64,000 nucleotides of DNA from an uncultured Clostridia bacterium (GCA_944383415.1 CALWPK010000004.1:44197-108196), one strand, 5' to 3'; positions 1-64,000 are shown, counted from the first letter of the stretch. Notes: generated by a model from the letters alone, not told the origin. Program-made: numbers and translations.

Positions 1-55
1 TATCCTGTTACGACCGAACTAAAATTTCCAATAGACGACTAAGGTGGAGAAATAA

Positions 56-1813
56 ATGCTGAATGAAAAACTGATAAATGCTATTAATTCAACCCTAGAC
101 GCCAATGCGACGGACGGATCTGAAAGGAGACTAAAACCTTCTGATTCTAAAATCATTTCTTCTGTAATAGGCAATTTAGATGAGCCAGATAAAAGAATTA
201 TTAGATCAATAAAATATGATCGTACCAGAATAATTGAAAGAATAAAAAATATTAATGTACCTCAAATGGTCAATGGAGAGCCTGCTGAGTTTTCTGTCCT
301 TTCATTTAAAATCGAAAATGGGGTACTTATACGACGAAACGAGTCTGAAATCGAATCGTATTTAGAACAAACTAATACCGAACAATTAATACAAGATCTC
401 TTGCAAGTAGTCCAAGTCATAACGAGCGATGAGCAATTACAGCAATATTATAAAGACCATAAACTTAAAAAAGATGAAAAGCAACCAATACCCTCTGACG
501 AAAAGGTACAATCCAGATTAAGCAAAGAAGATGCGGAAAAATACAAGCATTTAGATAGTTATGTTTCATCAGTTATGGCAGAAAATAAAGATGTATTTGA
601 GTTCTTAAATAGTGAACTCCATTTATCTTCACAAGAATTTGAACAAAAATTGAGCAATTTCCTTAATAACTATATGATTATAAATCTCGATAGTGCTAGA
701 CAACTTCAGATTGATCATAAGACTGCAGTCGACGCGGGAGGGACGCAAGAAATGTACTTTGTCTTGGGTGGTCCAGGTGCAGGTAAATCATCTACCATTT
801 CGACATTAAAAAATGAGATGTATGCATTTCATGCAGAAGCTGACGAGATTAAAAATCAGTTAGCTCTCGTATTCGGAATAGATGTCAATGCTCCAATAAT
901 CCACAAGTTGTCAGGCTTGGTACTAAAGGGAATACTAATACCTACATGCATAGATATGAGAATCAATTTTATATTAGAAAAAATAGGAGATGAGCCTCAT
1001 AAGATAGAGCATCTGGCTCGACAATATATCGAAAAAGGCTATGAAACGAATCTATATTGTATCCACATCGATACGGCAGAATCTAGAATCAGAAATATAG
1101 TGAGAGCATTGGAATATATGAAAAAGGGTGATCCGCCAAGAATGGTCGAGGATTCATCTGCAAAAAACATAGGCTACAATCCTCTCTTGACTTATATTAT
1201 GATGACTCAAATATGCGGTGAATTGTTTAAATCGGGCGAATGTAAAGTAAATCAAAACCCATATTCAATTGATCCTCAGACACTATGCACATTAAACCAC
1301 GGAACTGCAAGAAATGAAGAATTTATAAATGATTACATTAAAGATGCCAAAGTCTATCAAGATTATATTATCAATGCTCTTTTTGAAAGATTTTTAACTA
1401 AGAATCCAGACCTTTCACCTGAATGTCTTAGACTGATAGAAGTATATAAGGATAGAGTCTTAGATGGAAATCCTTATCTTGGTGATGATTTATTTGAAAA
1501 TCTTAGTGATCAAGAGGATATCTATGCCGTTTGCCAATTATTCACCATGACGAAATCGGCTTTAAACAACGCATTTAATCCTCTAGTGATCGTCTCACCT
1601 AATCCTATTTCTCCATTCAGTATTCCGATAGATCAAGAGTTTGATGTGTGTTATAGATCTAAAACAATTCATTTTGGAAATAATCAAAGCAGAATCAATA
1701 TGCTCATTGAAAGCATCACTTCAAAAGATAATGAATTATATAAAAGAGCAAGCGTAGAAGCCGAAAGACTTTTTGCAAAAATGATAGCAAATAAAAAAGG
1801 AGTTGAAGCATGA
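56..1813 (+). CDS. multidomain protein with central zeta-toxin-like P-loop kinase domain
   Basis: 585-aa ORF with SD aaggtggag upstream of the ATG. Walker A FVLGGPGAGKSS is followed by AEADEIK, EKIGDEP and CIHIDTAESRIRN blocks, in the order seen in zeta/PezT-type kinases. The N-terminal ~230 aa and C-terminal ~190 aa carry no motif I recognise. Confidence 0.6.
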   Translation: MLNEKLINAINSTLDANATDGSERRLKPSDSKIISSVIGNLDEPDKRIIRSIKYDRTRIIERIKNINVPQMVNGEPAEFSVLSFKIENGVLIRRNESEIESYLEQTNTEQLIQDLLQVVQVITSDEQLQQYYKDHKLKKDEKQPIPSDEKVQSRLSKEDAEKYKHLDSYVSSVMAENKDVFEFLNSELHLSSQEFEQKLSNFLNNYMIINLDSARQLQIDHKTAVDAGGTQEMYFVLGGPGAGKSSTISTLKNEMYAFHAEADEIKNQLALVFGIDVNAPIIHKLSGLVLKGILIPTCIDMRINFILEKIGDEPHKIEHLARQYIEKGYETNLYCIHIDTAESRIRNIVRALEYMKKGDPPRMVEDSSAKNIGYNPLLTYIMMTQICGELFKSGECKVNQNPYSIDPQTLCTLNHGTARNEEFINDYIKDAKVYQDYIINALFERFLTKNPDLSPECLRLIEVYKDRVLDGNPYLGDDLFENLSDQEDIYAVCQLFTMTKSALNNAFNPLVIVSPNPISPFSIPIDQEFDVCYRSKTIHFGNNQSRINMLIESITSKDNELYKRASVEAERLFAKMIANKKGVEA

Positions 1814-2661
1814 TAGATTTACATCAGCACAGTATATTTTCGGACGGATCAGATTCTATAAATGATCTCATAAAAAACAATGTCAAATCTGATATACAGA
1901 TTATGGCACTTACTGATCATGACACGATCGATGGTTGTAAAAAAGTATTAAACTCTTCTACAAACTATAATATTTCATTTATACCAGGTATAGAATTTTC
2001 AACTCAAGATAAAGGTGAGTCTATTCATATATTAGCATTCGGTTTTGATGTGGATGATCCTATTATAGAAAGATTATTAAAAGAATCTATCGAACTGAGA
2101 AAAAAAAGAGTTTATGAAAGGGTATCAATTTTAGAAAGGGACTTTAAAATCTATCTCACAAAAGAAGAAATGGAATTAATCAATAAATCTAATAATCCTA
2201 ATAAGATATTACTCGCTAATATTTTGATAAAAAATGGTTATGCTGATAACATCTCTGATGCTATAAAAAAATATTTATATCATAAGATGCCCGAATCTAA
2301 ATTGTCTACCGAATATGTATTAAGAAATCTTGATAAATCCACTGCGATATCTTCTTATGCTCACGGCTTGGGCGGTGTGGATGAAAAGAGAGTCGAAAAA
2401 GATGTGTTTGAAGAGAGGCTAAAGCGTTTTGTCAACTATGGTTTGAAAGCGTTGGAATGCTATTACTCGCTATACAACAAAACTGAACAACGATATCTCG
2501 AAGAATCGTCAAATAAATACTCTCTTTTGAGATCTGGCGGAAGTGATTATCATGGCAGTGTAAAAACTGTGAAAATTGGTGAATTATCATCAGACGGCAC
2601 TGTACCTGATACTAAAAATTTTACTATATTGAAAGCTATAAAAAACATATATAAGATATAA
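1810..2661 (+). CDS. PHP-domain phosphoesterase (TrpH/YciV-like)
   Basis: 283-aa ORF whose ATG overlaps the upstream TGA (ATGA at 1810-1813). PHP signatures are IDLHQHSIFSDG, ALTDHDTIDG, IHILAFG and GGSDYHG. Confidence 0.8.
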   Translation: MIDLHQHSIFSDGSDSINDLIKNNVKSDIQIMALTDHDTIDGCKKVLNSSTNYNISFIPGIEFSTQDKGESIHILAFGFDVDDPIIERLLKESIELRKKRVYERVSILERDFKIYLTKEEMELINKSNNPNKILLANILIKNGYADNISDAIKKYLYHKMPESKLSTEYVLRNLDKSTAISSYAHGLGGVDEKRVEKDVFEERLKRFVNYGLKALECYYSLYNKTEQRYLEESSNKYSLLRSGGSDYHGSVKTVKIGELSSDGTVPDTKNFTILKAIKNIYKI

Positions 2662-2815
2662 ATTTTTATTACCTATATAAACATGAGTTTAATATTTTAA
2701 GACAATAATTTATTTAGGTAGTTACAATCTTTATAAATTTTCATCTCAATTATTGTCTATTATCCTACTTATTTCCACTCTCTATATGTCTTTATAAATA
2801 CAAAAATGATTAAAA

Positions 2816-2868
2816 AAATTAGAATCCCAATCTAATCAATAACTGTTTTGGATAGATTCTAATTTTTT
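2816..2868. terminator. bidirectional stem-loop between convergent genes
   Basis: aaattagaatc (about 2817-2826) pairs with gattctaattt (about 2854-2864). An A-run lies before it and a T-run after it. It sits just downstream of the minus ORF that ends at 2887. Confidence 0.45.
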
Positions 2869-2886
2869 GTTTTAATAGTCTAAGTT

Positions 2887-3234
2887 TTAAATAGTTTCCC
2901 CTTCGCTCAATGAGTCGATCGCCGATTTGTCTATCGTCTCAAAGGCTTCGCTAAAAATCTGGGTCAATTCATTATATTCGTCTATTGTTAATGCTAAAAC
3001 TGCCTCTTCTACACAGTTTCTATACGGTTCGAATTTGTGCAGATTCTGTAGCTCATGTTGGATCAGTTTCATATCACTGTCTGACAGTTTGTCTTTCATT
3101 TCTTTTACCTTAGACACAAGAGTATTCACATATGATTGTGCCCCAAAGGCAATCTCTTGCACCAATGTTTTCGCTGAGGACTTCTCTTCACTCTCTTTGT
3201 CCGAAAATATTCTAATGAGATCACGAATAGGCAA
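2887..3234 (-). CDS. hypothetical acidic helical protein
   Basis: 115-aa ORF with a TTG start and no clear SD. The overlapping plus ORF 2927..3262 has antisense-shadow composition. Confidence 0.35.
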   Translation of the reverse strand: MPIRDLIRIFSDKESEEKSSAKTLVQEIAFGAQSYVNTLVSKVKEMKDKLSDSDMKLIQHELQNLHKFEPYRNCVEEAVLALTIDEYNELTQIFSEAFETIDKSAIDSLSEGETI

Positions 3235-3408
3235 CCACGTCGCAACTAGGCTTATTGTCTAGTTGTCTTTTTATTAACTTGAACCTTTATTTTCACATTT
3301 TTCACATTTTTGAAGTGATCTTAAAACTGTAGCGAAATTGAGGCAAAAAAAATCAACCAAATCGCATTGATCTAGTTGATTGTAGTGTATCTATCAGTAA
3401 AATATTAT

Positions 3409-4850
3409 TTAAGATTTTAAAGTGAGGTACCCTTTTTCTCCGCCGACAAGTTCGCCCGCATCATTGTATATCGCGGTGTCTACTCGGGCGTAAGCATAGT
3501 CTACTACAGCACTATCATAAACTGTGCCGTTCCCGCCCACTAAATCGTAATATTGGCTAAACATATCTGTTGATGCAGTCACATTATTTGTCGACCAATC
3601 GTCGCTTATATAAATTGTATTTAAATTTTGACAGTTATTAAACATACCTGTCATTTTTGTCACGCTACTAGTATTGAAACTAGAGAGATCAAGTTCGATC
3701 AAACTAGAGCATCCGTAGAACATAAAAGCCATATTCGTTACATTGGATATATTGAAATTTCTGAGATAAATATTTTTTAGACTTGAGCAGTCGTTGAACA
3801 TATAATTCATAGTAGTCACGTTGCTAGTGTTGAAGTTTGAGACATCGATAGAAGAAAGTGCTGTGCATCTACTGAACATACTACTCATAGAGGTCACTTT
3901 GGAGGTATCGAATTTCTCGTCATCCTAAGTGAGCGTCTGAAGTTCTGAGCATCCGTTGAACATTTGTGTCATATCTGTCACATTCCTTGTATCAAAGTTG
4001 GACAAATTAAATGTATCCAGCGCACGGCAAGATGAAAACATACTTTCCATATTCGTCACTTGACTAGTTACAAATTTTGTCGTATCAATATTAATATACT
4101 CATGATCGTAGCAATTAGTAAACATTCTTCTCATATATGTCACATTTGAAGTGCTGAAAGTAAACAAGTCAAGTCCCTTTAATTGAAACAATTATTAAAG
4201 ATATGAGACATATTCGTTACATTAGTTGTATCAAAATTCGATAAATCTAGGCTTGTCAGCATAGAACATCCATTAAACATTTGTTGCATATCAAGAACAT
4301 TGGTAGTGACAAAATGCGTGACATCCAACTCAATCAAACTAGAGCAATTGTAGAACATATATGCGAGGTTTGTGGTGGCACTGGTTATTTGGAAATTGTT
4401 GAAATCTATCTCTTTGAGGGCTGTGAAATTCCTAAAAGATTGAGACATATCCGCACTGCAGATTATGTCTCCTGTGGATAGAATGTAGACGATACTGGCG
4501 CCGTCAGTGTTTGTAGCACGGTAGATCTCTACCGTGATCTCGTTCCAACTAAGGCTCGCCCCGACTAGTCCTGATAGAAGGTTATCCCCCCCCCCCCGGT
4601 GTATACTGAGGTGTCATTCTCTACTTAGTCGTAATGGTCAAATACTATACGAGATATGCTATCTTCCTCTTGAGTATAGTCATTATTTACCTTGATCGCT
4701 TGGTTCAATGTAATACCACTAGTTATGTCAGTGGCTACATAATATATCCTGGTAGGAGAATAAAATGTATCATTCGTAGCAGAAAAAAGCAACTATCATT
4801 GCACATAGCGATAGTATCAATACGAATAGACAGATGTATATCACTGTCAA
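3409..4850 (-). pseudogene. decayed BspA/DUF285-type leucine-rich-repeat surface (lipo)protein gene
   Basis: Minus-strand fragments 4448-4179, 4191-3925 and 3897-3409 all carry the ~25-aa repeat NVTxMxxMFxxCxxLxxLDLSNFDTS. A 1-nt frameshift near 4185-4191 and an in-frame TAG at 3925-3927 separate them. The upstream continuation (4792-4598) is in another frame, contains an in-frame TAA at 4625-4627, and is joined through a G12 run. A hydrophobic N-terminal segment from TTG 4850 lies in a third frame. Confidence 0.75.
4586..4597 (-). repeat. homopolymer: C12 on plus strand, G12 on the coding strand of the LRR pseudogene
   Basis: Counted directly: gttat + 12 c + ggtg. With 12 G the upstream frame (..VENDTSVYTGGGG) and the downstream frame (DNLLSGLVGASLSWNEITVEIY..) are out of register. 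A run of 13 or 10 G would join them. Confidence 0.9.
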
Positions 4851-5358
4851 TATCTTTCTACCCGGTCTATTGAATCTCTACCTCCTTAGTTTTATTTTTA
4901 ATAAATTTAATGTGATCAATACTTATTTTGATTTATCATACAATTTTAGCAATTGAATGATTAATTTTAGATAATTATTTCAATGACTAGATACTAGATA
5001 TTGAATAAATTATTCAATTTAACTATCCGATTAGGCATACATTTTGACTTTTATAATTAATATAGGATCGCTAAACTAAACTTAATAAGATTAAATAATA
5101 ATATCCGCTTAAGCTTTGTCTATTTGTTGTCTAGATTTTTATTTCAACAATTTGATATGTATCTTAATTAGTATGTACTAGACCAAACAATCTATTACAA
5201 TTTTAACTTTCATCGCCCGTGATATCAACTGATTGGAGCAGAATTTGAAAAAAATACGGAGGAATTATCGCATTTTTGACACATTTTAGACGAAATCAAA
5301 GATTTTCACAGTATTCTACAGTAAAACATTTTTAACTATAAAAGAGATATGATATAAT

Positions 5359-5994
5359 ATGGGTATACTGGATGAATATGCAGATCTCATCAATGCTAGT
5401 TTTAGTCGATGGATAGAAGTTGAGGACGATCAGTCTCGGTGGACGATAGAAGATTTTCCATACTCTACTGGCGTGGATGAGGCTGTCACCTATCCTCACT
5501 GCTGGAGGTGTGTGACAGTGAATCATTGCTGGTTCAAAAATGAGGCGAACAAAAAGCCCTTCCGCTTCGACTATTCCAACACGTCCTTTTCTCAAACGCC
5601 GTTAAGCAAACGAGGACTATACCACCCTCATTGTCACTGCAAAGAATCGGCTATAAACGTACCGAAAGTGAATAATATAAAACTAATACTAGATAATGCT
5701 AAAAAAAATTATTTCTTTGATTCTAAATTAGGTTGGTTCCATAGTTGGGGATATAAAAATTCAGATAAGAACAATTTTATAGAAATGATTAAAAATAAAA
5801 TTGCTGAGGCATTTAGATATGGAAATTATACGAAAGAAAAACTCACGCGAACGGGATATCAAATCAACATCAGCATAACTATACCTGGAAAAAATGAAAA
5901 AATAAACAAAGAGTATGAAATAGTCTCTGCGTTTATCATCTTTCCAAAAGGGACTTTAAGATGTATGACATTAGTTGGAGGTAGAGAAAATTGA
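5359..5994 (+). CDS. orphan MuF/SPP1-gp7-like Cys-His knuckle fused to a putative toxin-tip domain
   Basis: 211-aa ORF with no SD and ~490 bp of ORF-free DNA upstream. The cluster YPHCWRC...HPHCHC resembles the HPNCRC-type end of phage head-morphogenesis (MuF/gp7) domains. The C-terminal ~100 aa (KNYFFDSKLGWFHSWGY...GTLRCMTLVGG) recalls, from memory, a DUF6883-like toxin-associated domain. Confidence 0.45.
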   Translation: MGILDEYADLINASFSRWIEVEDDQSRWTIEDFPYSTGVDEAVTYPHCWRCVTVNHCWFKNEANKKPFRFDYSNTSFSQTPLSKRGLYHPHCHCKESAINVPKVNNIKLILDNAKKNYFFDSKLGWFHSWGYKNSDKNNFIEMIKNKIAEAFRYGNYTKEKLTRTGYQINISITIPGKNEKINKEYEIVSAFIIFPKGTLRCMTLVGGREN

Positions 5995-6329
5995 AATATT
6001 TTGATAAGGTTAAATTGACCGTAGATAGAGACCGTTACAAAGAAGATGGCATTCAAAAAGGTGAAATTGGGACGATATGGCTACCTGAGATCCGAGATAA
6101 TGAATTCTATGTCTGCTTTGAGACGGGCGATGAATATAATTGGTACAAATACTCTATGATTAAAATCTCAGATCTAGAGTTTGTAGAGGACGGAAAATGC
6201 CCCGATGAGGACATTTTAGACGCGCTACCCAAAAACAATCCTAAATGGTGGTGCAAGGTCGAGTACGGCTACATTACAAATTTGATAGGCGAGAAGAAAA
6301 ACAAGATACCGTATGATTATGACTCATAA
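5991..6329 (+). CDS. immunity-like small protein, paralog 1 (DUF4926-like N-terminus)
   Basis: 112-aa ORF whose TTG start overlaps the upstream TGA (TTGA at 5991-5994). The N-terminus FDKVKLTVDRDRYKEDGIQKGEIGTIW is SH3-like/DUF4926-like. The C-terminal tail LPKNNPKWWCKVEYGYITNLIGEKKNKIPYDYDS is shared with the next ORF. Confidence 0.6.
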   Translation: MKYFDKVKLTVDRDRYKEDGIQKGEIGTIWLPEIRDNEFYVCFETGDEYNWYKYSMIKISDLEFVEDGKCPDEDILDALPKNNPKWWCKVEYGYITNLIGEKKNKIPYDYDS

Positions 6330-6405
6330 GTGAACTTTATCATTTTTGCTCTTTGAACCAATTCTAAAAGTAAACATCGGGGATCGCACATAGGAGGATA
6401 TCAAA

Positions 6406-6789
6406 ATGAAAGAATATGACGAGGTTAAGGTTATCAACGACAATGAATATTATAATTCTCAAGGAGTTTTTGCGGGAATGGTCGGCAGGATCATACAGCC
6501 TGAGATCAGAGATAATAGTTTTTTAGTTTGTTTTATCGATCCTAAATTCTCAGACCCGACATTTGACTTCTCATCTGAAGAAAATATAAAGTCTCTAAAA
6601 AATGACATCCTGCTAGATATCAAAATTTCCGATTTAGAATTAGTCAAGGAAGGAATGTGCTCTGATAAAGATATTTTAGACGAATTGCCCAAAAACAATC
6701 CTAAGTGGTGGTGTAAAGTCGAAAACGGGTATATTATGAACCTGCTTGGCGAGAAGAAAAACAAAATCCCTTATGACTATGATTCTTAA
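6406..6789 (+). CDS. immunity-like small protein, paralog 2
   Basis: 127-aa ORF with SD aggagga upstream. It has the same architecture and a near-identical tail, LPKNNPKWWCKVENGYIMNLLGEKKNKIPYDYDS. Confidence 0.6.
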   Translation: MKEYDEVKVINDNEYYNSQGVFAGMVGRIIQPEIRDNSFLVCFIDPKFSDPTFDFSSEENIKSLKNDILLDIKISDLELVKEGMCSDKDILDELPKNNPKWWCKVENGYIMNLLGEKKNKIPYDYDS

Positions 6790-6914
6790 ATAATACAAGC
6801 ATATATATATGTTTTAAATTATAAAAAAATCATAAAAATAAAAAAATACAGGAAAAGATATAAAATTACATATTTTTTTATTGGTTTTTTAAAAATTTTT
6901 GAATATATTTTAAT

Positions 6915-7538
6915 ATGATTCATTTTGGAATTAATTTCAAAAAGTCAAAATTCGGTTTCTCTTTGACTCGCGAAAATTATATTCACCCATCAAAAAAGAG
7001 TTCATTTAATAATACCGAATATGATGACGAATATATTATAAGCCATACCAAGCGCGCATTATTCAATTTTGATTTGAATATGAGATTTTTTTCTAAACTT
7101 GATAGCGAAGAATTCAATCGCACGATTGAGAATTTTTCTAGGCAATATCCGCAATTCATAGAGATCAAAGACTTAAACGAATACCGATATCAGAGCGGAT
7201 ATTATTTGCTCGTTTTGGACAAATACAAACAAATTTATCTCGGCACCACCTATGATATTTGTCGTAGGATTCGCGATCATTGGACGAGGTCGAAACAATT
7301 TGATAGATTGATGTTCGGCTCGGTTTTCACTTCTCGACTCTCAATTGATTCATTCCGCCCGCTAGACACCACTAGAATTTTTGTCTACACTACTAATGAG
7401 ACATTTGAGAATGAGGACAAATTTATTTCCTATTTCCCCGATAAATTCATCCTCAACCGCACAAAGGGAGGTATGCTTGATCTTGGTTTGTCTCAGGCGA
7501 TATCAAATAGGAAATATCGCAATCTTATTGATATTTAA
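6915..7538 (+). CDS. GIY-YIG nuclease-domain protein
   Basis: 207-aa ORF. The segment SGYYLLVLDKYKQIYLGTTYDICRRIRDHW fits the GIY..YIG..R..H layout. A downstream FENEDKF..NRTKGG could supply the Glu/Asn. The N-terminal ~85 aa are unassigned. Confidence 0.5.
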   Translation: MIHFGINFKKSKFGFSLTRENYIHPSKKSSFNNTEYDDEYIISHTKRALFNFDLNMRFFSKLDSEEFNRTIENFSRQYPQFIEIKDLNEYRYQSGYYLLVLDKYKQIYLGTTYDICRRIRDHWTRSKQFDRLMFGSVFTSRLSIDSFRPLDTTRIFVYTTNETFENEDKFISYFPDKFILNRTKGGMLDLGLSQAISNRKYRNLIDI

Positions 7539-7638
7539 ATAAAAAAATTATCTGCGAATTATAAAAAAGCACTTTATCATGCAATGAGTGATCTAAGTCT
7601 TATCACTTTGCAATTATTAAAGTTCATTTTTTTAATAG

Positions 7639-8832
7639 TTATTTATCTGTTTTTGAACAATTGTTATCTAAGTTGATAACATCATTAAACACATTTAATG
7701 GTTCAAGATTTTTGAATTCCCCCTCTAAAATATTCTTCAACTTATCAATGCTTTTTTCATCAATATTCGAATCCTCAATTATAAACTTTAAATAGCAATT
7801 GTAATTACATACATTTTTAATTTCTTCATTTAAACAATCTATTTTATAATCATCAAGATATTTTTTCACATCCTCTCTTTCAAGCGATTTTTCTATGAAT
7901 GATAAAAACTCTTTTATCCCTTTTACCAATGTTTCAACATTTTGTTGCATATCAAAATTGTCTGCAGCATAATTTTTTATAATCATACTGATCGGTTCTG
8001 ATATGTTTGTAATATATATATTTAAACAACTTTTGTCAAATCCTGAAATTTTAGTTTCCCCTGTAAAATAAGCCATTGAGAATGCTTCATTAAATAAATA
8101 TTTGAGGACAAAAACTATATTTACAAAAGGTGAATATGTCCAATTAACATGATATGGATCAATTTTTTTATTGTCTATATAAAAATACTGGATATCTGAA
8201 AATCCATCGTCAAGCAAGACATTATGAGCGATGAATTCAGTCAATGCTTCATAAATGTAATTTTTATTTATATTCAGAGCATTCTCAACTGTGTTTGCGC
8301 TTATTACTCTTCTATTTGTAATTAGTCCACCGTGCGCAATATAATATGTATAATTTTCTTTGCTGGTATCTTCTTTTGTCAAATTGGTATACTTTTCCTC
8401 ATCATATTTCAAAAACTCTACGAAATTCATTGCATGTGTCAACTCGTGCAAAAAGATAACTATATGTCTTATCACTTGATATTTATAATTGTTTAAATCT
8501 TCACCCGTCAAACCTTCTGGAATTTCATTTTTCAAAAACGCTGTATCAATATTAGGAAATAATTTTAATTCGTATTTTAAGGCTAAATATTTTTCATCAA
8601 AATCTTCAACCAATACACCCGCTCTTCCATTTTCCCCAATACCTATCGGCTCAATTTTGAAATCTTCAATCCTTAATAAATTATCTATGCACCTGTCATC
8701 AACAGGAAACTGCCGGCAAACCGCTTTTAGATATTTTTGAACGATTTCATCTAAAAAATCAGATTGATTTTTAATCAATTCTCTTAGATGACTATTCATA
8801 TATTTCCCCAAAAAATATTCACTTCTTTTCAT
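7639..8832 (-). CDS. HExxH motif protein (putative Zn-metallopeptidase-like)
   Basis: 397-aa ORF with a single VIFLHELTHAMNF motif and a downstream EALTEF as a possible third ligand. No signal peptide is evident. Confidence 0.45.
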   Translation of the reverse strand: MKRSEYFLGKYMNSHLRELIKNQSDFLDEIVQKYLKAVCRQFPVDDRCIDNLLRIEDFKIEPIGIGENGRAGVLVEDFDEKYLALKYELKLFPNIDTAFLKNEIPEGLTGEDLNNYKYQVIRHIVIFLHELTHAMNFVEFLKYDEEKYTNLTKEDTSKENYTYYIAHGGLITNRRVISANTVENALNINKNYIYEALTEFIAHNVLLDDGFSDIQYFYIDNKKIDPYHVNWTYSPFVNIVFVLKYLFNEAFSMAYFTGETKISGFDKSCLNIYITNISEPISMIIKNYAADNFDMQQNVETLVKGIKEFLSFIEKSLEREDVKKYLDDYKIDCLNEEIKNVCNYNCYLKFIIEDSNIDEKSIDKLKNILEGEFKNLEPLNVFNDVINLDNNCSKTDK

Positions 8833-9046
8833 ATAAATATGATATCATAAATTGGGTAAATTGTAAATATTAAAATTGCAATTTCAATCATTATTTGATT
8901 TTTAACACGACAAAAGGATTCTCATCTTCTCTTAATTATTTATAAAATCAAAATACAAAATATTAAAAATTGAAGAAATAAAACAAAATATTGATGTTTT
9001 ATTAATATTTTTCATAAAAAAATTTAGAAAATTTTTAAATTTAAGG

Positions 9047-9073
9047 TTGAATTTTTATTTTTCGTGATATAAT
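9047..9073 (+). promoter_or_regulatory. sigma-A-like promoter with extended -10
   Basis: ttgaat (9047-9052), a 15-nt spacer, then tgatataat (TGn + tataat, 9065-9073). It lies 18 nt upstream of the ATG at 9091, with SD gaggtg at 9081-9086. Confidence 0.5.
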
Positions 9074-9090
9074 TATAGCCGAGGTGAAAT

Positions 9091-10407
9091 ATGAACGAAT
9101 TTAAAACTATTCCAATTACCCTAGTCACAGGTTATTTAGGAAGCGGGAAAACCACATTGCTAAATCACATTTTAACCAACACAAAAGGATATAAAGTGGC
9201 AGTCATCGTAAACGATATTGGCGAAGTGAATATAGATGCGGATTTGATTGAAAAAGGCGGCATTGTAAATAAAAAAGAAGAAAGCTTAGTTGCTCTTCAA
9301 AATGGCTGTATATGTTGCACATTACGTCAAGATCTGATCGAGCAAATACACGACATTGTAAAGCAAAGAAAATTTGACCATATTATTATTGAAGCAAGCG
9401 GAATTTGTGAACCTATTCCAATCGCTCAGACGATCAACTTTTTGACAGAAAGTTTCAAAGCAAAGAAAATGCCAATCTATTGCAAACTTGACGCTATCAT
9501 CAGCGTAGTGGACACTCTCAGAATGGTGCAGGAATTCGGATGTGGAGACGAACTCGTCAAACAAAATATCGGCGAGGAAGATATAGAGAACTTGGTCATT
9601 CAACAGATCGAATTTTGTGATATTTTGATTATGAACAAAGTAAGTGAAGTGAGCGCAGACGAATTGCATAAAGTCAAGAAAATCATAAAAAGTCTACAGC
9701 CAAAAGCAAAATTGATTGAGACAGATTATTCAAATGTGGATATTTCAGAAATCCTTGACACCGATCTTTTCGATATGGAAAATCTCTTGACATCTGCAGG
9801 CTGGTTCCAGGAATTGGACAAAGATATTGAAGATATCAAGAAAGAAAATGCCGACCTAAGTTTAGATCACCACGAGCATCACCACAATGACGACGAGGAT
9901 GATGACGAAGATGACGAGGACGAGGATGATGAGCATCACGACCACGAAGATGATGAACACGATCATAGCGACCATAAACACAGCAGGCAAAAAGACGATC
10001 ATTCACACCATCATCACCACCATCACGATGAAGGTGGCGAGACCGAAGAATATGGAATCGGCACATTCGTATATTTCAGGAGAGAGCCGTTAGATAGATT
10101 AAAATTCGAAGACTGGGCGAACAAAGATTATGGCAAACAAATTATCCGTACCAAAGGACTACTCTATTTCTCAGACGATTTGCGCACAGCGTACTTATAC
10201 GAGCAAGCGGGCAGGCAAAAAGTCCTAACAGACAATGGTCCGTGGTACGCCACATATCCAAGATATCAAATAGAACAACTTTTGCTAAATGACGAAAAAT
10301 TCAGATCTGATTGGGACGAAAAATATGGGGACAGAATGATAAAATTGGTATTCATTGGTCAACATATAGACAAGAAAAAAATTAGCGAAGAATTGGATAA
10401 AATTTAA
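9091..10407 (+). CDS. COG0523/CobW-family G3E GTPase metallochaperone with His/Asp-rich insert
   Basis: Motifs are GYLGSGKTTLLNHIL (P-loop) and GCICCTLR (CxCC). An internal ~65-aa tract reads HHEHHHNDDEDDDEDDEDEDDEHHDHEDDEHDHSDHKHS..HSHHHHHHHDE. A CobW C-terminal-like end follows. Confidence 0.9.
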   Translation: MNEFKTIPITLVTGYLGSGKTTLLNHILTNTKGYKVAVIVNDIGEVNIDADLIEKGGIVNKKEESLVALQNGCICCTLRQDLIEQIHDIVKQRKFDHIIIEASGICEPIPIAQTINFLTESFKAKKMPIYCKLDAIISVVDTLRMVQEFGCGDELVKQNIGEEDIENLVIQQIEFCDILIMNKVSEVSADELHKVKKIIKSLQPKAKLIETDYSNVDISEILDTDLFDMENLLTSAGWFQELDKDIEDIKKENADLSLDHHEHHHNDDEDDDEDDEDEDDEHHDHEDDEHDHSDHKHSRQKDDHSHHHHHHHDEGGETEEYGIGTFVYFRREPLDRLKFEDWANKDYGKQIIRTKGLLYFSDDLRTAYLYEQAGRQKVLTDNGPWYATYPRYQIEQLLLNDEKFRSDWDEKYGDRMIKLVFIGQHIDKKKISEELDKI

Positions 10408-10935
10408 TTAAAAATATTTAAACTAAATAATATCAATGATTTGTAGAAAAAACCATTAAAAAAATTAAAAACAATTAAAAACAATAAAAAATAACGAAAA
10501 ATAACGAAAAATAACGAAAAATAACGAAAAATTAATAAAAAATGATGAAAATTATAGAAAATAATCAAAAAAATAAATAAAAATAATAAATCAAAAATAT
10601 TTTTATGAATATACTATAATAAAAAATGACAAAAACTAATAAATAAAACTATATTAAATTTAATAATTACTTATTTTATCATTTATATAAATTAGAATAA
10701 AAGAAAAATACTATTTATTTTATTTTTGATATGATTATGCAATTTATTTTATCAATAAAATAGATTAAAATATAATTTTATCATCCTTTCAATAATAATA
10801 TTATCGAAATTAATCTTAAATAGTAAATTTATTTATTTTATCTTTATATAATGTTATTAATTTTTTATCATTAATATAAAAAACATTTATTATATCCTTA
10901 TATATCCTTGATACAAAATGAAATTAATTGCATTA
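10408..10935. repeat. A/T island 1 with helically phased A-tracts
   Basis: Almost no G/C across ~530 bp. From 10447 to 10600, nearly every 10-nt block ends in an A4-A7 run (15 consecutive blocks). The right half becomes T-rich. Confidence 0.85.
10491..10530 (+). repeat. perfect 10-bp tandem repeat ATAACGAAAA x4
   Basis: Read directly; flanked by degenerate 10-bp units on both sides. Confidence 0.95.
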
Positions 10936-10980
10936 AAAATCTCTGTTGAAACATTGTGGTCAACCCAACAGAGATTTTTT
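10935..10980 (-). terminator. rho-independent terminator, usable in both directions
   Basis: aaaaatctctgttg (10935-10948) pairs with caacagagattttt (10966-10979). It lies 19 nt downstream of the minus-strand stop at 10998. Confidence 0.7.
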
Positions 10981-10997
10981 CTTCATATTAAACCTCT

Positions 10998-11639
10998 CTA
11001 GCAACTGGTGCCGAAGAGCCATTCGTCGATTATATCGCTCTCGGTCTTTTCCCTTTTGAATGTAGACAAAATTTCCCTCAATCCATCTTCTCTATTTTGA
11101 TTCAAAATTTTGATATCATTTCTTAGTTTTTTGTAGGTCGTCAAATTCTTCTTGACCTGACCATCATAATGATACTGTGGATACGCAATGCATTCACCAA
11201 GCCTCGCCTCAAAACACTTTTTGAATTCTGGATCGTTCAAGAGTTTGGTGTTTTCCCTCTCATATCCGAAAGTCTCTACAAACCAATTGATACTTTCAAG
11301 AGTGTAGACATTATCATTCAAATAAATCGCTTTCAAAAACTCCATTCTAAAACTTTTGTTTCTCTTCAAATTTTCATTCACAAAATTATAAAAATAATTT
11401 GTACAATCTTTCGGATTCGGAGAAATCGATGCACATCTGATCAAAAACTCTGAATTGTCCATCAAATTTTTGAAATTCTCTAGCGACTTATGATCAAAAT
11501 ATTCTACAATTTTATAACCATAGTCTTCGCATTCTCTACCGCACGGCTTGACCGCTCTGCCTGCTATAATATTTTTATTTGCTCTTTTAAACCCGCCACT
11601 TTCTACGAATTTTTCGAATCTAACTCTTTCTTCAATCAT
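10998..11639 (-). CDS. hypothetical protein
   Basis: The ORF track starts at 11693. I prefer the ATG at 11639 (MIEERVRFEKF) because aagggag lies 7 nt upstream. No motif recognised. Confidence 0.5.
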   Translation of the reverse strand: MIEERVRFEKFVESGGFKRANKNIIAGRAVKPCGRECEDYGYKIVEYFDHKSLENFKNLMDNSEFLIRCASISPNPKDCTNYFYNFVNENLKRNKSFRMEFLKAIYLNDNVYTLESINWFVETFGYERENTKLLNDPEFKKCFEARLGECIAYPQYHYDGQVKKNLTTYKKLRNDIKILNQNREDGLREILSTFKREKTESDIIDEWLFGTSC

Positions 11640-11786
11640 TTCTACTCCCTTTTCTTGAATGATATCATTGAACGGACACGTTGTCAATAGCAAAACGAAA
11701 ATAAATCAATGGAAAATTTTGTCTAGACAAAAAAAAATTTAATCTACAAATATTGAAAAATCTTTCAAATATGCTATAATATTAAT

Positions 11787-12326
11787 ATGAAGATAATTGT
11801 AGGGCTAGGAAACCCTGAGGGGAAATATAATAACACGTATCACAACGTTGGATTTTCAGTTGTAGATATGTTTGCCACGAAAAAGGGACTAAAATTTAGC
11901 AAAAATAAATGTAGGGCGCTCATAGCCGTAGGAGACGGATACATTTTAGCAAAACCACAAACTTATATGAATAATTCTGGTGACAGCGTGTATGAACTGA
12001 AAAAATATTTCAAAGTACCATTGAGCGACATATTAATTGTGCTGGATGATATAGATCTACCTAAAGGTAAAATTAGATTCCGCCTATCTGGCTCTGCTGG
12101 AACGCACAATGGGCTGAGAGACATAGTCAGTAAGGTAGGTTCCACCCCACGCTTGAAAATTGGGATCAGTAGAGACGAAAGTATGAGTCTTGCTGATTAT
12201 GTGCTTTCCTCTATCGACAGCAAGAGTAAAGAATTATTGTCCGCTTCATACGTCACGGCGACTGATTTGATTGAAAAATTTATCAATGGAGAATTATGTC
12301 AAGACCTAACGATTTGCAACAATTAA
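11787..12326 (+). CDS. pth: peptidyl-tRNA hydrolase
   Basis: VGLGNPEGKYNNTYHNVGF and GTHNGLRD motifs, 179 aa, upstream of mfd as in many Bacillota. Confidence 0.95.
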   Translation: MKIIVGLGNPEGKYNNTYHNVGFSVVDMFATKKGLKFSKNKCRALIAVGDGYILAKPQTYMNNSGDSVYELKKYFKVPLSDILIVLDDIDLPKGKIRFRLSGSAGTHNGLRDIVSKVGSTPRLKIGISRDESMSLADYVLSSIDSKSKELLSASYVTATDLIEKFINGELCQDLTICNN

Positions 12327-15300
12327 TAAACAAACAACCTATATTTTGCAACAATTTAGGTTTTGGAGAACAGGGTGCCATTTTGTCTAAACTGGACACC
12401 GCAATTTTTCTTTGCCCAAATATAGAAAAATCCAATGATCTCAGCGCCCAACTCACATCACTTGGGAAAGAAAATGTTGTAATCAACGATTTTGACAAGC
12501 CGTTTACCCTATCTAAATTCTCGAGTTCGGACAACAAATATGATCTGATAAACGCGCTATTCAAAATCTCCACTTCGAACATTATTTTGATCTCTACACC
12601 GCGAATTCTATTCTCTTTCCTGCCCGATATTGAAAAATTCAAAAGCAGTATAATTGAAATAAAAAAGAATGACGATATTGATATAATTGAATTGGAAAAA
12701 CGTTTGATAGAATTGGGATATAAAAAATCGGATATGGTAACATATCGGGGCGAATTTTCTAGACGCGGAGATGTTTTGGATATCTTCAATGTGATAGATG
12801 ATAACCCTACTCGTTTGGACTTTTTTGATACAAATATTGATGACATTTATACATTTGATTTCCTCACTTTCGAGCATACTGAAAAATTGAATGAAATCAA
12901 GATTGCTCCTAACAAATTAAATTTTTTTGACACCTCAGAAACGATCTCAAAATTGAATGAATTAAAATTGGATAACAATGTTTTTTTCGACCTCATAAAC
13001 GCTATAGAACGATCTGACGATGTTCCTCTAGAATTTTTATATCCATTTTCAGACTCTATCAATACGATCGCAGAAATTGATTATCCAATAATTATTTCTA
13101 ATGAAATCGAATTTGAAAATATTTATGCAGAATTTGGAAAAAATTTTTTAGAAAAAATTAATTTGATATTTAAAAAAGAAAATATTATAAAAATTTATGA
13201 AAATAATCAAAAAATACTTAATTTAAGCGATTTTTTCAATAAATATATAAATAAATTAATATTTTTTGATAATTATGATTTGAATAATACAGATTTGAAA
13301 AACAAATTGAATTCAAACAAAATTATTTCCATAAATTATAATACAAAAAATTTTCCATCATTTTTATACAACCTAGAATCTCTACAATTGGAATTAAATA
13401 AATTCAAAGATAAACAAATCTATTTATGTCTATCCAATCTTGACACCTTGAATTCAATCAAAAAGATTTTTACCGAGCGAAACATACCATTTTCTACAAA
13501 CAAAAACTCGAAAGGTATTATTTTGACTGAGTTGAATATACCATATAATATTTGTTTTGCAGACGAAGAAAAATTTTATATCGGTAGCACAAATTTTGCT
13601 CACAAAAAGGCTCCTATCAAGCACACAAATCAGACGATCAAATATCTACCAAAAGCAGGTGAATATGTCGTGCATAGCACTTATGGAATCGGCAAGTGCG
13701 AGGGTATTGTCAATATGCAAGTCTCTGGTGTGGATAAAGAATTTTTCAAAATCATTTATCGCGGAAATGATATTCTTTATGTTCCTTATGAAAATGCGGA
13801 TCTTTTGTCTCTATATATGACCGAAGGTGCATCTGTAACATTGAATAAATTGGGAGGCAAAGAATTCTACAACGAAAAGTTGAAAGCCATCAAGTCAATT
13901 GAGGATATGAGCAAAGACCTACTGGAACTATATGCCAAGCGTAAGTCCGCAAAAGGATTCAAGTATAGCGAAGACGATTATTTGTATACCGAATTTGAAA
14001 ATGCTTTTGAATACACTGAGACGGCGGATCAACTGCAAGCGATCGCGGATGTAAAAAATGATATGTGTTCTGGCAAAGTGATGGATCGACTAATATGTGG
14101 AGATGTCGGATTTGGGAAAACTGAAGTGGCAATGCGTGCACTCTTCAAGGCGGTGGAAAACAACAAGCAAGTAGCCATTCTTGCCCCTACGACAATCCTA
14201 AGTTTGCAACACTACAATACCGCAAGCAAACGCACAAAAGATTTTGGTGTCAGTGTGGAAATGTTGAATCGTTTTCGCTCAAGCAAAGAGCAAAAAAAGA
14301 TTTTGGAAGATCTTTCAAGTGGAAAATTGAACGTCATCTGCGGAACGCATAGATTGCTATCAAAGGATGTCAAATTCAAAGATTTAGGACTTCTGATTCT
14401 TGACGAAGAACAGCGTTTCGGTGTGAAAGCGAAAGAGCAAATCAAACAGATGAAGACGAATGTTGATGTGCTGACATTATCCGCCACTCCTATCCCTAGA
14501 ACTCTCAGTATGACACTGATGACGATACGCGATATTAGCATTATCAACACCCCTCCAGTGAACCGACTACCCGTCAAGACCTATGTAATGACATATAATG
14601 AAGATGTGGTGGTGAATGCTATTCAAGATGAGTTGGCACGAGGTGGTCAAACATTGATCGTGTATAACAATATCGAAAAAATATATACATTATCGAATAG
14701 ATTGGAATCTATAGTGAATAATGAAAATGCGCATTTTGATGTGGCACACGGTCAGATGAGCGAGGTCGCACTAGAAAATGCTATCAAACGTCTGTATGAC
14801 AAAGAGACAAATGTCTTTGTTTCTACCACATTGATCGAAAACGGAATTGACCTACCTAGAGCAAACACTCTCATCGTAATTGATAGCGACAAATTGGGCC
14901 TTAGTCAGATGTATCAATTGCGCGGACGCGTTGGTAGAAATAATGAGCAGGCCTACGCATATTTTACTTACAACAAAGAAAAAACATTGACCATTGAGGC
15001 ATCAAATAGACTGCAAGCCATTGCCGAAAATACAGATCTAGGGAGCGGATTCAAAATAGCGATGAGAGATATGCAGATTCGTGGCGCTGGCGAACTATTG
15101 GGTAAAGTTCAGCACGGACACATGATAAAAATAGGATATGACACTTATGCGCGTCTACTAAGCGAAACAATAAAACGCTTGAAAGGTGAAAAAGTAGAGA
15201 CCTCGCGCGAGGTGAAACTTGACATTGCTATCACATCTAAGATCCCATATTCATTCATTTCAGATGAGGCGGAGAGGCTGAAAATCATCGCAAAAATTTC

Positions 15301-15631
15301 AAATATAATTGACAAGACGAGTGCGAAAACCATATTAAACGAACTAGCGATAAATTATGGAAAACTTCCAAAAGAGATATACAATTTGACCAATCTCGCC
15401 ATAGTCAAAGCCTACGCAAAGAAAAATGATGTGAAGACGATCACTATCACGAAATATAATATGAAAATCGTCTACTACGAAGATATTGATATCAAGAAAT
15501 TGATGGCGAAAATGAACAAATTTTCGCACTTCAAATTCGAAAACACTGCTCTTCCTACGATATCTTTGAATCCTCAATATTTCAGCGTACAAACTGCGGT
15601 GAATTATATAATTGAATATCTGAATAGTTAA
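12296..15631 (+). CDS. mfd: transcription-repair coupling factor
   Basis: 1111 aa. Motifs include a CarD-like segment (YVVHSTYGIGKC), helicase Walker A GDVGFGKTEVAMRA, and DEEQRFGV. It overlaps the pth end by 31 nt. Confidence 0.95.
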   Translation: MSRPNDLQQLINKQPIFCNNLGFGEQGAILSKLDTAIFLCPNIEKSNDLSAQLTSLGKENVVINDFDKPFTLSKFSSSDNKYDLINALFKISTSNIILISTPRILFSFLPDIEKFKSSIIEIKKNDDIDIIELEKRLIELGYKKSDMVTYRGEFSRRGDVLDIFNVIDDNPTRLDFFDTNIDDIYTFDFLTFEHTEKLNEIKIAPNKLNFFDTSETISKLNELKLDNNVFFDLINAIERSDDVPLEFLYPFSDSINTIAEIDYPIIISNEIEFENIYAEFGKNFLEKINLIFKKENIIKIYENNQKILNLSDFFNKYINKLIFFDNYDLNNTDLKNKLNSNKIISINYNTKNFPSFLYNLESLQLELNKFKDKQIYLCLSNLDTLNSIKKIFTERNIPFSTNKNSKGIILTELNIPYNICFADEEKFYIGSTNFAHKKAPIKHTNQTIKYLPKAGEYVVHSTYGIGKCEGIVNMQVSGVDKEFFKIIYRGNDILYVPYENADLLSLYMTEGASVTLNKLGGKEFYNEKLKAIKSIEDMSKDLLELYAKRKSAKGFKYSEDDYLYTEFENAFEYTETADQLQAIADVKNDMCSGKVMDRLICGDVGFGKTEVAMRALFKAVENNKQVAILAPTTILSLQHYNTASKRTKDFGVSVEMLNRFRSSKEQKKILEDLSSGKLNVICGTHRLLSKDVKFKDLGLLILDEEQRFGVKAKEQIKQMKTNVDVLTLSATPIPRTLSMTLMTIRDISIINTPPVNRLPVKTYVMTYNEDVVVNAIQDELARGGQTLIVYNNIEKIYTLSNRLESIVNNENAHFDVAHGQMSEVALENAIKRLYDKETNVFVSTTLIENGIDLPRANTLIVIDSDKLGLSQMYQLRGRVGRNNEQAYAYFTYNKEKTLTIEASNRLQAIAENTDLGSGFKIAMRDMQIRGAGELLGKVQHGHMIKIGYDTYARLLSETIKRLKGEKVETSREVKLDIAITSKIPYSFISDEAERLKIIAKISNIIDKTSAKTILNELAINYGKLPKEIYNLTNLAIVKAYAKKNDVKTITITKYNMKIVYYEDIDIKKLMAKMNKFSHFKFENTALPTISLNPQYFSVQTAVNYIIEYLNS

Positions 15632-15705
15632 TCAAAATTCTTGCTTTTTATTATAATTTATATTATAATAGTCAATGATATTATTATACTTCTTGGGAGA
15701 ATAAC

Positions 15706-17583
15706 GTGAAAAAATTATCTGCAATATTGTTATGCTGTTTAATGATCATTACCTGCTCTCTTGCTGGGTGTGCTACTTTTTCAATAGATAGGGTGAAATA
15801 TTATAATGAGGTCGTGGCGACTGTTGGTGAAAAGAACATCAAGCGAGCAGACCTTCTTTCAGCATACAGAAGTTATGGTTCTACTTATTTCGTCACTCAA
15901 AGTAATCAGTCTGAAACTGAGGCTATGAACAACACTTTAGATATCTTAATCGATAGAGAACTATTGTATCAGTACGCTTTGGACAATGATAATATATATC
16001 GTCCTACTGCATATCAAATAAATGAAGCCATTCAGTCTATGTTTGATTCACTAGACGAAGAGTTGGAAGATTATGTAGATGAGGCAAAAAACATCTTGAA
16101 TATCAAAACCGATTCTACCTCAACTAGTAATTCTTCTGAAGATGAGACCGCTTATTTATATAAAGATTATGTGTACAAAAAACGTGCGACTGTGGAAGTG
16201 AGATATTATACAGATGCTACTAAAAAAACTATTTCATCTACAAAGACCGAATTCAAAGAATATTATATCCAATATATTACTGAAGAGGAACCTGCATTCG
16301 ATCCGTTGATTGATATTTCATATTTAAACGACTTCACTTCAAACGACGTGGTTGATGCATTAATTGAAAAATATTTTTCTGATTTCAAAGAAAATTTAAG
16401 TTATGAAGAGAAGAGTGAAAATGTAGATTTGATTTACAACAAAGTTCTATCCTTGATGGCTGAAGATTTGCGTAGTTATGAATATTACTTGCGTGACGAA
16501 AATGGCAAAGAATATTCAAAGGATACAGATAGTCTTATCTATAGATATTTTGAACGTAATTTCCAATCACAAATTGAATCCACATATCTAACCAATATTC
16601 AAACCTATTTTTTGGAAAAGGAAGATCTGAGCATTCAAGCATTGATAGACGAGTATAACTATCTCACAGAATCTAGTTATTTGAAATATAAAAATCACGA
16701 AGAGACATACAAAACCGATCTGCAAGGGATCGGTACAGACGCTGACACAATTTATTATCACCCTACGAATTTAAACGATGGTACGAAATTTGGATATGTA
16801 CTTCACACACTCATCTCGGTGGATGGACTGGACGACGCCTTGACCGCTCTTGATTCAGACGCAGAGATCGTAGCGAATCCTGACCTGTACGAACAAAGAT
16901 ACAACGAAATAATCACCGAATATCTATCAGACCTATCTGTACCTGTTCGTAATCCTAAAACTGGGCTCGTAGATTCCGAAACGAATTTCAACACTGTTTT
17001 GAACGAATATAGCGAAATCACCAAAATCTCAGATTATCAAACCAAACTAGATAAGTTCATAGAATTTATGTTCAAATATACTGGAGACTATGAATCATCC
17101 TTAGTATCTGGTATGCCGTATGTAGTCGGCACAAATGGATATAGTGATATGGCTGAAGCATTCACAGAAGAAGCAGTACGGTTGATAAGCGAAGGCGTCA
17201 AGGGCGGTACTACAATTGCATCTACAGACAATCTATGTGTATCAAACTATGGCGTGCATTTCTTATTCTATGTAGGAGATGTTGGGTCGACTGATTATTA
17301 TATTCCTTATAGCGACAGAGGTGCTGTGTATATTCAAAAAGACAACAAAACTTCAGATAATGGAAGATACAATTTGTATTATAAAATTCTAAATCCAATG
17401 ACTGGAGAAACTTATTTTGATATGTTGTTTGATGCAGTCTACCCTGCCGAAAGTGACGAATCTAATTATACATCAAATACAGGCTACTCAGACTATGAAG
17501 AACAACTAATCAATACTAGTAGTGATAAGCACAAAGTAGTCAAATATACTACAAAAATCAATTCTACCAGATCAAGTATATAA
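15706..17583 (+). CDS. lipoprotein, SurA-N/PrsA-like
   Basis: GTG start with SD gggaga. Lipobox SLAGC. The N-terminal VATVGEKNIKRADLL segment resembles the PrsA/SurA N-domain, and YGVHFLFYVGD recalls a parvulin-like strand. Function is uncertain. Confidence 0.55.
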   Translation: MKKLSAILLCCLMIITCSLAGCATFSIDRVKYYNEVVATVGEKNIKRADLLSAYRSYGSTYFVTQSNQSETEAMNNTLDILIDRELLYQYALDNDNIYRPTAYQINEAIQSMFDSLDEELEDYVDEAKNILNIKTDSTSTSNSSEDETAYLYKDYVYKKRATVEVRYYTDATKKTISSTKTEFKEYYIQYITEEEPAFDPLIDISYLNDFTSNDVVDALIEKYFSDFKENLSYEEKSENVDLIYNKVLSLMAEDLRSYEYYLRDENGKEYSKDTDSLIYRYFERNFQSQIESTYLTNIQTYFLEKEDLSIQALIDEYNYLTESSYLKYKNHEETYKTDLQGIGTDADTIYYHPTNLNDGTKFGYVLHTLISVDGLDDALTALDSDAEIVANPDLYEQRYNEIITEYLSDLSVPVRNPKTGLVDSETNFNTVLNEYSEITKISDYQTKLDKFIEFMFKYTGDYESSLVSGMPYVVGTNGYSDMAEAFTEEAVRLISEGVKGGTTIASTDNLCVSNYGVHFLFYVGDVGSTDYYIPYSDRGAVYIQKDNKTSDNGRYNLYYKILNPMTGETYFDMLFDAVYPAESDESNYTSNTGYSDYEEQLINTSSDKHKVVKYTTKINSTRSSI

Positions 17584-17587
17584 ATCT

Positions 17588-17620
17588 AAAAGAGCATATC
17601 GTATTGATATGCTCTTTTTG
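17588..17620 (+). terminator. rho-independent terminator
   Basis: agagcatatc (17591-17600) pairs with gatatgctct (17606-17615), followed by a T-run. Confidence 0.8.
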
Positions 17621-17972
17621 TTGAAAATCACTGTATACAGAGTCAATTGTCAAAGTATGCCCATCAATAAAAACAAAAATATTATGAATTTGTAATAAAA
17701 ATATTTAATCTAAAATCACGTATAGAATACGCACTATTTAGTCTTGCTTTGATGTCCAATTCATCTGTATATGAAAACAGTCAGTTTGTTATTTTTTTTG
17801 ATTTTGACTGATATTATTTCTACGAATGACAATTATTGTTTTGAAAATAAATTATTTTATCTATTGAACAATACTTACTCTAATATAAAAATTTTTAAAC
17901 ATTTATCATAAAATTTCAGTATAATTTCAATTTTATTTCACAAAATAGATTTATAAATTTAAGGAGAATTTT

Positions 17973-18575
17973 ATGACACATAGCAAATCAAAAACCAGAC
18001 GTGGAGTCTCTGGCTCTACAATTGCGATAATTGCTTTAACTATCTTGTTATTGGCATCCATTGGTATAGGTATCACTCTGGCGTATTTCACGTCAACAGC
18101 AAACGTAACTGGTAATATCACTTTAGGAGATCCTGTCACAATCTCTATCACTCAAGGTGGAGCATCGGTATCATCTCTCACATTTGATGGAGACGCTCTT
18201 CCCGGCACTGTATATAGTCAAGCAATAGGTGTGCAGGCTCCGTCAGAGATGACTGAGGCGTTGATGAGAGCAAAGTTGACGATTACGAACACTGATGGTG
18301 CCACAACTAATGTAGAGGCTAATACTACAGGTGATTGGCGATTAGGAGACGATCAATATCATTACTATAATGGAACTGTGAATGCAGATGATCAAATAGA
18401 CTTTATAACTACAATTACGATTCCAACATCTCTAACCAATGAAGATGCGAATAAAACATATACAATTGACGTAATTGTTGAGACTATTCAACAGGCTAAC
18501 AACGCAGCAAACACTGTATGGAACACAGCACCTAGTGATTGGCTAGATACCTATTCTCCAGTTAGTGAAGATTAA
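17973..18575 (+). CDS. secreted protein with SipW-dependent-type (TasA/camelysin-like) signal peptide
   Basis: The N-terminus SGSTIAIIALTILLLASIGIGITLAYFTSTANVTGNITLG matches the TasA/CalY-type signal layout (hydrophobic core, AYF(T/S)D-like, NxF/ItxG). SD aaggaga. Confidence 0.6.
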   Translation: MTHSKSKTRRGVSGSTIAIIALTILLLASIGIGITLAYFTSTANVTGNITLGDPVTISITQGGASVSSLTFDGDALPGTVYSQAIGVQAPSEMTEALMRAKLTITNTDGATTNVEANTTGDWRLGDDQYHYYNGTVNADDQIDFITTITIPTSLTNEDANKTYTIDVIVETIQQANNAANTVWNTAPSDWLDTYSPVSED

Positions 18576-18643
18576 GATGAAAAATGGATACCTATTTTGA
18601 AGTGTCACTATTTTGTAGACTTCATTCAGGGTATCCATTTTTA

Positions 18644-19231
18644 TTATTTGTCGCCTAAAGATAAATAATCATTGGGATCAACTTTCACTCCATTGACAGT
18701 CATTTCAAAATGAAGGTGCGTGCCAGTAGTTGACTCTTGAGCCATACTATCTGCAACTTGTCCGATGATTTGACCTGCACTGACATTGTCTCCAACCTCA
18801 ACGCTAACTTCGCTATTCAGAGATTTGTAGATTGACACAATTCCGTCAGAATGGCTGATCTCTATGACTGTCCCTTCTAGGTAGTTGGTGTAGACATTCG
18901 AGACTGTTCCGTCTGCTACTGCATAGACATTAAGATCATCACCCGCTTGAAAGTCAATTGCTTTGTGAATTTCCCATTGTCTCAATGTGTCGTTGTACTG
19001 CAATTCACTTCCCGAATAATCTTTGACAATCGTAGCGTTTTGCATAGGGACAACATAAGTAGTAGTTGACACGTCTATACCATCATCACCGATGTCTGCC
19101 CTGTTGTTTGAATTGTTTGTACTAACTAAGGCAATAGTTACCGCACACGCGATCACCAAGATACCTATTAATACGGCATAGACATAATTCATTACTATTT
19201 TTTTCTTTTGTTGAGAGTTCGTTCTGTCCAT
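18644..19231 (-). CDS. membrane-anchored M23 (LytM-type) peptidase
   Basis: N-terminal TM segment, HKAIDF (HxxxD), and GTHLHFEM (HxH). Confidence 0.85.
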   Translation of the reverse strand: MDRTNSQQKKKIVMNYVYAVLIGILVIACAVTIALVSTNNSNNRADIGDDGIDVSTTTYVVPMQNATIVKDYSGSELQYNDTLRQWEIHKAIDFQAGDDLNVYAVADGTVSNVYTNYLEGTVIEISHSDGIVSIYKSLNSEVSVEVGDNVSAGQIIGQVADSMAQESTTGTHLHFEMTVNGVKVDPNDYLSLGDK

Positions 19232-19283
19232 ATTCCCTCCTTCAAGAGAATGATAGACAAATTTTCAATATTTAAACATAAAT

Positions 19284-19709
19284 TTAAAAACTTCCTAAAA
19301 TTAATGGCCATCCAATGATAGAATATTCATCATAGCAAGCAATTTGAATATTAACGTTTTCGTCCTCGACCTTGACGAATCGATTTATTTTATCCGTATA
19401 CGCATAGATCACGCTAGCGCCCGAATCTAAATGCTCTGTATAAACTATATTCGCATCCAAACTCTCTAGTCCTGCTACGGGTTCAAAGTTGTATATCTTC
19501 ATACTTTCTCCTATGATTTCATCGGGGTTTTCAATTTTTCCATAATTCATATAGCAACTGCCGAGAAAGATATAATTTTCTCCCGCAGGAGTTGATGTGT
19601 ATGCATAATATTCTCCTTGAAAATAATCCAATAGGGTAAAATTTGTATTATATCCTACGTTTCCAATTAAAATCAAAAATATGATGATCACAGCAAATAG
19701 TTTTTTCAT
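19284..19709 (-). CDS. secreted hypothetical protein
   Basis: 141 aa with signal-like MKKLFAVIIIFLILIG. Same strand as the M23 gene and directly upstream of it. Confidence 0.5.
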   Translation of the reverse strand: MKKLFAVIIIFLILIGNVGYNTNFTLLDYFQGEYYAYTSTPAGENYIFLGSCYMNYGKIENPDEIIGESMKIYNFEPVAGLESLDANIVYTEHLDSGASVIYAYTDKINRFVKVEDENVNIQIACYDEYSIIGWPLILGSF

Positions 19710-19960
19710 ACTTTGATTATATGGTCAAAATCTTGATTTTAATCATTAAATTCAAAAGAATAATGTAAAAAGGTTCAACTTTTTGATATTTTGTAAAATA
19801 GTTTTGAAAATTAAATTCATTGCATTTTATATCCTTCTCTTTTAAAAAAAATTTTCACGACTATATCTTAAACACATCCTCTACTAGTCCCAATGCTTAA
19901 TTTCTGACTGTTTTTACGTTGTGATTTTAATTTTTTATGCTGTTAATAAATATTTAAAAT

Positions 19961-20914
19961 CTATATGCCGAAAATATCGTATAGATATAAATAAGACAAA
20001 ATACCTGTGGTATTTTTAAAATAGTCTTTCATCTTTTTCAATATATCATTTATATTTTCTTCGCTAAATTCATCGCAAATTGACAGTCTATCCAAAATCG
20101 CATTTCTGCACTTGTCGCAAAGAGTGTTGATACAATTGAAATTCAAATTGATGACGTTACTAAACATTTCATTGTTCGCCATAGCATAAAACTTATCTAC
20201 CAGTGCATAATTTTCTTTAACTGATTTATATATATCAACCATAGACAAAGTTTGATTCTTTATTGACTTTACCAGCAATGAAAACGCACTGATTAGCAAA
20301 TAGTCAACGATAGGCAAATATTTATATTCAATTTCGCAAGCCCTTAAGATTTGAATATCAACAAATTCAAAATCCTTGTCAACACTTTTGATCAAATCTA
20401 GACTCCTCGTCTGCGACAACATTTGAATGTCAAAAATCTCATCAAATTGATGTGTTTGAAAATACAATGCATTCTTCAAATAGTTGTAAAACTTATTGAA
20501 AAACAAACTAAAGATCATTTCTATATCAACTACTTCATTTTTCATAATCAAATAGTCGGTATTTATATTTTCTACATTGTTCTTTGTGTCTAAAAAATAT
20601 GGTAGAATAGCATTTTCCGTAACAAAATAAATATTTATGAATTCCGTTCGATCAAAGTCGAGCGAAAGAAACGAATTCAATGAACAAAGATAAATTATGC
20701 ATCTATATCCGTTCATTATCTCGTTTATTTTGACTTTTTCAGATTCTATATTGACTTTATTGAATATCGCCAATTCTTTCACAGTGTCGTAGATATTGGA
20801 AATATCTATGTTGGACGCAGTATTATCAAACAAGAGCATAACTTTTTGATACTTGCATTTTTCTTCTATTATTTGCTTTAGATGTAATAAATAATCACCT
20901 TTCAATATATTCAT
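19961..20914 (-). CDS. hypothetical protein
   Basis: 317-aa ORF, divergent from acpP. No catalytic motif recognised. Confidence 0.45.
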   Translation of the reverse strand: MNILKGDYLLHLKQIIEEKCKYQKVMLLFDNTASNIDISNIYDTVKELAIFNKVNIESEKVKINEIMNGYRCIIYLCSLNSFLSLDFDRTEFINIYFVTENAILPYFLDTKNNVENINTDYLIMKNEVVDIEMIFSLFFNKFYNYLKNALYFQTHQFDEIFDIQMLSQTRSLDLIKSVDKDFEFVDIQILRACEIEYKYLPIVDYLLISAFSLLVKSIKNQTLSMVDIYKSVKENYALVDKFYAMANNEMFSNVINLNFNCINTLCDKCRNAILDRLSICDEFSEENINDILKKMKDYFKNTTGILSYLYLYDIFGI

Positions 20915-21056
20915 ACATCAATTTTAACATAGCCAATGTTGCAAAAGAATGGAGATATGGTCGATATATAAATAAATTTAATGAAATTTATCACAATGAA
21001 AAATTTTTGCTTTACTTTTTACATTTATTATTATAAAATAAAATTAGGAGGCTAAA

Positions 21057-21284
21057 ATGGATGAAAAAATCATAAACTTAATTGCTGACAAACTTGGGAA
21101 GAAAAAAGATGCAATTAAAATGGATTCTCGCCTAGTAGAAGATTTAGGGGCTGATAGTCTTGACGTAGTGGAACTCATTATGACGTTTGAAGAAGAGTTC
21201 GGCGTGTCCCTACCCGATGAAGATGTTTCTAAATTGAAAACTGTGGGAGATATTACAAAATATATTAAAAATATGAAAAAATAA
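21057..21284 (+). CDS. acpP: acyl carrier protein
   Basis: 75 aa with the LGADSLDVVELIM phosphopantetheine site. SD aggagg. Confidence 0.9.
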   Translation: MDEKIINLIADKLGKKKDAIKMDSRLVEDLGADSLDVVELIMTFEEEFGVSLPDEDVSKLKTVGDITKYIKNMKK

Positions 21285-21317
21285 TCGTTTTGATACAAAA
21301 AACGGATAATCATATTG

Positions 21318-21351
21318 AAAAAAACTTTCAGATATATCTGAAAGTTTTTTT
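21318..21351. terminator. bidirectional rho-independent terminator
   Basis: aaaactttcagat (21321-21333) pairs with atctgaaagtttt (21336-21348). It is flanked by an A-run and a T-run and lies between convergent acpP and the 21406 gene. Confidence 0.75.
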
Positions 21352-21405
21352 AATCAAAAAAGAAGTGACTTCAAAAGTCGCTTCAATCAATTCATATTTA
21401 TTTTT

Positions 21406-21990
21406 CTAAACATTGAAATCATTGTCCACTAAATATTCGTAAAGATCAGCAAAATTGGCATTCAAAAGATAATATCTATAATACGAACTATTTGTATTGT
21501 AATCGCCATTTGAATTGTAGTAAGGGATGATATATACTCTCACTTCTTGCATATCGTCAGTACTGCCCACTGAAAATACCAATTCTTTGTAATACACGAC
21601 TTCGCCATCTTCGTCCTTGTATTCATCTCCTCCGTCCATCAATTTTTGAGGATTGTCATACACGAATGACACCTGAAAGTCTGAGGTAGAAGGAACAGAT
21701 GTAGCGGAAGTGGTTGAATTGGTCACTATAGTTGGCTTGTCTGTCAATGTGCCAGAAAATAGTGCTGTCAAACTAGATTCCTTGCTAGCCTGATTGATTC
21801 TATCCAAGATTCCGTCATAGATCTCGCCGTCTGCCTCTCTAAGATTGTTTGACGAATATTTAACGTAGATATAATCAGGATTGTTGCAATTAATCTTATG
21901 ATTGACGTCTACATTCGCCATTATAATAGTAGCGAGTATCAAAACTGCTATTATTGATAAACTCACAATTGCCGTTATTCTCTTTGCCAT
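21406..21990 (-). CDS. membrane-anchored hypothetical protein downstream of ftsH
   Basis: I prefer the ATG at 21990 (MAKRITAIVSLSIIAVLIL) because aggaga lies upstream. One N-terminal TM segment and a Thr/Ser-rich linker. Confidence 0.55.
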   Translation of the reverse strand: MAKRITAIVSLSIIAVLILATIIMANVDVNHKINCNNPDYIYVKYSSNNLREADGEIYDGILDRINQASKESSLTALFSGTLTDKPTIVTNSTTSATSVPSTSDFQVSFVYDNPQKLMDGGDEYKDEDGEVVYYKELVFSVGSTDDMQEVRVYIIPYYNSNGDYNTNSSYYRYYLLNANFADLYEYLVDNDFNV

Positions 21991-22040
21991 AAATTTTCTC
22001 CTATATAATAATATAACAAAGTTCAAATTAAATCAAGCGA

Positions 22041-24347
22041 TTATTTATTGTTTTTGTCATCGTCATTTGCTTGTTTGTCTGAACTTTTAACTTTAACCCC
22101 ATTTTTGTCTTTGCTTTCAGAAATATTTTCTTCTTGCGAATTGTCTTTCGAATCTTTTTGAGTAGACGATTCTAGTTTTTCCTTGTTTTCGACAAGTTCG
22201 TGAAGATCTACACTATTTTTCCCTAGCATTTTATCCAATTCTTGTGCTTCTTTTTCTGCCTCTTTTTTAATATTTTCCAAATCTTGTTTTGTTATAACAC
22301 CAACTCTTGCTAGTGCTTCTGCATTCTCGATTCTCGATTTGATCTCTCTAGTCTTCTTCTCCTCTAGCGCCTCACGTTTTGCTTTCTCTTGATATTCGCG
22401 TTTTTCTTTCTCTTTTTTGTCTATTGCGATTTCCACTTCCTCCACAGACGCCCCATTGAAAAGCATTTCAAATTCTTCTTTGTAGATTGTCTCTTTGTCA
22501 AGCAATATCTTCTCTACCTTTTCAATCACATCCTTCTTGCTAGACAAGATTTTCTTCGCCTGCTCGTGCGCGTTGTCGATAATCTGTTTCACTTCTTCAT
22601 CAATTTTGCAAGCCAATTCTTGACTATATGGCACCTGTCTTTGATAGTCTCTACCGACAAATATCTCTTCGCCTTCGCCAAAACTTATTAGCCCTAAACT
22701 AGCGCTCATTCCCCATTCTGCCACCATCTTTCTAGCGATTTTCGTAGCGCGTTCTATATCATTTGATGCACCAGTCGTAATGTCGTCCAACATCAATTCT
22801 TCAGCAGTACGTCCGCCCAGCATCATAGTGATAGAATCCAACAATTTTTGCTTTGGCATATGGGTTCTATCTTTTTCGTCAAATGTGAGAGTGTATCCGC
22901 CAGCATTACCACGCGGTATGACAGAGATCTCTTGCACATTGTCGCAATTTGGTAAAGTTTCTGCAATAATTGCGTGTCCTGCTTCGTGAATCGCAGTGAT
23001 GTGTCTATCTTGCTCTGTGATCACGCGGGAGACTTTCTTCGGTCCCATCAAGACTTTATTCAATCCCTCTTGAATATCTATCATAGTGATTTTGTATCTG
23101 CCGTCACGTGCAGTAAGCAAAGCCGCCTCGTTCAATACATTCTCTATGTCAGCACCAGCAAGTCCGCTAGTCAAACGTGCTATTCTTTTGATATCCACAT
23201 CTTCACTAAGAGGTTTGTTCCTTGCGTGTACTTTGATGATCTCCTCTCTACCTTTGACGTCTGGCAAATGCACATAGATCTGCCTATCAAAACGTCCTGG
23301 ACGAGTAAGGGCTGGATCAAGGACGTCCGCTCTATTGGTCGCAGCCAAAACTATGATACCACTATTCGTCTCAAATCCATCCATTTCGACTAGCAACTGA
23401 TTGAGCGTCTGCTCTCTTTCGTCATTTCCGCCACCCATTCCAGCACCGCGTTGTCTACCTACTGCGTCTATTTCATCTATGAACACAATGCAAGGTGCAC
23501 TCGCTTTCGCACCTTCAAACAAATCACGCACTCTGCTCGCGCCAACACCCACGTACAACTCAACAAAGTCGCTACCAGATATGCTGAAGAATGGCACTTT
23601 GCTTTCGCCAGCAACCGCTTTGGCTAGCAAAGTTTTTCCCGTTCCTGGCGGTCCCACCAGCAATACGCCCTTAGGGATCCTCGCCCCTAATTCTGTAAAC
23701 CTAGAAGGATTTTTCAAAAATTCGACGATCTCTTTCAATTCCTGTTTTTCTTCTTCCGCTCCTGCCACGTCAGAGAATTTCACATTAGACGATACGACCA
23801 ATCTAGCCTTGCTCTTACCGAAACCAAAACCTTTGCTATTCCCAGACATTGCTTTGAACAAAAAGATTCCAATTACGACAATGATCACGATATTCAAAAT
23901 TGGTAGTATATTAGATATCCAAGATGCTGATTCATACGAATAACTAGCCTCTATGAGCACCGCACCTTCTTTCAAAGTGAGGCTACCATCGACTTTATCA
24001 TTATCGTCAATAACTCCGTCGTCGTTCAAGTCTACATACAGACTATTGTTGTATTCAGTGATAAAAGTGGTCAGTTGATCTACGCTCATAAATGAGCAAT
24101 AAGCATCCACAACATCTGGGAATCGATTTTCATCCACGCCATCAATAGTCCTAATTCTCACAGTGTAGCCATATACATCGATTTCCGCCACCTCACCATT
24201 GGTGACCATCTGTTGAAATTCTGTATAACTGATTTTTTTGTTTCTATCATTATTTGACATCACCCAATACACTAATAGGGCAACCAATACAACTCCAATA
24301 ATAAAGACCAATATAGTTTTCCACGAGTTGTTCTTCTTTTTTTCCAT
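22041..24347 (-). CDS. ftsH: ATP-dependent zinc metalloprotease FtsH
   Basis: Motifs [19 protein letters not shown], the SRH region, and HEAGHAI. It has a long Lys/Glu-rich C-terminal tail of about 150 aa. Confidence 0.97.
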
Positions 24348-25158
24348 TTTTCACCTCAGTAGTTTATATTATAACATAAATCAAAAATATTAACAAATAT
24401 TTTGAATAAATTAAACTTATATTTTCCTATTATGTAAAAAATAATTATAAATTCAAAACTTATTAATATTTTGTTTTTAGTTCGCCAAATATATATATTA
24501 ATCTATATTGTCGAAGAGTTTTGAGACGCTAAACTGACTTTTCGCGTGCAATTCCTTTACGACAACAATACAAAAATAGTCTATCTAATTTCAATCACAT
24601 AATATAATTTAGCCAAACGATAACAATATATCATAGTTCAAGTTGAGTTGTCAACAAAATATTGTTAAGATTTATATTTTTCGAAGATAGTCTGTCTTTA
24701 TGCAAATTTGACTGGTTGTGGATTCATTTTACTTTTTCCTCTTTGAGGGTTAAGTCTGCATTGACTCCTAAACTCTACACTCCCTCCAATCTAAAAAGGA
24801 GATTTGTGATATATTGCCAACTTATTTGATTATATATGAAATTGCATTTAAAAATGAAAAAAACTTGAAGCCACTAGAGCACTTGGCTCGACCTCCAAGT
24901 TTACTTATATATTATACGCAATGAAAAAAAATGTCAACACTTAAAAAATTACATAAGGAGTTTTAAAAATGCAAAAGTTAAATGCATTGCGAAATGAAAG
25001 TTAAAATATCAATATAAGCAGTATGTTTAAAATGCAGTGATAGGTTTGGTTTTGAAACAAATTTTATTATGCAACATAATGAATTGTAGATAATGAAGTT
25101 ATCAAATTAGTTTACAAACAAATCAAATTATGATAAAATTCAATTGAGGAGTAAGTAT

Positions 25159-25929
25159 ATGATGGCTACAATTGGTCTGATCATTGATGTGCTAATAGTT
25201 GGTGTGTTGATCATATTTGGCATAATTGGCTTCAACAAAGGGTTTTTGAAATCATTTATATCCCTATTTAGTTGGATTGTATGCATTATTATTGCAATTT
25301 TTACCGCAAAATATGTCGCAGGTTGGATCAATGGAGTATATGATTTTTCTGGATTCATAGGTGAAAAAATCGCGAACGGACTTATTGACACAAATGAATT
25401 CTTCGCTCGTGCTATTAGCGAATTTGAAAACACTCAGCAAATCATAGATAGTTTACCTAGCGATTTGAACGGATTGTTGCGACAACTCATTAAGGTCGTA
25501 TTCTCCAATACTTCAGTAGATATGACTAGCACTGATAGCATTGCCAGCGTGGTCGGATCTTCTTTGGGACATATCTGTATGGTCATCATAGCAGGAATTT
25601 TGGTATTCATAGTATTGAAAATCGTGGTAGCCCTGCTCTCAAGATTGTTTGACAATATTGCCCGCACCAAGATTTTGGGCGGACTAAACAAAGTCATAGG
25701 ATTGCTTTTTGGCGTGCTGAAAGCAGGATGTGTCATAGTTCTCTTAAATTGCATTTTGGTAGCACTATCCTTGATCCCAGCAGTCAACGATACTATCACC
25801 CCACTCATTCAAGACAACACCCATATTGAAAAAGTGATCTATAACACAACTGACGATTTCATAGAAAAATATATTATAGAAGGTGATTTATTAGACGACT
25901 GGATCACTGATTTGTGGAACTCACGTTAA
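25159..25929 (+). CDS. cvpA: CvpA-family membrane protein
   Basis: Start moved to the ATG at 25159 (gaggag 7 nt upstream). IDVLIVGVLIIFGIIGFNKGFLKSF is a typical CvpA N-terminus. Multiple TM segments. Confidence 0.7.
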   Translation: MMATIGLIIDVLIVGVLIIFGIIGFNKGFLKSFISLFSWIVCIIIAIFTAKYVAGWINGVYDFSGFIGEKIANGLIDTNEFFARAISEFENTQQIIDSLPSDLNGLLRQLIKVVFSNTSVDMTSTDSIASVVGSSLGHICMVIIAGILVFIVLKIVVALLSRLFDNIARTKILGGLNKVIGLLFGVLKAGCVIVLLNCILVALSLIPAVNDTITPLIQDNTHIEKVIYNTTDDFIEKYIIEGDLLDDWITDLWNSR

Positions 25930-25940
25930 AAGGAAAATTT

Positions 25941-27170
25941 ATGAATTTATACGAAACATTAAAAGATAGAAATTTATTATATCAATCAACGGATGAAGAA
26001 AAGTTGAAAACTTTATTATCGACTGAAAAAATTACAGTATATTCAGGTACTGATCCTACAGCAGATAGTCTGCATATAGGGCACTGCGTACCTTGCACTA
26101 TTTTACGCCGTTTCCAGCAGGCTGGGCACAAAGTTATCATACTAGTGGGAGGTGCAACTGCGGCGATAGGCGATCCTACTGGCAAAACTGATATGCGTCC
26201 AATGTTGACAAAAGAGCAGTTGAAACACAATATAGAAGGAATCAAACGTGCGTACAGCAAGTTTTTGCGTTTTGATGGGGACAACCCCGCTATAATTGTC
26301 AACAATGCCGATTGGTTCAATGGTTATGATTATGTGGACTTTATGCGTGACGTTGGAGTTCATTTCAATGTAAATAAGATGATGACTAACGAGATTTATG
26401 CGAAGCGTATTCAAGAGGGTGGACTCACGTTCTTTGAAATGGGATATATGCTGATGCAGGCTTATGACTTTTTGTATCTAAATAAAAAATACAACTGCGT
26501 GTTGCAATGGGGAGGTGCAGACCAATGGGGAAACATTGTCGCTGGTGCGGAACTCGGTAGAAAAATGAACTTTATAGACAACAAAAATCGTGTTATGATA
26601 GGTGCCACCAATCCTCTACTTCTCACTCCAGAAGGAAAGAAGATGGGCAAGACAGAAAAGGGGGCAATCTGGATAGAAAAGGACAAGATATCAGCATACG
26701 ATTTCTATCAGGGAATTTATCAGACTCCTGACGCCTGCGTAGAGATGATGTTCGCCCTATTCACAGACATTCCTATGAATGAAGTGCGTAGCATCATAAA
26801 ATCTGACATAGTGGCAAGCAAAAAGCGTCTTGCCTTCGAAATTACAAAGTTTATTCGAGGAGAGCAGGACGCTATCGATGCTGAAAAAATGAGCACAAAC
26901 TTGTTTTCGTCTAATGGTATAGACAAAGGCAATGCTCCTAGCGTGGAACTTGAGATCAATGGCGAAGAAATCGGCGTGCTGGATCTATTGACTCTTGCTA
27001 AATTCACTCAATCAAATGGCGAAGCAAGACGTTTGATTCAGCAAAACGGACTGAGTATGGATGGCGAAAACATCTCTGATCCTCAAATGAAAATTGATAT
27101 GGAAAAATTGAAAAACGGTATCTTATTCAAAAAAGGGAAAAAAAATTATCTGCTTATTAAAACAAAATAA
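25941..27170 (+). CDS. tyrS: tyrosine--tRNA ligase
   Basis: Start at the ATG 25941 (MNLYETLKDRNLL). HIGH-type motif LHIGH, KMSKS-type motif KKMGKT, and an S4-like C-terminus. Confidence 0.95.
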   Translation: MNLYETLKDRNLLYQSTDEEKLKTLLSTEKITVYSGTDPTADSLHIGHCVPCTILRRFQQAGHKVIILVGGATAAIGDPTGKTDMRPMLTKEQLKHNIEGIKRAYSKFLRFDGDNPAIIVNNADWFNGYDYVDFMRDVGVHFNVNKMMTNEIYAKRIQEGGLTFFEMGYMLMQAYDFLYLNKKYNCVLQWGGADQWGNIVAGAELGRKMNFIDNKNRVMIGATNPLLLTPEGKKMGKTEKGAIWIEKDKISAYDFYQGIYQTPDACVEMMFALFTDIPMNEVRSIIKSDIVASKKRLAFEITKFIRGEQDAIDAEKMSTNLFSSNGIDKGNAPSVELEINGEEIGVLDLLTLAKFTQSNGEARRLIQQNGLSMDGENISDPQMKIDMEKLKNGILFKKGKKNYLLIKTK

Positions 27171-27301
27171 TTTGAACTTCCCTAAGATATATCAAAAAGG
27201 GTATCTTTGGGGAAAAATATTGTCGATTGAAGATGATATACTGGTCAAATCAATAGAAATAAGCAATATACCAAACGACACTCTTTAATACCATTAGCAC
27301 C

Positions 27302-27338
27302 AAAAGAACTGTTATGCAAAAAACATAACAGTTCTTTT
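27302..27338. terminator. bidirectional rho-independent terminator
   Basis: gaactgttatg (27306-27316) pairs with cataacagttc (27324-27334), flanked by aaaa and tttt. Confidence 0.7.
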
Positions 27339-27484
27339 CTATAAAAATGCAAATTTGTAATCTATGAAATATATAATATCTACCAAAAAATGATGAAATT
27401 ATAATCTTTCAAGGCAAATTAGTGAGTGAAATGCAATATCTTCAATTATCTATTCTTTTTGTTTTATAATATTTTGATAAAATA

Positions 27485-28177
27485 TTACTTATTATTTTTA
27501 TCATCGTTTTTTTGATCAAATTTATCTGAGTCTATAGATTTCTCTTCGCTTTGATCATTTGTCAATTCTTGATGGGCTTCACTCTCTTTTGATTGTGTTT
27601 GAGAGGCAATAGATATTTCTTTCGAGTCTTGCTCAGTCACATCTTTTGTCTCAGTAAGAGCCGTGTAGTGCGGAAGTTTTTTTTCGAGTCTACATTCGTT
27701 AGCCAGATCAAGAATCTGCTGGCAAAGTTTATCTATATCCTCATTTATATATCTTAAGATTATTTTGTCTCTAGACTTTGACTTTATGAAAATTTCAATT
27801 GATCCTGTATCCTTTTTCGCCAACTTATCCATTAGCGTGCGTTTTGGTTTCACTTCGAATACTTGAGATAGGTCTATTGCGGTATCATAAAGTAGCGATT
27901 TGACCACCAAACAATTGTTATACAGCAAATATACTCTAATCTTAGACGAATTCTTGTACGTACGCACGCTTTGGACAATACAATACACTAGCACGCATAT
28001 ATCAATTAGCCAAATATACCACTTCATAAATTGAATGACTAGATATATCACGGCGAACAACAATAAAATGTTGGACAAAATCAACAATACCGCCAACCAA
28101 AAAAGATGTTGATGTTCATCAATCGTTATTTCTTTGATCAATTTACCTGGCACTAATTCTTCTCTTTTCGTTCTCAC
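27485..28177 (-). CDS. membrane protein with bacterial PH-like (YdbS/YdbT-type) domain
   Basis: Two TM helices followed by the LVVKSLLYDTAIDLSQVFEVKPKRTLMDKL.GSIEIF pattern. Acidic/Lys-rich tail. Confidence 0.5.
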   Translation of the reverse strand: MRTKREELVPGKLIKEITIDEHQHLFWLAVLLILSNILLLFAVIYLVIQFMKWYIWLIDICVLVYCIVQSVRTYKNSSKIRVYLLYNNCLVVKSLLYDTAIDLSQVFEVKPKRTLMDKLAKKDTGSIEIFIKSKSRDKIILRYINEDIDKLCQQILDLANECRLEKKLPHYTALTETKDVTEQDSKEISIASQTQSKESEAHQELTNDQSEEKSIDSDKFDQKNDDKNNK

Positions 28178-28185
28178 ACTATCTC

Positions 28186-29280
28186 CTATACATTAAATTT
28201 GAATACAATAATATCTCCATCCTGCACGACATAATCTTTTCCTGCACTGATTATTTTTCCTTTTTCTCTACAGAGGTTATAATCTCGAAGGGTGATAAGA
28301 TCTGAATATTTCACGACATCAGCACGAATAAATCCTCGTTCAAAGTCGGTATGAATTTTCCCCGCTGCTTGTGGGGCGAGTGTACCCTTTTTGATCGTCC
28401 AGGCACGCACTTCTTTTTCTCCTGCGGTGATGAAACTGATTAGCCCCAATAGGTGATAACTCGCTCTGATTAGTTTGTCCAATCCAGACAAATCAATCCC
28501 CAATTCAGACTTGAACATCTCTCTATCTTCTGGATTCATATTGACTAACTCTTCTTCTGTCTTGGCACAAAGAGAGATGACCTCCGCGTTCTCTCTGCTC
28601 GCCAATTCTTCAATCTTCTTGATATTCTCATTTTGAAAATCGTCCAATGTATCAGATGTGTTCGCCACATATATCACGGGTTTTGTCGTGATGAGGAAGA
28701 AACTATCCACGATTTTTTTATCCTCTTGATTGAAGTCTAGCACCCTTGCAGATTTCCCTTCTTTCAGCACCTCCAAAATTTTTATGAGCAATTCATACTC
28801 TTTTTGCGTTGCCAAATCGGCTGATCCACCGTGCACAATCTTTTTAATCTTGTCTAGCCTCTTGGATACAGTATCCATATCTGAAAATATCAATTCTAGA
28901 TTTATCGTCTCAATGTCTCTTAGCGGATCGACCGAACCTTCTACGTGAATTATCTTATCGTTTTGAAAGCATCTGACCACGTGCACTATCGCATCCACTT
29001 CTCTAATATGACTCAAAAATTTATTTCCAAGTCCTGCACCCTCGCTGGCACCTTTGACTAGCCCTGCGATATCTACGAATTCGATCTGCGCTGGAATAAT
29101 TTTATTTGTATTATATAATCTAGCCAATTCTATCAATCGCTCATCATATACATCCACTACTCCCACATTTGGCTCTATTGTACAGAATGGATAGTTCGCG
29201 GATTCTGCGCCTGCTTTTGTGATTGCATTAAAAAGTGTACTTTTCCCAACATTTGGTAGCCCAACGACCCCTAGTTTCAT
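28186..29280 (-). CDS. ychF: redox-regulated ATPase YchF
   Basis: Start at the ATG 29280 (MKLGVVGLPNVGKSTLFNA) with gggaga upstream. TGS-like C-terminus. Confidence 0.95.
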   Translation of the reverse strand: MKLGVVGLPNVGKSTLFNAITKAGAESANYPFCTIEPNVGVVDVYDERLIELARLYNTNKIIPAQIEFVDIAGLVKGASEGAGLGNKFLSHIREVDAIVHVVRCFQNDKIIHVEGSVDPLRDIETINLELIFSDMDTVSKRLDKIKKIVHGGSADLATQKEYELLIKILEVLKEGKSARVLDFNQEDKKIVDSFFLITTKPVIYVANTSDTLDDFQNENIKKIEELASRENAEVISLCAKTEEELVNMNPEDREMFKSELGIDLSGLDKLIRASYHLLGLISFITAGEKEVRAWTIKKGTLAPQAAGKIHTDFERGFIRADVVKYSDLITLRDYNLCREKGKIISAGKDYVVQDGDIIVFKFNV

Positions 29281-29344
29281 AATTTCTCCCAATAAAGTAA
29301 TAATTTATAAATATAATAATATACTAAATCAAAGAAAAATTCAA

Positions 29345-30094
29345 GTGATTGAGATAATTAAGTATATTTTCATAGGATTTATTCAAGGTTTGACCGAATT
29401 CTTACCAATATCTAGTAGCGGTCACATTGTTTTGTTTGGGTCAATGTTCAATCTAGACAACCTGTTGCTCATCAGTGTGGTAGCACACGTCGGCACACTA
29501 TTCGCAGTCTTATACTGCTATCGAAAGCAAATATTCACACTCATCCGCCACCCTTTCAACAAAACTAATCTAAATCTGATCATCGCCACTGTGCCTACCG
29601 TGATTTTAGTTTTGCTATTCAACACTTTTTTTGAAGACAGTTTTTCTACCAAGACGCTCGTATGGGGGTTTTTGATTTCCGCAGTCCTACTCTTCATCGC
29701 CGATATGAAAAAGGAAAGTTTCAAGCCAGTGAACAAACGCTCTGCGCTCTATATGGGTCTATCTCAAGGACTGGCACTCCTGCCTGGCATTTCAAGGAGC
29801 GGAGCAACTCTTGTGTGCGGACTGCTGGTAGGTGTTGAAAAAAATCAGGCACTCGATTTCTCTTTCCTGATGAGCATACCAATAATTATCGCCAGTGCTG
29901 TGTATGAATCAATAAAACTCTTTTCCGCTCAAATCACTATCAATTGGCTAGGAATATTCATAGTTATGATCACGTCATTTATTTTCGGAATTCTATCGAT
30001 TAAAATTATGCTAAAATTGGTTAAGAAAAATAAATTATATTTCTTCAGTATATATTTAATCGTTCTAAGTTTAATTGTATTGATATTTTTCTAG
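29345..30094 (+). CDS. uppP: undecaprenyl-diphosphate phosphatase
   Basis: GLTEFLPISSSGH and PGISRSGAT motifs. The ORF-track start at 29219 overlaps ychF. GTG 29345 gives a typical N-terminus, but the exact start is uncertain. Confidence 0.85.
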   Translation: MIEIIKYIFIGFIQGLTEFLPISSSGHIVLFGSMFNLDNLLLISVVAHVGTLFAVLYCYRKQIFTLIRHPFNKTNLNLIIATVPTVILVLLFNTFFEDSFSTKTLVWGFLISAVLLFIADMKKESFKPVNKRSALYMGLSQGLALLPGISRSGATLVCGLLVGVEKNQALDFSFLMSIPIIIASAVYESIKLFSAQITINWLGIFIVMITSFIFGILSIKIMLKLVKKNKLYFFSIYLIVLSLIVLIFF

Positions 30095-30171
30095 CAAACT
30101 TCATAGGTGTTTTCATTCGCTTACCTGCGGTAAAAAATCATTTCCTACAATTTGATTGCCAAATTAATATC

Positions 30172-30213
30172 ACGAAAAATTCTCCCAATATCTAGCAGAA
30201 TACGAAAAATTCT
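30172..30213 (+). promoter_or_regulatory. two 12-bp direct repeats ACGAAAAATTCT spaced 30 bp apart, upstream of the XRE gene
   Basis: Exact copies at 30172-30183 and 30202-30213, 140-180 nt upstream of the HTH gene. Confidence 0.35.
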
Positions 30214-30352
30214 ACATTTATTTCTGTTTTTCACATCATATTTCTGCAGTTAGACTATATATGGAGAGAAAATTTATATAATTTCCAGAAATTGTCAACG
30301 AAAATATTGCGTAATTGAATGTATTTTAGTTTTAATAGCATAAAATATAAGT

Positions 30353-30556
30353 ATGAACATAGGAAAAATTATTAGAGACTTAAGAAAAGACAAGGGACTG
30401 ACTCAAACTCAATTAGCCGAAAAAATATCCACAACTCAAGACACGATTTCACTTTGGGAATTAGGGAAAAGTTATCCAGACATTATCAATTTAATAAAAC
30501 TGGCAAAATTTTTTAGCGTTTCCACTGACTATATGTTAGGTCTAAAGGAATTTTAA
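30353..30556 (+). CDS. XRE-family helix-turn-helix regulator
   Basis: 67 aa with IRDLRKDKGLTQTQLAEKISTTQDTISLWELGK, a canonical HTH_3. No SD. Confidence 0.85.
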   Translation: MNIGKIIRDLRKDKGLTQTQLAEKISTTQDTISLWELGKSYPDIINLIKLAKFFSVSTDYMLGLKEF

Positions 30557-30603
30557 TTAAAGCACCCAATTTTTTCAAAGCATTCAATAAAATATTGACT
30601 AAC

Positions 30604-30634
30604 AAAAAACTTTCACCGCAGTGAAAGTTTTTTT
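30604..30634 (+). terminator. rho-independent terminator
   Basis: aaactttcac, loop cgca, gtgaaagttt, then a T-run. Confidence 0.8.
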
Positions 30635-30932
30635 AATCTATAAATTATTGAACATCTGCATTTAATTCAAATCTCCATTCTACTCTCACCTTAAGAATAA
30701 CAGGTTAAAAATTATTTTCGCCGACATATTCATATAATTCATATACACTTACGTAGAAAAGGGTTGAATCAATATTTTATCATACGCTTCATCCCTTCTG
30801 ACTATATCTGTGGTTTCAATCAAATAATATCGCGCCCCTCCCCCTATTCTTATTTAATTTTTATAATTACATAAATAATTAAACCGAATGTATAAGGCGG
30901 GAAATAACACAATTTAAAGGGGTATTTCCAAT

Positions 30933-31043
30933 ATGTATGACGATAAGCCCAAAATACTTGCGTTTATTGAATATTGCATTGCAACGCATGACATAGAACT
31001 TTTAAATCAATTAATCGCATTATTAGACAAAAACAAGTGCTAA
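30933..31043 (+). CDS. possible 36-aa small protein
   Basis: MYDDKPKILAFIEYCIATHDIELLNQLIALLDKNKC, with aaagggg 8 nt upstream. Below the ORF-track length cutoff, with no homology evidence. Confidence 0.2.
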   Translation: MYDDKPKILAFIEYCIATHDIELLNQLIALLDKNKC

Positions 31044-31339
31044 TCAAAAAAGACTGCATAATATTATGAACGCAGAAAATTATTTTTGCGGAGATATGTA
31101 TTTATTATAAATAATAATAAAAAAGAAAAAGTAAGGAGATGTTTTAAATGGAAAAAATTAAATGCGTATTAAACAAAAAAACTCTTAAAGAAACAAAGCG
31201 AGAATGAGTTAATAGCGAAGAAAGTGTCAAGTTGACACCGTTTCTGCTCTTATTGCAGGTATTACGATTGCAGGCAAAGCAGGATTTAAAAAGTATACAA
31301 TTTCCCATTCTAGTCAAGTAACACTCAGATTTGCTAAGT

Positions 31340-31663
31340 TTATTAATATATTTAGCAAAAAAGATTAATAAAAAAATAATTATATATTTTACTAAATTTT
31401 TAAAAATTCAATCTAATCAAAATTAAATAATAAAATAATTAAAAATAATAAAAAGTAATATTAAAAAATTATTAATTAAAAAAATAAATAAATATATGTG
31501 AAAAACTATTAAATTTTATATATTTTTTATTAATTTTTTGATTTTTTATTATTTTTTTGAATAATTATAAATATTTTTTGATATTTTTTAAAAAATATTA
31601 TTTTAATTTTATAAATATTTTTTAATAATTTTTTTATAAATTCTTCAACAAATTTACGAATTT
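31340..31663. repeat. A/T island 2 (A-rich left half, phased T-tracts in the right half)
   Basis: Nearly G/C-free. T5-T7 runs start at 31524, 31534, 31542, 31552, 31574 and 31584. Confidence 0.8.
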
Positions 31664-31705
31664 AAAAAATGCATTGAAAATGAATTAATCCCAATGCATT
31701 TTTTA
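31664..31705 (-). terminator. rho-independent terminator
   Basis: aaaaatgcattg (31665-31676) pairs with caatgcattttt (31692-31703). It lies directly after the minus-strand stop at 31708. Confidence 0.7.
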
Positions 31706-31707
31706 TT

Positions 31708-32913
31708 TTATTCTGTCTGTGCGACATCTGGCCAAGTTCGATTTTCTTTGAACCAATCTGTGTCTTTTAAAATCGTATTGTTGTTTGAGCAATTGACTCC
31801 TATAGTCGTTTGTGTAGATGTGATGACAATATTTCCATTGAACGATGTAAATTCATCATTTTTGTAATCAACACACAAAGTGGTCACATAGATTTTATCT
31901 GTATGTTTTGCTACCCTATTTATAAATTCTTGAGTAGGGAATTGATTGTCTTTTGTATCAGTATATTCGCTACTACCGGCACAACAACACACGCATACAA
32001 CCTGCGGGCTGATCACATCCAACAGAGCATCGCTAGAAGAAGTTTTGCTCCCGTGATGTCCCGCTTTGTATAGATACACTTCGGGCAACTCATTGTTTTC
32101 TACCAAAGAAATTTCTCCATCTTCCTCCAAATCTCCAGTGAACAAGAAATTGCGTTCGCCGTGACTAAACATTACACACACCGAATAATCATTTTCGCTA
32201 CTGGCTTTTTCAACATAAAATTCTTGATATAAAATTTGAAATGAAATATCGTTTGCACTATCCAAGACATATTCTCTCTGTGCATCTGCCACTCTTCCAT
32301 CTGCCTGCTCCACATCTTGTGCATTTTCCCAACATTGAAGTGCTGTAAAATGATTGGCTCCCTCTTCTACTTCGGCATTCAATTCTCTAAGATAATTTTG
32401 ATACACAGTACCTGTCGTTTGATTTGTGTTTGAAAAATCTATGATCGTCTCGCATTTATACAAATCAAATATGCTTTTGACTTTTGCGCTAGTCGCAAAA
32501 CCTGCATAGTGATCTTGATGTGCGTGAGTGACAATTACAAATTCAAGAGTGTTATCTGCCACGAAATTATTTAGATATGTGCTGACCGTGTCGACACTGT
32601 TTGATCTCGAACCACAATCTATCAAAATATCAATATTTTCACCAACTTTAATATATGTACAATCTCCCGTATATTTATTCCCCAATTCAAGAAAATGAAT
32701 TGACATACTGCCCTCTTCTATCACTACTGGGACAATGTCAACTTCCAATTCTTCATTATATGAATAAAAAGTTTCTTCACCGACAAGCAACTCCTCGTTG
32801 TATGGAAGATTAGAGTATGTGAACCCGATTCCTCCACCGATGAAACCTAAAATTAAAGCCAATATGCAAAACACGATTATCGTTACCTTTGATTTGCTTT
32901 TGTTCTTCGCCAT
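31708..32913 (-). CDS. membrane-anchored extracytoplasmic MBL-fold hydrolase (ComEC C-terminal-domain-like)
   Basis: N-terminal TM segment, VTHAHQDHYAG (HxHxDH), and AGHHGSKTSSS as in ComEC/Rec2 MBL domains. No competence channel domain. Confidence 0.75.
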   Translation of the reverse strand: MAKNKSKSKVTIIVFCILALILGFIGGGIGFTYSNLPYNEELLVGEETFYSYNEELEVDIVPVVIEEGSMSIHFLELGNKYTGDCTYIKVGENIDILIDCGSRSNSVDTVSTYLNNFVADNTLEFVIVTHAHQDHYAGFATSAKVKSIFDLYKCETIIDFSNTNQTTGTVYQNYLRELNAEVEEGANHFTALQCWENAQDVEQADGRVADAQREYVLDSANDISFQILYQEFYVEKASSENDYSVCVMFSHGERNFLFTGDLEEDGEISLVENNELPEVYLYKAGHHGSKTSSSDALLDVISPQVVCVCCCAGSSEYTDTKDNQFPTQEFINRVAKHTDKIYVTTLCVDYKNDEFTSFNGNIVITSTQTTIGVNCSNNNTILKDTDWFKENRTWPDVAQTE

Positions 32914-32924
32914 AGACCCCTCCT

Positions 32925-33416
32925 TTAATCCACCACCACGTCATCTTCGCTCGCTTCTACGAAAGTGATCAATCTGATTCGTTGAATGGTGAAAAGTTTA
33001 TCATATTTGATATCGTCCACTTTGTAGACAATATAATACGTGCCTACTTCGTCCGCATAAAATTCACCCTGCTCATTCATTTGCAAATTTGTTTCAATAT
33101 ATACTTGATCAGAGATATCGCGACCAAAAGACACCACATATATGCCGTCATCAACATACGTTTCTCCTATCATTAGAGTGATTTCATCTTTTCCCAATAG
33201 ATTGAAACAATCATTTCTGGTAAAATATTTCAGAGTAAAAATTCCACCAACCACACCAATTAAGAGTAAACAAACCACCGCGATGATTCCGCCTGTACCG
33301 ATCTTTTTGAGATTCTTCTTCGCCGAACGTTTCGTAGATTTTGTAGAACTTTCATCCACGTCAAAATTGAATTTTGCCTTTGTCTTGACTTTGCTAGCCG
33401 TCTTTCTTTTCGCCAT
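32925..33416 (-). CDS. membrane-anchored protein with Ig-like (DUF5011-like) domain
   Basis: Lys-rich N-terminus, one TM segment, then ITLMIGETYVDDGIYV..GTYYIVYKVDD. Confidence 0.45.
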   Translation of the reverse strand: MAKRKTASKVKTKAKFNFDVDESSTKSTKRSAKKNLKKIGTGGIIAVVCLLLIGVVGGIFTLKYFTRNDCFNLLGKDEITLMIGETYVDDGIYVVSFGRDISDQVYIETNLQMNEQGEFYADEVGTYYIVYKVDDIKYDKLFTIQRIRLITFVEASEDDVVVD

Positions 33417-33736
33417 ATTTCCCCCTAAACTGATTTAATTATATCATAAATAATAAATTTTCTAAAGAAAAATACATAAAATCATAAAAATAATATTTTT
33501 TACTAATAAATTCTTTGATATCTCATCATTTGTTTTTTATAGAATCATAAAAATTTTAATGTCGGGTTTTACAATTGAAAACAATTTTTTCCTATATATT
33601 TATATCTATTTACAGCAACTTGATAATATAAACAAAAGTAATTAAAGGCATAAAAAGCAAAAAACAAAATACCAAAATAGATATTTTGTTTTCGCTTCAA
33701 TACAATATAAGTTTAAAAGAAATACTATCTCCTATA

Positions 33737-35170
33737 TTATTTCAAAATATTCTTTAATGTAATCGTTTTTGTTTTCGTCACTTGATCAAAAGTAGACATT
33801 ACACCTTCTGTACCTATACCAGAAATTTTATAACCGCCAAATGGCATTTCAAAACTTCTATGGAAACTTGCACCATTGATTACGCATCCACCTGCTTGCA
33901 TCTTAGACGCTATTTTAAACGCTTTATTCATATTGCGCGTGAACACACAACTACCAAGCCCATAATTAGACTGATTGGCAACCTCGATTGCCTCTTCCTC
34001 GTTATTTACAGGGATAATACTCACAACTGGTCCAAAAATCTCATCATCCATAGCGACATCGGCAGTCTTAGGGATATCTGTTATGACAGTAGGATAATAG
34101 AATGCGCCTTGCATTTTGCCCCCATAAATAAGTCTTCCGCCCTGTGCTATCACATTCTTCACCTGTCGATTTACTTTTTCTGCTGCCTCTTTGGTGACAA
34201 GCGTGCCTATATCCGTCTTTTTGTCCAAAGGATTGCCAACGACTAATTGTTTAAGTCTTGTGATAGTTTTTTCTTCAAATTCTTTCAAAACTTTTTTATT
34301 CACAATGAAACGTTTGCTTGCCACACATACTTGACCTGCATTATACATTCTTCCCCAAACGATCTCTTCCACTGCAAGATCGATATCTGCATCGTCTAAT
34401 ACTATAAAAGCATCATTAGCACCCAATTCTAATGTAACGTGTGCTAGATGAGTAGCACCATTTTGGTAAACTGCTTTCCCAGTTGCAACTGATCCTGTGA
34501 ATGTAATGCCGTGAACATCTGGGTTCAGTCCTAAAGCATTGCCCACTCTTGCTCCACCCGTCAACACTTGCACCACTCCATTAGGAACACCTGCTCCATG
34601 CATTAATGCTACGATTTTTATAATAGTTGAAGGATTTTGATGCGGTGGTTTTACGATAACTGCATTTCCTGCCAAAATTGCCGGAGCTATCTTTTGGTCA
34701 AATAAATCAATAGGCAAATTAAATGGTATAATTGCAGCCATCACTCCCAAAGGTTCACGCACAGTAATTTGAATTGTATTATCTTGACCTGCTTCTGTAC
34801 CAGCAGGAATTACATTGCCATAAATATGTTTAGCCTTTTCCATAAAGGCTTCGAACGCAATGCGGACATTATCTATCTCTGCATATGATTGTGTAATAGG
34901 TTTTCCTGTCTCAATACATAAAGTCTTAGCTAAATCGGTTCTATTCTCATCAACTAAGTCTAAAAATTTCTTCAAAATTTCCACTTTTTTATATACAGGA
35001 ATTAGTGCCCATTTTACTTGTGCTTTCTTTGCATATTCAACCGCGCGTTTCACATCTTTTTCACTTGAATCTGGCACTGTATCCACTACTTTGCCCGTGT
35101 ATGGATTGATTATGTTCATAGTCTTTTTATCGCTTGAATCTGCCCATTTACCATTAATTATATTTTGCAT
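33737..35170 (-). CDS. NAD(P)-dependent aldehyde dehydrogenase
   Basis: 477 aa with LELGANDA and GQVCVASKR (catalytic Cys) motifs. SD gggggaag. Confidence 0.9.
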   Translation of the reverse strand: MQNIINGKWADSSDKKTMNIINPYTGKVVDTVPDSSEKDVKRAVEYAKKAQVKWALIPVYKKVEILKKFLDLVDENRTDLAKTLCIETGKPITQSYAEIDNVRIAFEAFMEKAKHIYGNVIPAGTEAGQDNTIQITVREPLGVMAAIIPFNLPIDLFDQKIAPAILAGNAVIVKPPHQNPSTIIKIVALMHGAGVPNGVVQVLTGGARVGNALGLNPDVHGITFTGSVATGKAVYQNGATHLAHVTLELGANDAFIVLDDADIDLAVEEIVWGRMYNAGQVCVASKRFIVNKKVLKEFEEKTITRLKQLVVGNPLDKKTDIGTLVTKEAAEKVNRQVKNVIAQGGRLIYGGKMQGAFYYPTVITDIPKTADVAMDDEIFGPVVSIIPVNNEEEAIEVANQSNYGLGSCVFTRNMNKAFKIASKMQAGGCVINGASFHRSFEMPFGGYKISGIGTEGVMSTFDQVTKTKTITLKNILK

Positions 35171-35181
35171 ACTCTTCCCCC

Positions 35182-36351
35182 TTATTTTGTGAATGCAGTG
35201 AATGAAAGCATCAAACCACCAGTAGTATTTCGTCCATCGTCCACGAATCCATATTCTCCAAATGTGAATTCCATAATAAATGGTGCACCATTGACATTCT
35301 TCTTAATTTCTTCATAGACCTCATTGATCCTACTATCAATACCCGCTCTTCTTCCTCCACAATGAACGAGGTGATAGCAAATCACAGGCTTAGTGAGTTT
35401 TTTATTCAACTCTTTTAAAGTTTTGCCAACAGATGAAATAAGTTCATCAACGGTTGCTTCCATTCTAATCACTGTCGTACCTTCCGCAAGGTTCGCTCCG
35501 ATATTCATAGAATAATCATCATTCGCAAACATTGGATGTCTGATGGCTATCAAATCACCTAATCTATCTTTAACTCCGAGCGGACTAGTAATAGTAGCAG
35601 AAAGCAATTTATCTCCCATCAATTCACTTGGTTTCATCTCTCTCCACTTAGCATATTTCTTCACCGCAGGCGTTCCATCAATTGATACCAATCTTCTAGT
35701 TCCTTCCACTTTCGTGATAATTCCCATATCTTTGGTCTCACGATAGGCTCCGGTAAATTCGTTTACGAATCCACCTTTCATATAAATTAATGCGACAGCC
35801 ACTCCTTCACTTGTCGCTTTGTTATCTAGATACAAACTCCAATTACCGCTGATAGTATTATCCGCAGCAGAGCCTCCAAATAGTGGAACACGGCCAACAA
35901 CACGATTGGCACCTTTCAAGAAAAACTCTTCTTCTGTTGGACTTGCTGTCATATACATCAAATCTGGTTCATCACTATACGGCATACCAGTCATAATTCT
36001 TGCAGATTTTGTAGCCGCCTCGCCAGCATCTCGCGCGCTCTGATATGCTTTCCTATCAGCAAAACCTACTCCTACCACCATATTTGGATCGCTGAGCACC
36101 ATTATACCTACAAATGGCTTGTCACCGCCAATGTACCCTTCTGGCATAATCACTCCAGTAAAACTTGTATTACCAATGACTGGGCACGAATAGACTTCTT
36201 TGATACCTTTGATCACGTCTTTGATTTTGTAATCACAACTCATATATGCAAAGACGAGTTTTGCATCCTTACTTTTTCCTGCCATTTTGGCAGCCTCCAA
36301 GCCAGCCTCATACGCCTTTTTGTTTGTACTAAATCCCGTTAATGCTTTCAT
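35182..36351 (-). CDS. standalone FIST-N/FIST-C domain protein
   Basis: 389 aa with FGGSAADN and FTFGEYG..GG motifs typical of FIST_N/FIST_C. No output domain. SD aggagg. Confidence 0.7.
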   Translation of the reverse strand: MKALTGFSTNKKAYEAGLEAAKMAGKSKDAKLVFAYMSCDYKIKDVIKGIKEVYSCPVIGNTSFTGVIMPEGYIGGDKPFVGIMVLSDPNMVVGVGFADRKAYQSARDAGEAATKSARIMTGMPYSDEPDLMYMTASPTEEEFFLKGANRVVGRVPLFGGSAADNTISGNWSLYLDNKATSEGVAVALIYMKGGFVNEFTGAYRETKDMGIITKVEGTRRLVSIDGTPAVKKYAKWREMKPSELMGDKLLSATITSPLGVKDRLGDLIAIRHPMFANDDYSMNIGANLAEGTTVIRMEATVDELISSVGKTLKELNKKLTKPVICYHLVHCGGRRAGIDSRINEVYEEIKKNVNGAPFIMEFTFGEYGFVDDGRNTTGGLMLSFTAFTK

Positions 36352-36368
36352 AAATTTAACCCTCCTTT

Positions 36369-37526
36369 TTACTTAAGCAATGACTTATACAAATTCTTTA
36401 TATCTTTCACACTAGTAGTGCGCGGATTTCCACCAGTGCAGATATCGTTATATGCATCTTCACTCAAAATGTCCAAATCTTTCAATTCAATTCCAAATTC
36501 TGATAGCGAAGTCGGAATATTCAATTCTTTTGCCAATTTTTTCACGGCATTTACAGCCATCTTAACGCATTTGTCATCCGTACATCCTACGGTTTTCAAT
36601 CCGAAACACTCTGCAATCAATCTATATTTCGGTTTCGAATCTGATTCTGCATTATATTTCATAACAGTAGGTAGCAACATCGCATTGGCAACTCCGTGTG
36701 CCACATCAAATCGACCGCCAAGAGGATGAGCCATAGAGTGAACAATGCCTAGCCCAACATTGCTGAATCCCATTCCTACCACATATTGAGCAAACGCCAT
36801 TTTTTCGCGTGCCTCAATATTATTTCCATCTTTGTAAGTAATAGGTAAATATTTAGCAATAGTACGAATTGATTCAAGCGCAAACATATCACTAAATTGT
36901 GTAGCACCCTTACATATCAAACTTTCAATTGCGTGAGTAAGTGCATCCATACCTGTACTGGCAGTCAGCCCCTTTGGCATTGAACTCATAAGTTCCGCAT
37001 CTACTATTGACATAATAGGAATGTCATTAGGATCTACGCATACCATTTTCTTTTTGTTAATAGTATCTGTGATTACATAGTTGATCGTGACCTCTGCAGC
37101 CGTACCACTGGTGGTAGGAATAGCAATGAGAGGGAAAGCCTTATTCTCTGTCTTGACTGCACCCGATAGACTGACCACATCAATGTGTTTTTTATTCGTT
37201 GCGATTATTGACATCGCTTTCGCAGTGTCAATGACACTACCTCCACCTACTGCGATGATTACGTCTGCTCTTGATTTCTTCAACGCACGAAAGCCTGCTT
37301 GCACATTTTCAACAGTTGGATTAGGTTTGATATCATAAAAAATTGAATACTTATATCCACCTCTATCCAATACATCACTTACTTTTTTTGCTACTCCAGT
37401 TTTGAGGATGACATCATCTGTGACCAATAGCACCTTTTTAAACTTTCTATTGCTCAATTCCTCGATCAAGCATTCTCTACTGCCTGCACCTGTGTAGACA
37501 CATTCATTAAAAATATAACGTTCCAT
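36369..37526 (-). CDS. iron-containing (group III) alcohol dehydrogenase
   Basis: Start at the ATG 37526 (MERYIFNECV) with aggagggg upstream. GGGSVIDTAKA and HSMAHPLGG motifs. Confidence 0.9.
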   Translation of the reverse strand: MERYIFNECVYTGAGSRECLIEELSNRKFKKVLLVTDDVILKTGVAKKVSDVLDRGGYKYSIFYDIKPNPTVENVQAGFRALKKSRADVIIAVGGGSVIDTAKAMSIIATNKKHIDVVSLSGAVKTENKAFPLIAIPTTSGTAAEVTINYVITDTINKKKMVCVDPNDIPIMSIVDAELMSSMPKGLTASTGMDALTHAIESLICKGATQFSDMFALESIRTIAKYLPITYKDGNNIEAREKMAFAQYVVGMGFSNVGLGIVHSMAHPLGGRFDVAHGVANAMLLPTVMKYNAESDSKPKYRLIAECFGLKTVGCTDDKCVKMAVNAVKKLAKELNIPTSLSEFGIELKDLDILSEDAYNDICTGGNPRTTSVKDIKNLYKSLLK

Positions 37527-37980
37527 ACCCCTCCTATTTTGTAATATTATAATATATTTTGTCGTAAATGTCATTTGATTTTAAGTATTTTAGAATGAAA
37601 AAAACAAAAATTTTCAAAAAAATTTTGAACTCAAATTCAAAACTCTTAAATAAAAAAATGTATCAAATTATCTAAAAAATTGATATTTTAAATCTCATTA
37701 TCGAATTAATTTTTAAAATTCGTTAGTAAATTATAAATCATAATTTCATATTTTAATTTTTCAAAAAAAACGTACATATATACATACTAAAAATATATAA
37801 AAATTACTAAAATAATTAAAATTTTTGAAATCAAAATAGTGCATTTTTGTTCCACCATTAAATATTGTTTGACAAAAATGTTGACAAACTATATTATAAT
37901 ACTATATTTTAAGTTTTGAAATTTATTTTTTATATTTAAAATCTTAATGAATTTGAATTTAAAGAATTTTTAGGAGATTT

Positions 37981-38790
37981 ATGACCACGCTTAAACAATG
38001 GACGAAGAACAGAAATATTGTTCACGAACTTATACGCAAAAATGTCAAGACTCAATATAGGAATTCTGTATTGGGTATTTTTTGGTCGGTTTTGAATCCT
38101 CTACTTAATATGCTAGTTATGTGGATGGTGTTTAGCCAATTTTTCGGTAGAAATGATCCTCTCTATCCTATATATTTGTTGACAGGTAATGTTTTATTTC
38201 AATTTTTACGCTCGTCTACTACAGTTTCTATGACTTCAATCGTCAACAATCGCGGACTGATCACCAAAGTGAAAATTGATCAATATTTATTCCCATTATC
38301 TTCCACCCTAACCTCTTTGGTCAACTTCGCCTTCTCTTTGATATCTCTATTGATCATTATGCTATGTATGCAATTGTTCGGTGGCTATGCATTATACGGA
38401 TATCAAATCTTGTTTATGCTTTTGATGTTGCCAGCATTCTTGCTTTTCCAGTATGGTATTTCGCTATTCTTATCTGTGCTATATGTATTTTTTAGAGACA
38501 TCAAGCATCTGTACAACGTATTCCTCACTCTGTGGACATACATCACACCGGTTTTCTATAAAATTGATAATATAGATCCGGGCTCAATAGCATATAAAGT
38601 GCTTAGACTAAATCCTATGTACTACTTCTTGTCATACTTTAGAGATTCGGTATATCTCCTATGTAATTCGGGTGGAGGAGTGCCATCTTGGAAAATCTTG
38701 GGATTTTTGTACCTCTTAGGTCTTATAAGCATTGCGATCGGCTACGCTATTTATTTACCGCTTAAGAATAAAACAATAAATTATGTATAG
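37981..38790 (+). CDS. ABC-2 type polysaccharide/teichoic-acid export permease (TagG/Wzm-like)
   Basis: 269 aa, six predicted TM segments, with the N-terminal YRNSVLGIFWSVLNPLL signature. Confidence 0.85.
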   Translation: MTTLKQWTKNRNIVHELIRKNVKTQYRNSVLGIFWSVLNPLLNMLVMWMVFSQFFGRNDPLYPIYLLTGNVLFQFLRSSTTVSMTSIVNNRGLITKVKIDQYLFPLSSTLTSLVNFAFSLISLLIIMLCMQLFGGYALYGYQILFMLLMLPAFLLFQYGISLFLSVLYVFFRDIKHLYNVFLTLWTYITPVFYKIDNIDPGSIAYKVLRLNPMYYFLSYFRDSVYLLCNSGGGVPSWKILGFLYLLGLISIAIGYAIYLPLKNKTINYV

Positions 38791-39570
38791 GTGATTATGG
38801 AAGAAAAAAATTCAGAAAATACAGAATATCTATTAAAAATTGAAAATTTGAATATGAAATTTAGGATGCCAACGCTAAAATTTGACACATTGAAAGAGAG
38901 AGTGGTCAATTTTTTCAAGGGCAAAAAAAATCCCAAAAAGGAATTGCAAGTCCTTGAAAATGTTAATTGCGAAATCAAGCGAGGTGAATCTTTAGGAGTA
39001 ATTGGTCATAATGGAGCAGGAAAATCCACTCTTCTAAAAATCGTGGCAGGAATTTATCGTCCTACATCTGGAAAAGTCGATCTAAAGGGCAATGTCGTCT
39101 TGCTAAACTTAGGTGCAGGATTTGATATGGAAGCAAGCGCGGAAGAAAATGTTTATCTCAATGGCGCAATACTCGGTTTCAGCAGAAAACAGATGAAGAA
39201 GAGATTTGATTCGATCATTGAATTTGCGGAGTTGCAGGATTTCGTGAAAATGCCACTCAAGAATTTTTCTTCAGGTATGATATCAAGGCTCGGTTTCGCT
39301 ATAGCAATCGATGTTCACCCCGATCTATTGCTAGTAGATGAAGTGCTATCTGTAGGGGATGCAAATTTCCAGAAAAAATGTATAGAAAAAATCAATTCAA
39401 TGAAAGAAAAGGGCGTATCGTTTATGTTCGTGTCTCACAACATTACACAAGTCAAAAACCTCTGTGAAAAGACTCTTTGGATAGAAAATTCAAAGATCAA
39501 AGGATACGGTCCTAGCGAACAGGTCTGTAAAGAATACACCGAATATTGCAACAGCATTCAAAAAAAATAG
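38791..39570 (+). CDS. ABC transporter ATP-binding protein (TagH/Wzt-like)
   Basis: GHNGAGKSTLLK, FSSGMISRLGFA, and LLLVDEVLSVGD motifs. Confidence 0.9.
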   Translation: MIMEEKNSENTEYLLKIENLNMKFRMPTLKFDTLKERVVNFFKGKKNPKKELQVLENVNCEIKRGESLGVIGHNGAGKSTLLKIVAGIYRPTSGKVDLKGNVVLLNLGAGFDMEASAEENVYLNGAILGFSRKQMKKRFDSIIEFAELQDFVKMPLKNFSSGMISRLGFAIAIDVHPDLLLVDEVLSVGDANFQKKCIEKINSMKEKGVSFMFVSHNITQVKNLCEKTLWIENSKIKGYGPSEQVCKEYTEYCNSIQKK

Positions 39571-39571
39571 T

Positions 39572-40705
39572 TTAGAATTGCACTTCTTCATATACCCTTT
39601 TCAATTGTTCTCGAACGACATCGATTTCATATTTTTTGACCTTTATATGATTATACTCTCCCATTTTTTGCTTCAAATCTTCATTGTCCAAAATCTCTAA
39701 CACTGATGATGCAACCTCATCAATATTTTTATAATTCACTAGTTTTCCGCCTAGAGAATCGTCAATAAGGTCTCTGTTGCCTCGTACATTTGACGTAACG
39801 ACAGGAAGAGAATAATACATCGCTTCCATAATGGCCATAGTAAGCCCCTCTTGCTTGGATAGTAGCAACATCAAATCACTTATCTGCATAATTTTGTTTA
39901 TATCCTTTCTATATCCAGCAAAAATGACCGAATCTTCTAGATTTAGTTTACGCACCAAAGATTTCATTTTATTTTCCAATTTCCCAGTCCCGCAGACTAT
40001 ATATTTTACATTTGGAAACTGTCTTTTCACTATAGCAAAACTTTTGATCATCGCAGGATAATTTTTTCGTTTGATGAATTCCGCTACAGTCACAATGACT
40101 TTATTTCCTTCTTCTATATTAAACTCTTGTTTGAATTTTGTTTTGTCAAATGGAGTGAGATCATATTTGGTATTGTCAAATCCTATCCCATTTATTTTGT
40201 ATTTATATTTCACTTTCCAATCTGCAATCGCTTGAAAATCCTCGCTCGACATAGTCAATAACACATTTGTATATTTTGATAGATACTTTTCAGCCGTTTT
40301 AAATATCAAATTTTTTAATGGATTGTTGTTTTTGAAAAAGAAAAATCCATGTGCAGTATAGATTACTGGAATATGAAATTTTTTCCCAATCAATCTCCCC
40401 ATCATTCCACCGACAGGTTGCTGACAATAAATTAAATTATAACTATTTTCAATCTGATATTTTTTCAACAACTTATATGCTTTCAGATTTTTCAGTTTGA
40501 AAGGTGAACGCTCAAAAGGTATCTCGATCATATTCAACTTATATTTTTCTCTCAATTCGTCAAACCAAAATCCAGTCTTCGCACAAAAACAATCCACCTT
40601 TGCCCCATAGTTTTCCAAATCTTTAATATGAGGAATAAGGAATTGCCAAATCATATTGTCCGTTGTGGCAATGAACATAATCCGTTTGTTTTCAAATTCT
40701 ATCAT
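39572..40705 (-). CDS. GT4-family glycosyltransferase
   Basis: C-terminal EGLTMAIMEAMYYSLPVVTSNVRGNRDLI (E-x7-E). Confidence 0.85.
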   Translation of the reverse strand: MIEFENKRIMFIATTDNMIWQFLIPHIKDLENYGAKVDCFCAKTGFWFDELREKYKLNMIEIPFERSPFKLKNLKAYKLLKKYQIENSYNLIYCQQPVGGMMGRLIGKKFHIPVIYTAHGFFFFKNNNPLKNLIFKTAEKYLSKYTNVLLTMSSEDFQAIADWKVKYKYKINGIGFDNTKYDLTPFDKTKFKQEFNIEEGNKVIVTVAEFIKRKNYPAMIKSFAIVKRQFPNVKYIVCGTGKLENKMKSLVRKLNLEDSVIFAGYRKDINKIMQISDLMLLLSKQEGLTMAIMEAMYYSLPVVTSNVRGNRDLIDDSLGGKLVNYKNIDEVASSVLEILDNEDLKQKMGEYNHIKVKKYEIDVVREQLKRVYEEVQF

Positions 40706-40802
40706 ATTTTTATTTTACTAAATTGTACAGCAATTGTAAAATGTTTCATATTCGAATTTTTACAGTTGGACAAAATGAATAAAGAAAGACAATTATTATA
40801 AT

Positions 40803-40875
40803 TCTTAATTTACAAAGAAAGATCGTTAATATTAATCTTAATTTACAGATTTCAAATCTTACTTTTAATCTTAAT
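40803..40875. promoter_or_regulatory. three TCTTAAT(TTACA) direct repeats at exact 33-bp spacing
   Basis: tcttaatttaca at 40803-40814 and 40836-40847, and tcttaat at 40869-40875. They lie about 100-170 nt upstream of the GT4 start. Confidence 0.35.
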
Positions 40876-41120
40876 GAAAAATATTGACTAGACTAGAAAA
40901 ATAAAAAAATATAAGTAACCGCTTTTGACAACACCAACTCCACGTTTTGACCCAAACTATTCTATGCTATTGTTTTTCGTCGAACAATGACAATTCAACT
41001 TGTATAAAGGCGAGTATTTGCTAGATTACTATTTATAAATTTTTACTTAAAATCCACTAAAAAACATATCTAATTTAATATTTTTATGTTATAATATAAA
41101 AAATATTAAAAGGACTTTTT

Positions 41121-41429
41121 ATGAAAGTATTATATGAGAAAAAACAACTTGATTTTTCTAATGAACTTAAACGAGATAATACATTAGTACAGGCACGAAA
41201 TTTAGAATTGAAGCAAATTACTTCTTCAAAAGTTCGAGATAATGCTTATATTCCAAAAAAATATCAAAAATATAATTTAGAGATATATAAACAGGATGTT
41301 ATTAATTTGGGACTTAAAGAAACTTGGGCAATTAAATCCAACTATTGCTGGCAAAATGTTTTTCAAAAAATTAAAATACAACAATGTAAGAGATTATTAC
41401 AAAAAACTCTATTGAGATTAGATAGATGA
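41121..41429 (+). CDS. hypothetical small basic protein
   Basis: 102-aa ORF with tataat and aaagga upstream. No recognisable motif; could be non-coding. Confidence 0.3.
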   Translation: MKVLYEKKQLDFSNELKRDNTLVQARNLELKQITSSKVRDNAYIPKKYQKYNLEIYKQDVINLGLKETWAIKSNYCWQNVFQKIKIQQCKRLLQKTLLRLDR

Positions 41430-41610
41430 GAGAGCGATGACTAACAACACAAGATAACAAGAAAAATGCAAGAACTTGCTTCTATCAATTAAAAAAACAA
41501 ATTCTTACATCTCTTTCTTTTTAACTATTAGCCTGTCTCAAGCCTACAGATTTGTTAATATCACTATCTTTTTCGCTAGTTTCAACGTACAAACCATTAT
41601 TCGCACTTTC

Positions 41611-42435
41611 TTATTTGATATCTATATACTCTGCTCGCCCCTTCGTCTCCTCATTCATTACAGCGTTGGATGCCAATTTCATTTCGCTATTTTCTTTCGT
41701 CTCCATATAGGCTATGATCTCGTTCGCTCTACCGATCCCCTTTTCATATTGAAGTTTATCAATTTTGCCAGTTTTAAGCAGATAGTCGGCGTAATAATAT
41801 TCGCGATACGAAGAGTTTGCATCTCCGCACCTACCTTTCGGCGTGAATATTATAAATAAAGTCTTAAAAAAGATCTTAACATCATTGATAAAGGTCACAT
41901 TATGTACGTATTCCAAATCTTTTTCGAATATCTCTTCCCAAGTAGATTTGCTCCTCCCGCCAGTGACTTGCGAAAGTCCGGATAGTCCAGGACGAATTGA
42001 GTATGCCTCCATCACAGATTCATCGTAAAACACCATATCCTTAATAAGTCGCGGACGTGGTCCAATGACGCTCATATCTCCTTTCAAAATGTTGAACAAT
42101 TGAGGAAGTTCATCGAGATTCGCCTTCCTTAAGAACAATCCAAATTTAGTGATACGTTGATTGTCTGGCAACAATTCTCCATCTTCATCTAGCCTGTTCG
42201 TCATACTACGAAATTTGTATAACTTAAATGGTTTCCCATTTCTACCCGGTCGATATTGGGCAAAGATTATATCACTTTTGAGCGTGCATTTCAAAACTAT
42301 CGCTATGATCAGCATTATCGGCGATAATAAAACCAATGCAAACGCAGAAAAAACAACATCTAAAAATCGCTTCATAAATCGCTGATAAAAAGATGGACGT
42401 CTAGATTTATTCCCGTTTCTTCCTGTTTTTTCCAT
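41611..42435 (-). CDS. small monotopic phosphoglycosyl (bacterial sugar) transferase with C-terminal extension
   Basis: KRFLDVVFS..LLSPIMLIIAI, KLYKFRSM, DELPQLFNILKGDMSVIGPRP, and PGLSGLSQV motifs. An extra ~70 aa follows the usual end. Confidence 0.9.
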   Translation of the reverse strand: MEKTGRNGNKSRRPSFYQRFMKRFLDVVFSAFALVLLSPIMLIIAIVLKCTLKSDIIFAQYRPGRNGKPFKLYKFRSMTNRLDEDGELLPDNQRITKFGLFLRKANLDELPQLFNILKGDMSVIGPRPRLIKDMVFYDESVMEAYSIRPGLSGLSQVTGGRSKSTWEEIFEKDLEYVHNVTFINDVKIFFKTLFIIFTPKGRCGDANSSYREYYYADYLLKTGKIDKLQYEKGIGRANEIIAYMETKENSEMKLASNAVMNEETKGRAEYIDIK

Positions 42436-42516
42436 AGTGTAAGTATATTATACCATATATTTTCGCTTTTATCAAGAATATTTCAAAAATTCTAATATTA
42501 TGTCGAAAGTAAATAG

Positions 42517-42927
42517 TATTTTTCGAATTATAAATTTTTTAAAAACAAAATAATAGTTATATCAGCCAAAGATGAAGCGTCAAAATATTTCAATCTTTTT
42601 ACTGAAAAACGTAAGTATGGTCTGATAAAAGAAATTAAATATCGCAACTCTTATATAGCAGTGATAGATATAAAAAGAGAATTTTATTATGAGCATACTT
42701 CAAATGATATGTATGAATGTTCATACAAAGTAAAAGATAAGTTCATTGATATTATCAGTGCAGGATATGACAAGGGTAATAAATCTTCAATAAAAATAGA
42801 TGATACAGAATATTCCTGCAATCGCAGAGGGTTGAATGTTGCTGTTTTTAATTATCGTACTCTTACTTTAATAGATAAATTTTATTGTGATACTCATTCT
42901 GATCAATTTTTAACAATTAGGAGGTAG
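42517..42927 (+). pseudogene. 5'-truncated duplicate of the C-terminal domain of the downstream gene
   Basis: The open frame with no proper start reads IIVISAKDEASKY..YRNSYIAVID..ISAGYDKGNKSSIKIDD..NRRGLNVAVFNYRTLTLIDKFYCDTHSD. It is collinear with residues ~330-460 of ORF 42929..44329. Confidence 0.55.
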
Positions 42928-42928
42928 T

Positions 42929-44329
42929 ATGGAGAAAAAACATATTTCCGTCATAGGATCTTGTGTCTCTAGGCAATTATTTAATAATATATTGCTTGAT
43001 AGCATATTTACTGTTGATAAATATTCATATCAAATTTGCGTTTGGGATCTATTTGGAGATAAAATTAAAATTGATAAAGAAGAATTATTAAAATATTATT
43101 CTGAAGAGTTTACTGCAAGGATGATAACTTATGATTTTAATAAAATCACTCTAGATGAAATTGCTTCTGCAAATAGTGAATATTTGATAATAGATCTTTA
43201 CAATATAATAGCACCAATATGTGAATTCAAATTAAAAGATAAAACTGTTTATACACAATTTACTTATGACAGATATTCTTCACTGATAAACAATATTGAC
43301 AATTTCAATAATTTGAAAGATCTAAAATATCAAAAATATCCATTTCAAAAATTGGATAAGTCCATAGTTTATAAAGGACTGAAAAAACTTGCAGGATGGA
43401 TCAAAAAGCATTTTGATTTAAATAAGGTAATTATTGAAATCCCATCCTTTGCTGACAAATATTTTGACTTGGAAAATCAACTATTTGATTATTCCGAACA
43501 GACGCTAATTAATAATAAAAATCAAATTTCAATTATAAAAGAATTTTCGTTATATTTGGCAGATCTGCTTCCTGAAGCCAACCTTTTTGACCTAAGTGGA
43601 GATAATAGTATTGCTCAATTTAATAATTATGATAATTTAAATATTCTAAGCACCCCCCCCCCTATGCACTACACAGAATATTATTATATTGAATGGAGCA
43701 AAAGACTAATCAATTTATTAAATATCAACTTATCTAATTATTATTCATTAAAAATAGAACCTAATATATACGAATGTATTAGATACAAAAATTTATATTT
43801 AAAATCGCTAAAAAATAAGAAATTGGCCAACGAAAATCTTAAAGCATATGAATATAATCTCAATGATTATGTCTCTAACATTGAAAATCTATCTGATTTT
43901 ATAATAATTATTTCAGCCAAAGATGAATGTAGCAACTGCATCAAATCTTTTACCAACAAGTCATTGCTTGATATTGAAATGAATGTAAAATATAGGCAAT
44001 CCTATATCGCTATTATAGACAAATCAAGAAACTTTGTGAAGGAAATTGTTTCAAATGACTCGATCAATTATGAATACAAAAATGATCTTCCTCATAATGC
44101 TATAATTAGAATAAAAAGCGCAGGATATGAGTGCGGGAATATGTCTTCTATAGTTTTGAAAATAAATGATTCTACCACTGAATTATCATTGAACAAAAGA
44201 GGATTGAATTTTGTTTTGTTAAACGCAAAAACTCTTGATGTTGTAGATACATTCAAATGCGATACTCACTTAGATCCAGATTTAACAATAAAATCAATAT
44301 ATCTATCTAAAATAAAGATAAAAGTATAG
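42929..44329 (+). CDS. DUF6270-like N-terminal domain protein with ILEI/FAM3-like C-terminal domain (tentative)
   Basis: The N-terminus KHISVIGSCVSRQLFN and STPPPMHYTEYYY recall DUF6270 proteins of polysaccharide loci. The C-terminal NKRGLNFVLLNAKTLDVVDTFKCDTH recalls the GINxAxVN..TG.V....FD block of ILEI/FAM3 domains. SD aggagg. Confidence 0.55.
   Translation: MEKKHISVIGSCVSRQLFNNILLDSIFTVDKYSYQICVWDLFGDKIKIDKEELLKYYSEEFTARMITYDFNKITLDEIASANSEYLIIDLYNIIAPICEFKLKDKTVYTQFTYDRYSSLINNIDNFNNLKDLKYQKYPFQKLDKSIVYKGLKKLAGWIKKHFDLNKVIIEIPSFADKYFDLENQLFDYSEQTLINNKNQISIIKEFSLYLADLLPEANLFDLSGDNSIAQFNNYDNLNILSTPPPMHYTEYYYIEWSKRLINLLNINLSNYYSLKIEPNIYECIRYKNLYLKSLKNKKLANENLKAYEYNLNDYVSNIENLSDFIIIISAKDECSNCIKSFTNKSLLDIEMNVKYRQSYIAIIDKSRNFVKEIVSNDSINYEYKNDLPHNAIIRIKSAGYECGNMSSIVLKINDSTTELSLNKRGLNFVLLNAKTLDVVDTFKCDTHLDPDLTIKSIYLSKIKIKV
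43653..43662 (+). repeat. C10 homopolymer inside the CDS (encodes T-PPP)
   Basis: Counted directly: agc acc ccc ccc cct atg. It is in frame in this assembly. Confidence 0.9.
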
Positions 44330-44330
44330 T

Positions 44331-44362
44331 AAATATGCAACTATTGAAGTTGCATATTTTTC
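44331..44362 (+). terminator. rho-independent terminator
   Basis: aaatatgcaac (44331-44341) pairs with gttgcatattt (44349-44359), followed by a T-run. Confidence 0.75.
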
Positions 44363-44411
44363 TCATATTAAATTAATAAAATTTTAAAAATTAATATTCT
44401 ACTTGGATAGT

Positions 44412-46070
44412 TTAATTTTTCAAGGTAGAGATGAGGGCGGTGAGGCGGGAATGGCATTCGGCGACACCTAGTATTTTCATAATTGAGTAAAGTTCTGGGC
44501 TATCTACCCTATCCGTAATGGCGATGCGAACGAATTTCGATGCATCTGCGATGTTTCCTGAATAGATAGATGGATTTTGCTTATAGGTTTTATTGTCTAC
44601 AAAGTTGTATTTGTAGGCAATATTTTTTAGATTTTCAAACCAAGTTTGATTGTCTTTTTCTTGCGTCAAATGATCTGAATAGTCGATAAGAAATTCGATT
44701 AATTTCTCTTTATTCACCTGCCCTAAATCGACCTGATATTTTGGCTCAAAATTAGGCAAAACATAGTTGTATAGATCCAATATTTCGCTATAATATGCAA
44801 TATCTTTTCTCGGACGTTCGCCTCCACGATTAATTGATAGGATGTCAATCAAATTTTGTTTGTTTTCTTCGATTGTTTTTGAATTTTCTTTGTTCCAAAT
44901 TTTTGACCAAGAAAGCAGATTTTGATATACCTCTTCTGCAGTCAATCTCGAAATTATTGTCTTTGAAATATCGTTAAGTTTCAAAAAATCGAATAGAGGA
45001 TTGGTTACCCCAATCTTTTTGATTTCGAATGGAAATTCTTTAATTGATTTGTCTGGATTATTTTTCCTCCATATTTCAAAATCACTATTGAGTAAAGTCA
45101 AAAGATATTCCAAAATTGCTTCAACTGGATAGCCTTTTTTGATGAAAAACCTGACATCTGCAAAGGCGTCTTTTCGCTTGCTAATCTTTCTTTTGTTGCC
45201 ATTTTCGTCCAATATACAAATATTGGGAGTGTGCGCGTATTTAAATGGTTTGAACCCAAATGCATTCGCCAATTCTATATGCACAGGCAACGACTGATAC
45301 CACTCCTGTCCACGTACGATTATTGAGGTTCGCATAAGGGTATCATCTACAATATGTGCGAACGAATAGACTGGCACTCCATTAGATTTGATCAACACAT
45401 CATCTTTTGCATTCTCTCGTAAATCCTTTTCTCCTTTTATTGCATCCTTGAATTTGTGCGTACGCTCACTATCTCCCATAGAAAGCAATCTCAATGCAAA
45501 AGGAAGATGGGCATTTAATTTCAACTTAATTTCATCTAGAGTCAAATTTCTACACGGATCGTGAAGCGTCAATTCGTCTGATTGTTCGAGTTCCTCATCT
45601 CGTGATTTTTGTATCTCTTCTTTATCTTTTTTTGGCTTGCAAAAACAAGGAAATGCCCGTCCCTTTTCAACCAAAAAATGTGCGAATGCGTGGTATATTT
45701 CAAGCCTTTTTGACTGCACATACGGGCCATAGTCTCCTATCTCTCGCTCTTCACCTCTGTACCCTTCGTCTGGAGTGAGACTATAATATTTCAACATATC
45801 GTACGCAATAGTGCCCGCCTCATCGATCTCTCGTTTGTTATCCGTATCCTCAAGTCTAAGATAAAATATACCATTCGTTCTATCTGCTAGCATTCGATGT
45901 GCTAAACTTTGATACAACTGCCCTATATGTAAAAAACCAGTAGGACTAGGACCCAATCTCGTCACCTCGCCTACAGTGCATCTGGGTGGATATTTATTTA
46001 TATAATAATCAATATCTCTTGCATTTGGATACAAGAGATCAGCGAGTTCCTTAAATTCATATTCTGTCAT
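44412..46070 (-). CDS. gltX: glutamate--tRNA ligase (long form)
   Basis: PSPTGFLHIGQ (HIGH-type), LRLEDTD, and KISKRK (KMSKS-type) motifs. 552 aa. Confidence 0.88.
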   Translation of the reverse strand: MTEYEFKELADLLYPNARDIDYYINKYPPRCTVGEVTRLGPSPTGFLHIGQLYQSLAHRMLADRTNGIFYLRLEDTDNKREIDEAGTIAYDMLKYYSLTPDEGYRGEEREIGDYGPYVQSKRLEIYHAFAHFLVEKGRAFPCFCKPKKDKEEIQKSRDEELEQSDELTLHDPCRNLTLDEIKLKLNAHLPFALRLLSMGDSERTHKFKDAIKGEKDLRENAKDDVLIKSNGVPVYSFAHIVDDTLMRTSIIVRGQEWYQSLPVHIELANAFGFKPFKYAHTPNICILDENGNKRKISKRKDAFADVRFFIKKGYPVEAILEYLLTLLNSDFEIWRKNNPDKSIKEFPFEIKKIGVTNPLFDFLKLNDISKTIISRLTAEEVYQNLLSWSKIWNKENSKTIEENKQNLIDILSINRGGERPRKDIAYYSEILDLYNYVLPNFEPKYQVDLGQVNKEKLIEFLIDYSDHLTQEKDNQTWFENLKNIAYKYNFVDNKTYKQNPSIYSGNIADASKFVRIAITDRVDSPELYSIMKILGVAECHSRLTALISTLKN

Positions 46071-47173
46071 TATACATTCTCCATTATCGCTAACAAATCA
46101 ACTAAACAGGCATTGTATTCATCCACAACATAACTATAATTATCTATGATTTCCAAACAAAGCGTTTCATAATCGCTAGCATTGATATTCTCTGCCACTC
46201 TCAAATATACAACGTCCTCACACGTCTGAATATAAATATCATAATTGTTGTTCAAAATCGTTTGCAAATTATATAGTTTGATAGACGCCTCGAAGAAATC
46301 TTGTTTCAAAGCACTGGCATTAATTTCATCGCCAATTGTATCGCTAAAAGACCTATCCGCCTGACTGACTTTCTGTTGATATTCTTGAAAGTTATATCCC
46401 ACTTCAGGAAAACCATTCGTGTCGGTGGTAAGTGTGGTAGACAAAGATCCACCCTTTACATTCCTCTCGGTGTAATCACGAGTGAGATATACAATGTTGT
46501 ATTGAATTTTGCTATCCAAAATATTGGTCACTCTGTTTGCGTCAAATTGATCAATTTTTATGCTTGAAAAATCAAAATTATAATCACTCAAAGCATAATT
46601 AAAATATATGTCTGACAAGCAATCCGTGATATTATACACCGCTAGATACAAATTATCGTAAGAGTCAAACAAATTTTTCAACCTATTCATACAGACACTA
46701 TTGAACATATTTCCATTGATGTTAAATCTCAAGATATCTGCCACCAGAGATGTATTCAAACTGACATCATTCAATGCCGAATCAAATGACTGAAGATAAA
46801 ATTGCATTTTATTTCTCTTCTCTCGTTCAACGTCCAATTCGTTAGTGGAACATCTATCAATGTAGTTATATACAAATTGCAATGAATTGTCCAGCAGTCT
46901 ATTATAAAAATTGTTCAAATGACTATATGGTCTAGACGAATTGACAAGGTCTGTAAAATACTGCTCATTTTGATACGTGTAAATAGAATAATCAAACTCA
47001 ATTCTATTGTCACTAGTGAGATTTACATTATCATATTTAGTGACAATCTCATTGAAATCAGTCCGTAATTCAGACAATTGATAGCCTTCATCATCTCCAC
47101 AAGCAGTGAAAATTGTTGCTCCCGGAATCAAGAGCAAGCAAAGTAATAAAGATAACCATATTCTTCTTTTCAT
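46070..47173 (-). CDS. lipoprotein of unknown function
   Basis: Lipobox IFTACGDD. Its stop overlaps the gltX start (TAATG at 46070). Confidence 0.6.
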   Translation of the reverse strand: MKRRIWLSLLLCLLLIPGATIFTACGDDEGYQLSELRTDFNEIVTKYDNVNLTSDNRIEFDYSIYTYQNEQYFTDLVNSSRPYSHLNNFYNRLLDNSLQFVYNYIDRCSTNELDVEREKRNKMQFYLQSFDSALNDVSLNTSLVADILRFNINGNMFNSVCMNRLKNLFDSYDNLYLAVYNITDCLSDIYFNYALSDYNFDFSSIKIDQFDANRVTNILDSKIQYNIVYLTRDYTERNVKGGSLSTTLTTDTNGFPEVGYNFQEYQQKVSQADRSFSDTIGDEINASALKQDFFEASIKLYNLQTILNNNYDIYIQTCEDVVYLRVAENINASDYETLCLEIIDNYSYVVDEYNACLVDLLAIMENV

Positions 47174-48033
47174 TAAATACCTAAAACTCCTTTGAAATAA
47201 TAAGTAGCCTTCACCAAACTAGTTGAACTATCTGAAATGCTGACCACTTGATTTACGTTTTGTGCCAAATTGGACGCGAACGCTTCTTTGTCACACTTTT
47301 CATAGTTTTGAATAAAATTATTAGTTAAATAAGAAAAGTTGGCATTTGCATTTGATGATGAAATAAAACCATTTTTGAAATTGATAGCCCGATTAACCAA
47401 ATCAATATTTTCGCTATCCTCTACCCTTCTCAGCCCAGACGCGTCTGTGACCAAATTTGAAAATGCATCAATACAAACATTGGAATAAACTTCAATAATA
47501 CTAAACTTGACATCAGCATTTTTTATAATATCGGTCTTGTTTAACTCTGAGTTGATCGTGCTGATCATATCAGAGAAAGTCACAAAATATCTACTCATCT
47601 GATTGTACAAATCATTTGCTCCCTTCTCTCTATTGAAGAAATCGCTATCTACCTTGATCAAATATTCTTCCATCATATTGTATGCGGTGTCTTGATTTTC
47701 CAGCACTTTATCAATCTGCTCTTCGATGAGCCTTTCGTCAAGATCAAAATCTTCAGCATTGACCAAATGATAATTGAGGTTGACTGCCATCTCTTTCAAC
47801 TTTTCATTCGTATTGATGATCAAATCGAATCTGTCGTCTGTATAACCCCGAACCTCGTACAATTTTGCATTGAATTCTGTCGTTTGACCGCCATAAATCA
47901 AAGTGCTAAAACTATTGAAAGCGTCCGCGTTGAGCAAAACATAGTTGTAAAAGAAATAGCACGTACCACCAATAGCCCCTGCCACCAATGCGATGATTAG
48001 CAAAACTTTGACAACGTTCAATACCTTTTTCAT
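47173..48033 (-). CDS. N-terminally anchored envelope protein of unknown function
   Basis: One TM segment (VKVLLIIALVAGAIGGTCYFF). Its stop overlaps the lipoprotein start (TAATG at 47173). Confidence 0.55.
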   Translation of the reverse strand: MKKVLNVVKVLLIIALVAGAIGGTCYFFYNYVLLNADAFNSFSTLIYGGQTTEFNAKLYEVRGYTDDRFDLIINTNEKLKEMAVNLNYHLVNAEDFDLDERLIEEQIDKVLENQDTAYNMMEEYLIKVDSDFFNREKGANDLYNQMSRYFVTFSDMISTINSELNKTDIIKNADVKFSIIEVYSNVCIDAFSNLVTDASGLRRVEDSENIDLVNRAINFKNGFISSSNANANFSYLTNNFIQNYEKCDKEAFASNLAQNVNQVVSISDSSTSLVKATYYFKGVLGI

Positions 48034-48303
48034 ATCTTATATTATAATAATTTAGTAATATATTGTCAATAAGTTTTAAAGTTAAAATTTTCAATATGTT
48101 TTGCAACAAGATAAAAATGAGGAAAATTTTTTCACCTCTATATTGATGCATTTGATGAGTTTAGTTGAAAAGTAAAAAGTACATAGAACATTTTATATTT
48201 GTTTTAATTAGTAATTTTATTTGAAATTTTAATTTATAAAATTACAATACTTCGACTATTTTTTAATCAAACAATTGTAAAAACAAAAGATCTTTGATAT
48301 AAT

Positions 48304-49038
48304 ATGATTATGAGAAATATATTAATTACAGGCGCAAGTGGAGATATAGGGGGAGAAATCGCTCGACAATTTTCAAACACTCACAATAGATTGATACTCA
48401 TCTACAACAACAGCAAAAAGAAGATTGACGAACTTTTGGACGAACTTTTGGACAAATGCGAGTTGATCGCCTACAAGTGCGATTTGACCGATGACGAATC
48501 AATAAGGGCAATGGTAGATGATATAATCAAAAAATATAAGCATATTGATTGCCTCATCAACTCCGCTGGCGTCTCTAGAATCAAACAAATTCAAGATATA
48601 ACGCTAGATGATTATAATTTCATCTTCAATAACAATGTGAAAAGTACAATTTTACTCACAAAATATGTATCAAGATATATGATCAAAGCACACTATGGCA
48701 AGATAGTGAACATCTCTTCAATATGGGGAAATGTGGGAGCAAGTACTGAAAGTCTATATTCAGCCAGCAAAGGTGCAATCAATTCTTTCACTCTAGCACT
48801 GGCGAAGGAGTTGGGATATAGCAATATCACAGTCAACGCGATATGTCCTGGTCTGATTGATGGCAAAATGAATGAATGGCTAACAGAAAGTGAAAAGTCG
48901 GATTTGATCGCAAGTACTCCAATGTCAAGAATTGGCACACCATCCGATGTTGCCAATTTATGCCGATTTTTGTGCAATGAAAATTCTGATTTCATCACTG
49001 GGCAAATTATCACTGTAGACGGCGGACTTTCACTCTAA
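48304..49038 (+). CDS. short-chain dehydrogenase/reductase (FabG-like)
   Basis: ITGASGDIGGEIA, NSAG, and YSASKGA motifs. The start may be the ATG at 48310. Confidence 0.85.
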   Translation: MIMRNILITGASGDIGGEIARQFSNTHNRLILIYNNSKKKIDELLDELLDKCELIAYKCDLTDDESIRAMVDDIIKKYKHIDCLINSAGVSRIKQIQDITLDDYNFIFNNNVKSTILLTKYVSRYMIKAHYGKIVNISSIWGNVGASTESLYSASKGAINSFTLALAKELGYSNITVNAICPGLIDGKMNEWLTESEKSDLIASTPMSRIGTPSDVANLCRFLCNENSDFITGQIITVDGGLSL

Positions 49039-49194
49039 AATATTTATAAATTATGAATTTTTCAAATCAAATGTAAAATTCTCTTTCAATTTAATCGAAC
49101 AAATCTATAAGGCACTTAAATTTAACAATCAGCATTTGGTTTTCAAACAAAAAACTAATTAGAACTTATAAAGTATATGTGTTTGTATAGCGAC

Positions 49195-49243
49195 GAAAAA
49201 AGAGTATATTTAAGATAAAACTTATTATACTCTTTATTTTTTT
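49195..49243. terminator. possible bidirectional terminator
   Basis: aaagagtata (49199-49208) pairs with tatactcttt (49226-49235) around a 17-nt loop, with an A-run before and a T-run after. Confidence 0.4.
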
Positions 49244-49290
49244 CAATACCTCTAGTTTCAAAATTTATTGACTAAATGTCTAAATTTTTT

Positions 49291-49731
49291 TTATTTTCTC
49301 TCTTCTATTTCGTCTTCTGCGACTTCGTGCTCAACCTTTGCTTCACCTACACACCAACTAGCAATCAAATATCCTGTGGTCATCAATGATAGGATTGAAA
49401 TTGAGATGAAGATATTGAAGAAATCTGTAGCCAAGCCGTCCATACCAGTATTGAAGAAATATAAGATACAAGCCATAATGACAGCCAACAAACTCAAAAC
49501 ATAGATTATTATACCTGTAATGAATTTTGATCTGTGAGATATTGTACAAAATACATCATAAATTGCCACAACGATCACAACTCCCGACCAGATGAAGTAT
49601 ATCACTTTTGCCCACATTGCCACGTCCTTGATAATCAATGCATAGATGAAAAATGCTGAACTCAGTATAGACAATGCACTCAGTGTATAATATACTATTG
49701 TAGACATCAACTTCTTATTTTTTACACTCAT
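49291..49731 (-). CDS. polytopic membrane protein
   Basis: Start at the ATG 49731 (MSVKNKKLM) with aggagga upstream. Four hydrophobic helices and an acidic tail. Confidence 0.6.
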   Translation of the reverse strand: MSVKNKKLMSTIVYYTLSALSILSSAFFIYALIIKDVAMWAKVIYFIWSGVVIVVAIYDVFCTISHRSKFITGIIIYVLSLLAVIMACILYFFNTGMDGLATDFFNIFISISILSLMTTGYLIASWCVGEAKVEHEVAEDEIEERK

Positions 49732-49759
49732 AAATCCTCCTATGAGTATTTTTATCAAA

Positions 49760-50140
49760 ATCAGTGATTTTATTCACAATCTACAATTTATTTTTTTATT
49801 TATCCATTAAAAAATTTTTATATTTATTCAAAAATTTTTAAAAATTATTAAAATTAATATTATTTTTATTGATTTTTTATTAATTTTTTATAATTTTTAT
49901 TTTATTTTTTGATTTTTACATATTTTTATTTGTTTACATTTTTATAGTTAATAAATTCTTTAATTCAATGGTAATAAATTTAATTTATATTATTATTAAA
50001 TGTAAATACTTAAAATAAATGTTTTAATCTATTAATTATTCAATTTTAATTTGTTTATATTATCGATAAAATATATAATAAGTTAAAATGATATTAATAC
50101 GATTTTAATAGATAAAATAATTTTTTAATTTCAAATTCAA
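49760..50140. repeat. A/T island 3 with phased T-tracts
   Basis: T5-T6 runs start at 49863, 49873, 49884, 49894, 49905, 49913, 49923 and 49939. Almost G/C-free. Confidence 0.8.
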
Positions 50141-52771
50141 TTATAAATTTACTGACATTTTGCTTAACTTTATTTTTTTGCTTTTGAATCTTTTATTTTC
50201 TAAAATCAATTTAAACAACTCACACAATGGAATAATCAAAACGGAGGCAATTATAACAACTATCCATTGAGACAAATTCAAATATTCCAAACTAAAAAGC
50301 GGGTACATAATAGGCACGCAAGCCACCATCAAGTTTATAGCGAGTGTTATCAAAAAGCAGATGTTGAATGCTTTGTTTTCAACGAGATTTTTTTCAAATA
50401 TACTTGAATTCGTCTTGCAGTTGACGCTATGTAACAACTGCATAAATATGATTGTAAAGAATACCATACTGCTTGCGACGTCTGGAGAATAACATTTGAT
50501 TCCCACCACATAGACTACCATCACTATCAGCGTCTGCAAAATGGATTGATAAATGATTGCCACTCCCACCTTTCCACCGAAAAGTCCAGCACTACTATCT
50601 CGAGGTGGAGATTGCATCACTTCTTTTTCCACCTTTTCTAGCCCGAGCGCAAACGCTGGCAAACTATCCGTCACTAGATTGATAAACAACATCTGTGCAG
50701 GCAACAAGAATGTATATTCAGGAAAGAATATGAGAGACAACAACATTCCAAAAACTTCGACACAATTTGTAGATATCAAAAATTGTAGAGCCTTTTGAAT
50801 ATTGCTATACACTTTCCTTCCCTCTTCTACCGCCACCACAATTGAAGAAAAATTGTCATCCGTTACCACCATATCTGCCACATTTTTCACCACATCTGTG
50901 CCAGACTTTCCCATTCCTACGCCAATGTCTGCAATTTTAAGACTAGGGGCGTCATTCACTCCGTCTCCAGTCATCGCAACGATTTTCTTTAGCCCCTTAT
51001 ATGCCTTAACAATTCGCACCTTATGCTCAGGAGTGACTCGTGCATAGACAGTGTATTGATTGCAAACTTTTCTTAATTCTTTATCGCTCAACTTGTCAAG
51101 TTCTTCACCCGTGATCACTTGACTGGGACTACTCGCTATGCCCAATTCACTTGCGATCGCATAAGCGGTACGTTTGTGATCCCCCGTGATCATCACGGGC
51201 TTTAGTCCCGCTTTGAAACACTTTTCGATGCTTGCCTTCACTTCAGGACGCGGATTATCCATCATCCCCACCAAACCTAAGAAAACAATTTCCTCTTCCA
51301 AATCGTCACTAGGGTTGAATTCATCAAAATCTTTATAACATAGAGCAATCACCCTCAATGCCCGATCGGTCATCTCATCGTTGATTTTACTAATTTTATT
51401 CTTCATTTCTTCTGTAAAAGGCAAAATCTTACCATTCAACTTTATATTTTTACACTTTTTTATCAAAATTTCAGGAGCACCCTTTGTATAACTCTTTATT
51501 CCATTTTCATTGACGATCACACTCATCATTTTTCTAGTGGAATTGAACGGAATTTCGTGAATTATCTTGCGTTCGAACGTTTCGCCTTTCCCCAACGCAT
51601 ATTCAAACAACGCACACTCGGTCGGCTCTCCTATCACTTTCCCTTTTTCCAACTTCGCATTGTTGCATACGATCATACATCTCAACGAATCTTTGTACGC
51701 CTCGCCCGAGTCTATATTGTAGCAATTGTCAAAGTATGTCTGCACTACCTGCATTTTATTGAGAGTCAATGTGCCCGTTTTGTCCGTACATATAATCTCA
51801 CAACTCCCCAATGTCTCCACTGCGTGCAGGTGTTTTATTATACATTTTCGTTTCGCAAGTTGCTGAACTCCCAATGCAAGAATGATAGTGATCACCGCAG
51901 GTAGACTTTCTGGTATGGCAGCCACAGCGAGTGCTACAGACGTCATCAGCGCGTCAATGAACCCATTGCCACTAATCATTTCAATCAAAAGTATCACCAC
52001 ACAGACTGCCAAGACCACATAGGTGATAATTTTGCCGATTTTGTCAATAGATTTTTGTAGAGGGGTGACTTCTTTTTTCGCGTTGAACAAAATATTTGCG
52101 ATTTTGCCTAGTTCTGTATTTTTGCCAGTTGCCGTCACCACGCCGACTGCTTTACCTCTAGAAATCATACTGCCAGAAAACACCATATTTTTTCGCTCTG
52201 CAAGTGGGGTATTCCTACTAAGCACTATATCCGCGTTTTTCTCTACAGGCACGCTTTCACCCGTCAGCATACTTTCGTCTGCGGATAGATTGTTCGCCTC
52301 GAGCAATCGGATGTCTGCCTGAGCGACATTTCCTGCCTCCAATTCGACAATGTCTCCCACGACTAACTCTGTGCTATCAATATTCAGAGTCACGCCATTT
52401 CGCACTACTTTCACATTCGTTTTTGAATATTTATTAAGGTCATCCAAACACGCCTGTGCCTTGTTTTCTTGAAATACGCCGATGAGCGCATTCATTATAA
52501 CTATGAATAGAATCACAAATCCTTCGAACAAATCAGCATATTCCCTATCCGCAATTGCTATCACCAAAGACACGATTGCCGATACTAGCAAGATTCCTAC
52601 CATTATGTTCAAAAATTGTTTGAAAAAACACTTGAGAAATGACTGTTTCTTCTCTCTTTCCATTTCGTTTTTCCCATATTTTTTTAGCCTTGATTGTGCT
52701 TCATTTTGACTAATACCATTATGAGTCGAATTCAATTCTTCTAGGACTTTGTTTGGATTGATATAATACAT
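50141..52771 (-). CDS. P-type Ca2+-transporting ATPase (P2 type)
   Basis: LTGES, ICTDKTGTLT, and TGDGVNDAPSLK motifs. 876 aa with ten TM-like segments. Confidence 0.92.
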   Translation of the reverse strand: MYYINPNKVLEELNSTHNGISQNEAQSRLKKYGKNEMEREKKQSFLKCFFKQFLNIMVGILLVSAIVSLVIAIADREYADLFEGFVILFIVIMNALIGVFQENKAQACLDDLNKYSKTNVKVVRNGVTLNIDSTELVVGDIVELEAGNVAQADIRLLEANNLSADESMLTGESVPVEKNADIVLSRNTPLAERKNMVFSGSMISRGKAVGVVTATGKNTELGKIANILFNAKKEVTPLQKSIDKIGKIITYVVLAVCVVILLIEMISGNGFIDALMTSVALAVAAIPESLPAVITIILALGVQQLAKRKCIIKHLHAVETLGSCEIICTDKTGTLTLNKMQVVQTYFDNCYNIDSGEAYKDSLRCMIVCNNAKLEKGKVIGEPTECALFEYALGKGETFERKIIHEIPFNSTRKMMSVIVNENGIKSYTKGAPEILIKKCKNIKLNGKILPFTEEMKNKISKINDEMTDRALRVIALCYKDFDEFNPSDDLEEEIVFLGLVGMMDNPRPEVKASIEKCFKAGLKPVMITGDHKRTAYAIASELGIASSPSQVITGEELDKLSDKELRKVCNQYTVYARVTPEHKVRIVKAYKGLKKIVAMTGDGVNDAPSLKIADIGVGMGKSGTDVVKNVADMVVTDDNFSSIVVAVEEGRKVYSNIQKALQFLISTNCVEVFGMLLSLIFFPEYTFLLPAQMLFINLVTDSLPAFALGLEKVEKEVMQSPPRDSSAGLFGGKVGVAIIYQSILQTLIVMVVYVVGIKCYSPDVASSMVFFTIIFMQLLHSVNCKTNSSIFEKNLVENKAFNICFLITLAINLMVACVPIMYPLFSLEYLNLSQWIVVIIASVLIIPLCELFKLILENKRFKSKKIKLSKMSVNL

Positions 52772-52981
52772 ATAAATAAATGTATTAAATTCTTCTGATA
52801 AATAGAACTTTTATAATCTGTCAAAATCGATCAATTATATAAAAACACGTTCAAAATATATTTGTCTCACTCTTTTCCTCATATAATCACATATAATAAA
52901 ATTATTGTCGTAAAGATCTCAATAGGTACAAAAAAATTTGTAATTTAATTTACATTGTGATAATATAAAAATGAGGAGAAT

Positions 52982-54829
52982 ATGAAAGAATTTATCTTAA
53001 AGATCAAATCAGAAATCAAAATGGACAATCTAAAACTGAAAGAATTAGAATCTATATTGAAGGATATGGGTCTAAACGAGGATTGTCTGCTTGCAACTTT
53101 ATTGTACATTGCCATCATTAGTGGGCAAAAAAACATTGATGAGATATCCACAATTTATCCAGAAAATGTGGTAAACGTGGTAAAAACTCTCCTAAAACTT
53201 GACCAAATCAACTATTCTCAACAATCAATTGAGGCTGAGAATATACGCAAAATGTTTTTTGCCATCACAAAAGATATTCGTACAATAATGCTGAAAATCG
53301 CACTCGTGGTGACCAAACTTAGACATATCGACGAATTGAACGATGAGGACAAAATCACACTCGCACACTCTATATTTGCCCTATTTGCCCCACTATCTGC
53401 AAGACTTGGATTATCAGCATTCAAAACAGAACTGGAAAACGGTGCATTCAAAATCCTAGATCCAGAAAAATATGATGGAATTCAGTCTGAGGTAGACTCT
53501 CGTTTTCACAAACGTCAACCTATTGTGGAAAGGCTCAAGACTTTGGTCATCAGTTGTATGAGTGATCTAGGAATTTCAGGGAAAGTTTATGGTAGGAAAA
53601 AACACATATATAGCATATACAAAAAACTATTAGATCACCCGCTGGATAATATTTACGACTTGATTGCCGTGCGTGCAATTGTCAAGACGATTCCTGACTG
53701 CTATGCTCTACTTGGACGTCTTCATTCGGTCGTGGAACCTATGCAAAATCGATTCAAAGACTATATTGCAATTCCCAAGCCAAACGGATATCAATCTCTG
53801 CACACCACAGTGATATTTGAAGGTTTCCCTGTGGAAATTCAAATTAGGACGGAAGAGATGCACAAATACGCCGAATACGGTGTAGCTGCCCACTGGCTAT
53901 ACAAAGAAAAACGTTCAAAGCAAGATTCGCTCGATGTTCGTCTTGCGTGGCTAAGACAGATGATGGAAAATGAAAATGTGAGCATTGATGAACTAGCAAA
54001 ATCGCTAAGTCAAGATATCTACAACAATGAGATTTTCGTTCAGACGCCAAAAGGAAAAGTCATATATCTACCTAGTGGATCTACTCCTATCGATTTTGCT
54101 TATGCGATTCATAGTGAGGTAGGAAACAAATGCGTGGGTGCAAAGATCAATGGAAAAATGTCTACAGTCTCTGCCACGCTAAACAACGGAGATATAGTAG
54201 AGATAATCACCAACGCAAACTCAAAAGGTCCATCACGCGACTGGCTAAAAATCTGCAAAACCAGCGAAGCACGCAGTAAAATCAATTCGTTTTTCAAAAA
54301 GAATATGAAAGAGGATACGATAAAATTAGGAAAATCTCTACTCGAAAATGCTATAAAGGACAAAGGTTATTCAGTATCCAAATTGCTAGCAAAAACATAT
54401 TTAGACGAAATACTAGACTATTACAATATGAATGAAATTGATGAACTTTATACCAATATTGGCACGAACGCAATTTCCGCTAAATATATCGCAAACAAAC
54501 TAGCGAACTCATATCAAAAGCAGATCAAACAAGATGAAAGCAATTCATCTCAAGTAAACAAAGTGAGTTTATCCGCTCCAACTGACAAGCAAATTCAACT
54601 AAAAGGACTAAATAATATATTGATAAAATTTGCTGGATGTTGCCGTCCTATGTATGGCGATCCGATAGTCGGATTCGTATCCTCTGGGCGAGGTGTGATA
54701 ATCCATAGAGCAGTTTGTCCAAATCTTAGTTTCTTCAATCATCATAGAATTATTGACGCCAGTTGGAAACCGATTGAAGAACGTCTAAAATCTACAAAAA
54801 AACATAAAAAACAACAAAATTCAGCATAG
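52982..54829 (+). CDS. long RelA/SpoT homolog with degenerate hydrolase domain and no ACT/RRM domain
   Basis: Synthetase motifs are GRKKHIYSIYKK, YQSLHTTV and EIQIRTEEMH. TGS: VQTPKGKVIYLPSGSTPIDFAY. Zn finger: CCRP..C. The HD position reads LLYIAIISG, and the protein ends ~40 aa after the Zn finger. Confidence 0.88.
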   Translation: MKEFILKIKSEIKMDNLKLKELESILKDMGLNEDCLLATLLYIAIISGQKNIDEISTIYPENVVNVVKTLLKLDQINYSQQSIEAENIRKMFFAITKDIRTIMLKIALVVTKLRHIDELNDEDKITLAHSIFALFAPLSARLGLSAFKTELENGAFKILDPEKYDGIQSEVDSRFHKRQPIVERLKTLVISCMSDLGISGKVYGRKKHIYSIYKKLLDHPLDNIYDLIAVRAIVKTIPDCYALLGRLHSVVEPMQNRFKDYIAIPKPNGYQSLHTTVIFEGFPVEIQIRTEEMHKYAEYGVAAHWLYKEKRSKQDSLDVRLAWLRQMMENENVSIDELAKSLSQDIYNNEIFVQTPKGKVIYLPSGSTPIDFAYAIHSEVGNKCVGAKINGKMSTVSATLNNGDIVEIITNANSKGPSRDWLKICKTSEARSKINSFFKKNMKEDTIKLGKSLLENAIKDKGYSVSKLLAKTYLDEILDYYNMNEIDELYTNIGTNAISAKYIANKLANSYQKQIKQDESNSSQVNKVSLSAPTDKQIQLKGLNNILIKFAGCCRPMYGDPIVGFVSSGRGVIIHRAVCPNLSFFNHHRIIDASWKPIEERLKSTKKHKKQQNSA

Positions 54830-54846
54830 TACGTGCTGAATTTTGT
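54819..54846 (+). terminator. possible terminator overlapping the stop codon
   Basis: ttcagca / tgctgaa stem followed by ttttg. Confidence 0.4.
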
Positions 54847-54930
54847 TATTTTGACAAAATTTTTCATTTTTTGTTTGTTATTATGTTCAAATTTATGTAT
54901 AATAAAATTAAATGAATTTTTAGGAGACTT

Positions 54931-56106
54931 ATGAAAAAACGAGTTTTATTGACCTATATGGAATCAGGTATGGGACATATTACTTCAATCAAATCTATTT
55001 CCGATGCACTGAGGAAATTGAATGACGGCAGTCTGGAATTGATAGACAGTTATATTATGCAGGAGGACAAAAATCCTACCCTTATCAAATTCAACAATTT
55101 CATCATCCACCAAACCAAACAAACGAACAAAATCAGAGGATATGGAGCATTTGTATTTGCAGTATTGGAGATTTTGGGAAAACAAAAATTTATGGTAGGG
55201 GTTCACCACACATTGTTTAGGCGTGCACTATTTGAGACGCTAAAAGCGATAGATAAATACAAACCAGACGTCATCGTGAGCACGCACTATTTTATGACTC
55301 TGTGCGCCATTGAGTACAAGAAAAAGTACAACAAGAATTGTATAGTGGTCACATACAATCCCGACAACAATATTCACGTATGGTGGGACAATCGCGATGG
55401 CTTGTTCATAGTCAACAATCCTGAGGCGTATCAAGAGGCGATCAAGCGTAGGCACTTCAATCCAGATGATGTGAAACAGGTATATTTCACCGCCCGTGAT
55501 GAAATAATTTCCGCACATCAAGACAAGATAAAATATAGAGAAAAATACAATATTCCAAAGGATAAATTTTGCGTCATCATCGCAGATGGTGCTTATGCTA
55601 GTGCGAAAGCAAAATCTGTATGTGAGGAACTATTGAAAACTACTCTTCCGATCACAATCATTATGCTTGCTGGCAAAAATTTAGAAATATATAATCATTT
55701 TAAGAATTTAGAATCTCAAGTGAACGACAATATTACGCTGTTGACCTCAGGATTTACTCCTGAAGCGTATGAATTATATTGCGCGAGCGACTTATTCATC
55801 ACAAAGGCAGGTCCAAACGCTATATTAGACAGTGTATTTATGAACACACCTATTATAGTAGATTATTATGCTCACCCTATAGAGAAAGCAACAATGAAAT
55901 TGTTTGTAGATAAATTCAAATGTGGATTAGCAATATACAAACCTAAAAAAATCAGAAAAAAAGTGGAAGAGTTTATCCAAAATCCAACACTACTCAAGCC
56001 TTACGTTGACAATTGCAAAAAAATTGATAAAAATCAAAATGGTGCTGAAGATGTAGCGAAATTTATTATTGAGGAAATCAAGAAATCAAATGAAAAAAAC
56101 ACTTGA
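54931..56106 (+). CDS. GT28/MGDG-synthase-like diacylglycerol glycosyltransferase
   Basis: The N-terminus RVLLTYMESGMGHITSIKSI is typical of UgtP/MGDG-synthase-type enzymes. GT-B C-terminal half. Confidence 0.75.
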   Translation: MKKRVLLTYMESGMGHITSIKSISDALRKLNDGSLELIDSYIMQEDKNPTLIKFNNFIIHQTKQTNKIRGYGAFVFAVLEILGKQKFMVGVHHTLFRRALFETLKAIDKYKPDVIVSTHYFMTLCAIEYKKKYNKNCIVVTYNPDNNIHVWWDNRDGLFIVNNPEAYQEAIKRRHFNPDDVKQVYFTARDEIISAHQDKIKYREKYNIPKDKFCVIIADGAYASAKAKSVCEELLKTTLPITIIMLAGKNLEIYNHFKNLESQVNDNITLLTSGFTPEAYELYCASDLFITKAGPNAILDSVFMNTPIIVDYYAHPIEKATMKLFVDKFKCGLAIYKPKKIRKKVEEFIQNPTLLKPYVDNCKKIDKNQNGAEDVAKFIIEEIKKSNEKNT

Positions 56107-57019
56107 TACAATATATAAATACGACGAACACGCGATGAAACTGAATCCCAATTCGAAAGAATACAAAGAGATTCTAGATCGTCTCGCTTCAAAAGGAGAA
56201 TTTGACGTCCATACCACAAAATTCAAAACGAGCGATGCAAAAAAAATCAATGGGCAATACATCTATGTTCCAAGGAATGTCCTATACAAAATAACACGTG
56301 CAGTATGCAAGACTATATTATATGTTTTTCGACCACTCATCAATGGTCTTGCATTTCATTTGAAAATCAAAGGCAGGAAAAATTTGAAGGGACTAAAATC
56401 CGCCATCACTATCAGCAATCACGTACATTATCTAGATATCCTTATGAATATGCAGGCAATCAACAAGAAAAATTTTTACGTAGTTGCCGCCAATCACAAT
56501 ATGAAACGTGGTCCAGTGGGATACATTTTCAAAGCCTGCGGAGTATTACCCCTATCCTCTTCCTTAGATGCTTCAATAAACTTAAATAAGACTATTAAAA
56601 GCATATTAAGTAAAGGTGGTTTTGTACATATATATGCTGAATCGGCACTTTGGTTTCGTTATGAACGCAGTCGTCCCCTCAAAATCGGAGCATTTAAAAT
56701 CGCCAGCGAAAACAATGTACCAGTTGTGCCAATCGTAATTTTGTTTAGAGAAAAGAGCAAATTTGAATTTTTCAGACGGAAAAAAACTATCACAATTCAA
56801 ATTGGAGCACCTATTTATCCAGACAAAAATTTAACTGTACGAGAAAATGCCGAACAAATGAAAGAAAAATGCCAAAAATATTATAACGACACCGTGTGTG
56901 AATTTTATGGTTATGACAAAAATACATATAACATATACACCTATCCAAAAAAACAAAATAAATCACTAGATATCAATGCTAACTTAGAAAATATTAATAA
57001 TGACAAAGAAGATGTTTGA
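56090..57019 (+). CDS. LPLAT/PlsC-family acyltransferase, paralog A
   Basis: NHVHYLD (HX4D), YAESALW, and VPVVPI blocks. I prefer the ATG at 56090 over the TTG at 56069. It overlaps the end of the GT28 gene. Confidence 0.75.
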   Translation: MKKTLDTIYKYDEHAMKLNPNSKEYKEILDRLASKGEFDVHTTKFKTSDAKKINGQYIYVPRNVLYKITRAVCKTILYVFRPLINGLAFHLKIKGRKNLKGLKSAITISNHVHYLDILMNMQAINKKNFYVVAANHNMKRGPVGYIFKACGVLPLSSSLDASINLNKTIKSILSKGGFVHIYAESALWFRYERSRPLKIGAFKIASENNVPVVPIVILFREKSKFEFFRRKKTITIQIGAPIYPDKNLTVRENAEQMKEKCQKYYNDTVCEFYGYDKNTYNIYTYPKKQNKSLDINANLENINNDKEDV

Positions 57020-57094
57020 TATTTAGAAACGTATCTATTGATAAATTCAGAAGTAATCATTTTTTGAAGGTTAGTTTGAGCGCACTAATAAAAC

Positions 57095-57123
57095 AAAAAA
57101 ATCGACTATATTAGTCGATTTTT
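57095..57123. terminator. bidirectional rho-independent terminator
   Basis: atcgacta (57101-57108) pairs with tagtcgat (57112-57119), flanked by an A-run and a T-run. Confidence 0.75.
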
Positions 57124-57357
57124 CTAAGCAAGGACTTTTGGTTCTTTGAAAATACAAATGCAGATAATGTCAATGACCCAAAGTGCAAACCATCCCAAAA
57201 TTATCCACAAAATTCCTGCAATGATACGAGAAATCTTGCCGTACGCCACACCTTTTATTATACGGTACACCGCCCAAACTAGATCCAGTACAGGGAGTGC
57301 AAAGACAATCTTCAACCACAAAGGTGCCTCGTCCATCCACTTAACAAATCCTTTCAT
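57124..57357 (-). CDS. small two-TM membrane protein
   Basis: 77 aa with two hydrophobic helices. It lies on the opposite strand within the lipid cluster. Confidence 0.5.
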   Translation of the reverse strand: MKGFVKWMDEAPLWLKIVFALPVLDLVWAVYRIIKGVAYGKISRIIAGILWIILGWFALWVIDIICICIFKEPKVLA

Positions 57358-57547
57358 ACGCTCTCCTTTTTTATATTATAAATATAATATCTAAAATATT
57401 ACAAATTTGCAAACATTTTCAATGGTTTCTCTACAATTTTTCAAATAATATGCAATTAATATTGAAATTCGAGATTGAGAACTCAACTTATTGAAAAAAA
57501 CTTGACAAATATAGAAAAAATTATGATAATCTAGATAAGGAGAAAGG

Positions 57548-58324
57548 ATGAAACAGGGTGACATCATTTATTATGCAGATGAGTTGTGCGATGAAATCAT
57601 AGATTTCAAAATCAAGCCTATCAAGATTGACGAGCATTATAAGTACATCCACACTAATCCATTTCATAGATTTTGGTCATTTTTTACTTATCGAATTTTG
57701 GCAACTCCTATAGTGAGCATATATTTCAAGATGTTTAAGCGAGTCAAATATGAGAATACGAAAATTTTGAAACAATACAAAACTCAAGGATATTTCATAT
57801 ACGGCAATCACACCAATCAATTTTCAGACGGCTTCAGTCCTACTATTATCTGCTTTCCAAAAAAACCTCACATAATTGTCAATCCAGACAACGTATCAAT
57901 CCCATTTTGGGGAAGATTTACGCGCAACTGGGGCGCATTGCCTCTACCTGACACTATCAATGCCACTAAAAATTTCAACAAGGCAATTGAATATACTTTA
58001 CAAAAAAACAACCCAATTTTAATCTATCCCGAAGCGCACCTCTGGCCGTATTATACAAAAATTAGACCATTTGATAGCAAATCGTTTAGATATCCAGTTA
58101 TCTATGATAGACCCGTATTCTCATTCACCACCACTTATCACAAAAGGAAACATTCAAAAAAACCAAAAATTATCATCTATGTAGACGGACCATTCTATCC
58201 TGACCAATCTTTAGACAAAAAAACTGCTATGCAAAAACTGCGTGATCAAGTCTATGAAAAGATGACAAAGCGATCGATGCTTAGCGATTATGAATACATT
58301 AAGTACGTTAAAAAGGAGAAATAA
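57548..58324 (+). CDS. LPLAT-like acyltransferase, paralog B (divergent)
   Basis: GNHTNQFSDGF (His-Asp spacing one residue longer than HX4D), IYPEAHLW, and RPVFSF. SD aaggagaaagg. Confidence 0.6.
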   Translation: MKQGDIIYYADELCDEIIDFKIKPIKIDEHYKYIHTNPFHRFWSFFTYRILATPIVSIYFKMFKRVKYENTKILKQYKTQGYFIYGNHTNQFSDGFSPTIICFPKKPHIIVNPDNVSIPFWGRFTRNWGALPLPDTINATKNFNKAIEYTLQKNNPILIYPEAHLWPYYTKIRPFDSKSFRYPVIYDRPVFSFTTTYHKRKHSKKPKIIIYVDGPFYPDQSLDKKTAMQKLRDQVYEKMTKRSMLSDYEYIKYVKKEK

Positions 58325-59142
58325 TGATTAATATACTATTTGGGGGAAATTACAAAGTATTTGATGGTATACTTTTGTGCCTTATGTCAATGACAAAATA
58401 TTGCAATCAACCACTCAATATTTATATAATCTCAGCAGAACTCACCGACCTTAATCCCGATTACCGCCCAATTACTGAAGAGAATCGTCAATTTCTAGAA
58501 AATATTGTGAAAGAAAAAAATAAAAATAGCAAAGTCCAACTAATTTTGCTCGGTGATGAATTCAAAAATTGGATTAAAATATCACAAAACAAATCTAGCA
58601 TCTATACTCCATACACTTTCCTACGACTATTTGCTGACAAGATTGAAGGAATCCCCGATAAAATAATATATTTAGATACGGATATAATGATTAACGGTGA
58701 TATCAAAGAACTATTTGATATTGATGTTTCTGATTACGAATTAGGCGTGGTGCTGGATAGATATGGGCACATTTTCATTCGCCCAAAATACTTCAACGCA
58801 GGAATGTTAGTTATGAATATGCGAAAGATCAAAGAGACAAACCTTTTCGAGCGCGTGAAAGAAATGTGTCAAAATAAAAAAATGAATTTCCCAGACCAAT
58901 CTGCACTGAATAAATGTACGAAGAAAAAGTTGTATCTTCCGCGCAAATTTAACGAACAAGGTGATTTGCACGACGATACTATTGTTCAACATTTCAGCAA
59001 AAGAATCAAATGGCTACCATATTTCCACACTCAAAACGTCAAACCTTGGCAGATAGATAAGGTCCATAATCTATATCACTGGCATCAGTATGATGATATT
59101 TATGAAAAATACATTGAGATAAAAAATCTGAAAAATAAATAA
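58324..59142 (+). CDS. GT8-family glycosyltransferase
   Basis: YLDTDIMINGDI (DxD) and FNAGMLVMNM motifs. The start overlaps the upstream stop (TAATG). Confidence 0.8.
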   Translation: MINILFGGNYKVFDGILLCLMSMTKYCNQPLNIYIISAELTDLNPDYRPITEENRQFLENIVKEKNKNSKVQLILLGDEFKNWIKISQNKSSIYTPYTFLRLFADKIEGIPDKIIYLDTDIMINGDIKELFDIDVSDYELGVVLDRYGHIFIRPKYFNAGMLVMNMRKIKETNLFERVKEMCQNKKMNFPDQSALNKCTKKKLYLPRKFNEQGDLHDDTIVQHFSKRIKWLPYFHTQNVKPWQIDKVHNLYHWHQYDDIYEKYIEIKNLKNK

Positions 59143-59509
59143 TTTAATTAATAATTTTTTTAAAACTCTAAAAAAATAATAAAAAATATTAAATTAATTA
59201 AAATTATAGATAAAAATTAAAATAATAATAATAAAAAATATTAAATTAATTATAGATAAAATTAAAAAATAATAATTTATAAAATAATGTAATAATTGAA
59301 ATTATTGAATATTTAGTAAATTATAAAAATATAAAACATTATATAAAATATGAATATTATTAAATGGATAATATTCCTAGATTAAAATAAGTTATTAAAA
59401 AATAAAAAACTATTAATTATAAAAATAAAAAACTTTTGTATTATTTCAAATTATTTGGTATAATTAATAAATATAAATAAAAACACATTATAAATTAGAT
59501 ATTAAAAGG
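59143..59509. repeat. A/T island 4 with phased A-tracts and a ~50-bp imperfect tandem duplication
   Basis: A-runs start at 59171, 59181, 59191, 59201 and 59212. aataaaaaatattaaattaatta occurs at 59178-59200 and 59230-59252, and ttatagataaaa follows in both copies. Confidence 0.8.
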
Positions 59510-60355
59510 ATGAATATGCTAAGTGTAGATATTTTAAAAGAAGATCCAGTTGAATACAAAAAATATATGGAAATTCAAGCAGAATTTGAAAAAAAAGGAA
59601 TTTTCAATACAGATGTAAATGAAAATTCGTATGAGGGTACCCTTCCTGTTACCGAAGACTTTGAATTTATCAAAAAAGGTGTAAAAAATGCTTTCAAGCA
59701 CGCCATCTACTCCACAGCGATGCGTATATATACAAATAAAATTTGTAAACTTTTGAAAGTTGAAGTCAAAGGTAAAGAAAATTTGAAGGATATAAACGGT
59801 GCTATCATCACGTGTAATCATATCAGCAAATTTGATTCTTTCGCCGTCAGGAAAGCAGTCGGCGTCAATATATTTTTTGTCGCCGCTGACTACAACAATT
59901 GGGCAGGCAAAATGGGAGAAACTGCACGTCATACTGGATATCTTCCGCTGTCAAACAAATTTAGCGTGATGAAAAAATTTAATCAAGCAATGGAATATTA
60001 TCTAAATAAAGGAAAAAAGATTCTTATTTATCCTGAGCAGGCTATGTGGCGTGATTATGAAAAACCAAGACCATTGAAAGACGGAGCATTCCATTATGCT
60101 GTCAAGCATAGAGTGCCAATTCTCCCACTATTCATCACTTTCCGCCCTGGCGGAATCGTTGAGGACGGTATTGAACGCAAATATTACACTGTCAATATTT
60201 TGAAACCTATTTATCCTCAAGAAAATTTGACAGTCAAAGAGAATATCGAGTATATGCGTAAGACCAATTTTGACCGCTGGAAAGAGTGCTATGAATCTAC
60301 TTATCAAAAAAATTTGACCTACACCACTATTGACAAATCGAAAATTAAAATATAA
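59510..60355 (+). CDS. LPLAT/PlsC-family acyltransferase, paralog C
   Basis: CNHISKFD (HX4D), IYPEQAMW, and VPILPL blocks. Confidence 0.75.
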   Translation: MNMLSVDILKEDPVEYKKYMEIQAEFEKKGIFNTDVNENSYEGTLPVTEDFEFIKKGVKNAFKHAIYSTAMRIYTNKICKLLKVEVKGKENLKDINGAIITCNHISKFDSFAVRKAVGVNIFFVAADYNNWAGKMGETARHTGYLPLSNKFSVMKKFNQAMEYYLNKGKKILIYPEQAMWRDYEKPRPLKDGAFHYAVKHRVPILPLFITFRPGGIVEDGIERKYYTVNILKPIYPQENLTVKENIEYMRKTNFDRWKECYESTYQKNLTYTTIDKSKIKI

Positions 60356-60385
60356 GATAGGGTTGTGATTAATCTAAGATTGAAT

Positions 60386-60425
60386 ATAGATTTTTGATGT
60401 AAAATACCAAAAATCTATTTTTTTC
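60386..60425 (+). terminator. rho-independent terminator
   Basis: atagatttttg (60386-60396) pairs with caaaaatctat (60408-60418), followed by a T-run. Confidence 0.7.
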
Positions 60426-60790
60426 TTCCGACCGTGCAAAACATATCGCGATTGCAATACCTAATTTTAGGTAGCATTTTGACAATCATTTAAACTTATA
60501 AAATAATCAATTTCATATTTTATATCGATGTAGGCTAAATTAGCGGACAAAAAAATGTATGCAATCCATATTGTCTCAAAAGATTAAAATCATACCCGCG
60601 TGAAAGTAGCAACAAATTTTTGAAACTTTTATCTCATTCATCTACTTTCGCTAAGCGAATGATGATTGCGAAATTTTCGTATCTTCAAAATTTATACCCG
60701 CAATGTAGGCATTCAAATTTTTGACAATAAATTTGACTAAAAATTGTCAACATATTATGATAGATTTTGACATTTCACCGCTCATTTCAA

Positions 60791-60819
60791 TTGAAAAATT
60801 TGTCAATAAATGTTATAAT
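60791..60819 (+). promoter_or_regulatory. sigma-A-like promoter
   Basis: ttgaaa (60791-60796), a 17-nt spacer ending in tgt, then tataat (60814-60819). SD aggaga is at 60835-60840 and the ATG at 60845. Confidence 0.6.
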
Positions 60820-60844
60820 TAGTGCATATAAATTAGGAGAAGGT

Positions 60845-61939
60845 ATGGATCAATTCAAAATTATTGTAATGAGCAATTTTAAAGATAGGGGCAAAATCAT
60901 TGGCGAATATGTCAAACAAAATTTGAATTCAGACGAATCAAACATTATTTATGCGAAAAATGAGCGTTTCTCAAACGGCGAAGGGAAAGTCGTATTGACT
61001 GAGAGCGTGAGAAACAAAATCGTATTTATTATTAGTGACGTATCCAACTATGGCGAAACTTATACAATGTATGGTCACATCAATCGTATGAGCCCAGACG
61101 AGCATTTTCAGGATATCAAACGCACTATTTCCGCGATCGCAGGCAAGGCAAAGAAAATAATCGTCATTATGCCTCTACTCTATCAGTCTAGACAGCATAG
61201 ACGTCTAATGCGCGAATCTCTTGATTGTGCGATGGCGTTGCAAGATCTAGAAAACTTGGGAGTAGATAGCGTGCTGACGTTTGACGCACACGACATCAAC
61301 ATCCAAAATGCTGTATCTAGGATGAGTTTTGATTCATTTTTCCCAAATTATCAAGTGATGAAAACTCTTTTGAAGAAAGAGGATTTCAAGATTGACAAAG
61401 ACAACCTCATCGTCATCAGTCCAGACACTGGTGCTATGCCTAGAGCGATCAAATACGCTAATATGCTTGGACTAGATGTCGGTATGTTCTACAAAAGGCG
61501 TGACTACACTCAGATCGTGAATGGCAAAAATCCTGTCGTACAGCACGAATATCTAGGTCGTGACGTGAAGGGGAAATATATATTGATTGTAGACGATATG
61601 ATAGCATCTGGAGGCTCTGTCATAGATGTGGCTACCGAGATGAAAAAGCGCGGTGCATTGGGCGCGTATATTGTGGCGACTTTTTCTTTCTTCACTGACG
61701 GAATTGAAAAATTTGAGGAAGCGTACAAAAAAGGAATTATCAAGAAAATTTATACCACAAACCTCACATATTTGCCGAACGAATACAAAGGCAAATTGTG
61801 GATATGCCTAGTAGACTGTCTTGAATTCTTGGCACGCATTATCACGAACATAATAGAAGGACAAAGCATCAGTTATCTCGTGGATTCAGATGAAAAGATC
61901 AAAGAACTTTTAATAGAACATAACCGTCACCTTATATAA
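60845..61939 (+). CDS. prs: ribose-phosphate pyrophosphokinase family protein (divergent)
   Basis: RFSNGEGKV, LLYQSRQHRR, FDAHD, and IVDDMIASGGS motifs. The start is placed at the ATG 60845 because the promoter lies inside the ORF-track extension. Confidence 0.75.
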   Translation: MDQFKIIVMSNFKDRGKIIGEYVKQNLNSDESNIIYAKNERFSNGEGKVVLTESVRNKIVFIISDVSNYGETYTMYGHINRMSPDEHFQDIKRTISAIAGKAKKIIVIMPLLYQSRQHRRLMRESLDCAMALQDLENLGVDSVLTFDAHDINIQNAVSRMSFDSFFPNYQVMKTLLKKEDFKIDKDNLIVISPDTGAMPRAIKYANMLGLDVGMFYKRRDYTQIVNGKNPVVQHEYLGRDVKGKYILIVDDMIASGGSVIDVATEMKKRGALGAYIVATFSFFTDGIEKFEEAYKKGIIKKIYTTNLTYLPNEYKGKLWICLVDCLEFLARIITNIIEGQSISYLVDSDEKIKELLIEHNRHLI

Positions 61940-62141
61940 TAAAAATCACCAGTATACCTTGTGGTTTTGTATGTAATGTGTCAGCCTTGATTTAAAATAA
62001 CACAAAAATGTTTACATTTTTTTGCGTAAATATGGTTTGATTTTTATTACAATTCCAATTTTTTATTTGATCACTTTTATTATTTTTATTGTCACCAGAA
62101 ACTTCAGCCTGATCTAAAGACAACCTCGCGGTTTTAATTCA

Positions 62142-62175
62142 CAAAAAAAAGATAGATCTTAAAGTGATCTATCTT
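62142..62175 (-). terminator. rho-independent terminator
   Basis: aagatagatc (62149-62158) pairs with gatctatctt (62166-62175). On the minus strand a T9 run follows the hairpin. Confidence 0.75.
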
Positions 62176-62202
62176 GATTCGCTCCAAGTATCTATCTTTT
62201 TC

Positions 62203-62826
62203 TTATTTCGCACTTATATACTCTTCCTTTCGTTCCAACTCTGACAATGCCGAATTCACAACCTTGTCAGTTTCGACATCCAGAACTTTTGTATCTTTTA
62301 AATATGCATCAATTCCTTCAATCTGTTTCCTAATTCTACTTATATTTTTACTAGATTTTAAATCCTCGCTTGCTGTCAGTTTTTTCACTGCTTTAGTGGC
62401 AGTCTTTATAACATTCTTTTTGAAAGCGTCTTTATAATTTGACCTAATGATTCTCCCTCTATTCAAACGAGATAGATATTTAGTCCATCTTTTACTTGCA
62501 TCATTAAATTCATAATCTAAATACAAATCTTCGACCGAATTGATGTTCAAATCGGAAATAAATTGGTTAACGTTGCTCGCTTCTTTGATGTCATACACGC
62601 CGTACTCTCCTAAAATGTAATTAGATATTTCACCATTAGGCAATCTCAATTTCGTAAAGGCAATCATTTTTTCTCCACTAGGGCAAATGACCAAATGCGG
62701 ATACGAATATCTAATTTCTGAAGATTGTCTTGACGTCAGTATTTTATCTAGTTTAGATAATGATACTGCATCTAGCCAACTCACCTTTGTGTCTATTAGT
62801 TGATTAATTAATTTTTTTTGTTCCAT
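62203..62826 (-). CDS. hypothetical protein
   Basis: 207-aa ORF with SD aaaggagaa. No motif recognised. Confidence 0.5.
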   Translation of the reverse strand: MEQKKLINQLIDTKVSWLDAVSLSKLDKILTSRQSSEIRYSYPHLVICPSGEKMIAFTKLRLPNGEISNYILGEYGVYDIKEASNVNQFISDLNINSVEDLYLDYEFNDASKRWTKYLSRLNRGRIIRSNYKDAFKKNVIKTATKAVKKLTASEDLKSSKNISRIRKQIEGIDAYLKDTKVLDVETDKVVNSALSELERKEEYISAK

Positions 62827-63173
62827 AATTCTCCTTTTATTCCCTATATCTAATTATATCACAAATATTTTGATTTTTCAATAGTCTATCCAATATTTTT
62901 AAACATAGTATTTTTCACAAAATTCAAATTTGAATTTTCATCTTACTTCAAATGGCACTGAACAAGACAAATTCGATATGATTATTCCAAAAGCCACAAT
63001 TATCAAACTTTTCAATATTTTCTTTATTTCTCCTTAATATTTCGTTTCTCACTCGTTCAATAATAGCCATTCTTTACTCCAAAATATAAAATTCAAACAA
63101 ATTTATTTATATATTCAATGATAGCATTTTCATCTTCTAGTTCAATCTCTTTCAAATATAATTCTTCCATTTT

Positions 63174-63999
63174 TTACTTCTTATTTTTCCCAATGTATAA
63201 TAGGTGAAATGAGAGCCCTTGCAGTGTTGAATTTTCGCAGGTCACTAGGTGATATTTTTTGAAAAATTCAAAATCTATATTTGTCATTATAAAGTTTTTT
63301 CTATCTTCTTTTAAAACTAAAATACTGTCGGTTGCAACTAAGTGCAATGGTTTGAAAGGAAAAGTTTTGAATAGCCCCTTGAAGTCCTCAATCTCAAAAC
63401 CCGTGAACCCCTGCTCAGGGAATTGTCTCGGCTTGAAATCTTCAGTAAAATTTTCTTTGATCGAATCTATGACCGATTGACCGCCATCCATTCCGCAACC
63501 ACAGACAAAATTGTGGATAGAATGAATGCGAACATCAAAATTCCGTTTACTTTGCATACTCTCATCGCCTCGATTATCGCTTGTTTTCGATCTTTTTCAT
63601 TATACAGATGATATAGTGGGCCGAGCACCAACACCATATCAAAACTTCCGTCTTAAACAGCGAAAGGTCCAACGCGTCTATATGGTCCTATATTTTCTAT
63701 TTTTTTTCGAATTCTTTTTCAAAATTTTAGGATTGGACTTTAGCAATTTCTACGGCGGTCACATTATAGCCTAATTTTGCCAGTGCAATCAAGTATCTAC
63801 CTGTCCCTCGCTCCAACCTCCGAAATTTTCATCTTGGGTTTCAAATATTTCTGGATGTATTGCATAGTGGTAAAAATTCCAATTGACATACAATGAACGC
63901 GTAAACCTTGTATTCTCTTGTCCTTTACCATAAATTTCATTCAATATTTTAATATTTTTTTCATTTCTTTATTTATATCATTATTTCTTCAATCGCCTA
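63174..63999 (-). pseudogene. class I SAM-dependent methyltransferase, multiply frameshifted
   Basis: On the minus strand, pieces of one MTase lie in three frames. These are KISEVGARDR / GTGRYLIALAKLGYNVTAVEI (motif I), DGSFDMVLVLGPLYHLYNEKDRKQAIIEAMRVCKVNGILMF (motifs II-III) preceded by a TAA, and the ORF 63557-63174 C-terminal part. The A7 run at the putative start is also out of frame. Confidence 0.6.
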
Positions 64000-64000
64000 G

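Follow-up and report, generated by a model that had tools for sequence, protein, structure and literature searches.

The window, a stretch of 64,000 nucleotides from an uncultured Clostridia bacterium, opens within a three-gene cassette that, as judged from the window and related loci, encodes a helical protein of ~155 aa, a zeta-like kinase and a PHP phosphoesterase (positions are counted from the first nucleotide of the window). The small gene is truncated by the left edge of the window, which retains 13 codons of its 3' end and a TAA stop codon at 40–42 (1–42, plus strand; translation YPVTTELKFPIDD, followed by the stop). The full gene is visible in L098–L101, loci with an identical kinase, and the same 13 residues form the C-terminus of P0148, P0149, P0151 and P0152. 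A spacer of 13 nt (43–55, plus strand), in which a ribosome-binding site (GGTGGAG) can be read ahead of the kinase ATG, separates the small gene from the kinase gene; the corresponding spacing is 9–13 nt in L001–L008. The kinase gene (56–1813, plus strand; 585 aa) was assigned using Pfam Zeta_toxin and a family alignment. It carries the Walker A motif GGPGAGKSS (aa 238–246 with K244; 767–793, plus strand), located by alignment within the family and with zeta, the codon of D263 (842–844, plus strand), which corresponds to the catalytic base Asp67 of zeta in a profile alignment to 1gvn_B, and the family signature E308-K-I-G-D-E313 (977–994, plus strand), which in the profile alignment replaces E116-G-T118-G-R120-T of zeta. 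The adjoining gene for a PHP phosphoesterase of the TrpH/RNase AM/Cv1693 type (1810–2661, plus strand; 283 aa) was identified by Pfam, NCBIfam and PDB matches, and its ATG overlaps the kinase TGA in the sequence ATGA at 1810–1813. Both reading frames and their overlap are as described in an initial annotation of the window, which had treated them as a two-gene unit. There are in fact three genes, the small one lying 13 nt upstream of the kinase, which shows that the edge of a window can conceal the third and key member of a module.

The promoter ahead of the small gene is near-consensus (11 of 12 positions, extended -10), and a search for riboswitches or other known RNAs upstream of the cassette returned none. 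Downstream of the PHP gene, a 115-aa ORF (2887–3234, minus strand) lies inside a block that is 99.7% identical in L098, L099, L100 and L101. Its membership in the module is doubtful: it is absent from the gene calls of L003 and L007, two sister lineages, its start shifts with the flank, and family searches with it gave no match.

The tRNA-Met islet and the distribution of the gene set

In this species, the cassette is carried on this block of ~3.9 kb (3.96 kb), which adjoins a tRNA-Met gene at the 3' end of the latter; ~270 nt separate tRNA-Met(CAT) from the small gene downstream. Copies of the block that encode the same kinase and are 99.7% identical occur in two unrelated flanks. The right boundary is formed by the heptamer GCAACCA (3231–3237, plus strand), directly after which four distinct downstream contexts diverge. 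The tRNA-Met gene that delimits the block on its left side, beyond the window, ends in the same 7 nt. By itself, the heptamer is unremarkable in frequency (4 occurrences across the window vs 4.7 expected). In L099, the next 38 nt match the native post-tRNA terminator, which gives a 45-nt direct repeat of 89% identity. With its position at a tRNA 3' end, the direct repeat and the differing flanks, the block is a tRNA-associated islet. It contains no integrase gene, so that another source would have to mobilise it.

The cassette is situated in a strain-variable hotspot, adjoining a type IV secretion element. A function as type IV secretion effector was considered and rejected, because the identical cassette occurs without secretion genes in L099 and other lineages lack them as well. 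The initial annotation had placed the genes in an island of conflict genes. The strain-variable region and the small mobile block agree with this description, but the neighbouring genes could not be annotated as conflict genes, and family searches yielded no annotation of the flanking genes as defence genes.

The trio of small, kinase and PHP genes was found in L001–L008, L015 and L098–L101, L013 contains kinase and PHP genes, and L097 shows the permuted order kinase-small-PHP. In every lineage with upstream sequence available, a small gene or a filled small-gene position adjoins the kinase. The PHP gene accompanies the kinase in four lineages, one of them permuted, and is missing from one kinase clade (L014, L102), in which the small-protein position is occupied by proteins that were not recognised by the small-protein profile. 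The adjacency of kinase and PHP genes, proposed at the outset as a property to be checked across genomes, recurs with kinases 49%, 32%, 29% and ~26% identical to the window kinase, usually with gene overlaps of 4–8 nt. The trio directly follows murA-ftsQ-ftsA-ftsZ in L097 and lies beside radC-lysS-divIC-yabP in L015.

Close homologues numbered 16 among 5.8 billion clusters, and ~20 family clusters were recovered among 1.84 billion representatives. A scan of genomes from 185,579 species matched one MAG, from an uncultured Clostridia bacterium, a JGI metagenome scan with the family alignment yielded a single locus, and a plasmid collection contained nothing beyond a P-loop match with 24% identity. 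Viral contigs contained 80 zeta-like domains. All of them belong to large virion ORFs or to giant ORFs, never beside a PHP gene, and the idea of a phage-borne pair was rejected on these grounds. A Rosetta-stone search for kinase-PHP fusions was negative (PHP domain in 0 of 121 representative kinase hits). In the literature, no paper was found that joins zeta toxins to PHP or TrpH partners, the sole co-mention being unrelated. The kinase-PHP pairing, which the initial annotation did not recognise as a described system, and the small-kinase-PHP cassette appear to be without prior description.

Relationship of the three proteins to known families

Pfam Zeta_toxin (PF06414) matched aa 226–370 of the kinase (E 4.5e-12; 46.3 bits vs a cut-off of 22.3), a region that includes the motifs FVLGGPGAGKSS (aa 235–246) and AEADEIK (aa 260–266). 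The core of the kinase family is conserved to ~aa 450, and the N-terminal (1–225) and C-terminal (451–585) regions are clade-specific. Zeta_toxin matched all 19 family members and AAA_33, more weakly, 14 of them. When the family profile was compared with the PDB, the best match was zeta toxin 1gvn_B (E 1.6e-6): K244, D263, E308, R350 and R362, which are invariant across the family, align with zeta K46, D67, E116, R158 and R171, respectively. G238, G243 and K244 are invariant in 19 of 19 members, the Walker A motif aligns with the zeta sequence GQPGSGKTS, which contains K46, and the D263 region (HADADAIK in the family profile) is paired with VIDNDTFK of 1gvn_B. In zeta, Asp67 serves as the catalytic base, and Thr118 and Arg120 bind UDP-GlcNAc (PMC3062530). 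At the latter two positions, the kinase has I310 and D312, within a signature (EK[IV]GDE) that is kept family-wide, and the UDP-GlcNAc-contacting residues are therefore lost. The alignments thus show a kinase with the full zeta phosphotransfer machinery and an altered substrate pocket. They bear out its initial classification as zeta-like, whereas the UDP-GlcNAc chemistry of zeta/PezT, which had been invoked alongside, is not matched by conserved binding residues. The kinases are acidic (pI 5.2–6.4). The AlphaFold2 model of the kinase, built on an alignment of 8 sequences, was mediocre (pLDDT 66, pTM 0.39), and a Foldseek comparison with the PDB, which had been suggested in the initial annotation, returned no match at E < 0.9; for these reasons, no structural inference was drawn for the kinase.

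The PHP protein was matched by Pfam PHP (E 2.5e-10; 41.4 bits vs a cut-off of 26.4) and contains the motifs IDLHQHS..SDG, TDHDT and GGSDYHG. Its closest NCBIfam relative is RNase RNM (E 2e-31; 109.2 bits vs an equivalog cut-off of 375), followed by 3',5'-nucleoside bisphosphate phosphatase (E 1.5e-27; 96.4 bits vs a cut-off of 400). By sequence, it is a divergent member of the TrpH type and, by NCBI's criterion, no orthologue. Among PDB sequences, aa 2–265 were matched by the TrpH-type enzymes 3e0f, 9etk, 7ug9 and 2yb1, insertion domain included. An alignment of 12 sequences shows no variation at the nine metal ligands (H5, H7, D12, H37, E62, H73, H185, D246 and H248) or at R97, and R100 is almost as constant (at least 90%). 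The equivalents of R97 and R100 are presumably the 5'-phosphate-binding arginines in the insertion domain of Cv1693. The earlier description of the protein as TrpH-like with a complete metal-binding set was thereby upheld. The substrates of the TrpH family comprise pAp and 5'-phosphorylated oligonucleotides (PMC11528712, PMC7261194). The initial annotation had also raised the possibility of a housekeeping trpH gene: close relatives (51–54% identity) are solitary among housekeeping genes in related genomes. In a simple NJ tree, the trio-linked PHP proteins were not cleanly monophyletic. P0030 combines PHP with an unrelated, HExxH-containing extension.

The product of the first gene of the operon is an all-helical protein of 155 aa (~150–165 aa across lineages). 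It had no match in Pfam, NCBIfam, PHROGs or a PDB profile search, similarity to epsilon, PezA or Arc1 was not detectable, and its structural model was unusable (pLDDT 46). Between clades, identity is 31% for the small protein, 49% for the kinase and 58% for the PHP protein, with dN/dS values of 0.44, 0.23 and 0.11, respectively. Purifying selection acts on each of the three genes, and the small partner is the fastest-evolving gene of the cassette. Antitoxins usually evolve fastest. The small protein, and not the PHP protein, is the more universally encoded partner of the kinase, at the canonical position of an epsilon/PezA-type antitoxin. Since the kinases of L014 and L102 occur without a PHP gene, the PHP protein, proposed at the outset as a possible enzymatic antidote, can be neither the only antidote nor an indispensable one.

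Possible functions of the cassette

A tripartite toxin-antitoxin-like module, in which the small protein restrains a kinase acting on nucleotide-sugar hydroxyls other than that of UDP-GlcNAc and the PHP protein removes the 3'-phosphorylated product, is our preferred reading, although we hold it tentatively. A single strong promoter would transcribe the small gene, the kinase gene and the PHP gene. With ATP as phosphate donor, the kinase would act on a sugar hydroxyl of some molecule that contains a nucleotide but is not UDP-GlcNAc; candidate substrates are a 5'-nucleotide (at its 3'-OH), a dinucleotide cofactor and an RNA or tRNA 3' end. The phosphorylated compound would harm the cell or arrest its growth. 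As a direct partner of the kinase, the small protein would serve as an inhibitor or regulator similar to epsilon/PezA, as suggested by its position, co-conservation and fast evolution. The PHP protein would hydrolyse the kinase product as a second, enzymatic safeguard or reset, a role that would be in keeping with the chemistry of the TrpH family, i.e. the removal of 3'-phosphates from 3',5'-bisphosphonucleotides and the trimming of 5'-phosphorylated oligonucleotides. If the cassette were lost or the partners inactivated, for instance during infection, the kinase would be unleashed, which would stabilise the islet or abort the infection. In favour of such a module are the intact catalytic residues of the kinase and the PHP protein, the recurrent linkage of the genes, the purifying selection combined with a fast-evolving small partner, the mobility and rarity of the cassette, and the promoter ahead of the small gene. 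Points against it are the small protein without detectable epsilon, PezA or Arc1 similarity, the poor models of the small protein and the kinase, the PHP-less kinase clade with upstream proteins that escape the small-protein profile, the solitary PHP relatives, the trio-linked PHP proteins that do not group cleanly in the NJ tree, and the lack of a match to PADLOC defence models; the core chromosomal settings of the trio (after ftsZ; radC-lysS-divIC-yabP) would also fit a resident physiological role. We consider it somewhat improbable that the cassette is a writer/eraser toxin with a novel zeta-family chemistry on an integrase-less tRNA-Met islet, in which the kinase adds a 3'-phosphate to dinucleotide cofactors, to 5'-nucleotides or to the 3' ends of RNA or tRNA, giving poisonous or signalling molecules of the pNp type, the TrpH-type PHP protein erases this mark and the fast-evolving small protein acts as a gate.

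The toxins of the epsilon/zeta and PezA/PezT systems are UDP-GlcNAc 3'-kinases, and PezA is similar in size to the ~155-aa small protein. The cassette shares with these systems the Zeta_toxin domain with the Walker A lysine, catalytic aspartate, glutamate and two lid arginines, a small helical protein encoded directly upstream in one operon, and the mobile-element setting. It differs from them by the Ile and Asp residues in place of the zeta contacts T118 and R120, by ~225 extra N-terminal and ~135 extra C-terminal residues in the kinase, by an upstream protein without epsilon/PezA similarity, and by a third, enzymatic PHP gene that is translationally coupled to the kinase. AvrRxo1, a zeta-like NAD 3'-kinase with the binding antidote Arc1, likewise consists of a zeta-fold kinase with added domains, and its product, a ribose 3'-phosphate, is of the type that a TrpH 3'-phosphatase could reverse; however, the PDB searches gave no detectable sequence match to it, the partner set differs, and the cassette has no consistent secretion context. 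The full-length alignment with the insertion domain, the metal ligands and R97/R100 link the PHP protein to TrpH/YciV (RNase AM) and Cv1693, from which it is distinguished by scores far below the equivalog cut-offs and by its place in an operon with a kinase instead of a stand-alone position. DarT/DarG and toxSAS with a small alarmone hydrolase are toxins with an enzymatic antidote, and HipBST is a tripartite kinase system. The cassette may follow the same logic, with a co-encoded hydrolase that would erase the product of a modifying toxin, as in DarT/DarG and toxSAS, and a separate small protein that would control a kinase toxin from within a three-gene operon, as in HipBST, although the enzyme families of these systems are unlike those of the cassette. 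Ppl, a single-gene defence system composed of PHP plus ATPase, also associates a PHP domain with a P-loop NTPase, whereas in the cassette the two are encoded by separate genes, and the NTPase belongs to the zeta-type kinases instead of the ABC/OLD-like ATPases. Ppl had been mentioned in the initial annotation; no similarity to it or any other PADLOC defence model was found: the PHP protein had no match in PADLOC-DB 2.0, which includes Ppl, at E values up to 1, and the best kinase match, PDC-M54A, was limited to the P-loop (E 4.8e-4; 15.7 bits).

To our knowledge, few substrates of zeta-family kinases have been established (UDP-GlcNAc, UDP-MurNAc and NAD). The conservation of the catalytic core, the loss of the UDP-sugar contacts and the linkage to an enzyme of the 3'-phosphatase/5'-3' exonuclease type point to a new substrate. 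Should the PHP protein reverse the kinase product, an enzymatic antidote would be added to the zeta toxins, in parallel to DarTG and toxSAS-SAH, and a TrpH-type PHP enzyme would have a role outside RNA housekeeping.

As an alternative to the toxin-antitoxin-like module, the cassette might process RNA or DNA ends, with the kinase phosphorylating the 5'-OH ends of cleaved RNA, the PHP protein degrading or trimming them as a 5'-to-3' exonuclease that requires a 5'-phosphate, and the small protein serving as an adaptor, analogues being the 'kinase-mediated decay' by Grc3/Rat1 or counter-defence against ribotoxins. AAA_33, which we take to be the Pfam family that includes PNK-type kinases, also matches 14 of the 19 kinases, the P-loop is followed by a D-x-hydrophobic-K/R catalytic motif, presumably common to T4 PNK, the translationally coupled kinase-then-nuclease order suits a pathway, and PHP-less clades could draw in trans on RNase J or on a solitary TrpH. 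This alternative is nevertheless unlikely. Zeta_toxin outscores AAA_33 in every family member, the matches of the kinase profile to T4 PNK (1ly1; E 0.32) and the Pnkp kinase (4jst; E ~0.3) are restricted to the P-loop, and a ligase or nuclease partner is absent, with no ligase found in the cassette loci (L001–L008, L015, L097, L098–L101), which sets the cassette apart from PNK-type end healing (T4 PNK, Pnkp). The acidic pI of the kinases is unusual for nucleic-acid enzymes, and the rare, patchy and mobile distribution better suits an accessory conflict module than RNA housekeeping. RNase AM/TrpH does work from the 5' end on 5'-phosphorylated RNA fragments (PMC7261194, PMC11528712), but polynucleotides are not a substrate of any characterised enzyme of the zeta family (PMC3062530, PMC5923241, PMC5087710).

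An anti-phage function by abortive infection or another form of defence, with the kinase as effector or source of a signal, the PHP protein as the enzyme that breaks down this signal or nucleic acid, and the small protein as sensor or inhibitor, overlaps mechanistically with the toxin-antitoxin-like module and differs from it in phage defence as the selected function. It would agree with the mobile islet in a strain-variable hotspot beside a type IV secretion element, with a three-gene architecture that is kept while the small component evolves quickly, and with the abundance of zeta-like domains in phage virion and giant proteins, which indicates that this type of kinase is used in phage-host conflict. 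Given that PADLOC provided no meaningful match (the best being the P-loop-only hit), that the flanking genes are not annotatable as defence genes and that other lineages carry the trio amid cell-division and housekeeping genes, we regard it as quite unlikely. The same assessment applies to a resident, non-toxic cycle in which kinase and phosphatase act in turn on a metabolite or signal of nucleotide type, e.g. by forming and removing a pNp-type molecule, with the small protein as regulator: the positions after murA-ftsQ-ftsA-ftsZ and beside radC-lysS-divIC-yabP, the purifying selection on all three genes and the nesting of the PHP protein among stand-alone, apparently housekeeping TrpH-like genes speak for it, whereas the extreme rarity and patchiness of the family and the transfer of a 99.7%-identity block into an unrelated flank at a tRNA gene do not, and opposing enzymes under one promoter would run a futile cycle unless tightly regulated. 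A switch composed of a P-loop protein kinase, a PHP protein phosphatase and the small protein as substrate or activator would be analogous in architecture to CpsD/CpsC/CpsB (YwqD/YwqC/YwqE), a BY-kinase trio with a PHP phosphatase; HPr kinase is an example of a P-loop enzyme that acts as a protein kinase. Such a switch is highly improbable, because matches to BY-kinase, ParA/MinD and CpsB families are absent in Pfam and NCBIfam and the PHP protein aligns not with the CpsB type but over its full length, R97/R100 insertion included, with TrpH-type nucleotide phosphoesterases.

Composition and distribution of the cassette

The zeta-like kinase (585 aa; 56..1813, plus strand) and the TrpH-type PHP phosphoesterase (283 aa; 1810..2661, plus strand) lie exactly where the initial annotation had placed them, with the PHP start codon inside the kinase stop overlap (ATGA at 1810-1813, common to the kinase TGA and the PHP ATG). 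The pairing of the two genes was upheld, but not the count of two: the 3' end of a third gene, comprising its last 13 codons (peptide ...YPVTTELKFPIDD) and the stop codon, is located at bases 1-42, and the remainder lies beyond the window edge. The full gene, encoding a 155-aa, P0151-like product, is present at this position in L098-L101, the contigs whose kinase is identical to that of the window (L098 9521-9988). As the window starts inside the first operon gene, a reading confined to it misses one of three components. A GGTGGAG ribosome-binding site is situated between the small-gene stop and the kinase ATG at 56, and the operon has a promoter close to consensus (TTGACA-17-TATACT, extended -10).

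The small protein is predicted to be all-helical (model pLDDT 46, unusable) and gave zero matches in Pfam, NCBIfam, PHROGs and PDB. Its relatives form 18 clusters only, all from the same narrow lineage. The gene is mosaic: the homologue P0148 is P0137-like up to approximately aa 107 and P0151-like beyond, a pattern that indicates probable recombination inside the gene. When P0148 and P0149 were compared with P0137 and P0151, some variants proved to be of one type over their N-terminal two thirds and of the other type over the last third.

Only 16 relatives of the kinase were detected among 5.8 billion clusters, and a single one of 185,579 species genomes, an uncultured Clostridia MAG, contained the kinase. 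When 1.84 billion representatives were searched exhaustively with a profile, ~20 clusters had both the core and a portion of the C-terminal region in common (E 1e-18 to 1e-110), and ~100 generic zeta-like domains gave weaker scores. The family occurs in only a few lineages, all uncultured.

The order small-kinase-PHP was found in L001 and L002 (kinase identity to the window 49%), L003-L008 (85-88%) and L015 (29%; 4-nt overlap; adjoining radC, lysS, divIC, yabP and recD2). L013 (32%) carries kinase-PHP, its upstream side being cut off by the contig end, and L016 (23%) carries small-kinase, followed by the contig end. In L097 (1-6849; 26%), the genes are permuted to kinase-small-PHP immediately downstream of murA-ftsQ-ftsA-ftsZ, with the small protein picked up by the small-protein profile (E 3e-12). 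The kinase-PHP pairing thus recurs beyond this genome, in lineages with kinases of 49%, 32%, 29% and 26% identity, and the permuted order is good evidence that the three genes are functionally linked and more than neighbours. L014 and L102, which represent one kinase clade, have an upstream protein in the small-gene position and no PHP gene; the universal core is therefore the small protein and the kinase, with PHP as a frequent, non-obligatory third member. The small-protein profile gave no match to the upstream proteins of L014 and L102. At one locus only (L102 2028-2486), a dUTPase/dCTP-deaminase-family gene, encoding a nucleotide-metabolism enzyme, is located directly 3' of the kinase.

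All three genes are maintained, with the fastest evolution in the small partner: comparison of the window type with the L003 type gave dN/dS values of 0.44 (small), 0.23 (kinase) and 0.11 (PHP), and protein identity between the window and L001 was 31%, 49% and 58%, respectively.

The kinase and the phosphoesterase

Zeta_toxin (Pfam) matched kinase aa 226-370 above the gathering score (E 4.5e-12) and was found in 19/19 family members, 14 of which also gave a weaker match to AAA_33. The best PDB match of the kinase-family profile was zeta toxin 1gvn_B (E 1.6e-6). In this alignment, K244, D263, E308, R350 and R362, all invariant across the family, correspond to zeta K46, D67, E116, R158 and R171, with Asp67 being the catalytic base of zeta (PMC3062530; PMC5923241). 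The Zeta_toxin match and the retained catalytic residues bear out the proposed zeta-like kinase. In zeta, UDP-GlcNAc is held by Thr118 (beta-phosphate) and Arg120 (UDP phosphates) (PMC3062530); these positions are Ile310 and Asp312 in the window kinase, within the family signature EK[IV]GDE. From these alignments, we conclude that the kinase is probably an active phosphotransferase of the zeta fold that would bind its substrate otherwise than zeta binds UDP-GlcNAc. It thus resembles zeta/PezT in fold and catalytic residues but differs in the UDP-GlcNAc contacts and, since these are not kept, its classification as a PezT/zeta UNAG kinase would be inappropriate. No family could be assigned to its N- or C-terminal regions, and Foldseek with the AlphaFold model (pLDDT 66) returned zero matches. 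The N-terminal region contains a short family-wide motif (L-x-x-x-P-x-P-D-x-x-I/L) and, in the window clade, a ~130-aa insertion; the C-terminal region contains a conserved (I/V)(F/Y)(N/D)P motif.

The second product was placed in PHP by Pfam. Its nearest NCBIfam models were RNase RNM and 3',5'-nucleoside bisphosphate phosphatase, both far under the equivalog cut-offs, and it aligned over its full length to the TrpH-type structures 3e0f, 9etk (RNase AM of P. aeruginosa), 7ug9 and 2yb1 (Cv1693). Nine metal ligands (H5, H7, D12, H37, E62, H73, H185, D246 and H248) are invariant in trio-linked and stand-alone relatives alike, in line with the complete metal-binding set and TrpH-like character noted initially; in the insertion domain, R97 is invariant and R100 nearly so. 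Judged by these alignments, the protein is a divergent TrpH-type enzyme. Passages in PMC11528712 and PMC7261194 (citing Ghodge and Raushel 2015) ascribe to this family the removal of the pAp 3'-phosphate and the 5'-end trimming of 5'-phosphorylated oligonucleotides. Close relatives (51-54% identity) stand alone amid housekeeping genes (L009, L010-L012). A simple NJ tree groups the trio PHPs of the window, L001, L002 and L013 in one clade, beside a stand-alone clade, and places those of L015 and L097 elsewhere. Given the stand-alone relatives, this tree and the invariant active site, PHP has the appearance of an ordinary enzyme of the lineage that was recruited as a copy, its active site without visible change. 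One close relative (P0030; 475 aa, 53% identity) is extended at the C-terminus by ~190 aa, which include an HExxH-like motif (HESLH), and may be a fusion or read-through of two genes.

Insertion at a tRNA-Met gene and neighbouring ORFs

In the window species, a tRNA-Met(CAT) gene with its terminator hairpin precedes the operon. Type IV secretion genes (VirB4-like ATPase, pilin, VirD4-type coupling protein) are located upstream of the tRNA, and downstream of the operon a strain-variable stretch leads into cobW, pth, mfd, ftsH and tyrS. L099 carries an identical kinase between entirely different flanks (spoIIR, amidase, hydrogenase, hisS and tRNA-Met on one side; an HSDR_N-like gene, ADP-ribosylglycohydrolase, CCA-adding enzyme, Bro-N and an HTH gene on the other). 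The DNA common to L099 and the window-type contigs is one 3.96 kb block (99.7% identity); outside it, comparison of L099 with the complete window detected just one further similar stretch (249 nt, 73%). The left boundary of the block is the tRNA 3' end, and the right boundary, GCAACCA (window 3231-3237), is identical to the final 7 nt of the tRNA, with divergence directly after it in four different downstream contexts. In L099, GCAACCA is followed by the native post-tRNA terminator, resulting in a 45-nt direct repeat (boundary regions: L098 9177-9291; L099 8984-9290 and 13176-13220). These boundaries bear the hallmark of a site-specific insertion at a tRNA gene; no integrase gene was found inside the block. 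The heptamer alone is statistically ordinary, and the argument derives from its coincidence with the breakpoints, not from its rarity. In L099, a further copy of the tRNA 3' end (31 nt) is situated 192 nt downstream from the intact tRNA. Several insertions may, as the sequence suggests, have accumulated in tandem at the tRNA-Met site.

The region 3238-9000 is strain-variable, with whole-block differences among the identical-kinase contigs L098, L100 and L101. The initial annotation had assigned the pair to an island with other conflict genes, but no ORF in this region could be annotated as one. Three consecutive ORFs (3409-4448, minus strand) look like a frameshifted DUF285/BspA-type leucine-rich-repeat gene, and a 397-aa ORF (7639-8832) is missing from the sister lineage L003. 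A 211-aa Cys/His-rich ORF and two paralogous small ORFs (112 aa and 127 aa) follow one another at 5359-6789, all with zero family matches. The paralogues match at their 3' ends (77% identity over 171 nt), and ...KNKIPYDYDS is the C-terminus of each product; by analogy, this layout resembles a putative toxin with an array of immunity-like genes.

On viral contigs (L054 4258-6618; L029 3391-6777; others from L017-L096), zeta-like kinase domains are found C-terminally in large ORFs (~700 to >3000 aa); one of these ORFs is a fusion with a phage portal protein (Phage_portal_3 plus Zeta_toxin). This arrangement suggests that these kinases are packaged in virions. None of these domains has a PHP neighbour.

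Possible function of the cassette

Neither the kinase nor the PHP protein had a meaningful match in PADLOC; the cassette is thus not Ppl, a likeness considered initially, nor another PADLOC system. Full-text literature searches returned no description of PHP or TrpH enzymes as partners of a zeta-like kinase, in agreement with the impression that this is not a described system. Precedents for the logic of the cassette are provided by HipBST, a tripartite kinase system, and by DarTG and toxSAS with alarmone hydrolases.

The cassette fits a zeta-type, toxin-antitoxin-like module to which an enzymatic partner has been added. This reading draws on the intact zeta-type kinase with a fast-evolving small protein always beside it, on the translationally coupled phosphoesterase, whose family takes 3'-phosphates off 5'-phosphorylated nucleotides, and on the small mobile block and the very rare, patchy distribution. 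The zeta-family enzymes characterised so far transfer phosphate to a sugar hydroxyl on small molecules that contain a nucleotide (UNAG 3'-OH, UNAM 4'-OH, NAD 3'-OH; PMC3062530; PMC5923241; PMC5087710). As TrpH enzymes hydrolyse 3'-phosphorylated nucleotides, the model that we tentatively favour is one in which the small protein would restrain the zeta-type kinase and PHP would clear the kinase product.

The PHP-less clade, the stand-alone PHP relatives and the core-genome settings of L015 and L097 keep the alternatives as a group in play. Among these, an RNA pathway combining a 5'-kinase with a 5'-phosphate-dependent exonuclease is unlikely, and the acidic character of the kinases (pI 5.2-6.4) is a weak argument against polynucleotides as substrate. 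We consider it quite improbable that the cassette is a dedicated anti-phage system, and equally so that it drives a non-toxic metabolic or signalling cycle; a CpsBCD-like protein kinase/phosphatase switch would be very surprising.

Classical zeta toxins inhibit MurA via UNAG-3P. The closeness of the L097 trio to murA is curious and may be a coincidence.
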